The translations under genes and the position numbers were made by a program. The notes under the pieces were generated by a model. That model did not search any database, was not told where the DNA came from, and saw nothing but the letters and a program-made list of their open reading frames with translations. Shown here one piece after another: positions 1 to 64,000 of a DNA stretch of 64,000 nucleotides (its first letter is position 1; each line of letters begins with the position of its first letter). Origin of the DNA: Chlorokybus atmophyticus (Eukaryota; Plantae; Mesostigma and Chlorokybus algae); contig RHPI01002204.1 in the NCBI GenBank assembly GCA_009103225.1, forward strand, positions 248,001 to 312,000, given 5' to 3'.

Positions 1-168
1 TCTCAACTATGCTACCCCTGAATGAACAAACAGCATTTGCGTCAACCATCTGTAGTAGAATTCACAAACCCTAATGCAGATCAGGCAGTGTGACCACTAC
101 GGAAACCTCCAGAGCGAGCCACAGCCTATTACGGCTGCATGCCACTGGCCAATGTGTCTGTTACTCAC

Positions 169-570
169 CCTAAAACGTCCTTGTCTGCGCAACTGGCGAG
201 CCCTCCACAGCCCCAGGTCGACATTGAGCTTAGCAATCTTCTCAGGGAGGCCCTTGGGGGAGGTGGGCGGGGAGGAGGAGGAGGCGGCGGACGTTGACGG
301 CGCGGAGGACGACGGCGAGGTGGTCGGCAGTGACGACGACGATGACGACGTCGATGGGTGAGACGCGTCGCCTTCTTCTTCCGTCCGCACCACCACCCCC
401 GCTGCCGAAGCCCTGATAGACGACAACCTCCTGGAGGACGTCCTCACCGGCCTGGGCCTCTCCGGCAGCAGCAGTGGCGGCGCTCCCTTCCAAGCAGGCA
501 TGGCCAACATAGCTGCAAATGTCGAGGATGACGATGGGCACTGCATCACCGGCGCCGATAATGACGCCAT
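169..570 (-). CDS. HCF107: First exon of a plastid-targeted HAT/TPR RNA-maturation factor, HCF107/Mbb1-like; gene continues off the left edge
   Basis: ATG at 570 gives an Ala/Ser/Arg-rich transit-peptide-like N-terminus (MASLSAPVMQCPSSSS...). It is followed by KLNVDLGLWRARQLRRQG, which resembles the start of the HAT region of plant HCF107 (NLDLxLYKAKVLxR). The exon ends at a phase-0 GTGAGT donor at 168. Confidence 0.6.
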
Positions 571-724
571 CGCAGCGGCGGCGGCGGAGGACGCGCACAA
601 CGTCGGCCACGTCGACACTATGTGACGCTTCGTCGACAGCGTCGGCAAGAGACGGCTGCGCGTCGACACTTGATCGCGTCGACATGCAGTGTCGGCGTTG
701 TGCATCGCATGGCAGCTAGCAGAC

Positions 725-733
725 AAACCCTAG
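725..733 (+). promoter_or_regulatory. Telo-box (AAACCCTAG) in the divergent HCF107-like/UBP intergenic region
   Basis: Plant telomere-like AAACCCTA motif 155 bp upstream of the minus-strand ATG; the motif recurs at most gene starts in the window. Confidence 0.55.
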
Positions 734-1247
734 AAAAGGAATATTTGCTCTGTGCCTAGCGGCGGCGGTGTCGTGGTTGTCGTAGGTGCTGTCGGCAGCG
801 GTGCGGCAGGACTGGTTCGCTGTGTGTTGTTACAGATGCGCGTCTTGTGCTGTTTATGAGGCTGGATTGGGCAAGATACTGGTGGCAAGCCAGGAGTACA
901 GCTTGAAGCAGCAGCAGCAGCAGCAGCAGCAATAGCGCCACGGCGGTTTCCCGCGCTGCTTTGTCAAAAGCGCCTGCTGACGGCTGGAGATCCGCAGCAA
1001 AGAACGCTGCGGCATGGCTGTGGTGCTGTCCTAGGTACGGTCATGTCAGTCTGCCTTCGCACTCAGAGAACTAGCAGATCAGCTGCTGGCTGCGTCGTTG
1101 TTCAAGTAACAGTAACTATCAATGGCAAATTGTTCAATTGGCAATTTCGTTTGATCAACTGAAGAATATGATGGTCATGGCTACCGTGTTTGCAGTTTAC
1201 ATGCCTACATTGCGCCCCGCGCTCTCTTACGTCCAGCTGTAGCGGAC

Positions 1248-3543
1248 ATGGGAGGATCTTCCTCTAAGCTTGAGAAAGCTTTGGGCGAGGCTTTTCCTGA
1301 GGGAGAGAGGTTTTTTGGCTTGGAGAACTTTGGGAATACCTGCTATTGCAACAGCGTGCTTCAGGTGATTGAGAAAAGCCGTTTACATGTGTCAGTTGAT
1401 GGTAGCAGACTGTTGCATAGACGTGCTCATCCTGGTATTGCAGGCTCTCTTTTTCTGCATACCGTTCAGGGAGAGACTCTTAGAGTATTACTCTAAAGCT
1501 CTTGCTAGCAACAAGGTCCCGGCAGAAGAGAATCTGCTGTACTGCTTGGCGGACCTGTTTACGCAGGTACAGCGATACAATGCAGCTGTGTGCGGTGATC
1601 TGTTTGATGTACACTTGTGTTGTAGTTGCGTTGTCTATGTCAAGAAGACTCCATCCATATCCCTAGCTGCTGTGTGCCTGTTTGGTTGTGTTGCTGTAGT
1701 GCCCTTGACTGTTAAGGCTAGTGTAGCGCACATTGAAGTCACATACAGCATTCAATGGAGCTGACTTCTTGGCGGCAGATCACAAGTCAGAAGAAGAAAA
1801 CCGGTGTGGTGGCTCCCAAAAAGTTTATTCAACGATTGAAGAAGCAGAATGAGCTTTTCCGCAGTTACATGCATCAGGTAACCTTGGTTGGCACAAATTC
1901 AGGTTCGCTGTTGGTAGATCGCTTGACAAAAGGGGGTTGCTTATGTGATGCTTCACAGGACGCACACGAGTTCCTGAATTTTTTGCTTAATGAACTTGCC
2001 GATGTGTTGGAGAAAGAGGCCCGCGCAAGCCTCGCTTCCCCTACCCAACCCAATGGCGCGCTTGCCAATGGGCTTGTACATATTGCTAGCAATGGTTATT
2101 CCACCAAAGCACAACCCGCACCTCCCCCGCAGCCTGTTCGGACATGGGTGCATGAAATTTTTCAGGTACAGCTTCCCCTTACTACCATGGTACTTTTGTA
2201 TCTATTTTACCAACCAGCAACGACCTTGCTTGGTGTGCCATGGGTGAGCCGACGCTGGGTTTCATGTCTGCCAGGGCATACTCACAAACGAAACCCGATG
2301 CCTGTGCTGTGAGACTGTCACCGCTCGCGAGGAAACATTCTTTGACTTGAGTCTGGACATCGAGCAGAACTGCTCCATCACAAGTTGCCTACGCAATTTC
2401 AGGTTTGACATTGTACACTCTTTGAGTATATCGTGTGCTTGCCGCAAATGCAGTGCCTCCACGTGCATTTGCACTTAGCCATACGAATGCCGCTGTTGGA
2501 GCCAGTGGTGTACGTTATCAGGTAACATGATCTGGTGCGGTTGCAGTTCTACTGAAACTCTCAATAAAGAGGACAAGTTCTTCTGCGACCAGTGCAGCAG
2601 TTTACAAGTGAGTTATCTGTCTGCCGGCTGCTAGCAGTTGCTTCTTTTCGGCGTGTGCCCATGTGTGCACGTGAGTGGGCATATGTGAGTATGCACGGGT
2701 GCATATGTGGCGGTAGTGTGCATGTGTTTATTTAGCATGAGAGCTCCTTATTGTGGACCTCTTGACGCGTTGTGCCTGTTGCCAGGAAGCACAAAAACGC
2801 ATGAAGATCAAAGTGGCGCCTAGCATTCTTGCACTTCACTTGAAGCGCTTCAAGTACATAGAGCAGCTTGGCAGGTATGCCTTGGACCTGACTTCAGTGT
2901 AAACAGAAGTAGAGTGCCTTCTGGTGTCCCATGGTTTGTTCTGATCATGTGGTTTCTGGCGTTGTATCAGGTATAAGAAGCTATCATATCGTGTGGTCTT
3001 CCCCTTGGAGCTGAAGCTCTGCAACACCACAGATGATGCGGTAAGGGGTCGCAATTGGACACTTGCATTGGTTGATAGTGACAAGTCCAGTCAGTGCACA
3101 CGAAACGGTGCAGCTGATCTTTCCAATTCTGATGCAGGAAGGGTCAGACGTGGAGTACTCGTTATTTGCTGTGGTTGTGCATGTTGGCAGTGGTCCTAAC
3201 CATGGGCACTACGTCAGCCTAGTCAAGAGCCACAACCATTGGCTGTTCTTTGGTACTGGCCTTGTTGTGTTTGCTGCCATTTCTGTACATGAAGTGACCT
3301 TTAGCTCTCTGGCAGATGATGAGAATGTGGAGCCCATCGATGAATCAGTTGTACAGACATACTTCGGCTCCACACAGGTAGGCGCTGTTACCATGTGCAC
3401 CAAAAGTGCCTGTAACGTTCCATCACAGCCAACATGAGCCAACATGACTGGCATTGCAGGATTTTGCCAGCAATACGGATCATGGGTACATACTCTTTTA
3501 TGAGAGTGTGCGGTCAGAGTCGTTGCGGCAAAAAACCGGCTGA
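1248..3543 (+). CDS. UBP3: Ubiquitin-specific protease, UBP3/UBP4 (USP12/USP46) family, 11 exons
   Basis: Starts [13 protein letters not shown] (myristoylation-type), with Cys box [28 protein letters not shown], and His box [20 protein letters not shown] exons in one frame: 1248-1364, 1444-1566, 1779-1877, 1959-2165, 2275-2402, 2547-2607, 2785-2873, 2971-3040, 3138-3252, 3316-3377, 3460-3543. Confidence 0.95.
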
Positions 3544-5930
3544 GAGGTTGGTTTGCAAAGGCACAGCGCACACCCACATATCCTACTTGCTGCAGTCACC
3601 AACACTCGGATAGCATGACACATGCGACACCATCAGGGCTATTGTTGGCTTTTACACAGTGCGAATTGCCTGTTTCTGATGTATGTCATCTGTTACAATA
3701 GCAATGTCATTAACGTGAGGGCTCAACGGCTGATTGCATACAGAACTGATGCAATGGCATGTTGCTTTGCAACAAGGGATGTATCCGCATTGTTGTGACA
3801 ATTTCCAGTTAGGTTCTAGGGTTTCCAAAAAATCACTCTAGAAATATGCACAGTTTCTGGCTCCGCTGACTTATGTTCGAGGCTGCGTGGGTGGTTGCCC
3901 GTGTTGAGCGGATGAATTGCGTAGGTTTTGCTATTGGACAGGCGCCACCATGGCCATTTGGCCATCGCAGTGCCTGTAGGTGCAGTCTCTCTCGCACTCT
4001 CTCTCCCTCTCTCTCTCGCGCGCGCTCTCGTACTATACCCCTTTTACATGCACAAGAAGCAAGGCAAGAGTAGTGTGAATGATTACAGCCAAAACGGCAA
4101 GAAACGCAAGCAATGCAAGCAATGCACAGTGCCAAGGGCTGGCCCAAGCCCAACAGCTGATACAACAACGGACTCAAAGTGTGGTGTGACTCAAAACTCA
4201 CACCACACACAAGAAGTAGTAAATAGCAGCAGCAGGCAGCAGTAGTAGCGGCGCAAGCAACCCACAAAACTTGCATGTTCCCCCACCTGTGACAGCAGCG
4301 CCACCAGTTAGCAATTGCCAGATATACGCACCTGCATGCTGCAGGCATACACGACCACGTGTGTATGCCTGCAATTTCGAAAAACCAGATAACTCACATG
4401 ATGTTTGCATGCTTATTCTATACATCACTTGCGCTCTTATCAGCAACACCGCTACGATGCATTGATTGAAACCACTCATAAGTATATGTTTACAGCAACA
4501 ACACCTTATGCCCGGTAATCTCTTGCTACTTGAACGTTATCATTGGAGTCATCATCATCATGTAGAGTAGTGTAGAGGAAGGGGCTAGATTGCATATGTA
4601 AACAAGCACATTAATCCATCACATGACAAGCGGCACAACAGCATGCCATTTCAAAGGCAAACCAACTAGCTATACACAACCATGGGGCACATGCACATCA
4701 TCGCTATTGGTACACATGCTGGCCCTTTTCCCCTTGAGCACGCTTTCAAGCATCTCCATTGCAAGTTATGCTATCAATGTCGCTTCCATCACTTGACAGC
4801 ACAATTGTTGGCTTTTGCAACATTGGCCGCATCTCGCACATGCAACCTCTTTCAACTCAGCGACCGCACGCTTCATGTACCTTTTGTGGCAACTCGTTTG
4901 CATCAACGACATTGTTCACAACATAGTCATCAGCGGCATGGTTCAATATGTTCTCTTTGCGCAGCTCTGATGTAAGTTATGCCATCAGCTTCACATCCAT
5001 TCGCCTATTTGAATGCGTTCGTATGCATATTATGCACTGACTTCATGTTTTGCACTGACAGCTTCATGTCACCTTCATGTTGCACTAACACTCTCCGCAA
5101 CACTGATGCACCCATCATTTGGTCTACCAATTCGCCAGCCGCAAGTTGCCGCTTACACTGTTTTGGGCCATTTGCACGATGTGTCACCTACAACGTCCCA
5201 TCGCAAATATTAATAAGTACACTATTACTCATGGTCGACAATAATATGGCTTTGTTGCCACCTTGCAAGAGCAGCACACATATGCTGCAACTTGTCACGT
5301 ATTTCACATAAATGTTACACATTATATATATATACTTATATACATATATTATTTGTCTGTAAGCTGGCTTGTGAGGTATGCACTCGTATAAACAAATGAT
5401 TTATCAAAATTAAAAATATAAAATGATTTCACTTCACCTATGTCATGTATACTATATGTGAATACAATTTCGTATTAGGCAAGAGTCACTGATTTGATTA
5501 CTCCCAAAGTCGCATCATCTACGCCCCATCCTTAAAGCCATCATGCCCAAATGACTTAAATGCAAATCACCGTAGTGACACATGCATTACTATTCAGGAA
5601 GTTAATTGTAAAACAGCTCGGATTGCAATTTCAATGAGGTATGCTAAGGTTCAACAACATCAACATCTATGCAAATCATTGATCTTGTGTGATGATAACA
5701 GCAAGGTTGAATTGAAATACCGGTAGTTTGCAAAGTAAGTGGGTCGTATTGTATGTGTCATTAGGGTATGACCTTGACCTTTTGGGTCACAGATTGTGAC
5801 TCTCGATTGCCAGTCTGGCTTCATGACAAGCAAGCATGGCTTGAATCACTCCGTCTCGATATCCTTGAAGTCGGATATCGGCGGCCGCGCAAAGTACGAG
5901 CCCTGCCCGCCGCCACTGTGTGAGCCCTCT

Positions 5931-5938
5931 TTAGGGTT
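5931..5938 (-). promoter_or_regulatory. Telo-box (TTAGGGTT) upstream of RPL30
   Basis: Lies about 130 bp upstream of the RPL30 ATG; telo-boxes are established elements of plant ribosomal-protein gene promoters and leaders. Confidence 0.6.
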
Positions 5939-6066
5939 CGCGAGGGTGTCGCTGGCGGCAGAGGCGGCGGCAGGGTTGTCCGTCGCCTGAGCGAGGAGGT
6001 CCCGGTCGACCCATCCAGAGCGCCTAAGAAGCCGGTGCGCCGGTGGAGGCAGGGGGCTAAGTCAAG

Positions 6067-6402
6067 ATGGTGGCTGCTAAGAAGACCAAGCGCGCGCAGG
6101 AGAGCATCAACAACAGGCTGGCTCTGGTGATGAAGAGCGGCAAGTTCACACTTGGCTACAAGACGGTGCTGAAGAGCCTGCGGGGAGGCAAGGCCAAGCT
6201 GGTGATCATCGCCTCCAACTGCCCGCCGCTGCGCAAGTCCGAGCTGGAGTACTACGCCATGCTCAGCAAGACCGGAGTCCACCACTACACCGGCAACAAC
6301 GTGGACCTCGGAACCGCCTGCGGAAAGTACTTCCGCGTCTGCTGCCTGTCCATCACAGACCCTGGTGACTCCGACATCATCAAGACCATGCCCACTGAAT
6401 AG
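6067..6402 (+). CDS. RPL30: Cytosolic 60S ribosomal protein L30 (eL30), intronless CDS
   Basis: 111-aa ORF with [63 protein letters not shown] and DPGDSDI; very high GC at third codon positions. Confidence 0.98.
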
Positions 6403-7984
6403 AGTAGTGGCAGGTTGTGAGAGCGACACAGAGGGAGCGAGAGTGTGCTCTGTTCTCTCCGTTGATTCGCAGGCTGCTGTGGGGTGTGTCCTCTGTCTCA
6501 ATTGTCGCAACAGAAGTTAGCAGTGACGGACATTGCTTTGCTTTGCGCATTACAATTTGGTAATGCGCACGTTGTAATGCAAGCGCGCACCAGTGTTGCA
6601 TGTGTAGTTTAACGGGCAATTTACGCCTGTAGTGCTGGCGTGTCTGCATTTGATTTGTATATTCCTTATGCAGCTTGTGCTTGCATACGTCTGCGCATGT
6701 TGCTCGCACTTCGCAAGCTCATTGAGTGCGTTTGTGTAGCTCGTGCGTCCACTGAGACAGACATTGCGTGTGAAACTTGCCTGCGTCCTGAAAGCCCTTA
6801 GGATCCGTTTGTATAGCTTCCTTGTCCACTGAGACACTTATTGTGTGCTGATTGTATTCTCCCACGCGGTGCATTTTCATGTGCAAAATGGAAGTGAGAT
6901 TTTCATGCCTCACGCAACAATTATCACGGCAGTTGGCTGCAGCATTGCGCATCCGCAATACTATGCATGGCGCATACTGTACTTTGAAACCAGCATGTGA
7001 CTAAACAGACCTTGTCAACATTTGTCAGCACCTCTTTGGTTGGTTTGCTTTGTTGGTGTGTACAGGATATTGTGGCAGTATTTGGAGACATGCATGACCT
7101 CACTAACAGCATGCCAAACAGCAACATGCAAGCACATGTGCATTGCCGTTGATATTGTATGTAAATTACAACACAACCGTGTACGCAATACTGGCAGCAA
7201 GATCACCAGCTGATGCAAGGCCATGGCGATTGCGTGCAATTGAGATGGAAATGCCGTGCGTAAGAAGTGCTATGCGACGGTTGCTATGCGCACAATGCAC
7301 GTGCTCAGTCACTTGTGCTGGCCCAAGCCCTTGGTATAGAGTATGGGTTGTGGTATGTCGTGCTATGCCGTGCCTTCACTAGCACAAAGCACTTAGTCCA
7401 TGCTGCACTCCTTCAGACTTATGTACACTGTCACATATAGGGTATAGCCAAGAGGTAGAAAGCATAGATAGCACAAACACCACACAACCACAAAGGCACC
7501 GCACAAATCATTACTCCACAGCTTAAGCACACCACCTAGCTAAGGGGCTGGTTCTAAGTGCTGATGCATAGGCAAGGCAGGAAAAGAAGGCCGGAGTTGC
7601 GCCCAGGTATACCTGTGCAGCGCAGGAGAGGCACAAGGAGGGAGAGGTAGAGGCATAGGCCAGCACACGAACACATCCTGCAACATGACCGACTTGAACA
7701 TATGCACCAAACTCAGTCTACAGTCACATCCCTGCAAAGTAGTTTTTACCTATGCAGCGTCCTGATCCCAGACTCAGTGGTGGACATAGCGTGAAAATGA
7801 CAATCAACCAGCTCAAGGCCTGTAATGAAGTTGCGTTCTGTCTGTGGCATTGCAGCATAGCCATGCCTGCAATAATTTGCTATGGCAGTGACTCGGTTTC
7901 TTATCTGGCTTAGCAACTGTGCCAGAAGCGCAAGAGAGAATTGTACATATCACAGAAAACGGACGGGGTTTATGCACGCACAGC

Positions 7985-12019
<4,035 letters not shown>

Positions 12020-12124
12020 AGCTGTATAAACCTCCTCCAGCACCAGCTCATCCACCAGCTCCTCGTCCTGCACCACCGCCACCGCCGCCACCGCCACCGC
12101 CACCGCCGCGGCAAGCCCCACTTT

Positions 12125-12132
12125 TAGGGTTT
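12125..12132 (-). promoter_or_regulatory. Telo-box upstream of AlaRS
   Basis: TAGGGTTT, i.e. AAACCCTA on the AlaRS sense strand, about 105 bp before the ATG. Confidence 0.55.
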
Positions 12133-12323
12133 GCTGTGCTCTGGGCACAGCTGACGTGGCGGTGGGCTTATCTGCGTTACGGTGGCTGCCGTAGCTCATA
12201 CACGTGATGTAGGCGTAACGGATGGGCGTAACAGACACTGCCTACGCCGACGTAAGTGTGTTATTCATTGGCTGACGTTGTCGGCGCATGTATGCAACTT
12301 GCGGCCAGCCTTTCAGCCACGAA

Positions 12324-12332
12324 TTAGGGTTA
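12324..12332 (+). promoter_or_regulatory. Telo-box upstream of plastid RPL11
   Basis: TTAGGGTTA about 110 bp before the RPL11 ATG, in the same bidirectional spacer as the AlaRS box. Confidence 0.5.
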
Positions 12333-12439
12333 GCTTTGTTGTTATCCGCCGCCGCCTGGTCGTCGTGGTGGTGGGCGGCGTGGGGGTTGTTGTCTTGGAG
12401 CTGGCTTGTGGAGCGTTGAGGGGATTGAAGCTTCCAACC

Positions 12440-13429
12440 ATGGAGGCGACGACGTCCTTCAGTGGCTTGCAGCTGGCGGCGTCGCGGCGGTCGTCTTTCG
12501 CTGGCGCCCAGCTGCACGCCGCCGCCGCCCCCTCCCTGCGCCGCCCCCTCCCCACCACCACCGCCCCATCACGAGCTCCCACTGTGATGATGGCCAAGAA
12601 GGTAAGGCAATTGGGGGCTTGCATTGCTCAGCTTTGCACAGCATAGCAGGCGTTAGTGCATTGTGACAGTGCTCAGCTTGGCTGTTTGTGGTCAGGTCAC
12701 TGGTATAGTGAAGCTTGCACTTGAGGCCGGGAAGGCCACGCCGCAGCCGCCAGTGGGTCCCGCATTGGGTTCGAAGGGTGTGAACATCATGGCCTTCTGC
12801 AAGGAGTACAATGCACAGACGCAGGACAAGGCCGGCCTGGTCATCCCTGTGGAAATCACCGTGTATGATGTAAGTGCCATACCATGTACACGCTCAACGT
12901 GTATATCTGCGTATATGCGCACTTGGTCACTTGCGTCCAAACTTGTTCTCTCAATTGGGGATCCAGGATAATCTTGCATTGAAACAACAGAGTTGCCAGT
13001 GCTGATGACACTATTTGCGTGCATATTGCGTGCACACAAGCACAGTAATGTGCATTGACATTGTTCACTGTGGCCTGCAGGATCGCAGTTTCACCTTTGT
13101 GCTGAAGACTCCTCCTGCCTCCGTGCTCTTGAAAAAGGCGATTGGTACGCATATTCATTGCAATCATTTCGCATGCAAGTCTCCTCCTCTCACCCCTATC
13201 ACCTTTCTAGTTCAGGTCTTGATCTAAGCTTTACATTTATTGCTGTGCAGGTGCTAGCGCAGGTGCTAACACTGGCAAGCTCGGTAACATCGGCACCATC
13301 ACGCAAGCACAGCTGCGAGACATAGCCACGATTAAGCTTCCCGATCTCAACTGCAACGATGTTGAGGCAGCCATGAGGATTGTCGGTGGCACTGCTTCCA
13401 ACATGGGCATCAAGGTGGCCGATTCATAG
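12440..13429 (+). CDS. RPL11: Nucleus-encoded plastid 50S ribosomal protein L11 (uL11c), 4 exons
   Basis: Transit peptide [25 protein letters not shown], then [45 protein letters not shown] and [26 protein letters not shown]. Exons 12440-12601, 12696-12869, 13081-13144, 13251-13429. Confidence 0.95.
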
Positions 13430-13704
13430 CTTTTTTGTTCAACAGCGTTACGATAATATCTCCCATGTTTACCTGTGCATGTGAGTGCATCTTTGCATAT
13501 CTGTATGCACTATCTTGGGTCCCTCCATTTTATCCTATGCTCGCTACAAGCTACATACATCTACTACCCTGTGACGGCTCGCTCACTGTCTTACATCAGC
13601 ACAGCCGTCTGGTCTTGTGGTTTGTCATGTGCATTTGTTTCGTTGTAACATTGCAGTGGATGTAACTGTGCACAAGCAAAAATCGATGCATGGGGCGAAG
13701 GTCC

Positions 13705-16700
13705 TCCAGCATCAGTCTATTTGAAACGGGTGACTGCTGTGCAGCCCATATACATACACGAATCAATGTACCAGGGTGCATGTGACTCGCCACTGCCTAT
13801 ACAAGGGCGCACAATGTGCCACGCTTTGCTGTGTGCAGGTCGATGCTGTGCTGTGCTGTGGCATTTTATTTACAAGGTGTGGTTGCGGACAGTCCTCCAT
13901 CCACCAAGTCCACGCATGTACCTTGTACATTTTGCTGCTAGCAACACAAAGAACAACAGGCCTCATTGCTTGCCCTTCTAGCATCAATAACATTTGCTCA
14001 GCATATGCAATGTCCAGCATCAGTCTATTTGAAACGGGTGACTGCTGTGCAGCCCATATACATACACGAATCAATGTACCAGGGTGCATGTGACTCGCCA
14101 CTGCCTATACAAGGGCGCACAAAGTGCCACGCTTTGCTGTGTGCAGGTCGATGCTGTGCTGTGCTGTGGCATTTTATTTACAAGGTGTGGTTGCGGACAG
14201 TCCTCCATCCACCAAGTCCACGCATGTACCTTGTACATTTTGCTGCTAGCAACACAAAGAACAACAGGCCTCATTGCTTGCCCTTCTAGCATCAATAACA
14301 TTTGCTCAGCATATGCAATGTCCAGCATCAGTCTATTTGAAACGGGTGACTGCTGTGCAGCCCATATACATACACGAATCAATGTACCAGGGTGCATGTG
14401 ACTCGCCACTGCCTATACAAGGGCGCACAAAGTGCCACGCTTTGCTGTGTGCAGGTCGATGCTGTGCTGTGCTGTGGCATTTTATTTACAAGGTGTGGTT
14501 GCGGACAGTCCTCCATCCACCAAGTCCACGCATGTACCTTGTACATTTTGCTGCTAGCAACACAAAGAACAACAGGCCTCATTGCTTGCCCTTCTAGCAT
14601 CAATAACATTTGCTCAGCATATGCAATGTCCAGCATCAGTCTATTTGAAACGGGTGACTGCTGTGCAGCCCATATACATACACGAATCAATGTACCAGGG
14701 TGCATGTGACTCGCCACTGCCTATACAAGGGCGCACAAAGTGCCACGCTTTGCTGTGTGCAGGTCGATGCTGTGCTGTGCTGTGGCATTTTATTTACAAG
14801 GTGTGGTTGCGGACAGTCCTCCATCCACCAAGTCCACGCATGTACCTTGTACATTTTGCTGCTAGCAACACAAAGAACAACAGGCCTCATTGCTTGCCCT
14901 TCTAGCATCAATAACATTTGCTCAGCATATGCAATGTCCAGCATCAGTCTATTTGAAACGGGTGACTGCTGTGCAGCCCATATACATACACGAATCAATG
15001 TACCAGGGTGCATGTGACTCGCCACTGCCTATACAAGGGCGCACAAAGTGCCACGCTTTGCTGTGTGCAGGTCGATGCTGTGCTGTGCTGTGGCATTTTA
15101 TTTACAAGGTGTGGTTGCGGACAGTCCTCCATCCACCAAGTCCACGCATGTACCTTGTACATTTTGCTGCTAGCAACACAAAGAACAACAGGCCTCATTG
15201 CTTGCCCTTCTAGCATCAATAACATTTGCTCAGCATATGCAATGTCCAGCATCAGTCTATTTGAAACGGGTGACTGCTGTGCAGCCCATATACATACACG
15301 AATCAATGTACCAGGGTGCATGTGACTCGCCACTGCCTATACAAGGGCGCACAAAGTGCCACGCTTTGCTGTGTGCAGGTCGATGCTGTGCTGTGCTGTG
15401 GCATTTTATTTACAAGGTGTGGTTGCGGACAGTCCTCCATCCACCAAGTCCACGCATGTACCTTGTACATTTTGCTGCTAGCAACACAAAGAACAACAGG
15501 CCTCATTGCTTGCCCTTCTAGCATCAATAACATTTGCTCAGCATATGCAATGTCCAGCATCAGTCTATTTGAAACGGGTGACTGCTGTGCAGCCCATATA
15601 CATACACGAATCAATGTACCAGGGTGCATGTGACTCGCCACTGCCTATACAAGGGCGCACAAAGTGCCACGCTTTGCTGTGTGCAGGTCGATGCTGTGCT
15701 GTGCTGTGGCATTTTATTTACAAGGTGTGGTTGCGGACAGTCCTCCATCCACCAAGTCCACGCATGTACCTTGTACATTTTGCTGCTAGCAACACAAAGA
15801 ACAACAGGCCTCATTGCTTGCCCTTCTAGCATCAATAACATTTGCTCAGCATATGCAATGTCCAGCATCAGTCTATTTGAAACGGGTGACTGCTGTGCAG
15901 CCCATATACATACACGAATCAATGTACCAGGGTGCATGTGACTCGCCACTGCCTATACAAGGGCGCACAAAGTGCCACGCTTTGCTGTGTGCAGGTCGAT
16001 GCTGTGCTGTGCTGTGGCATTTTATTTACAAGGTGTGGTTGCGGACAGTCCTCCATCCACCAAGTCCACGCATGTACCTTGTACATTTTGCTGCTAGCAA
16101 CACAAAGAACAACAGGCCTCATTGCTTGCCCTTCTAGCATCAATAACATTTGCTCAGCATATGCAATGTCCAGCATCAGTCTATTTGAAACGGGTGACTG
16201 CTGTGCAGCCCATATACATACACGAATCAATGTACCAGGGTGCATGTGACTCGCCACTGCCTATACAAGGGCGCACAAAGTGCCACGCTTTGCTGTGTGC
16301 AGGTCGATGCTGTGCTGTGCTGTGGCATTTTATTTACAAGGTGTGGTTGCGGACAGTCCTCCATCCACCAAGTCCACGCATGTACCTTGTACATTTTGCT
16401 GCTAGCAACACAAAGAACAACAGGCCTCATTGCTTGCCCTTCTAGCATCAATAACATTTGCTCAGCATATGCAATGTCCAGCATCAGTCTATTTGAAACG
16501 GGTGACTGCTGTGCAGCCCATATACATACACGAATCAATGTACCAGGGTGCATGTGACTCGCCACTGCCTATACAAGGGCGCACAAAGTGCCACGCTTTG
16601 CTGTGTGCAGGTCGATGCTGTGCTGTGCTGTGGCATTTTATTTACAAGGTGTGGTTGCGGACAGTCCTCCATCCACCAAGTCCACGCATGTACCTTGTAC

Positions 16701-18327
16701 ATTTTGCTGCTAGCAACACAAAGAACAACAGGCCTCATTGCTTGCCCTTCTAGCATCAATAACATTTGCTCAGCATATGCAATGTCCAGCATCAGTCTAT
16801 TTGAAACGGGTGACTGCTGTGCAGCCCATATACATACACGAATCAATGTACCAGGGTGCATGTGACTCGCCACTGCCTATACAAGGGCGCACAAAGTGCC
16901 ACGCTTTGCTGTGTGCAGGTCGATGCTGTGCTGTGCTGTGGCATTTTATTTACAAGGTGTGGTTGCGGACAGTCCTCCATCCACCAAGTCCACGCATGTA
17001 CCTTGTACATTTTGCTGCTAGCAACACAAAGAACAACAGGCCTCATTGCTTGCCCTTCTAGCATCAATAACATTTGCTCAGCATATGCAATGTCCAGCAT
17101 CAGTCTATTTGAAACGGGTGACTGCTGTGCAGCCCATATACATACACGAATCAATGTACCAGGGTGCATGTGACTCGCCACTGCCTATACAAGGGCGCAC
17201 AAAGTGCCACGCTTTGCTGTGTGCAGGTCGATGCTGTGCTGTGCTGTGGCATTTTATTTACAAGGTGTGGTTGCGGACAGTCCTCCATCCACCAAGTCCA
17301 CGCATGTACCTTGTACATTTTGCTGCTAGCAACACAAAGAACAACAGGCCTCATTGCTTGCCCTTCTAGCATCAATAACATTTGCTCAGCATATGCAATG
17401 TCCAGCATCAGTCTATTTGAAACGGGTGACTGCTGTGCAGCCCATATACATACACGAATCAATGTACCAGGGTGCATGTGACTCGCCACTGCCTATACAA
17501 GGGCGCACAAAGTGCCACGCTTTGCTGTGTGCAGGTCGATGCTGTGCTGTGCTGTGGCATTTTATTTACAAGGTGTGGTTGCGGACAGTCCTCCATCCAC
17601 CAAGTCCACGCATGTACCTTGTACATTTTGCTGCTAGCAACACAAAGAACAACAGGCCTCATTGCTTGCCCTTCTAGCATCAATAACATTTGCTCAGCAT
17701 ATGCAATGTCCAGCATCAGTCTATTTGAAACGGGTGACTGCTGTGCAGCCCATATACATACACGAATCAATGTACCAGGGTGCATGTGACTCGCCACTGC
17801 CTATACAAGGGCGCACAAAGTGCCACGCTTTGCTGTGTGCAGGTCGATGCTGTGCTGTGCTGTGGCATTTTATTTACAAGGTGTGGTTGCGGACAGTCCT
17901 CCATCCACCAAGTCCACGCATGTACCTTGTACATTTTGCTGCTAGCAACACAAAGAACAACAGGCCTCATTGCTTGCCCTTCTAGCATCAATAACATTTG
18001 CTCAGCATATGCAATGTCCAGCATCAGTCTATTTGAAACGGGTGACTGCTGTGCAGCCCATATACATACACGAATCAATGTACCAGGGTGCATGTGACTC
18101 GCCACTGCCTATACAAGGGCGCACAAAGTGCCACGCTTTGCTGTGTGCAGGTCGATGCTGTGCTGTGCTGTGGCATTTTATTTACAAGGTGTGGTTGCGG
18201 ACAGTCCTCCATCCACCAAGTCCACGCATGTACCTTGTACATTTTGCTGCTAGCAACACAAAGAACAACAGGCCTCATTGCTTGCCCTTCTAGCATCAAT
18301 AACATTTGCTCAGCATATGCAATGTCC
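13705..18327. repeat. Head-to-tail tandem array, 15 x 308 bp, bounded by TCC microhomology
   Basis: The unit starts TCCAGCATCAGTCTATTTGAAACGG and recurs every 308 bp (13705, 14013 ... 18017); (18325-13705)/308 = 15. The only difference I found between copies is T versus A at 13815 in copy 1. Confidence 0.97.
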
Positions 18328-18730
18328 GACCTGGCAACGCAGTCACTGCTAGCATAGTAACCTCCGCCGGAGGTCCTCCGGACCGACCTTCAATTCGCAG
18401 CATGCAGGAAACAGTCAGAGCAAGCCATTGTATACATCCATGCGTAATCCACGCATATGTACATTGCAGTACTCATGCAGGAAAACACCTTGCAACAGAG
18501 CCCAGTGAAGCCGATTAGAGACAATTTTCCCGCAATGCCCCTTTTGTAATCAACACAAGTCATAATCAATCAGTCCGCAGAAATAAATACCGGCAACGTG
18601 CCAGCTTTGCTGTGGCCAGGTTACTGCGAATCATTGACCACAGCGCCTTAAGGGCAGCGGACACTCGGGTACATCAATCAGAATGGGCAAGCATGCAATG
18701 TGATCATGCACTACTGCTAGCAACTAAGTC

Positions 18731-21700
18731 TTACTTCTTGCTCGGTGCTCCAGCATTGAGAATCACTTCATGCAGCAGTTGGGACAGCATGTGATCGTGG
18801 TGGTGCCTATCGCGTCCTTTGTGCGGCCTACCATTCTCCCTCTCTCTTTGTCTTTGCCCCTCTCTTCCCAAAGCAGGCTCCAATTCTCCATGCTTCCGCT
18901 TTCCAGCGCCGTGCTGCTGGTCAGCAGGAGCACTATCATCACCCGCGATGGATGCTTGCAAGTCCTTCAAGAGCCTCGATGCCAAGTCAAGGGCCACTTT
19001 AGGCATGCCTGCGGAGATGCCTGGACCCATCTTGCCGACGAGCTCGGATGCACTGAGCAGCGCCTCACCGACATCGTCAGACGCGCCCGCGCGGCCTCCC
19101 GCCTCGGCAATGAGGGACTTCTGTTCCTGAGTGGCTCGCCCGTGCACGAAAGCCACGAGGGCTTGCAATGTGTGGAACAGAAGCTTTCCTGCCTTCGCAT
19201 CATCGCCAAGTCCCAGCGGAAGCGCCAGCACTGCTAGCCTATATGCAGACACGTGGCTCAGTGCCTGCAGCCTCAGTTAAGACCTTCAGGGTTGTATGAA
19301 ACCTACCATAAAGCTGGCTTTATCGGCTTGTGGCTTGCTGAGACTGCATCCAGGCTCGCCAGCAAGTCCTGACAGGGCACATGGATGGTTACAGTAATGA
19401 GTATGTAGCACATGCATGCTATCCTACAAATTGCCTTCAACAAGCTCTATATAACAGCAGGCCAGATCAGGCTCAGCTCAGCATCAACATTGTGCTCTGC
19501 CAAAGCACTCACCAACAGAACAGCTCGCTTCTTGGATGACTTCTTCGTGTAGTCCAACGCTTCAAGATGCTTTTGCTGCAATGGTATACACGCCTGAGCA
19601 CTCATGAGCATATGTAAGCAGGTCAAGAAGCCACAGACCAGAGGGCCATACATGCCATGGTAACAATGGCTGGAGGATGTCCAAGCGATACAACATCTTC
19701 AGCGACTGCTCCGCAGCTCCGTAACTCATGAGCGACTCCAGCTCAAGCGCTAACCTTGACTGCCAGGGAAGATGTCAGAGAGGCTAGCTATGACAGAGAC
19801 TGCGCTGAAAACAGACACCATGCCATGGTGCCTACCGAATTGATACCGGAGATGAGATGTGATGAAGACTTCAAAGCGGCAGAGGTGCTTGCCCTGAGGT
19901 TGAAGCCCATACGCGCGGCTACTCGAACAGCGCGCAACATACGTGCTGCACAGCAGAAAAAGTTGTTAGTGCAACGGCAATACCATGATGTCCCAAGCTA
20001 CCTTACTCATAGACATGCTGAGTTGATGGCAGCCTGTCAACCCCTAACACTGAATGAACAATGAACACAAAACATTATCCATTGACAACTCAATGCACCT
20101 GGATCCTCCGTGAATGACTGTGCAGGGGTAAGGATTGTTTGCACCTGCACGACAACCCAGTCTTGGATATGTTGACATTGACATCTGCCGAGGAGGCTGC
20201 AATCGCCATGCATAGCAACCACAGCCATGAAACAAACCTGTCACTCACTGTTCCGGCGTGCAGGTCCTTGACGCCACCTACGTAATCGTAAAGCGTCTTC
20301 TGAAATGGGTCATAAAGTAACCTATTCATAAGCAAGCAATGTGGTTAGAGCGCGACAGGTGCAATTTTGCCCCATCATAGCATAGTCAGCTTGCACGAGA
20401 GACAGATGCAACTTACACACTACAAATGGCATCGAACCCAACAACAACAGGTCAGGTCAGGCGACAGTACCCATTGACCGTAAAGTCTCTTCGCAGCGCA
20501 TTTGCCTGCAGCACGAGCTCCCTCTGCTGCTCATACTGCTGCCAAGCTTGCTGCCTGTCTAACAGCTGCGCAGCTGTTAGCGTCTGGTTGTTGCTCTCGC
20601 GGTTGTCAATGTGCAAGCGAGGTATCGGCAACAGCTCTGGAGGTTTTGACTGTGCCGAGCCCAATGACTTGGGAAGCCTGGCTGTTTCATTGAAGCTAGT
20701 GACCTGAGCAAAGATGCGTGTTGAGAAATGCAGTGGTAAGAACCACAGAAACAATATGCCAAGTCATCTCACCTACCTCAAAAACATGGGAGCCTAAGTT
20801 AACTCGCGCCACACGGAACCGCTTGCCTACAATGATGGCACTGTTGAAGAGCTTCTTGACCTGCATGAGTGCATGTTGGAATGTACCTGCGCGACAGCAA
20901 ACTCACGCGCATGGTATTCCTATAATCCAGTACCCTGTTGGGCGAAGCTTGGGAGCAAATGTCGTAATCCTTGGGCAATCTGCCCAAGTACAAGTCGCGC
21001 ACGCATCCACCCACAAGATACGTCTCGTGTCCTAAACAACAACAGCAGCAGTGCCAAGCATATAAATGACCACCCAAAGCACTGGTTTACACGGCTTCAA
21101 ATTTGCTCCATGTGCAAGCGACACTGACATTGTAGGTTTATTACTTGTTCTGACAATGTACCTGCAAAGTGCAAGCGATTGAGCACATGCCAAGCTGTCT
21201 TTGGTATCAGCTCATGCCAAAGCAACCACGGGCCGCATGTCATCTGCGTACATGCAAACAAAGCAAAAGCGTTAATATGTTGACGTTGCACCAATGCACT
21301 AAGCATTGTCTCTGTTTTGCGGCTTTTGCAATCAGTACACTGCACAGCTCGTTAGATGATTTAGGATCAACCCAGTTTGGCAACAACTATGTTTCATGCC
21401 CTGTGTAATGTAGCCTACCACATGCATTGCAGCTTCACATGCACCGCTCGTCATGCTGTTGTACTACTACTACAAGCTAAACTAAGCCGTTCTGCTTATA
21501 ATGTACAACTACTACAAGCTGAGCAAAAACGTACCGCGCCTGGAGCCTTGGCTGTGCTGGTGCTACGAGTACTCCTGCTCTTGCTGCTGCTGCTGCTGCT
21601 GCTCCTCTTCTTCTGCGCCTTCTCCACCAATGCGGGGGAGGCGAGTGCATGGGCAGCCGCCCGGGTGACATCCTCATCCCTGACGACGACATCATCCGCA

Positions 21701-21822
21701 GCAGCTGTCTCCTTCGCCGCCGCCGCCGCCTGCTGCGAGTAGTAAGCCCTCCGCCCTCCACCCACCGCCCACCACGCCTCTCCTCCTCCCCGCCTGCTCA
21801 CGCCCCTCACCAGCCGCAGCAT
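18731..21822 (-). CDS. Bacterial-type (PcnB-like) poly(A) polymerase / class II nucleotidyltransferase with a predicted mitochondrial presequence
   Basis: Spliced exons give GHETYLVGGCVRDLYLGRLPKDYDI, IIVGKRFRVARV, EVTSF, NALRRDFTVNGLLYDP, SFTEDPARMLRAVRVAARMGF and SRLALELESLMSYG. The N-terminus reads MLRLVRGVSRRGGGEAWWAVGGGRRAYYS; in-frame ATGs also occur at 21927 and 21936. The 3' exon boundaries around 19230-19600 are uncertain. Confidence 0.88.
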
Positions 21823-21960
21823 GTGAGCTTCCCCACCGAACGATCTCCCGACACCGGTAGTGGGACCAGCCCGGACGACCACGGCGGCAGCAGCGGAGGC
21901 GGCGGAGGAGGAGAAGCACAGCTCCATGCACAACATCGCCCACAGCTACAACTAAAACCT

Positions 21961-21968
21961 AACCCTAA
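21961..21968 (+). promoter_or_regulatory. Telo-box (AACCCTAA) in the PAP/TON2 bidirectional spacer
   Basis: AAAACCTAACCCTAA lies between two divergent start codons. Confidence 0.5.
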
Positions 21969-22191
21969 CTCCGTGCGATATCAACACGTCTAGAGATATA
22001 TTCGATATATCAGATATATCACCGTGCCACATTATGATGATATGCAGGGCTATTACTATCTGTTATATATCTCGATATCCTATATCTGGTATGGTTATCT
22101 CTGTGTTGTGCTGTCTTTTAAGCATTCGATATTCGTACATCACGTGATGCACCAACGGGCGGCAGCCGCGTTGTTGTTGGTGTTGTTGGCG

Positions 22192-25100
22192 ATGGCGGCG
22201 GTGGCGGCGCCGGTGTGGGCGGCTACTCTCAGGCATGCGGAGGTCCTAGGCAACAGCATGAAGCCTCCGGCTCATCACCAAGACGACAACATGGGTATGA
22301 GAGGCCCAACTGCAAGGGATGTGTACCTTTTCATGTGTGTGCGCGCAATGTAGTTGAGATTGCATTGGTAGGCAACGAGGCGTGTGTGTGTAGGCAAAGT
22401 AGTCGAAAATGCACGGGCATGCACAATACGCATGCCAGCACAGAGCATCACGCACTACTTCAACCCATACCCATCAACAACGTATGCAACAAAACAATGC
22501 AAATAACCAACATCCAAGCACATGATCGCATTCTTTCCAAACATTGCCAACCAACAAGCGTACCGCATCGTATGCTCAGCAGTGCTGCATGTACCTGTTG
22601 CCACCTTTGTGTGTGCGCACGTGTGTAGATGGATGATACATCATACCGTCGTTGTCGTGCAGAGGCGCTCATACAGGGGCGCATGACGGATATCTTTGAC
22701 AGTATCGACGCCGAGCGTGCGGCCCTTGACTCCCTTGCAAAGCAGATGAACACAATCCCGCCGCTTGTATCGCATGTGAGGATTGATTGGATTTGCTTGC
22801 TCAACACACAACTTTCAATCCGGATAATCTGACGCACCGAACGAGAAAGTGTTACTTGCACTCATGCACACATGCGCACATGTGTACACGTACACGTGCG
22901 CGCGCACATACACACAATTGGAGACAGCAATCATGGGTGATATAATGTTGGTTGTGATTGTTTAGACGGCGGCAACGAGTACGCTTGCTGCGCGCGTGAA
23001 GAGAGAAGCCCGCATGCGCGGCCTGCAGGTATCCAGTCACATGTTGTTGCTGCTGTTGTTGTGGTCGTCGTTGTTGTCAAGTTGTTGTTGTTGATGGTAA
23101 AAATATCTGATGCGGCCTTGCGGACAGCTACGTGAGGACGGCTTGCCGGACAGCGAGGACATGGAGCGCCTGTGGTTCCTACTCTCATCGCACGCATCAC
23201 CACCAGACGACTCACCAGACAACGACAAGGTGCAAACCCCTTGTTCACAACAACAACAGTGACGACAGAGTCCGAGAGAACAGCGATATCGATGACGACA
23301 ATGACAGCAACATCTTCAACGCAACAACATCGAAACAAGGATAACTGTACATCAACAGCACAACACCACCACCACCGCCACTACCACCACCAACAACAAC
23401 AACAACAGTAGCATAAACAACACGGAAAAGGACATGCAGTAGCATCCCACACAACTACAACTACGACAACTTCAACAACAACAACAGTGTGTTGTTTCCA
23501 CAGATCAACTACGACGGTTTCAGTCAGTGCGTGTCTGAGGCGGCCGCGCTGTCATCGTCGTCGTCGTCGTCGTACGTGGAGTCGCAGCTGCTGGCGCCGT
23601 CGGCGTTTCTGAAACTGGAGCGCGATCGATACGGACGCGCACCCACGCTCACGCTCTTCCACCTAGCCATGCGCAAGGTTAGCAACTGAGTTGGGGGGTA
23701 CGTGCGTGCGTGTGTGTGTGTGTGTATGCGCGCACGTACGTATGTGCATGAACATGTGCGGCAAAGTGCGTGCATGCGTGCGTGCGTGCGTGCGTGTGTG
23801 TGTGTGCGCGCGCCTGCATACACCTGTGCGTGTGCACGTGTTTGCATGTCACCGCATGGCCAAATGGCAGCATCTCTTCTCCGTTTTGCCTCTCTCAGGT
23901 TTCAATGACCCAAACAAGGATTACTCTCAGCCGTCACGACACCGTCGGCGACGGCTGCTTACGCCCACATGTAACACATCTCCACCACGACCATCACCTC
24001 ACCACCACAAGCACAACCACCACCACCTTAACAATAACTTCAACATTATTCCAACAGGAGTTGGCGTCGTACGTCGAGAGTTTGGTGCCGGAGCTGCCTG
24101 CTGCGCGCGAGGTGGCCCCGTCGTTCCTGCGAACCTACCTCACCATCGCCGTGCGCAAGTTCTTCTTCCTACTCGACCCAAAGAACACAGGTACACAACA
24201 ACAACAACAACAACAACAACAGCAGTGATGGTGGTGGTGATGCGGTTGTTGCTGATGTTGTTGTCGTGTAGGTAAGATTGCCATAAAGAGTCTGCTGGCG
24301 AGCGCGGTGCTATCTGAGCTGTTTGCGCTGCGACAAGTAAGAAGAGAGATTGTGTTGGGTTTACTCCGGTGCTCCTTGATTGCTGTGTGTACGTGTGTAT
24401 GCGTTTGAAGACTTAACCTCCAATCAGGATGCGAGAGGAGAGGTTGCTGGTGAAGCGGGCGACAATTGGTTTTCACTCGCGTCTGCAAAGCACGTACACG
24501 GTATATCAGAGTGTGTATAGCGAGGTGTCAGAAGGATAAACATATAGACTCGTATCAGGAAGGACTGCAAGGGTCCCGATGCTAGCCTTGCTACTCCTTC
24601 GCAGGGATGTTCCTGGGACTGGACGCAGACTGGAGCGGAGGATTAAACCGAAAAGAAATCGCTGCCTACTCCAACGTCCTATCCGCAACCACTTTGTTCC
24701 TGAACCGAGGTGAACCCCTTGACTTGGAACGCATCTGGGACCCCGACTGTGTGTGTGTGTGCGTGTGCGCGCGCGTGTGCATATGTGTGCGTGTGTGGAT
24801 GCGTGCTTGTCCGTGTGTGACAAATACTGTCACAGTGTTTGAGGAGCATGTGGTTGGGACTGAGATGGACCTGCGGTCATTCCTGAACCTTCATCTTGCC
24901 CTTGACAACCGCAAGTCCCACGCATCCCAGGCTTACTTCTTCCGTGTCCTGGACCTTGACCACAAGGGTTGGGTCGGTTCCCGGGACATATACACCTTCT
25001 TCAGGGAAGTGCACAGGCGGTGGGTTGATTCAGGGAACTACGAGCTCGGGGTTTGGGACGTCATAGACGAAGTTTGGGACATGGTGGGGAAGGGGAAGGG

Positions 25101-25293
25101 TGGGAATGGGACCTCAGATGGGAGCTCAGGCAGGGATAGGGACCTACAAAGGGATGATGCAAGGATCTATCTAAGGGATCTTATTGCGTGCGGGGTTGGT
25201 AATACTGTTGGACACATACTCACGGATACCGCAGGCTTCTGGGCGTATGACAACCGGGAGAACACCAACGCCAACACAAACACTAGCAGTTGA
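22192..25293 (+). CDS. TON2: PP2A B-double-prime regulatory subunit, TON2/FASS (PPP2R3C) type
   Basis: Exons from 22192 give VWAATLRH, MEALIQGRMTDIF, DMERLWFLL, INYDGF, FLKLERDRYGR, MRKVSMTQTRITLS, AVRKFFFLLDP, NWFSLASAK, FLGLDADWSGGL, FEEHV, NYELGVWDVIDEVWDMV and GFWAYDNRE. These are colinear with plant TON2 and animal PPP2R3C as I recall them, and splice phases are consistent. Confidence 0.88.
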
Positions 25294-25580
25294 AGTGTAC
25301 TTAGTGTTGGTATCGACCGTCCCCCGAACACTGTAAATCTCTGTTTATATAAGTAGCTACAAACTTCTGTTTTTGTTAACGCTATAAATGCATGTTGGAT
25401 ACCGTAGCGCAGTACTATACATGCAAGATATATGATGATGGGGTTGTACCACAAACCCATGTAACATAAGCTTTGTAAGCGAGCTCACCATATGGAGCAA
25501 TCAATGCCATACTTACAATGGGGTAGACATACATAAACAACTCTGACTACTAGGTACTGAGCTAATCTGCCAGCATGCAA

Positions 25581-28500
25581 TTATGTGGAGAGACTGAAGC
25601 CGCCGCCGGTGTAGCGCGTCTGCGTGGGTTTCAGTCCCATCGGCTGCACACCGCCAACAGGATTGTGCACGGGCGGGTTGCCATCCGCATGGAACTGCTC
25701 TTTCCTCCTCTGCAGTGAAGTTGAGCACAGTCAGTCACAGACACAACAAAGCAACTGATTGTGTGTGTGCGTTCGTGCGCGCGCGCGCGTGTATGCGCGT
25801 GCACGTGCGCGTGCGCATGTGCGTGTGCATGCGTGTGTGACTGTGTGCACGTGTGCGCATGTGTGTGAGTGTGACTGTGTGTGTACCTGTGCATAGTATT
25901 TGCGTTTTGTCTCTTGTAGGTCGCGTGACAGGCGGTCGATCTCATACTTGTACTCGTTGACTTGTGCCTGGTGCATGTTGAGCTCCGCCGCCATCGCCTT
26001 CATCTGCTTCGTCTTCTCACGCAGAGAGTGCTGGTACACCGACAGCTGCTCCGCAATCTCGGGCCCGGGCTAAACACATACACCGAAGGCAAGTCAATAA
26101 CGCAACAATCTACGGAGAGATGAAATCGGTAATTAACGTACACGCGGGCACACGCACGATCGCGCACACACGCACACGCGCGCACGCACACCCAGACACA
26201 CTCTGTTTTTGCATGCCCTCAAACCTGTCTTGCGAGTATGCTCTTGAGTTCGATGTACAGCTTCTCCTTCTCCTGTATGACGAGGTCCTTCTCGACGACC
26301 TCCTCCGTCTTGGCGATGAGGCGCTTCTGCAGCGTCTGGATCTTCTGGAGCATCTCGTACGTGGCTGGGTCGCTGCCCTCAAGACGACGCCACCTAGAAG
26401 CAGCGCAACACAACCACCATCAAACAGCGTGTGTGTGTGTGTGTGCGTGCGTGTACGTTTGTGTGTGCGCGCAGGTGTGTGTACTTGTGTGTTTGTGCAT
26501 GCGCGCGCGCACGCGTGTGTGTGCTTACTTGTGCGCGTGCAGGCGCGCGCATGCGCGTGCATGTGCGTGCGAGTGTGCATGCGCATGTGTGCGTGTGTGT
26601 GCGCACGTCAGTGTGTGTGCGCACGTGCGTGTACCTGTGAACATTCAGCGGCGACTCCAGCTCCTCGCTCAGCGCCTTCACCTTCGTCTTCTCATTCAAC
26701 AGCTCCCTCGCCAACCTATGCAACTCCCTCTTCACCGCATCCATCCCTTCGGCCGCCCTTCTCATCCCCGCCAGCTCCCTCGTCATCTCCGCCGCCTTCA
26801 GCTTCAAAACCCTGACTTCATTGACACGGTCGGCGTAGTGGACGCGACCCTTGGATAAGGCAGATTGCTGGATGCGGATCTTCTCGTAGAGGAGGGACAA
26901 CTCGTCGTTGCGGCGGACGAGCTGGGTGCCGAGGACATCGCGCTCGTCCATAACGGTGTCGAGCTCCTTCTTCTGGCGCATCCTGGGGTGTACGAAGAAT
27001 AGTTGTGTGAGTGCGTGTGTGCGCGCGTGTGTGTACTTGCATGGGTGCATGTCTACTTATCGCGTATGCCTGCATGCACATGCGTGGGTGCATGCGTGCC
27101 TGCGTGCGTGTATACACGCACGCACACATATATGTGTGTCCATGTGTGCGTGTGCGTGGCAGTCCACGAATGCATCGACGTGCATATGTGGAGGTGCATA
27201 CACACACCCACATGTACACCCTCACGCATGCTTGCAAACACACCCGCACTGTAAGGTTGATGCAATCAACTTGTGTAGAGTGACCAACTGTGACCTGCCT
27301 GGATACCAGAGCGACTTGTATGTCATTCTGTTTAGTCTCACCTTTCGGAGTCGGCTTCCCGCACTACTTCGTTGAGTTTGGCGATCTCCGACGCTTGCGA
27401 CGCGGCGGCGCCCTCGGCGTCGCGGATCTGGACCGTCGCGCGGTTGGCTTCAGCCCGCAGGCCCTCCTTCTCCTTCTCGACCTGAGGGTGGTGGAACACG
27501 TGCATCAGCGCATCACGAAGGGCAACTATGGTAAGATACACGAAGTCAGTGCACGTGCGCTTGTGTACATGTGTACATGTGTGCGTATGTGCACATGTCT
27601 GTACAACTAACCTTGACTCTGTCGAGGTGTTCACGTACGAGCGCCACATCCTTGGCCGCAATCTCCTCCTTCAGCTGTTCAATCTGATGCTGCATGATCT
27701 TGAACTTCCTCTTCATCTCCTGTATCTCATCCTGCGCCTCAATCGTATTCTTCGAGTACAAGTTCCTATCACTCCTGACAGCCTCATACAAGTTCTGCTG
27801 CTGTTTCAATCTATTCTCTCCCTCGGCGATGCGCTTCTGGAGTTCTAATACGGTCATTTCACGCAATTTGACTTCTTCGAGGGCGGCTAAGTATTTGGAA
27901 GAAGCGTCGGAAGCCTCGGCGCCGTATTTCTCGCGTTCGCGCTCGAGGGCGGCGACGACACGGGCTTGGCGAGCGGCCTCGGCACGGTAACCGGACACTT
28001 CCTGATGACACACGGACACGTGGGTGAGGGAGTGGGGACACCATTGCTATAATGGCTTCGGCAAGGATACATGCAACACGTCTTGCAAGCTTTGGGCTCT
28101 TTGACACCCACGCAAGCACAAGTACAAACACGTGCGCACACGAATGCATGCATACATGCACATGTGATCACAGGCACACACGCATATGTGTGCTTGTGAA
28201 GCGTCCACGTGCACACACATGCTCGCACACTCACTCATGTACATGTGCGCACGCAACTGCACGTCGACACAAGCAATCCACGCACACGCACACGCACACG
28301 CACATGTATATAACCCCACTCTCACCTGTTCCAGATTCCTCTGCGCATTCTCATTGATCTTCACCAGATCCCTCTCCTTATCCGCTTGATTCTCCGCTTG
28401 GGTCTTCATCTTGTTCAACAGATCTCTCTCCCTCAGCAGCTCGTCGCACTTCTTCCTCTCCGTCTCCGTGGCCCTCCGCGCGCTCTCCACCTCTCTCTCC

Positions 28501-30970
28501 AACGCGGCCACCTCCCCGCGCAACTCGTCGCGGGACTTCTCGGCGTCGAGGCGGGACTTGTCGAGGGACTTGAGACGGGAGAGGGCGAGCTCGCGGGCCT
28601 TGTTGACACGGGCGGTCTCCGCACGGACCTGAGAGGGGGAGGGTATAGTGTGTGTGTGTGTGCGCGCGCGCGCATGCACACGCACGTGCAAGCGCACACG
28701 CGCGCGCGCACGTGCGTGTGCATGTGTGTGTGCGTGTGCGTGTGCATGGACACCGCCTTTACCTGAGACACTTCTTCCTCCTTGACCTTCAGCTCTACCA
28801 CCCTCTGGCTGTTCTCCGCCAGCAGCTGCGTGTTGGCGTGGACCTGTTCTTCCAGGTCGGCGTGGAGCTTGGCCACCTTCTGAGCGAGGGCCTCGGCCTC
28901 CTTGCCCGCGCGCTCGGAAGCCGCGCGCTGCTCCTTGAGCAACACCTCATAACGAGCCAACTGCTCCTGGCCCTGCGGGTGGGAGTGGTGGGGGTGAGTG
29001 GGGGTGGGTGGGTGTCTGTGTGTGTGAGGTGTACATGTGTGTGCAAACGCATATGCGCGTGTGGGTGTTTGACGAGAGGGGGTGTGTGTGTGCGCGCGCA
29101 AGAGAGAGAGATGGATGGCATGCGCGCGTGTGGGGGTGGGTGGGTGTCTTGCTGAATGAGAGCCTGTGCACCCGTGCACGTGCGTGCGTTTGCGCATCTG
29201 TGCATCTCTATGTGTGCATGCAAGCGTATGATTGCAACCTACTTGTGCCACGAGTGCTTGTTTTGACCGTATCTCCGCCTGCCTCGCTTCCAGCCCTCCC
29301 CTCAGCTCTTTCATCTCCTTCTCCATCCTCTCCTTCTTCCTCTGCTCCCTCTCGGCGTCCGCCTTCCTCGCCGCGATCTGTTCCCTCAACGAGTGCGCGT
29401 CGTGCTCCGCAGCGATGCGCTCCGCCTCGGCCAGACGCAACTTCTCGGCGGAGTCGGAGACTTCAGCGCGGAGAGAGACGACCGCGGATTGGCCGGCGTC
29501 GCGCTCCTTGATCGCCTCGTCGCGACCCCTGCGTGGTGGAGTGAAGGGAGAGGTTAGTCGCTGCAGGACACGAAATAGTTCTGACCAACAAAGCGACACG
29601 CGCACAAAAGCACACGCACGTGCGAGCTCACGCGCATACACACAAGCGTGCGTGCACGCACACACACACATACGGACGCACACGTGCGCGCACACACAGT
29701 TACACATGCTTGCATGCACATATATGGAGATGCTTGTACATTTGTACGGGTGCACGCACACGCACCCATGTGCAAGCACTTGCACATACACATATATACG
29801 TGCGCATGCACACACACACACAGTTACACGCACACCCATATACACCCACACCCACACCCACACCCACACCCACACCCACACCCACACCCACACCCACACC
29901 CACACCCACACCCGCACCCACACACCCACCCCTACCTTATCGCTTCCGCCAGCGACTGTTCCTGTCCGATGCTCAATCCCGCCCCCGCCTCCACCAGCTT
30001 CCCCAGGTTCGATATCTCCATCTTCAGTTGCGCTATCGTCTCTTTGGCCCTCGCCTCCTTCTCGTGGGACGCGTCCACCATCTTCCACGCCTTCTCGATC
30101 TCCTTGCGCAGAGCGGAGATCGTCGTCTGGTCCTCCTCCGAGAGCTTCAGGGCGGTCTGGACGCGGGCGGCGTTGGAAACGATCTCGGAGTTGAGCTCGC
30201 GGCATTTCTTGATCAGGCGTTTCTCGGACTCTGTGGGAGAGAGAGAGAGAGTGAGAGAGGGTGGGTGTGGGTGGGTGTATGAGGACTTGACACAGTCTGA
30301 GTGAGTCGCTGACTCACTACATTACTCACTGGTCGTTGATTTTCTGTCTTGCGACCGTGATCTAGTGAGTGTTCCAGAGTTCCAGATTGCTCACCGTGCG
30401 ATTTGCGCAGAGCGCGGTGCAGCTTCTCGTACTCGCCGCGAAAGCGCTCGAGGGACTTGTCGCCGGAGAGTTCTTGCATGACCTCCTGCAGGTTGGGGTG
30501 ACAAGTGAGTTGCACAACAGAGAGAGTGAGAGCGAGATTGTGGGTGTGTTTTTCAGTGTGTGTGTGCGCGCGTGTGCGTTGACGGCCGCTCTGTTACACA
30601 GCAGCCTGTATACATCGCTGCGCAACCAAGCAGCATTGACGGGTAACAGCGTGTGCGTGAGTAAGGCTTTTTTCTTTGCTGTCAAAGTGCTTGACCCAAC
30701 ACAACATTTCATCAGTCAAAGGGCTTCAGACCATTCCTTCTCCAACAGCGATCTAATGTTTAAGCTGGATTGGTTGACCATGCGTGTGAGTGAGTCCTTG
30801 AGGCAACAAGCAATTTGTCTATGCTGTTCGCGCACCTGAAAATCCCTCTCCAGCGCCTCAAAGGCCTTGGCCTCGTACCCGTCGCCGCCATTGGCGGCTG
30901 CGGCCGCCTTGGCCTTTTCGTCATCAACAGCAGCCACGATCGCTGCGGCCGCCTTCTCCTGGTCCGCCAT
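25581..30970 (-). CDS. CFAP58: Cilia- and flagella-associated protein 58 (CCDC147/FAP58-like), multi-exon coiled-coil
   Basis: [127 protein letters not shown] and a C-terminal [10 protein letters not shown]. Confidence 0.93.
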
Positions 30971-31335
30971 GTTGACCACCTCAACCTCCCCCTCTCCCTC
31001 TTGCTCCTCCTCCTCCTCCTCAGCCAGGCCCCATTATTAGACAAGCATCCGCGACGCCACGTACCACAAGACTCAGCTCTGAACCCTGGCTTACTTACTA
31101 TCTAAGCGGCGGCGGCGACCCACAAGTAGGAGGTGGACGTGCAGAGAGACAAGGCTACACGTGGCCGCCGCACAGCGCCTGCGCTTAAGATAGAAAAATT
31201 GAAGCAAAAAGCCTCCGCGTCTGCGAGACGCACAAGCCGCACAAGAGCGCACAAGGCAAGTCGTCACGTGACGGTACCACTCTCGTCGCCCGCACAGGCC
31301 ACGGCCACGGCCACGTGGCGGCGGCGGCGGCGGTG

Positions 31336-34300
31336 ATGGCTCCGCGCTACAGCTATGCCACTGATGCCGCTACTACCACCGCCGCCGGCTCCCTCAAAAG
31401 CAATATGTTTCACAGGGACGATGACCTGGCGACTCCTGGGAGGGACATCAGCAGTGGGAGGCTGCACCATCATCAGGTGAAGTCACCCTCTACCTGGCAG
31501 GTGGTTGATGCTGCTGCTGCTGCACCCCAGAAACCCCCTTCCAGCCAGAGGATGATCGCAGAGCTCGTGCAGATCGCGCCGTCCACCAGAGCTCTGCACA
31601 AAGCAGTAAGTGTGTCTGACAGTCAGCGTGTTTGTACACATCATCTGCATTACAGCACACCCTTCACTGACATATGGACAGCCATTGTCAATATGTCATG
31701 ACCACAGCTGAGTTGTCCGCAAACCAACACAGGCTGCACATCGAAATGGTTTTCGACTTAGTTTGCACAACACATGTGACGCAAAACGTGAAAGGTTATG
31801 GAGTTTGGTGGAATGCAAACTTGTGTCGAATGTGCGTAAATTAACAATGCATGCTGCGATGGCATGTTAGACTGTACACACATGCTTAGGGCTTCTGTAC
31901 ACAGCGACCGCATATTACGTTTGCGTGACGGGCAAACAAACACATACACATGCGCACAACAGGTGCATGGGACAATCAACATACTGTATGTCATGTATGC
32001 TGCATGTAGCAAGAGTATCATCGGAGTAAGCACTCCGGGGATTTACGAACAGACACCTCTTCCACATGAGTCACACAAGCACACAACCATCCCAGGTGCA
32101 GTCTTTGCGTGAGGAGTGCGACGCTTGGGAGTTCCGTCGCAAGGAGTCTCAGCGCCTCCTCGGTTCTCTCGCCGACCACGCCGCAGACCTCGAGGGCGGC
32201 TCCACTGCCGTGCGCGACGCGTGCGCGGACCTCCTCATGTCCTCCTCATCCATGCCATCCACATCCTCCTCATCCTCGCCATTCAACAACTCCATCGCCT
32301 CATCACCGAGGCGACTACCGTCGCCACCGCCGCCGCCACCAACAAAGATGACATGCAGCAGTGGTGCCTCATCGTCCTCAGCCTCAGACTCGCTGATGCA
32401 ACAACTCAACATGCTGGAATGGTGGATACCGCCAGCAAAACTCAAGGCATGGGAGCATTGCCTCCCTGAATGCATGATGATGTGTACGTGTGCACGCGTA
32501 CACGCGCGCGCATGTGTGTGTGCGCACGCATGTGTGTATGCACGCGCATGTGTGTGTGTTGTGCGATATGTGATGTGCACTGTGCAGGTGTTGAGGGAGA
32601 AAGCGGATAGGTACGAGGAGATGTTGGGTCCGGGGGTGGGGTCGCGGCCAGGCACGGGGGTGGGGGGTGAGGTGTTTGGGGCGAGGACGCTTGCGGTGAT
32701 GGAAGGGCGGCTGCGGACGGACATTGCCCGACTCCGAGCCCGCGCAGCCCAAGCCCAATCCGCCGCCGACCATGCCGCCAAAGAACTCAACGATGCCAAG
32801 CACCGACTCGCCAGCGCACGACACCACACGTAAAAAGAACATTTACCTGCACGCTTGCACGCCTTTTGTTAAACAAAGGACACATTACTTACCTTACTCG
32901 CCTTCCTTTCACAAATCACACGTCCCACATAGGCACATGCATAGACGCGCGCCTGCAAGCAAACACACATGTGCGCGCACATAGATAGACGTGTACACAT
33001 ATACACGGACATGCGTGCACTCACCGATGCACGCCGGAACACCTATGTTGGTGAACATCTAGATGCGTGCATATACAAACTCGTGTGTAGATACACAATA
33101 CATACACAATCATATACCCATACACAATACATACACAATCATGTACCCAATGTACTATCACAGGGAGGAGGCGAGGAGGGCGAGGGGAAGGCAGGGAGAG
33201 AGGCTAACAGAGAAAAGGTTGTTCTGGCGCGGGGTGTTGGCGCGGTGGCGAGCGGCCGCGGATGCTGCCCGCCGCGGGGCCGCCTTCCTCAGTAGCGCCA
33301 CCAACAAAGCACACAACAACAACAACATGACCAACTTCATCTACAATTACAGCCTCTATAACACCACCAGAAGCGTGAGAAGTGCGGCTGTGGAGCGAGG
33401 AGAAGACCTGGAAGAACATGAACAAGAAGGAGAAGAAGCACGTGAGGGCTTGATGTTGAACGATACACAACAAGCATTGCAGACTCGTGCTGCCGGTGGA
33501 GAAATCAGTGCCAAGGCCATAATGCCTGCAGTGCTGATGGACCTGCGCATGGTAAGCAACAAAATCAACATATGCACGCGCGCATGACCAACACTACATG
33601 TCAGGTGTTGAGCAAGTCTGGAGACGACAGCGCGCCGGGACTGCTGCAGCTGGTGGACCGAATGCTTGAAGCACAGGTGAGCGTGTTGACACAGATGTGC
33701 GCGCGCACATGTGTACACACACATAGGATGAATCAGCCCTTACGTGCACTTTGAGACCATCGTGCAGAATCTGACAGTGGAGCTGATGAGTGCGAAGGAG
33801 AAGGCTGAAAGGCATGTTGCTGAGCTCCAACTCCGCATGGTATGAGAACTATCAGCCCAAATGTTGGAACACCTACCACAAGCCTCTTCTTCACCACACT
33901 TGTTGACTAGGTTTTGTGCATGCACTTAACAACCAGCAAGTGCACACAGGATGAAGCGAGGACCCAACTGCAAGCGCTGGCCCTTGAAGGACCCCCACCA
34001 AACTCCACCCATCGCGCAGTGGTAACAATAACAACAACAATAGCAACGACAACGACATAGCCAACTTGTACTGACTTGCCTCGCAGGATGAGTTGCAAGC
34101 GAGGGTGGGTGCGGCGGCAAGGCGGGCGGCGGGGGCGCGGGTAGCGTGGGGTGATCGGCGTGATTGTCTTTCACTCGCGCAAGCGGGGCTCGCGACCATC
34201 CGCGACCGCCTTGTTGTGGTTGAGGGCGCGCATATGGACATGAACACGGATGACAACAAGGATAAGGATGACGGTGAAGCCTCTCCTGATGGCAACAACA

Positions 34301-35457
34301 AGAGTGGCGATGTGTTCTGCCACGTGTTGCGCGCATGCGAGGCAGGTATCACACGTGCGTTGGAAGGCATAAACAACCCCGCTGCGCATTCCAACCACAA
34401 CGACAGCGAGGCCAACAACAACAACAATGGGGATACCGACCAGCATGGTGCGCAACGCCTGTCTCAAAACTTGTCGCGGAGGCCCTCCCGTGCAGTTGGA
34501 AAAGAACGAGGAGGCAAAGAGCCATCTTCGCCACCCAATGCAAGCGGGGTTGTTGTCCAGCGGCTTGAGAGCATCAGCTCTGAGGAAAGTCTCAACACGT
34601 TCAGTAGCTATACCTCAAGAGAGAACACTGCATCCCCACGCAACCACAACCTGAGTGGATTCGCCAGTGCGCGCAGCTTTGCGCCGGGAGACCAACCTTA
34701 CAACTTCCGCTGCTATGCGGTGAGCTTCGCATCCACACATCAATAACCGCATGTATCATATGTAGCCACAGCACAAACGCTGACACGTACCTTGGTAACA
34801 GCCACATACATGGGCAAGAACACACGCACCTGCATGTGCACACATCTGCACGTGTACATGCCAGAACGCTTATAAAGTGGTGTGCGCGCGCGCACGCACG
34901 CACTCACTCACGTGCGCATGTGTGTACACACAATTTAACACAGTATTGCACTACGAGGTGTGACAATGCGCACGCCTTCGTGACAGGTGAGGAGCAGCAG
35001 TGCGGCCAGCAGCAACGGTTCCACGGACTCAGACTATGTTGGCAATGCGTGGGGCCATGATCGTGATGAGGATGACAAGGACGGGGCGTTGAACCGCGAG
35101 CAAGTAAAGCGGCAGTCTGCAATGATAACGGGCGGCGTGCGGCAGCACCAGAACAAGCTGTTGAGCAGACAAATGCGGTTTCTGCGCGACAAGCAACAAC
35201 AACAGCAACAGCAAAAACAGCAGCAACAAAGGCAACAACCACAGTACCGGTATGGCAAGGTCAGAGGGGCTCCCTCGCTTGACTTGGATCGAGCCTCGCT
35301 CAGGCATAAGAACAGCACATCTGGCTCACCTTGAATGTGCAGTAATGCAGTAAGTTGTTCCCTGCTTGTGAGTGATGCCGTGACACAGAAAGCGATTGAC
35401 GAACAACAGATGGACTTTGCAGAGGCAAATGCGCATGAAGTGTTGATGCCACAATAA
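31336..35457 (+). CDS. Orphan multi-exon protein with coiled-coil and low-complexity regions
   Basis: A chain of phase-compatible exons (LHKA|VQSLREECDAWEFRRKES, VLREKADRYEE, EEARRARG, VLSKSGDD, DEARTQLQ, DELQARV, VRSSSAAS, KAIDEQQMDF...PQ*), with one likely GC donor near 32447. No family recognised; the exact model is tentative. Confidence 0.6.
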
Positions 35458-35533
35458 TGTTGGGCAAGGTTAAGCAACGTGTATATTGTACAATCTGGGC
35501 TGAGTGTCTAAACCTACAATAATAGCTAAGAGA

Positions 35534-36835
35534 TCAACTGTTGTTGTCCAACATTTTGGTGACCATCTGCGCCATACTACCAACAGCTATTGAACCCCAA
35601 TAAGCGTACAGCATCAGCGGGAACACCACCTGCATGCACAACCCAGTTGATCACCATGCCTGCAGAAGAGCAGAAGTGGCCAAACAAAAAACATGCGAGC
35701 ATCACACTTGCTCACCATGCTCACACGCCCAAACCATTGCTCGGCAACCGCCAATACTGGCTTCGGGCTGGCTGTTGACACAACATAAGGCACATGGGCT
35801 AAGCACTTGCCACTTAACTCGCACAGACCAGCAGAGTAACAGGCCAACATTTTCTTGCAGATGCTGTGCGTGCATGAGCAGAACTAGCATTTGTACCTCA
35901 CGCCTACAAGCAATGTGAATGAGAAACGCACATGTGCGTGGAGTAGATGCTGTGGTGTCGTTTTGCTGAACCAACAACGAAGATGACATCCATATCAGTG
36001 CATGCCCACCCACCATGCATGCAGCAACTGGTGAATGCAGCAAACAATGTGACAGACCTCTTCGCCTGCTGTTCGGCTTCTGCGCTCCAGCCTCAGTGAA
36101 CTCCGCCAGCGACACCGGCTTCTTGGAGGCCAATGCAGCCTCCCGACGCACTTCCGGCAATCGCCTTTGCCAGCAACAGTACCATCAGCATGCACAAGTC
36201 CCAAAAACCCTAACTGACGCACCATTGGCGAATGAGCGCCACTTGCACACATCTATGTGTTGTTCAACTTGCAACATGCAAGCACTTGCTGAACTGGCAA
36301 AACCCTGCACAAATCTATCTACGCGAAGCTTATGCTGCTTGGCCGAGCGACGCATAAGCAGCAGTAAGCCAAGACAGAATGTTCTGCGATGAGTGTCGTA
36401 AATTGTGCAGCTGAACTCTAAGGTGCGTGTAAAACAAGTTGCAGCTTGCTTGCTGCAAAAGCTTGTGGTTGTGCAAAACATGCAAGCATAAATGCACGGG
36501 CCATACCTGAAGTCAAACATACGAGTTCCGGCAGCTTCGCGGGGGTAGTTGCAGCTTTCGCCAGGGAACACGTCATCAACGTCGTCCTCATTCTCGTCAC
36601 CACGGCGAGCGTCGCCATCGCCTCTGATGGGCTGCTGCGCCGTCGACCTGTCGGCGGACACTGCCGCCCGCACGCATGGCCTCCTCCTGGACGACACCGC
36701 CGCCGCTGTCGCCGGCCGTGGTCTCGCCGACAACCTCCCCACCCTTCTCACAGACGCCGCTGATGGCACCGGTGTCAAGCATACGCAGCAGCTCGCCACG
36801 ACGCCTGCGCCGCCCATGGCGGCGGCGACGGCCAT
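35534..36835 (-). CDS. Putative plastid-targeted protein of about 195 aa with one C-terminal hydrophobic helix
   Basis: Exon 1 (36835-36507) encodes a transit-peptide-like MAVAAAMGGAGVVASCCVCLTPVPSAASVRRVGRLSARPRP. Exons 36164-36058, 35771-35716 and 35629-35534 join in phase (2, 1, 0) to give 196 codons including the stop. The exon 2 acceptor (AAG) is weak. Confidence 0.5.
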
Positions 36836-36943
36836 TCCACAGTGTGCCACGTGGCATGCCAGCTCTCACGTATCAACCCCCAGCCCTCATCTCGGTCGAC
36901 TGAACCCGATGCGTTCTCGCAGGTTCAATCTTGGTCGGGGACA

Positions 36944-36952
36944 TTAGGGTTT
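36944..36952 (+). promoter_or_regulatory. Telo-box (TTAGGGTTT) in the bidirectional spacer before ARL8
   Basis: Located between the ATGs at 36835 (-) and 37151 (+). Confidence 0.55.
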
Positions 36953-37150
36953 CCTTGCGTCAGCGTCTTTGTGTCCACGTCACTGTCCTGGTTGGGGGCG
37001 GCGACGGTGGTGGCGGCTTGGGCGGCGTTGGTGTCCATCTGGTTGCAGGCGAGCCGGTTTGTCAGCTTCTCGAAGTGGGATCTTAGGATTGATTACGGCT
37101 AGGATCGCCTTTCTTCTGGCTCTGTTTGGTAGCTTGGTTGGGCGGCAGCT

Positions 37151-38562
37151 ATGGGGTGGTGGGATGCCGTGCTGGACTGGTTTAGAAGGTGAGTTTCTGC
37201 GTGTGTTTTTGGTGACTTCTTCAGGTTGTTCCCTTCAAGCATTTTGTACTTACAGCTGCGAATGGATATCATCGCATGTTGCGTGTGCAGCTTGTTCTGG
37301 AAACAGGAGATGGAGTTGGCACTTATTGGGTTGCAGAATGCCGGGAAGACGTCTCTTGTCAATGTTATTGCGGTAAGACTAGAAAAGCGTATTACTGAAC
37401 AATGCAGTCTTTTGCTTGTCACGTATACCTTTGCGACCATAGACAGCGAGCAGCACGCAGCCTGTGCTCTCATGTGCAGGTCTTATTTATGTGATGAGCT
37501 GCGTGATGGGGTGCATTGTGCATATGTATAGTTGTTTGCGTTGCTGCTGCATTGCTTCAACATGCAGCTTCGACAGCATGTAGCATGCTTGACATTGCTT
37601 CATTGCATGCAAAGCAGTTGGTTTGTCGTACCCATTCCCGTCTGGTTTTCGCGCATGTCCAAGATGTGTGCCTCTGGTCTGTGATTGAAATGAAGCACAG
37701 GCTTGTGAGCCTGACAACATTGACCAATTGTCATGCAGACAGGCGGCTATAATGAAGACATGATCCCCACAGTAAGTCGCATTGTGCATGTTGCCTGTAT
37801 TAACACCTGCTTCAACATGCGCCTTACATAGTCATTGCGTATTTTATGCGCTGCGCATGCATCAACAGCTGTGACTTCGATAGGTTGGCTTCAACATGAG
37901 AAAAGTTACCAAAGGCGCTGTGACGATCAAGTTATGGGACTTGGGTGGACAGGTAAGCCCTGTGTGACATCACACGGCCTCTGTAAACAGTTCGACAATT
38001 GAGCGCTTAACTTTTAGATGATGTTGTGTTTTGTTGTCTTTGTGCAGCCGAGGTTTCGCAGCATGTGGGAGAGGTATTGCAGAGGCGTGAGCGCGATAGT
38101 GTACGTGGTGGACGCTGCGGATCTCGAGTCCATCGACGCGGCCAAGACGGAGCTGCACGAGCTTGTCGCCAAGCCTAGCCTTGCCGGCGTCCCACTCCTC
38201 GTCCTTGGCAACAAGAATGACCTCCCAAACGCCATTGGCATGGAGGACCTTATCGCACGCATGTGAGCACCACTTTATCCATTGCAGTGGGCTTGTTCAG
38301 CACATGACGTGATGTGTGCGCATGTGCATGCGCCCGCATTCGTGCGCGCACGTGTGCACATTTGCATTTGCGCGCGTTTGCGTGCATGCATGTCTGCATG
38401 CCAGCGCGAGGTCGAACTCTGTTAAAACGACATATTCTCCGAAGGCACTTGCGAGACATTCGCAATCGGGAAGTCTGCTGCTACAGCATATCGTGCAAGA
38501 TGGCGCACAACATCGATGTCACATTGGACTGGTTGGTGAAGCACGCGAAGACCAAGCGATGA
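37151..38562 (+). CDS. ARL8: ADP-ribosylation factor-like GTPase 8, 6 exons
   Basis: [74 protein letters not shown] and [11 protein letters not shown]. Exons 37151-37188, 37291-37372, 37739-37771, 37884-37952, 38048-38262, 38445-38562. Confidence 0.97.
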
Positions 38563-39919
38563 TTGGAGGCAAGGAGCCAAACATGCACGCTTTTGTTCGG
38601 TCCCTGCAGCAGCAAATAAGCATTCATTGGTGGCGTCATGTATAGATTGTACAGGAAAGCTGCGTATGCGTAATACCCTCTTGTGACCAGCCACTGGTCA
38701 CATTTGAGGAAGCTGAACTGTTTCGGCATGCACGAGCAGCAAATTGTTTGTACCACACTTAGCGTGAAGCTGTCACTTTCAAGGCACACGGGCATGCCCA
38801 GAACACGCTGTTTGTGGCATAAACAGGAGCAGCGGGCTATGTGTTATAACCTCACATTGCGGTAGCCCATGCCACAATGGCGCGTTCCAGCATGTTGTGT
38901 ACAAAAATGCGAATGACAAAGTGCACATGCTTAGGGTATGAGTGTATTGCACACATGAACACCATTGCATATATTCTACACAACCTATAGTTGCCTCGCA
39001 TATCCTGTCCATGCAATCCGTGCACACTCACGTCATCCAACTGCAAGAAGCAAATAGGTCATCACGTTCACATTATACCCGGTGCCATCACACTACTATA
39101 TGCTAAGTGACCCTATGTACAGTGCATTGCCGTGGGTGTATGGGTGAAGCAGGCAGTAGCAACTTGAAGCAGTCACCAAGTTGAGTTGCGCAAGTGTAGC
39201 AACAGTTAGCGCGGCAGGAGAGGGGACACGAACAGCAAGCAGCGTGCTGTGCTCTACGCCCGCCCCTTTCCCCGCCACTCTCTCGCTGTGGTTGCACGAG
39301 TGTATGAGATAAAGAATGCAAGGATGTGTTGCTATGGGCCCAGCACATGACTTGCCTTTGCAATGTCCATCAACTAGTTTGAAACTTGTGCATTGTCTTG
39401 CGCGCTTGTTAGCTCGTTAGCATGGTGGCCCATGGTTGCCACAACCTTTGCCTATGCATCTTCTCCCATCAACCCTCCAAACCATACACAGCATGCACCA
39501 GCATACCATAACTTCACCACCGGGCTATTGCAGTGTGCCTTGCATAGCATATCAGAACACGCAAGAGTTGCGGTGAAGCCAGCTATAAGAGTGGTTAAAG
39601 CATGCATGTTTAAAGATGAAATGTAGGGCACATAGACACTCATATCAAGACCACATTGATTGTGTTGCAGCTGATACTAAGTCATAAGTTTTGTTTCAAC
39701 TTGCAGCAGAATCTTTGCTGCCATCTGTTGGTTCCGCTGGAAAACCTCAATCACCGCCTTTGGAGTGATACATGAATAAAAGAAGCTATACAGCTACCTC
39801 AGCAGCATCTTTGGCAACCAAGGGGCCCCACACTTGCTAGCTGGCAACCTATGAATAAACGCAACTTGTTGCAACCACAAATGCCAGAGCAACAGTTGAT
39901 GAATGCCTCTCTTCGCACA

Positions 39920-40300
39920 ACCCCACCACCCAACCCTACCACCCAACCCTACCAGCTGCACCTAACCAGCACAGCAGCACAGCCCCAGGGTACGACCTAA
40001 AGGTCCCTGCTCAGCGCAGTGCTGACGTGAGCACTGCGCGGCAAGGGTTGTTGACAACCGTGGCACGCAGCAGCCCGCGCAGTAGTGGCTGAGAGGAGGG
40101 CGGAGGCAGAGGGAGCGGAGGGAGAGGGGGGAGTCGTCCTGCATGTTGATGCTGTTGCAGCTGTGGCCGTGGTTGACAACGGACTGACCAGCGCCCATGT
40201 GAGCAGGTACTAACTGAATGCATGCTTGTATGTCTAACGGGGCGGGCTAGCATTGGTATAGTGTAGCAAGCAGCCATAGATCTAGCCCGGTGGTGACATT
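39920..40300. repeat. Dispersed ~350-400 bp element, copy A, with a hairpin core; homologous to the insertion at 61050-61393
   Basis: Colinear blocks shared with the reverse complement of 61050-61393: a CCACCACCCAACCC leader, a 49-nt core with 41/49 identity containing GCGCAGTGCT-GACGTG-AGCACTGCGC, then CTAACGGGG(A)CGGGC and TAGCCCGGT(G/A)GTGA. Ends are approximate. Confidence 0.7.
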
Positions 40301-40545
40301 TGATGTGTAAAGCGTGTGTATGCTTGTGCTGATGCATGCCATTCATTGTCCACACCATGCATGCTGCCACCGTACCATACCCCTTATATACACAGGGTCA
40401 ATTTCGCAAGGGCCTTGTCTGTCGTATCAAAACAGCCCAGTGTTCGATTTTACACGTATTTTACAAAATTCAGCAAACGTCAGGGGCAAACAGTCATCAA
40501 CCAGTGCCCAACCTATCCTCATTCCCTCTTTGATGAGATGCATCC

Positions 40546-41357
40546 TCAGCGGTTGCTTGAGCCTGAGGCAGCGTGGCAGATGCGGCAAGGACACGCTGGG
40601 TTGGTGGACACGCAGGAGCAGGCACGGTTGTCGCCGCCGCGGACGTCCGCCAGCTGGCAGTCGCACTCGTCGCCGCACACGCACTCAGCGCGGTGCTTCC
40701 CGCACTGCAGGCAGGAGCACTCACCGCCAGTCGTGCACTTGGCGCCCTTCTGTTGACACCACATGCGAACAAGCACATAACCTCAAGTCAGCGCACAGTG
40801 TAACAAACCTCCTCCCGCTCCCCAGCACTCGTCATCAACCGCCTCCTCATCCCCCTCCTGTTCCTACTCCGATTGGCAACCACTTTCGCTCCTCATCAAC
40901 CTCGTTTCAAAGCCATCACCAACAACACCATCAACATTACCATCATCGCCATCACCGCCATCAGCACAATGTGTGATATGATGGCAGTGTTGAAGTCATG
41001 CATGCGTGCATGCAAGCGCATGGCCTTCCCCCACATGTGTGGTGAGAGCGGGCAAGGTAGTCCTGCTTTACAACCATTGAGACTGGCTTGTTGTTCAACT
41101 TACGTGCTCGCAGTGGCTGCATGAAGGCCTGCACTCCCCTGTCTTTGTGGCAGGACCAGAGGCGTGCTCGCCCTCTAGCCCCTGATGCTCAGACACCTGC
41201 ATGCATGTGTATGCGTGAGTGCATGTGCGTGTGCATGATCTGCATCTCAGCAGTGATGCACGTGTACCTTGTCCACGTGACCGTGGGGCCCCCTGTGGTG
41301 GGGATGGGGCTGGGTGCTCCTGTTGAACTTCTGATGGTCGTGGTCTGCGCCCCCCAT
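40546..41357 (-). CDS. His/Cys-rich metallothionein-like protein, 3 exons, 128 aa
   Basis: Exons 41357-41268, 41196-41104 and 40749-40546 are all phase 0 with GT-AG boundaries (90+93+204 nt). The product has 16 Cys (CxC and CxCxxC clusters) and 13 His. Exon 3 Cys codons are almost all TGC, as expected for real coding sequence here. Confidence 0.75.
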
Positions 41358-42435
41358 GACGGTGGCTCGGTATGTGTTGATGTGCGTATGCACGGAACAA
41401 CCGCCGTTGGCCACCGCACAGACACAGCGCTCAAACACTTGCAGTGTAGTCTATGGCCGTCGCCCTTGTATAGGGGTGCAGTTGACTTGAACGTTACGCG
41501 TCTGGGATGAACTAGGACATGTATCGTGATTGACAAATGCAGCATGAATCTGTGTCAGGCTGAAGTGATCCGGTGGCACTGCCACCGTGGCAGGGCAGGA
41601 CTCGTTACGTGGCACGAACGGACGGAATATTGTGTGGCGGGCGACACGATGAATCCTGCCCGTCCCTTGAGTAAAGCCCGCCAGGGGAACGGATCAGTAG
41701 GCGACAAGGGGTTACCAAGGACCTAAACACGGCACAACGTCGCGTACCCAACACGGACTTATGCTGCGTTGCCTTGTGACGCAAAGCAACACACAACTAC
41801 TGATACTCACCAATCCACTTGTCCACTTGCCTCGCAAAGCACACTCCGTCGGGCTCTCCGTTGTTTTATAGGATACAGTATGGAAGCAACAGACAACAAG
41901 CACGCATAGTCATCACAGCAAGGCAGGGTACAATTCGAGGCAGAAAACTTACTGCTCAGCGCCACGCGCTACAGCTGCAACACCCATAGCCATTGCATGC
42001 GAAAAAGCTATACGTTGCAGGCCAAAGACATGTGCTCTGAAAGCAAGCAAGCGTCCACGAAATTATGTCACGCGTGCAAGTTTGCGACACTACATGGCAC
42101 ATAGTTACACTCTTCAAACGCCAGGTTCAGCAGCAAGCACCACTCCAACCCGTCAGAGGGCTAAGAAGGCATTGCATTCGCATTACAAGTTGTGCAGATG
42201 CATCAATGCGCGGCTTATATCAACAGCAGCAGGCCTTGCCGTTGGTGGCCAAGCATGCGCAAGTCATGCGTGGTCCTTCTTCATGCATAGCACACGCGGT
42301 TAGAGCAGGCTTGAGGCACTGTGCACGCCTGTAGCAGCAATAATCAAGGCCTATGTCGCATGGACCCTACTCAGAGGGAATACTCAAGTTCATAAACAAA
42401 TAAAGCCAACGGGTTCTGAACTCTATCATGACTAT

Positions 42436-45400
42436 TTATGGCCTGTGCGATTTCGACAGCAGGTCCTGTAGCATCGCGGAGCTCCTCAAAGCATGCCGTT
42501 CCAGCGCGGCCTCCATATCCGCAGCGAGCCTCTGTGAGTACCTCGACAACAGCGCCTCCGCATCAAAACCCGCCGGAGAAGCTGCCGAAGGCAGACCTGC
42601 CATTGACAAATGAGCAATTGAGTGACTTGAGTAGTAGTTTACACGTACTACCACATGTACACCACACGAGTATTGTGTGCATACAAGCATGCTGAAGCAT
42701 GACCGTCCTCATAATGAGACGGTTGTGATGTGGGAATGCGTGCATCCATGGGGTTTGGCGTAATGCGCAATCCACAACCAATAGCAGTTCCCACTCACTT
42801 GTGACCGAGGAGGAGCTGTGAGAGAGGGCGCGTTCGAGCTTCTGCTGCACGCTGGCCACAGCGGAGGTGACGCGCGTCTCGACGATGGCAGGTGCGATGC
42901 CGGCGGGTGTGCCTGCCGAGCTTTCACTGTCATCAAACAACGATGATGAGGATTGTGAAACTCTCAGCTGCTCCATCAGCCGGCAGACTTCATCCGCGGC
43001 TGCAGATAGCCTCAGCAGCGCTGCATCAAAGTGCTGCGGGAGTGACTGCTGGTGCTGTGTGGATGGCTGTCTTTGCAAAGGCTGCTGTTGTGGCGCTTGC
43101 TGCTGTTGTTGTGATGGTTGATGTGGTGGTTGTGGTGATTGTGGTTGTTCGCTGTCCCTGGGTTGCGGCCTTTTCACTGTTTGCATGCGCGCATCGGAAT
43201 CCGTCTTTGCCTCTGCATAAGCAGCATCCACATCTGCACATGCAACTAAACGGTCAGAAACATGCTCAATGAAGCATGCACGTAGTATAGCACAACATGC
43301 AGCAAGCCCACCCATCTGATTGTACCTGCTGTTGCGTTGCTGATGGCAGCAGGAGGGCGCTTTGCATAAGCACCCAGCGACGACTCATTAATCCCAACAA
43401 TGCCAGTTGTACTTGCAACATCACCGCCATCAGCTGTCTCCGTCCACGCCCCGTGGCCCCACTCGGCCACAACTGCATTACTGTTCCGCGGTTGCTCCAG
43501 AGCCTCAGCAGCGCTCGTGGATGCCGATAAGCGCAGCTCCGCCAAAGCCGCGTCCACAAATTGGTTCTGCGGGATGCTTGGTGCCCTCTTCACGGGGGAG
43601 GCGATGGTCATAGCCGGGGAGATGTTGGAGAAGTCTACGGCGTGAGCGGCTGGAAGAGATGCAGCATCTGGTTGTTGGTGTTGTTGCGGTTGTTCTTCCT
43701 TTCTGGGTGTGGGCGTTTCTTCCTCCGTAGAGGCCTCAGCAATGCGCGCAGCGACACGCTTTTCGGGCCTCGACTCCGATGCACGCGTTGCATCCTTGTC
43801 CTTGCCAAGCCGAATGCCCAACCCAGCTAGCCTCTGCCTCATGAGCTGCACCTCGTGCGCCATCTGTGCCTGCAGACAGGCACAAGAAGAACACTTGATG
43901 CACATACCCAACACATTGACACAATATTACAACAACCTCAACACCTGACCCTACCTGTCGTTCACGGAGCTTCAACCGCTCTCTCTCGGCCTGCAAAGAG
44001 CGGTCCACTCGGATCTCTTCGTCTTGTTTGTCTGGAACAGCGCCATCACCCTGGATGTTGCCGTTATTATTGTCAACCTTCTCCTTGTCCTCCTGCTGCT
44101 GCTCTGGTGGCGGTGGACTCCCACCGCGCGCAAAGAACCGTGCAGAGTAACTCAGCCTCGTCGACATCCTTGGCTGAATCTACAAGACCATAATATAACA
44201 GAAACGCCACCTCAACTACGAGTGTGCAAGGCCAGGCCACCAACATGCTGTCAAACGCGATGACACGCCACACACAGTGAGAACAACCTGCGCACCTCTT
44301 TGATGTCTGCCGACAATCGGTCAAAATGCAGCGCGAAGAGGTCCGCCCTGGGGCTGATGGAGATTTCTACTTCAGGCTCGTTGATATCAGTGACGCTCGG
44401 CTCGGCTTTGGTCTCCGTGTCCTCGCCCTCGTTGCCGGCATCGTCCGGGCTGGACACATTGACCTCGGCGGATGAGGCTTCAGCGGAGACCTCGGCGGCG
44501 AGCTTGGAAGAGACAGCAAAGGCTCCGTCCTCATTGACCTGGTCGTCCATGGCGTCCTCGTAATACACCGTGTCCTCGTTGTCGGAGAGGATGTCCGCCG
44601 GGGGCGCCCTTGCGTCCATGTAACACGCGTCCTCCACATCGGAAAGGTATAGCACTCCGTCCTGGTCTTCCATGGAGGAGCTGCTTTGCTGGACAGCTGC
44701 ATGACACAATCAAACACTCACTCCCAACAACTTGTGCCGCACCAATGGCAACAACTTGCGTGGTCAAGAGGTGAACGACACATACATATCACGACACTCA
44801 CCTGCTTCACCCGCAGGTGCATCTTTGGTCATTGATTCACTCACAAACTCCGTTGCATCCACGGGCAAAGCGCCAGCGTCAGCTACATTATGCTTATCAT
44901 TGACATCCTCGTCATCAGCGCTTTCATCTTCTTCGGCTGTAGCTTCCAGCGCTTGCCTGCAGCCAGTAGTATCAGGACACACGCAAACAACTTTTGTGCA
45001 TGTGGGTGACAGTAAAGTGGACACGCACTCTCTGTTGTCGTCGGGGTGCAAGTGCTCAGCTCCTTCAATGGTGAACCGTCTGCGCGGGGCGCCGGCTACG
45101 GCCCGTACTGTTGTGTCCATGACAGAGAAGAGCGTGTAGCCATCCTCGCCTACACGCTGCGACGCCAGCACGACAATTCATTAATCTCAACCCACTTTTC
45201 CAAGCAGCATCATGCACGCAAGCTGTGAAACACATAACGATTTCAATAACAGACCTCTGCCCATCTGTTGGCTGGCAGGTTGCCGTTGGGCGACGCAGCC
45301 TGCATCTGCTTCTTGAAGCTGTCGGGTGTCTTGTCTTTCGTTGGGTTTGCGGTCCAGTTGGCCTACAAATACACCCGTTGCGCAACAGTATCCTGTAACA

Positions 45401-48400
45401 CTGGGCACACATTGGTATAGTACCACGCAAGCGGGTTTTCACCTGCACCCATTTGGGCAGCTGCGATAAGCTGAAGGCGAGTGCGGGCCCGCTGCCATCA
45501 TCACTCGCTTCCGCCGTGACTTCACCTAAACAGAGAACAAGTCAGTACAGCATGCGCGTGTGTTTCAATTTGCCTGCTTGCGTGTGTGTGTATTACATGC
45601 AACAACCAATCACTTTCACACCTGGTTGAGGGGTCTGTTCAGTGTCAGCGGGCTGTGTGTCTGCACTTGCTGCTCCCTTCTGCTTGTTGTTCGCTGCAGC
45701 GACAGCCGCAGCAGACACGTCGTGGCTCGTCTTATCTACAATCTCCTGCAGGCGCCTGCGCTGATGCCTCCTGCTGTCGCTATCGTATCCGACGTCTGCG
45801 TCACTGAGCTTGGCTTGAGGCTTTCCATCATCCTATGTAACAGTTGTTCAGGAAGCAGCACCCAACGGTTCTCACTCTGAAGTCGATTTACATTTGCTTG
45901 CGGATGCATGGCGACATTGAGAGCACGTAAAGGCGGCCTCAGTTCTGCAGGCATCGTCTTCAGCTTGTGTTGGATGACGGACATGCATGAGGAGGGAAGG
46001 CGCCAGATGAATATGCAACTGTCTCCGCTAACCTGGAGGAGATGATAACGTGTAAAGATGTGTGACTGTCGTATCTGGCAAGCGATTCCCACGCGTGCGC
46101 GTGTGTGCGAATGTGTCTGCATCCATGCGTGCGTGCGCATGTGTGCACGTGCGCGAGTGCGAGCGTGTGTTTGCGCCATGTGCTTTACCGATAGCAGGCG
46201 CGAGCAGTCATGAGCGAAGGCGAGGCCGGTGATGACTTCACTGTGTCCAACAGCTTTGGCCGCCAGCTCACCCGTGCCAAAATTGTACAGACGAAGCGTC
46301 TTGTCCGAATGCGAGCAAGCCATGAACGTTCCAGTGGGGTCAAAACAAACCTGTTCAACCAAACACTCAGCAGCTGTTCACATTCAAACTTGCCCGCACT
46401 GTGACATAAGCCATTTGCAACATGTATCGCCCAACATACAGCATCACATAGTCGTTGGTGAAGGCCTGTGTGAGATATTCCACAACAACAGTTTAATTCG
46501 CGATCACTTGTTACCAGCACCACACCTTGATTGGCTCTCCTGTGTCTGCATCGCTCTTGTAGCTTCGCACCGGCTTGCCAGTCTCCACGCTCCATATGTT
46601 CAGCCGCTTATCCTGGTTCAGTCATCAACCATTACATCTCCGCACAGTACCAACCAACCAACAACAGCATAGCAACTCCCTCTTGCCTGACCGACTGTGA
46701 CTGCAAACTTCTGTGTCACATCCACGTCAAGATCGTAGATCGTGCCCCTCGGCACCACCGCCTGGTTGTACCGCACGGGCCGTGTGCCGTTAATAACCCC
46801 TGCGCAGTCCCTGAACACAACAGACCTGCAAACAAACAACACATAAGTGGTTGTTTGACACGCAAGCAGCGAGCAAGCGATGCAAGTCATTGCTCAGGGT
46901 TTCATTGCTTTACTTGTCTGCGCTAGAGCTGAGCAAGCGGGTCCCGTTGGCAGCGAAGCGCACGGATGTGATGGAGGCCGAATGGTCGTCCAGAGTGGCT
47001 GCCAGATTGTAGTCGCTGAGGGTGACAACATAAATCAGGGAATGCGCATCAACTGCAACTGTCAGAAAAGTCACGCGCTTACTTCTTCGCATTGTACAGA
47101 TGTATCAACCGATCGCGCCCACCGGACGCCAGCAGAGCATCGCTGGCGCCGGTTGAGTAATGAACGGTTAACACCTCCGCATCGTGCGCTTCCTATCAAG
47201 GTGAATGGTTGGTATGTTACCACCAACCGAGTTGATAGCCTAACAACCAATGCTGGCTTACCTGGAAGCTGATGAGCTGTCGCGTAGTAAGGTCCCACAC
47301 CCTAAGGTTGCCCTGCGGGTCTCCCGCAGCCACGTGGCGGCCGTCAGGGCTCACGCACACGCACCTGAACCCACCCGACACAATCTTCTTCATGTTGTCC
47401 GCGCGTGGAGACTGCGTCCCAGACTCATCCACTGGTTGATCTAGACAGACCATACCACAGTCACTTGTTATAAACGGCAACTACTACTCACTGACATGTG
47501 ATACCACTTGACCCACCTGCGTGCATAACCGCGATGAGGTCTTTGGCCCCTGTGCTAGCGTTGAGAGACTCCCGGCCATGCATGTGATTGAGATGCCACA
47601 CACGCACGCTGCCGTCCGCGGAACACGTCGCAAAGCTACCCTCTGGAATGGTGTCGTTTGCGGCGGCGGGTACGGATGCTATGTCCCATATGCAACTCGC
47701 ATGCGCCAGTAACGAGCGTGAGCGTCCGATCTGGAGAGTGGTATGCCGTGTTAGTTGCAGTATATGTCATGGGTCAATGCGCATGCTCGCAATGCCTGCC
47801 CCGCCTTTGTTACCTTGGCAGTGTTGCGTAAGTCCCAGACGAGAATGCTGTGGCTGCTGTACGCAACGGCTACAACAAACAACAGTCAGATGAGCAACAT
47901 GCTCTGGCATACAAGCAGAACTATGCGATGACAATTATGCAGGTGTTTGCAAACAGGAGCATACATGCGTGCATGCGAGCGTGAAGGGGCGTTGATGTGC
48001 ATACGTGCATGCGTGCACGGGCCTGCATGCAGGCGTGCAGGCTTATGAACACACCTGGATGTGTAGACAAAGACAATTGTTGTGTGGTTGTATGATATAG
48101 AACCAACCCTTGCGTACGTACTGAACATTAGTAGTGCCAAAGAGCAACACAGCACTTACCAAGGCAGTCTTTGCTTTCTCCTAGGAAGGCACAAGCGACA
48201 GCGTCCGGCAATTTGGCGTCTGCGCCCTTGTTGGCGACGACGGGGCTGCTTGCATTGGCACCGTGGAGCATCGAGGAAGAGGATGGGCGCGGCAGCGTGG
48301 CCTCGTACTGCATTGTGCCGGCTGTGAAAAGCCGCACTGTCGAGTCTGAACACGCGCACGCCACTCGCGAGTCACACACCGCCACGGCAAATGCCCTCCT

Positions 48401-50637
48401 GACCTGAAAAAACGTGCACATATGCACCCATTGATGTATGCATGTATGCTTGTACATGCACAGATCTGTTTGTGTGTATGCACGTACGAGTATCTGTGTC
48501 CATGCATGTGCTTGTGTATGCATATGTATATAACAACCTGCATCTGCACACAGCCAGACACAGCCCATGCAACATGGACAAGGCGTGCACATGACAGGAG
48601 ACAACTGACAGATATATGTGTAGCAACACACATGTTGCGAACTTGCAGTGCGTATAAAGCCAATCAACACGAGTTATATTTCAATTGGATTGCTCTGTCA
48701 ATGGTATGCACATAACATTCTCAAGACAGTAATTTCTCGAAGAGAACACATGCAGCAGTGACTTGTCGACGCGTCAAAGTGCACATAACGAGCAGTACCT
48801 TAAGCTCGACCCACTTGTCAATGGAGCGTCCTTTGGCAAACGAGCAGAGTACGCCTTCATTGGTGACAGCGTAAACACTTCCTCCATCGCTCCCGACAGC
48901 CAACGAGACGAAAGTGCTGTCCTTCAGCGTGCCCGTGGTGAGAGCTTTACCCTCCGCAGCAGCACCTTTACTCCGCGATGAGGATGACGTTGGCACGTGC
49001 CACAGTTTCAGGTGCTGAGGGCCGCTCGTGAAGAAAGAGTGCCCGTCCTCAGAGAACGCCACCGAGCGGATTGATATCCCAGCCGGTGTGGCTTTATGCC
49101 TGGTCAGCTGCGTGGCGTTCTTCCAGTCCCACAGAACTATTAACCCGTCATGGTGAACCCCCACCGACACCAGATGCTTGCCTGTGTAAACATTGCATGA
49201 TGTGTAAGTTGACCAGGAGTGACCAATCCACTGCTTTTAGCCAACATCGATGAATATGTACACATCGGCCCTGTTGCACAATACGGTTTTGCATGTGAAG
49301 TAGGCGGAGACGCTAATGTCATCATGTTTCTACCAATTGATTCGAGTACATTGGTTAAGCGGTCTTCAGCAATAAACATGAATGCATCTATCAAACTGGA
49401 CCTCAGGTTAGGCCTGGTAAACCAGCCAACCAATAAGAGACGTAAGAGATAAGTTGCTGCTGTTGTCAAGAAGTCAGCGCATGAACCACGATCACATTCA
49501 GATTCAAGACCAACCGGCCAATCAAGCTACCGAACAGCCAATGACTATTTGGTAGCTTTGGTAGCAAATAACCACAACTGCTCAGTCACTCAGTTACAGA
49601 AGCACATGAGCACAAAATGCACGCAATGCGTCTTTACCGGATGCTGATGCCGCAATGCACGTGATGCCGTATCGATGTGTCTTGAGCTCTGCAACAATGC
49701 TCCCTGTGGTCGTGTCCCATACAAGGACTGCTGGCTGATGACCACTCTGTGCACGGATAACCGCATCAGAACTGCAATAACTGTGCACTTGATTGTGTGC
49801 ACTCTTACCTCGCCTGCAGCGAGGTACTGACACGATGGCGTGATGTACGTGAGGCACGTGAGGGCCTTGCCTGTGCGCGTGTGGAGCAGAAACTGCGTCT
49901 GCCAGTTCTTGCGCGGGCTGTTTTAGGCAAACACTGTGAGTACACTACGTATGCAGCATAACACAGCGCACCACAACAAAGTTCTTTGCGTGCTGTCAAT
50001 TGTGGTGTACGCAATGTAGTAAACATACTCGCAATAAACGCACACAGTTTGTTGTACTTCAAGTCTAAAAGGGCCCCTTGACAACCAAATTGTGAAAGTG
50101 GAGAACAGTAGCTACAATGCAGCATATGTGTACTTATCATCTCACCTGTACACAACAACCACGCGGCCGGCGATGTAAGCAACGTCTCCCGTGGCAGAGT
50201 TGCCGACAAACGCGCTCTGATTGCATGCCGTTAATCCAATTACGCGCTCCAATAGCAGTTGCTGCACACAATACACACACGTTGAGAGCCGACCTAATGT
50301 ACAAGCAATGTCAGCTGAAGTCGAGTAGTTCCTTATACGCGCACTGGCAAAGAAGTCCCTCCCATTCCAAGCAGAGGTTAGTACTAGCTTGTGTCTGGCA
50401 CAATGGAAACGAAACCTCTGCAGCATTAGCACGGCAATGCTGTAAAGCACACACAGTCTACTGTCGTGTGACCAAGCATAGAAACCAAGCGTAAACTAAT
50501 GGTTAAAACACGCGAAGAGCATAAACAGGAGAGTTGTAGTGAAACTGTCCTTCAATCCATCACACAAGCGATGGATGCACCTTGTTTCTGGGATCCTGCG
50601 CCTGTCGGCGGCTCGTCCGCCGCCGCACCGCCGCCAT
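42436..50637 (-). CDS. WDR62: WDR62/MAPKBP1-like WD40-repeat protein, multi-exon, apparently intact
   Basis: LLLERVIGLT, YLAAGESGHQPAVLVWD, LKTHRYGITCIA, FFTSGPQHLKLW, HASCIWD, FATCSADGSVRVW, CVSPDGRHVAAGDPQGNLRVWD, EAHDAEVL, LLASGGRDRLIHLY, LDDHSASITSVRF, GTIYDLDVD, AVGHSEVITG and VSGDSCIFIWRLP. These are followed by a low-complexity region and a C-terminal ALLSRYSQRL helix. The first ten or so exons were checked for phase. Confidence 0.85.
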
Positions 50638-50817
50638 AGCCAGCGGATCCAAATCAACCTCGAACTGACCTACACGCCTGTACGCTCACCGACGGCGACA
50701 TCGCCGACCAAGTCGCCGACATCGCCGCCCGCCACAGCTTTTCCCGCCAACGGTTTCATCCATTTCAAACATTCAAAGAGAAGCTGCCCATGAGGCTTGC
50801 TTGGGAAAAATGACGCC

Positions 50818-50825
50818 AAACCCTA
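50818..50825 (+). promoter_or_regulatory. Telo-box (AAACCCTA) in the WDR62/ITPA bidirectional spacer
   Basis: Lies between the ATGs at 50637 (-) and 51023 (+); conserved in the duplicate at 63960. Confidence 0.55.
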
Positions 50826-51022
50826 GCCTGAGTGCCAGTGGCGGCGGTGGCGGGGGCGGCGGCGGGGTTGTGGGGTTGGGCGACGGGGTGGGTGGAGCGG
50901 GTGCTTCATGAGCGTGGCCGTAATTGCTGAGCGGAGACGGCTTGTCTGCGGGCTTGTTGCTGGCAAGGGTAGCTTTGCGGCGACCGCAAGCAGCAGGCGG
51001 CATTGCTGTCGCCGCCACCAAC

Positions 51023-52943
51023 ATGGCGGAGGACAAGGCGGAAGTTGCGGAGGCGGAAACGGCCGTCATGACGTCACCCGCAACAAGAACAAGCTGGCGG
51101 AGGTGCAGGCCATAATCAGAGGCGTCGTGCCCATGCGGCACCAGAAACTGGACTGTGAGTATCAACCAGCTGACTGAGCATGACTGCACTGCTGTAAATG
51201 TCAAAACTACAATCTTGAGTTCTTGGAATGTTGAGATAATGGTAACCCAACCCATGCTATGCCCATGACTCTGCATGCACCACCAGCATGGCATGGCGTT
51301 GGGTGCAGGGAAGGTTCCCTCTGTTGAGTCCTTGCTTATGCATGAGGCCAATGACTGCTGCGTAAACCATTGGAAATACAATGCAGCAATGGCAGGTATG
51401 CGGTGTCTGTGTCAAAGCAAAATGCTTGCATTACACTCAGCACATGCACAGCCACATGAGCAGTTGCACATACGCATTGCTTTGCATGCATGTGCCAGTG
51501 TTAGGGCATGGTTGCAGTTGCGTTCTTAAAACAAGGAGCGTGAGGACCTCAATGTGTGCTCATGTAGCTGTGGCTGCCTGCATTACGAGCATGAACACAG
51601 CCATGAATGCAGTCAACCTAGGATACAGGCCTCATTTATGCATGGTCGGGTTGCCATGGTTTCTCTAGGCAACTTGATGACACCATCACTCAGCCATCGC
51701 ATTCTGTGCTGCACAGATTGTGTTGTCATACTATCTTGTGACGGCCAGAGGAGATATTCAAGGAAAAATGCCTCATTGCTGCACGTCAGGTCAGTGCCGT
51801 CCAACCCAAATCAACCGGACCCCTCACGCATTTGCATGCGGCAGTGTCATGCGCTATTGTATGCAGTGGTGGTGGCTGTTGCTACTGTAGCTGTGTCGAG
51901 GTTGTGTGATAGGTATGGACTCTCTAACAGTGCTTGTCCTGTTAACTGCCTGCTTAGGGAGGGAGTAGTGGCCTGACATAATGTTGTTAGGCAAAGGCTT
52001 TGTCAATCACACATTGTTGATTTCTCCTATCCGCAGATTGATGGTTCGGTATTGGTGGAGGATACATGGCTGTGTTTCAACGCGTTGAAGGGGCTGCTAG
52101 GTATGCCATGTTGGCAGCATGTGAGCCCATGGAGCAGATTGAGCTGGGGCATATACCCATACATGAAACGTACAAGCTCTGACCTGGTGCAAACTTGTCT
52201 GTCTTGAAATGTGGACTTGTCGACCTGAAGGCCCTACATGTAAGTGTTTCGGGATGCTTCCTTCGCTAGCTTCTATTCTCCTGTCTCATGCTAGCCATTG
52301 CGCTGCTAAATCGTTTCTTTACGCTGCCCTTTTTCATGCATCGCAGCAAATGGTTTCTGGAGAATCCTGGCCATGATGGTATGTCTACTCAACCTAGTCA
52401 CAAGCACGTCAGTATACTTGTGTTAGAGCTATTTCAAGTTTCATGGCTAAAAGCAAAGTGGCGTGCAGGGTTGAACACGATGCTCTCTGGCTTTGAAGAC
52501 AAGACCGCGTATGCCTTGTGTGTTTTCTCTTATAGGAGTGCCCTGAAAGCGAGCCCGTCACATTCTCCGGCAGAATTGAGGTAGTGCGGCCCACACCAAG
52601 CTCTCTACAGGCAGCTTGTGAATGCATGCTGCTTGCTTGGTTGCGTCTCATTATTGCTTTGTTTGCTCTGCTGCAAGAGGGCTGCCTGGCTTTGGTTGGG
52701 ATCCAATATTTGAGCCTGATTGCTATGAGCAGACGTACGTGTTCGCACTTGTGACAGTCACGGGTCATGAGTGCTATGTCATAGCATGCACACTGTGCTT
52801 GTGAGATGATTCCAGACGATTCCATTCCTTGCTCCAGGTATGCGGAAATGCCAAAAGAGGAGAAGAGCAAGATCTCGCATAGAGGACGCGCGCTGGAGTT
52901 GGTTCGGCAGCATCTTGAGGGTGCCAAACCATCAACACAGTGA
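51023..52943 (+). pseudogene. ITPA: Inosine triphosphate pyrophosphatase (ITPA/HAM1) pseudogene
   Basis: Remnants VTRNKNKLAEVQAI, PEEIFKEKCLIAARQ, VLVEDTWLCFNALKGLLG, KWFLE, FEDKTAYALCVFS, FGWDPIFEP and YAEMPKEEKSKISHRGRAL. Lesions: a frameshift near 51071, a 9-nt GPY micro-exon at 52231-52239 (10 nt needed), a frameshift near 52535, a degraded exon 2 5' part, and VTGN changed to VTRN. Confidence 0.85.
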
Positions 52944-54329
52944 AGGCGGGACTAGCCTACAACCACTCTACCATGAAGGGTGCCCTCAGACATTGACACG
53001 TTGTCAACAGCTTTGGTCTGCATGTATCTTGAGTAGAGGTTGCTGTTGTACTTGCTCGTCATTGTTATGACATGCAACACTAGGACTACATGGCTGCCGC
53101 CATTGTCGTCCTGTTTAAATGGACGTACGGCAGTCCTGCACATGTCCCAGTGCACTACCTCCTCTGCCTTTCAAATCGTTAGCCTTGTGTGTGACTGTTC
53201 AGCGTTTAGGGGCCTGGCCCAGGCCTTGCACGGTTACTGCTTTGGGTGTGATGCAAGCTGGTCGGTTGCTTGTTCACCTCGTACTGAGTGACTAGCCGCG
53301 TGTGCTTGCTGTCATACACCTTGTTTGTCTATACATAGCGAGTGGTTTCCAAGGGTATATACACCCATGGTATTATAAGTTTGGTACCCCGAGACCGCTT
53401 CCATTCACTGCACTGCATTCTCCAAGCAGAATGCTGTAATTAGCTGCCATAGTGTTGTTCAAAATGCTCTACCCTTTCACAAATGCATCATGTTACATAT
53501 TTTGTACACAGGTACATATGTCTGCTGCGTCCGTTGCTCGCTAACACCCACACCAGCACGTTGTATACATGGCGGGTGACCTCACGCGCGCCCTTCCACA
53601 CACGCCCGCGACACCCATACCGCCTTTATCGCTGTTGACGCCGCACCGCACACCCCTTCGCAACGAGTTAACAGCCATCATGCCCTATGGCTACATGGCT
53701 TGCGTGACGCGAGTTGCGTCATTGGATGTTCGCGGCTCGCGACTCGGCGGATGCGCCTTTGTAACGCTGACTCAGCATGCTGGTAATGAGCAGGAACACA
53801 ATGATGCCATCATGCTGCATGAAGTTCATGCACGAGGGACACCGTGCAACAGGGTGCCTCACGCATATCTCGTCCACCGGCCTGCAATAACGTGGTACCA
53901 ACTCAGGCAATGGGAGCTACAGCCGAACATAAAGTACCAAACATACACGCCACCGGCCCCTGTGCTCGGTCGCCGGCCTCAGCTCGGCGAACGACAAGCA
54001 GCAAACAGCAGTCACCTTCAGGCGTTCACGTGCTCGACTCCGTGTCGTATGTTCGGTATCGTACCGGCGCAATATTATTCTGTGGCGCTTGTCGGCGTCC
54101 CCACAAGGGACCACGGTGGACCCAGCACAAGTATACAGACGTCCTATTGTGCTGATTGCTGTGTTGTGTGGCCTTCGTCACAAAGGTGAGCGGGTTGCGT
54201 ATGTGCCGCACAGGCTTCATCCTCTATGCGTGTGGTTCCTGTCGCCTGCCTGCATTTTCTGTTGCATGCGTGCGCAGTTGCACGCCACGCCATGCGACAT
54301 GTACCCTCTGCGGGTGACTTGACTTGACA

Positions 54330-54560
<231 letters not shown>

Positions 54561-54568
54561 NGGCAGCA

Positions 54569-55741
54569 ATGGCGTCCTCAGCCAAGGTGAGCGCAGCGTT
54601 GCTGCTGGCGGCGCTGGTCGCCCTGTCCGCCCTGGCCTCTCCCGCCACCGCCACATGCGGCAGCACCTGCAACACCGGCTGCACCGGCGCCGGCACACCC
54701 TGCAAGAACTGCCAGGTGCATCTCTTGCTTGATTTGTGCATATCTCTCCATTGCGCAGTTTGCGTACCTGTCCCCCCCACCCTGGTTGACTTGAAGTCAC
54801 TTGTGAAAATGCACACGTTCTCGCACCCTAGGCGGCAACAGTGTACGTGTGCAAGCCGTCCACGTGCCCAGCCAGCGCCTCCGTCCCCGCCTACGGCTCC
54901 TGCACCCCCGCGGACGGGTAAACAGCGGGTGTGGTGGTGGTTGTGGTGGTTGTGGTTGTTGTGGAGCTTGTGATCATGCGTGATGTCTCTGTCTCACATT
55001 CAGATGCGGTAAGAGGCTGTACTGCCCCCTCTTCGTGCGTGTCCGGCACGGCATGCAATGGCACATCCACGTCGCCCGGCGTGTGCGTGCCGCAATGCCA
55101 GGGCAGCTGCTCCATCTCCATCACCGGCACCAACGGCGTCAAGGTGGGTGCATGTGCGTCACATTCAAGGGGTGTCTTCCATGCACTTGACGCAACCTGT
55201 TGTTGCGTTCTTGCAGGTCAGCATTGCCGGCCAGTGCGGTCTGACTGACCCCTTTGCCTCCACGGGTGGTGCCGTCACCTCCGCCAAGGGCAGCTGCCCT
55301 GCGGGCACTGACTGCAAGTGCTATGTCGACACCTATGCACCGTCATGTAAGTATTGCGCACATGTACAATTAACACCCACCCAGGAACGTCCACACACCA
55401 ACATGCCTGTGTGCCTGTGTCTGGCAGTGTGCTCGGCATCCCCCAAGGGCCAGTGTCGCGGCGGAAAGTGTGGCTGTTTCATCACCAAGCCAGGCACCCA
55501 GACTTGTGACGCCGCCAACTTCCTCTACTACCATTCCACGGACACCTTCCAGGTGGGCGAACACTAAACAAGTTGTTGCTGTCGAGGTCGGTGGGCATGT
55601 TGGGGTGGTGGTGCTGTCACTGACACTGTGTTGTGTTGGCGTGTGCAGTCGGGTGGTTGCCAGGAGAACAACTGCAACGCCTTCGTGAAGCAGACGCTGG
55701 GCACCAGCTATGAGGCTAAGTGCTGCGCGAATTGCGGCTAA
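54569..55741 (+). CDS. Secreted cysteine-rich protein, 6 exons, about 236 aa, 28 Cys
   Basis: Signal peptide MASSAKVSAALLLAALVALSALA. GC3-rich exons at about 54569-54715, 54832-54917, 55012-55143, 55218-55347, 55428-55552 and 55649-55741 join in frame and end EAKCCANCG*. The exon 3 acceptor is atypical (TAAG). Confidence 0.8.
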
Positions 55742-55826
55742 GAAAGGAAGGAAGTAGCAATCAGCGAGTGGATAGACGATGGCCATCAAGTTGTGTGCAG
55801 TTGTGTCTTTAGACCAGTAGATTGTA

Positions 55827-55933
55827 CCCCCCCCCCCCCCCCCNNNNNNNNNNNNNNNNNNNNNNNNNNNNNNNNNNNNNNNNNNNNNNNNNNNNNNNNN
55901 NNNNNNNNNNNNNNNNNCCCCCCCCCCCCCCCC
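55827..55933. other. Assembly gap (N run) flanked by poly-C
   Basis: C17, then N 55844-55917, then C16. Confidence 0.95.
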
Positions 55934-57344
55934 TTCTCCTGTTGGTTCAGACAAGCTTGGACAGGTGCTGGTCGTTAGTTAGTTGTGTACACACCTTTGT
56001 TGCTACCTTTGTTGTCCTGTAACAAGCTGTGTAAGTGAATGTTGCTGACATGCCCATGGCAGGAAATGTGTGCGTGCGTGCGTGGGTGGGTGTACTACGC
56101 GCGAATGTGTGTGTGCTAGAGAGTGGCTAGCTTGCTATTATGAGGATGATAAGCACAACCTGCTGCTTGGTTCAGTTTACAATGCGGTTTTAGCTAGCGC
56201 TGTGTCAGAACGCTGGTGTTCCCCATCACGGTGATGTTGTGCTGGCCTTGTCTCTATGAGTAAACTCTGTTGCTGGTAAGCCTCTTGAAAGCTCCACGGC
56301 ACACAAACTTAGACTTGTTTACATGTTAAAGTGGTTTGTCACACCAACCTGGTGTGGCATGGTAGAGTTTGTAGTTGGCATGACTCGTGCACTAAATGTC
56401 CCCCGTAGAGCTACTTGGGAGTTTGTAATAGTCGAACTGAATGGACGTATCTGTATAATGGTCTCTGCTATAGGTCACATGCAATAGTTCTTGAAAACAT
56501 CTTTTCCTTGCTTACCTTATGCGTGCGTGCTATTGTGTGCATGCGCATGCCGACGGAAGTGGTTTCTGTGGATTGATGTGTGGGACTCCCTTGAACGGTT
56601 GTGTCACACCCTTACTCAGGAGGTATATATGCTACACTAGATGAGTACATCTTGACGTAAGAGATGTTGTACAGCTCGTATGTGAGATATGATACAACCA
56701 TAACGCCGCCATCACCGATGCGCTCGGCATCAGCCCGCAAGCGCAGCGGCGCAAGTGCACATACTTGACAACAGCGCCAACATTGGAAGCGGACGCTGTG
56801 CTGGCGGCTGCAGCCGTGTAGTTGTGTAGGCGTGCTGGCATGCGTGTGAGTTTACTGGTGCAGTGAAATAGGCATGGCTGACAGTGCGTAGCTTTGTATG
56901 ACGATTTTGCTGTACTAGTAAAACCAACAGCAGCGGCGCAAGTGCACATACTGTCACAGTTAAACAACGTTGTTGTACTGTGACAATGTGTGAACTTTGA
57001 GCCGCTTGCACACTTCCCAACACCAATAACATCAAGGCCAGGCCTATTCGGTTTCAACAGTTTTCAGCCAGACACAACAGAACTTTAGATCTGAGTTGTT
57101 GTTGAACATCTTCAAGGTCAACATCACATGGAATGGTACCAAACCCGGTGTCTTTTTCTTGACAATGTTGGCGATGTTGTTGCGAATGGCCCTGTTGCCC
57201 TGCGGCTCGACAGCCACACCCACCGCAACACGAATCATCCAACATAAACCTCACCGTATCCTCCACCACGCACACATGTTGCAATCTCCAGGCCTAGCCC
57301 GGCCGGGCCGGCCCAGGCTAGGCCCTACCGTAGTGACGGCTTGT

Positions 57345-57532
<188 letters not shown>

Positions 57533-58452
57533 TGCCGTTGCTGCCTGATAAGGACTGCCAACCAATACCAGTGTGTGTACACACAGGTACCTTTGACACA
57601 CTGTGCATGCAGCTAGTGGTGTCTATTAGACAGCCCAATAGGCTGTAGATAGCGGTGGTGTTAGCATAAGCGCTGTTGAGTGCGGCCCACCGCTCGAGTT
57701 TACTCAAAGCTAGTAGCCCGGTGGTCTCAGTACACCCCCAGTAAGTTGTAATACTGTAACATGCTAGTATGTTGCACTATGCATTCGGCACACTGCCTCT
57801 ATCATATGGGATGTGCTTACTATGCGCAACTCATTATGTTTCACGCATTCGCAGTGCAGGCATGCAGGCACGCACCCACGCACACATAGATGTTGCGTCT
57901 CACCTGGGATGGGGATGATGGCCGCCAGGAAGTTGCCCCACCCACCCCACCCCACCCCCACCCCACCCAGTGTGCAGTCCTCTGTTAGCCAGCTCCATGA
58001 ACTTGTCCACCAGGTTGAGGTTGCTGTAGGAAATTGCAGAGCTACAACAATCAATGTTGCCCTCCTCCACCGGCCTCCTGCAGCGCATGCATGGTCTCCC
58101 TGACTTCTGGCTGGGTCCTGATGACTTTCTGACATCGCAAAACTCCGTGCCCACCACCACAGCATGCCTTTATTCATACACAGGACACAACCACTGAGGC
58201 ACTCGCAGTATATGTAGATACACAAGGTTGGGCTAACAGTACGACTAGCATGTAAACCCATCCACGCACGCCATGCTGTCACGCAGGCACGCACACCCTG
58301 CACTCCCCCATATACCCCACCCCACCCCCCACCCCCCCCTCNCAGCGTCACCTACTCTTCGTACCAACACGCTCAGCAGGCTGCCCAATTGACTCCGTCA
58401 GATCACCACCCACGCCATTCAGTACTTGAGAACACGCATGCATTTGCAAACT

Positions 58453-59640
58453 TCAAGGAATAAGTTCGGTCAACTTCCCCTGCTCAGCGAGCTTGTCTTT
58501 GAATGCTGAGAGCGAGTCTTTGGCTCCGGGGAGAGCAAGCATGCGCGGCAACTATGACAATACTTTGGGGTGGTCCTTCAAGTCCCATCCCAATCAGCGG
58601 GAGCTGCAGAACACGACGACACACTTTGTTGTAGTTGATGGTCATTAAAAGGAGTGGGGGGACGCGTTGCATGTTCTCACCTGGTAGATCTCCATAAATG
58701 CGGACAAGTCTGCAATGCTGGGGTCGTTTCCTGCACGCAGCCAATTCATTAGACAGGTTGCTTGTGCTCGAGTTGACGAACTGCACGCATTCATCTCCCT
58801 TACCCGCGAGGTACTCTTTGTCACCGAAGAAGTAGGCGTTGATAACTGCAGCGAATCCCTGTACTTCATCTCGCCCGTCTTGATGGCCTGTTCGTCCTGA
58901 CCTTGAGGGATACCAAACTCGTCTGCGAATCGCCACAATCATCATCATAGCCTACCACCACCTGGCATGGTTAGGATGATTTCCGTTTGTGCATGCTTAC
59001 ATGAGTATACAGAGTGGAAGACGTAGCTGGTGTGCGTGTTCGTAGGCGTGGTGCCAGTCGAGGTACTGGTTGACCAGCGCCTGAGCGCAGATGTCCGTGC
59101 GCGGGTACCAATGCTCGGGCATGTCGTACTTGGCGCAGATGTAGCGCATGATCGCATGACTGGGAGTGGGGGGCCGTGGCAGCAGAGTGTCAGTGGAGGA
59201 GAAGGCAAGCTAGGTAAGATGCAGTGCAACATACGCATATGTTGAGCTCTGGTCTGTATAAACCTGGTGACTGCAAGTGTGAATACTTCTGTCGGAACCA
59301 GCTTGGCCCAAGCTATCGAGTACAGGCTCTGTTTGCATGCGCTAACAACTACACACGCATGCATTTTTTGAGTAGTGGTCATGCATGCATACACAAGAGA
59401 GCCAAGCATGGGTGTGGATCGGAGGCAGGTGAGAGCGTAGCTGCCTTGGCAGGCGCTGCATTGCGTCACACATGCAGTAGGAGACAGGACGATTTGTCTT
59501 GATGTCAAAGTCACTAGTAGTAGTGGTGCAGGCACGGTTCTCTCACCTCTCAAAGAGCTTGACACCATCCTCGTCTGTGATGGCAGGAACCTTGCCAAAG
59601 GGGCTGACCTCCTCCTTGGTATGGGTCTGGCCCGGGGGGA
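58453..59640 (-). pseudogene. Theta-class glutathione S-transferase pseudogene, 5'-truncated
   Basis: Exons give SPFGKVPAITDEDGVKLFES|HAIMRYICAKY...HWYP...VNQYLDWHH, PSIADLSAFMEIYQ and DLKDHPKVLS*LPRMLALPG. There are frameshifts near 59040, 58845 and 58590, a TAG at the conserved Trp, and no N-terminal exon. Confidence 0.8.
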
Positions 59641-59685
59641 CTGCATCTTACGCTCAAACCCCACGCCAAGAAGCCACGCGCTTAC

Positions 59686-62600
59686 TTGCTTGCATCGTAC
59701 AGATGTACCAACCGATCGCGCCCACCAGACGCCAGCAGAGCATTGCTCGCGCCGGTTGAGTTATGAACGTTTAACACCTCTGCATCATGCGCTTTCTATG
59801 AAGATGAATGGTTGGATGTCACCACCAACCGAGTTGCAAGCCTAACAACCAATGCTGACTTACCTGGAAGCTGATGAGCTGTTGCGTGGTAATATCCCAC
59901 ACCCTGCGGGTCTCCGCCAGCCACGCGGCGGCCGTCACGGCTCACGCACACGCACCTGAACCCACCCGACACAGTTTTCTTCATGTTGTCCGCACATGGA
60001 GACTGCGTCCCAGACTCATCCACCGGTTGATCTAGACAGACCATACCACCATCACTTATCATTAACGACAACTACTACTCACTGACACTCCGCATGTGAT
60101 ACCACTCGACCCGCCTGCGTGCATAACTGCAATGAGGTCTTTTGCCCCCGCGCTTGCGTTGAGAGACCCTCGGCCATAAATGTGATTGAGATGCCACACA
60201 TGCACGCTGCCGTCCGCGGAAAACGTCGCAAAGCTACCCTCTGGAATGATGTCATTCACGGCGGCGGGCATGGTTGCTATGTCTCATATGCAACTTGCGT
60301 GCACCAGTAACGAGCGTGAGCGTCCGATCTCCCGAGAGGTATGCCGTGTTAGTTGTATATGTTATGAGCCAATGCACATGCTCGTAATGCCTGCCCCGCC
60401 TTTGTTACCTTGGCAATGTTGCGCAAGTCCCAGATGTGATGGCTGTGGCTGCTGTATGCAACGGCTACAAAGAAAAGTCAGATGAGCAACATGCTCTGGC
60501 ATACAAGCAGAACTGTGGGATGACACTTAGGCAGGTGAATGTAATCAGGAGCATGATTGTGTGCATGCAAGCGTGAGAAGGCATCAATGTGCATGCGTGC
60601 ACGAGCCTGCGCGCAGGCGTGCAAGCTCTTATCAATGCAAACGTGGATGTGAAGTCAAAGACAACTGCTGTATGGTTGCGTGACATAGAGACAACCCCTG
60701 CGCACGTACTGGACACAATGATAGTCCCAAGCAGCAACACAGCACCAAGACAGTCTTTGCTTTCTCCTAGGAAGGCACAAGCGACAGCGTCCGGCAGTTT
60801 GGCGTCTGCACCCTTGTTGGCGAGGACGGGGCTGTTTGCATTGGCACCGTAGAGCATTGGGGAAGAGGATGGGCGCGGCAGCATGGCCTCATACTGCGTT
60901 GTGCCGGCTGTGAAAAGCCGCACAGTTGAGTCTGAACACGCCACTCGCAAGTCACACACCGCATTGGCAAATGCCTTCCTGACCTGTAAATGAGCGCATA
61001 TGCACACATTAATGTATGCATGTATGCTGCCGCAGATGTGTTTGTGTATAGGGTATGTGAAGTGCTGTGTGAGACACACGCATACATATGCCACATGCAC
61101 ACCAACACTCACATGCACACTACCAATTCAGTTTATCAAGTTGTACACCATCACTACCGGGCTAACCACTATCACTATGACACTACCGCCCGTCCCCGTT
61201 AGCCATGCATGCATGTTGACATGGTGTTACCTCTCTCATCTCCCAAACCCTCTGCGCGTGAGCCACCCCGCGGTGGTCCTGCTGCCGCTGCCACCCTTGC
61301 GCTGCAGTGCCAACGTCAGCACTGCACTGCGCAGGGTCCTTGCGTCCTTGCCGACAGTTAGGTCTGGTCGGTGGGGTTGGGTGGTGGGGTTGGTGTGTAT
61401 GCATGTACGTGTGTATCTCTTTGGCCATGTATGTGGTTGTGTATGGGTATGTACGTATAACACCCTGCATCTGCACACAGCCAGACACAGCCCATGCAAC
61501 ATGGACATGGGCGCGTATGACAGGAGACAAGTGACAGTGCGTAAAGCACACCAACATGAGTCAATGGCCAATCAACATGTGTCAATGGTCGATCGGACTG
61601 CTCTGTCAATGATATGCACAAAATCCTTCTCAAGACAGCACTTGCTGAGAAGTCCTGTATTCAGCAGTAATTTGGATGCGTCAAAGTGCACATAACGAGC
61701 AGTAGCCTTAAGCTCGACCCACTTTGTCAACGGAGCGTGCTTTGGCAAACAAGCAGAGCACGCCTTCATTGGTGACAGCATAGACACTTCCTCCATCGCT
61801 CCCAACAACCAGCGAGACGAAAGTGCTGTCCTTCAGCATGCCCGTGGTGAGAGCTCTACCCTCCGCAGCAGCACCTTTACTCCACGATGAGGATGACGTT
61901 GGCACATGCCACAGTTTCAGATGCTGAGGGCCGCTCGTGAAGAAAGAGTGCCCGTCTTCGGAGAATGCCACTGAGCAGATTGATACCCCGGCTGAGTGTG
62001 GCTTTGTGCCTAATCAGCTGCATGGCGTTCTTCCAGTCCCACAAGACTATCAGGCCGTCATGGTGACCCTCGACAGACACCAGATGCTTGCCTGCGTAGA
62101 TAGTGCATGATGTGTGAGACGACAAGCAGTGAAGCTAAACTAGTCCATCAACAGCTTAGTGCCAGTATCAGCGATCGCATACACGTCGGCCCATTAAACT
62201 GCTTTGATGCATGTTATGCTTGCAGGGACGCTTTGAAACACTATCCCCGAGAGCGGACATAAAGCATTGCAATCAAGTGGAAACTAGGTTGACATATAAG
62301 CGATAACGCATGCAGTGACCTATCAGACATTGAACCAAGTTCAGGCAGGTGTATTAGCCAATCGGTTATTGAAGAATCAGTTGCCGTTTTGAACAAGCAA
62401 CCAACAACTGCACTGACTACAGACTCGACCAAACACCCTCACCGCAACCGAAACAGCCAATCAGCACAAACCAACAAACCACCCCAACCAAGCCCTCAAC
62501 CGATCAATGCTCAGCCGGTCAGCAAAGCAGACGTGCGCAATGCATAAAGTACATCGTTACCGGATGCTGATGCCGCAAAGCATGCACTGCCGTATTGATG

Positions 62601-63765
62601 AGTCTTGAGCTCCGCCACAATGCCGCCCATGGTCGTGTCCCATACAACAACAGCTGGCTGATGACCACTCTGTGCACAGACAACCACATCAGCATTGGTC
62701 TGAATGTGCATGTGGTTGTGTGCACGCACTCTCACCTCGCTAGCAGCAAGGTACTGCCACGAAAGCGCGATGTAATGAAGGCATGTGAGGGCCTTGCAAG
62801 TTCGTGTGTTGAGCAGAAACTGCGTCTGCCAGTCCTAGCGCGGGCTGTTTGAGCAAGACGATGTAAGTACTGCAGATGCAGCACAGCACAACACAGCACA
62901 ACGACATGCTTTGCAAGTGATGTAGCACGATGTACACAGTGGTATGCAAAGTTGGAGTACTTGCCAGGCACTGAGTGTGGTGCAGGGCAACAGGGTGCGC
63001 TACCAACATGTAAAAGTGGGCAACAGTCAACTACAGTGTAGATGTAGTAGAGTAGTGCGACAAGTTGAGACTACTGCCGTACAGCAATTTGGTGTAAACT
63101 GCAACAACACAGCGGAGTGACTCAAAGTCCACAAACAGCTCGGCGAGCAGCAGTAAGTTGTTGCAATCCGCAGTAATGTGCAACGCACACCAGTCCAAGG
63201 CAGGCCAATCGCATGCACGCGCATGGAAAACCTAACTGGAGTACTGTGGAACTTGATTGTTAAGCCTTCAGGCATGTTTGCAGCTTGCATGCCGATTATG
63301 TCACCTATACACGACAACAACCCGGCCGGCGATGTAAGCGACGTCTCCCGGCAGAGTTGCCAACGAACGCGCTCTGGTTGCATGCCGTCAACCCGGTCAC
63401 GCGCTCCAGCACACAACACTTGAGCGCTAACTCAGTTTACGACCTATGTCATACGTTGCAACTCCTTCTACGCATTGGCAAGATAGATCCCTCCCACTTC
63501 CAAGCTGAGGTTATCATCGGCTTGTGTCAAATTGCGTAATGGAAGTGTGTGCAGCATTAGTACGGCAATGCTGTAACAGCACAAACAAACTGTTGTCGTG
63601 CTCACAACACCTAATCAAAGTATAAAACAGTGGTACAAACAGAAAGAGAGCATCGATCAAGATTATGGTAGTGCAACCCTCATTCACATCATCACACAAC
63701 CGACACACCTTGCTTCTTGGATCCTGTGCCTGGCGGCGGCTAGTCCGCCGCCGCACCGCCGCCAT
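59686..63765 (-). pseudogene. Truncated duplicate of the first ten or so WDR62-like exons
   Basis: Exon-by-exon paralog of 47068-50637. Lesions: a 2-bp deletion in exon 2 (near 63347), AAG to TAG at 62835-62837, an extra base near 61725, and a 10-bp deletion near 59903. It ends just after the LIHLY exon. Confidence 0.9.
61050..61393. mobile_element. 344-bp insertion in an intron of the WDR62 duplicate; element copy B, with a possible 7-bp TSD (TGTGTAT)
   Basis: Absent from the paralogous intron (about 48470-48480), flanked by TGTGTAT at 61043-61049 and 61394-61400, and homologous to 39920-40300. No terminal inverted repeats or ORF recognised. Confidence 0.6.
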
Positions 63766-63959
63766 CGCCAGCGGATCAGACCACAAGTTCGCAACCGCCC
63801 AACACGCCCCCACAGTCATCGGCGGCGCTATCGCCGACCACCCCGTCGACATCGCCGCCCTGGCCGCCGACAGCTTTTCCCGCCAACGGTTTCATCCATT
63901 TCAAACATTCAATTCATTCGCAGGCAAACAGCATGCTTTGCGGAGACAGAACAAAGCCA

Positions 63960-63967
63960 AAACCCTA
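63960..63967 (+). promoter_or_regulatory. Duplicated telo-box (AAACCCTA)
   Basis: Paralog of 50818-50825. Confidence 0.5.
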
Positions 63968-64000
63968 GCCTGAGCGGCGGGGTTTTGGGGGTGGGCGGCG

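Follow-up and report, generated by a model that had tools for sequence, protein, structure and literature searches.

The window analysed here, a 64,000-nucleotide stretch of the Chlorokybus atmophyticus genome, carries on its minus strand (41357..40546) a gene of three exons joined by GT-AG introns, every junction being in phase 0. The encoded product comprises 128 amino acids, among them 16 Cys, 13 His, 16 Gly and a single aromatic residue (Phe), and is referred to below as P0001. Exon 1 (41268..41357, minus strand) provides 30 codons (residues 1-30 of P0001) which form a His-rich leader with seven His and no Cys, at a GC3 of 0.87. It is separated by intron 1 (41197..41267; 71 nt, GC 0.52, junctions AAG/GTACAC...ATGCAG/G, with a short (GTGCAT)n repeat inside) from exon 2 (41104..41196), the 31 codons of which (residues 31-61) add four His and the first three Cys. 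In exon 2 the proposed frame is the sole stop-free frame on the minus strand, and GC3 periodicity is absent. Intron 2 (40750..41103) is longer (354 nt, GC 0.52, junctions CAC/GTAAGT...CAACAG/A) and includes, at 40913-40963, an imperfect microsatellite of the CATCAC type. A plus-strand ORF of 220 amino acids with a His-rich tail (40314-40976) was rejected as a second His-rich gene, being antisense to the gene, with its tail read from this same CATCAC/CAACAC microsatellite. Exon 3 (40546..40749) consists of 67 codons (40749..40549, residues 62-128) followed by the TGA stop codon (40548..40546); it contains 13 Cys, 12 of them encoded by TGC, as well as all five CxC motifs of the protein, and has a GC3 of 0.85.

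Upstream of the gene the frame is closed by an in-frame TAG (41451..41453, minus strand) located 94 nt before the ATG, which makes the ATG at 41357 the first of the frame. A putative TATA-like motif, CTATACAA, read directly at 41473..41466 on the minus strand, lies about 110-115 nt upstream of the ATG. On the other side, two TGTAA pentamers (40450..40465, minus strand) are found 81-98 nt past the stop codon and are candidates for a green-algal poly(A) signal; as TGTAA occurs in the window at chance frequency (115 found vs 107 expected), the pair lends little weight to such a signal. The palindrome CATGCATG is about threefold over-represented in the window (20 found vs 7 expected, a count that none of 100 shuffles reached), with copies in the two introns of the gene and in its 3' flank (e.g. 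at 40356, 40997 and 41200), and its over-representation appears to be a genome-wide feature. The TATA-like motif is contained in a 13-mer, CTATACAAGGGCG (41461-41473, minus strand), that is also present in every copy (13797-18121, plus strand) of a 308-bp tandem satellite situated at 13705-18327 (15.0 copies, 99% identity). A link between the TATA site and this satellite was considered and set aside as probably a coincidence: the alignment does not extend, about 0.5 exact 13-mer matches between the satellite unit and the remainder of the window are expected by chance according to our own estimate, and Rfam gives nothing at either place. The lack of an Rfam match also indicates that the satellite is neither a 5S nor an snRNA array. 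The window further includes a multi-exon alanyl-tRNA synthetase gene (8273-12016, minus strand; at least seven exons, Pfam tRNA-synt_2c and tRNA_SAD), the exons of which find their best matches, at 54-90% identity each, in land plants and Closterium. This gene served as the internal reference for codon usage and introns.

When the exon-3 ORF was used as query in a word-index protein search, a single protein was returned, P0001 itself, which forms a cluster of one member and bears the source name jgi/Chlat1/1321/Chrsp118S01748. The Chrsp prefix denotes gene models of Chlorokybus atmophyticus (PMC10796333). P0001 consists of the translations of exons 1, 2 and 3 (residues 1-30, 31-61 and 62-128, respectively) without anything extra, and the spliced gene is already part of the public annotation of this alga as Chrsp118S01748. 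The literature search found no paper that joins Chlorokybus with metallothionein, and none that carries this gene identifier. In the analyses described below the exons were searched one by one, and all full-length analyses used the database protein P0001.

P0001 has a mass of 13.5 kDa, a pI of 6.9 and a GRAVY value of -0.91, and only 11 of its 128 residues are hydrophobic (LIVMFWY). It has no hydrophobic stretch at its N-terminus and no signal peptide. The protein falls into two parts. Residues 1-49 contain nine His, arranged in HxH, HH and HGH motifs, and no Cys, while residues 50-128 (79 amino acids) contain all 16 Cys (20.3%), four His and no aromatic residue. The Cys are placed in clusters of three (positions 52, 56 and 59), eight (66, 72, 74, 77, 84, 86, 90 and 92) and five (105, 107, 114, 116 and 119), with gaps of 6 and 12 residues between the clusters, and His 58, 61, 80 and 120 are located in or beside them. 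Five CxC motifs, each following E or A, and three CxxC motifs are formed but no CC; a random placement of the Cys gives at least five CxC and no CC with P = 0.006. An earlier note on this DNA had described three phase-0 exons, a product with these numbers of Cys and His, almost no aromatic residues and no signal peptide, and a TATA-like motif about 110 bp upstream. The present analysis reproduces the translations exactly, on the minus strand, together with the residue counts, the position of the motif and the absence of a signal peptide. The note had also presented the gene as missed, which holds for a plain ORF track but not for the public annotation, where an identical model exists.

Searches for relatives of the protein were performed at several levels. 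In Pfam-A (hmmscan) neither P0001 nor any of the exons matched a family at E up to 10, and a PDB sequence search (phmmer) gave nothing below E = 1 and noise only. An exhaustive phmmer search of 1.84 billion cluster representatives, in which composition filters may hide Cys-rich kin, returned the query alone. A metagenome contig scan with exon 3 yielded 585 pattern matches, none of which was confirmed, and tblastn of each exon against the window found no paralogue. As a control, an exon of the alanyl-tRNA synthetase gene of the same genome was used as query in a search that scores only proteins 0.55-1.75 times the length of the query, and within this length range nothing closer than 64% identity was obtained. 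The fact that the control tops out at 64% identity suggests that the database may lack close relatives of Chlorokybus. In such a database a protein that is short, fast-evolving and Cys-rich is expected to look like an orphan, and the absence of relatives is therefore uninformative. In the absence of a homologue, selection is likewise not demonstrated for any of the Cys or His positions. Among the language-model look-alikes in the ESM Atlas, Metallothio_PEC (PF02068) scored 0.75 for the whole protein and 0.78 for residues 50-128, with which it has 171 features in common, and it ranks together with Metallothio_5 (PF02067, 0.76) in the group of named clusters closest to the Cys domain. The nearest named cluster of all was the fungal DUF7871, situated beside the metallothionein clusters. 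All these scores (the best being 0.75-0.78) are below the level reached by shuffled proteins too and serve as leads only.

As P0001 has neither a hydrophobic core nor a signal peptide, and carries 16 regularly spaced thiols, it would be ordered only by metal ions. The likeliest reading, which we hold at about an even chance, is that of a cytosolic metallothionein-like metal-cluster protein with a His-rich leader, the function being proposed from composition only. In such a protein the Cys domain (residues 50-128) would fold solely around metal-thiolate clusters, in the manner of metallothioneins, and would bind, in the cytosol, some 5-6 Zn(II)/Cd(II) ions or a larger number of Cu(I). The His-rich leader, being flexible, would supply Zn/Ni/Cu sites of lower affinity and may capture ions or hand them over.

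The same residues may, however, hold metal for another purpose. P0001 could be a real protein in which Cys and His bind a few structural zinc ions in modules resembling zinc knuckles or zinc ribbons, and the job of which is other than buffering, such as the binding of nucleic acids or of a partner, or that of a redox or ROS-scavenging thiol protein. The spacing of the Cys is compatible with this, as CxxC/CxC pairs 6-12 residues apart could make Cys4 or Cys3His sites. Furthermore, although AlphaFold2 run without an alignment is uninformative (mean pLDDT 51, no confident fold), it places short beta-hairpins, at low confidence, at 80-84/90-94 and 105-109/116-119, and the nearest named Atlas cluster, DUF7871, is not a metallothionein. 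On the other hand, no zinc-finger or other Pfam family is detected at E = 10, no sequence in the PDB matches, and the Cys domain lacks the conserved hydrophobic or aromatic residues that are usual in small zinc fingers. We consider such another zinc- or thiol-based role unlikely, but it is the likeliest of the alternatives. A match to a known non-metallothionein domain, such as a zinc finger, had been named in the earlier note as an observation that would speak against its interpretation, and the Pfam and PDB searches gave no such match.

In order to judge whether the Cys-rich reading corresponds to a gene at all, the coding signal has to be weighed against the character of the surrounding DNA. 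The GC content falls from 0.63-0.69 in the exons to 0.52 in the introns, and the change coincides exactly with the proposed splice sites. For both exon 1 and exon 3, GC3 exceeds that of the first two codon positions (0.55-0.61) with Fisher p = 0.004 and p = 0.0006, respectively, and the 13 Cys among the 67 residues of exon 3 compare with 2.7% expected from base composition (p = 3e-8). A coding signal beyond chance is thus present in exons 1 and 3. The synonymous choice is extreme (TGC 15/16, GAG 8/8, GAC 7/7, AAG 6/6 and CAC 10/13), and 46 of the 50 two-fold codons have G or C in third position, a share that is about 64% in the exons of the alanyl-tRNA synthetase gene. So strong a preference suggests a high level of expression, in line with a role in metal buffering. 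When the six frames were compared with a codon-usage table built from the alanyl-tRNA synthetase exons, the proposed frame scored best in exons 2 and 3, whereas in exon 1 an antisense frame (+5.4 bits) scored above the proposed one (-0.1 bits). In terms of period-3 signal, exons 1 and 3 rank only in the top 6% of all windows. The splice sites and introns share their style with the authentic introns of the alanyl-tRNA synthetase gene (n = 6), which are 65-270 nt long with a GC content of 0.42-0.49, and which use the donors GTACGT, GTGAGT, GTATGC, GTAGGA and GTAAGA and acceptors of the TGCAG or ACAG type. According to Tandem Repeats Finder, repeats are confined to the introns of the gene and the exons are without any tandem repeat.

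Further Cys-rich ORFs, with 14-26 Cys, occur in the window at 26398-27251, 42822-43118 and 21486-21665 on the plus strand and at 27938-28358, 29557-29823 and 35037-35507 on the minus strand. These were rejected as genes, as they are translations of simple sequence of the TG/CA or (TGC)n type (CVCVCA/CCCCCC runs) without GC3 periodicity; they use TGT and TGC in mixture, and mostly have 22-36% hydrophobic residues. They show how readily Cys-rich ORFs can arise by chance in the Chlorokybus genome, which calls for caution. The public model and that of the earlier note could both be ab initio constructions over GC-rich, mostly open DNA, in which case the locus would be non-functional and its Cys-rich reading accidental. 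Most of the six frames are indeed open across exon 3, so that an open frame alone means little there, about nine other regions of the window reach at least 13 Cys per 67 amino acids in some frame, exon 2 lacks periodicity, and the protein is without detected relatives in a cluster of one. However, the remaining Cys-rich ORFs differ in character, being derived from microsatellites, while the exons of the gene are free of repeats, and the sharp GC step between exons and introns, the GC3 periodicity of exons 1 and 3, the synonymous bias and the genome-typical splice sites all argue for a functional gene. The missing relatives count for little in view of the 64%-identity control. An accidental reading is consequently regarded as improbable, while Chrsp118S01748 is probably a real, expressed gene. 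The best explanation of the locus is a genuine, spliced and lineage-restricted protein-coding gene of Chlorokybus atmophyticus.

The metallothionein-like reading of this gene invites a comparison with the described metallothionein (MT) families. The MT superfamily is polyphyletic and encompasses no fewer than 15 unrelated families, which as a rule are specific to a lineage and share no similarity with one another, and MTs have been defined operationally as proteins of at most 300 amino acids with less than 10% aromatic residues and 15-35% Cys, the Cys being arranged in CxC, CxxC or CC motifs and binding several d10 metal ions in thiolate clusters (PMC7216689). P0001 agrees with this description in size (128 amino acids), in aromatic residues (0.8%) and in Cys motifs (five CxC, three CxxC, no CC), and is likewise CxC-rich, hydrophilic and without a hydrophobic core. 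Its Cys content is below the range when the whole protein is counted (12.5%) but within it for residues 50-128 (20.3%) and residues 52-119 (23.5%). Among the plant families, types 1-3 have two Cys domains with a Cys-free spacer of 31-44 residues between them (PMC10603854). P0001 shares with these proteins (PF01439) the CxC/CxxC motifs, the low molecular weight and a spliced gene, but its longest internal Cys-free gap is 12 residues and the Pfam family is not matched. The type 4 (Ec/PEC) proteins have three stretches of 6, 6 and 5 Cys, two conserved His and a length of about 80-84 residues (PMC5756572, PMC10603854). They resemble P0001 in being small, cytosolic (as P0001 is predicted to be), free of aromatic residues and of the streptophyte lineage, and in having three CxC-dominated Cys stretches, the last with five Cys, and His within the Cys region. 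The layouts differ, nevertheless, as 6+6+5 (17 Cys), spacers of about 15 residues and a length of about 80 amino acids stand against 3+8+5 (16 Cys), spacers of 6 and 12 residues and 128 amino acids, and as Ec proteins lack a counterpart of the 49-residue His-rich leader. As to the two His which form the Cys2His2 site in the second stretch of type 4 proteins, the second cluster of P0001 has one, H80, and is unalignable to the family; H58 and H61 belong to the first cluster or follow it, and H120 is past the last Cys. Neither layout of the plant types, nor a Pfam profile, is thus matched, in keeping with the statement in the earlier note that the protein does not correspond to plant MT types 1-4, and P0001 should not be filed in plant MT family 15. 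Taken together, the observation made in that note is confirmed, whereas its interpretation, a new two-domain algal metal-buffering protein, is partly supported.

The weakest of the alternatives is that P0001 is truly homologous, though very divergent, to the type 4 MTs of land plants, in which case the base of the streptophytes would be the position of this family: although Metallothio_PEC is among the nearest named Atlas clusters and the likenesses in Cys stretches and in His inside the Cys region point the same way, the Atlas scores are under the stated noise level of the tool, the PF02068 profile is unmatched at E up to 10, phmmer finds no plant MT, and the differences in Cys distribution and length remain, which makes such homology very improbable.

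The metallothionein-like metal-cluster protein is accordingly the reading that we retain, and it may be carried one step further. We tentatively propose, as a possibility that is rather less than probable, that P0001 is the founding member of an undescribed MT family of the deepest-branching streptophyte algae, in which a His leader would feed or gate the 16-Cys domain, and which could be related to the ancestral form of the Ec metallothioneins of seed plants. Short, disordered and His-dense stretches (HxH, HH) have been proposed to bind Ni, Zn or Cu, and the leader of P0001 is alike in composition only; it differs from the known stretches of this kind in that the His-dense segment is fused to a Cys-cluster domain. 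This layout of a His leader and a Cys cluster is unusual. A review published in 2020 listed GenBank-annotated MTs in few microalgal genera and none in charophytes (PMC7216689).

At present Chrsp118S01748 is an annotated hypothetical protein for which a function in metal binding is plausible by composition alone. Chlorokybus is a soil alga on the earliest branch of the streptophytes, the plant MT types have been defined almost wholly from land plants, and lineage-specific MT-like proteins are common. If verified, the His-leader and Cys-cluster protein of Chlorokybus would represent a new layout in the MT superfamily and would offer a test case for the cooperation of His and Cys sites in the buffering of zinc or copper.
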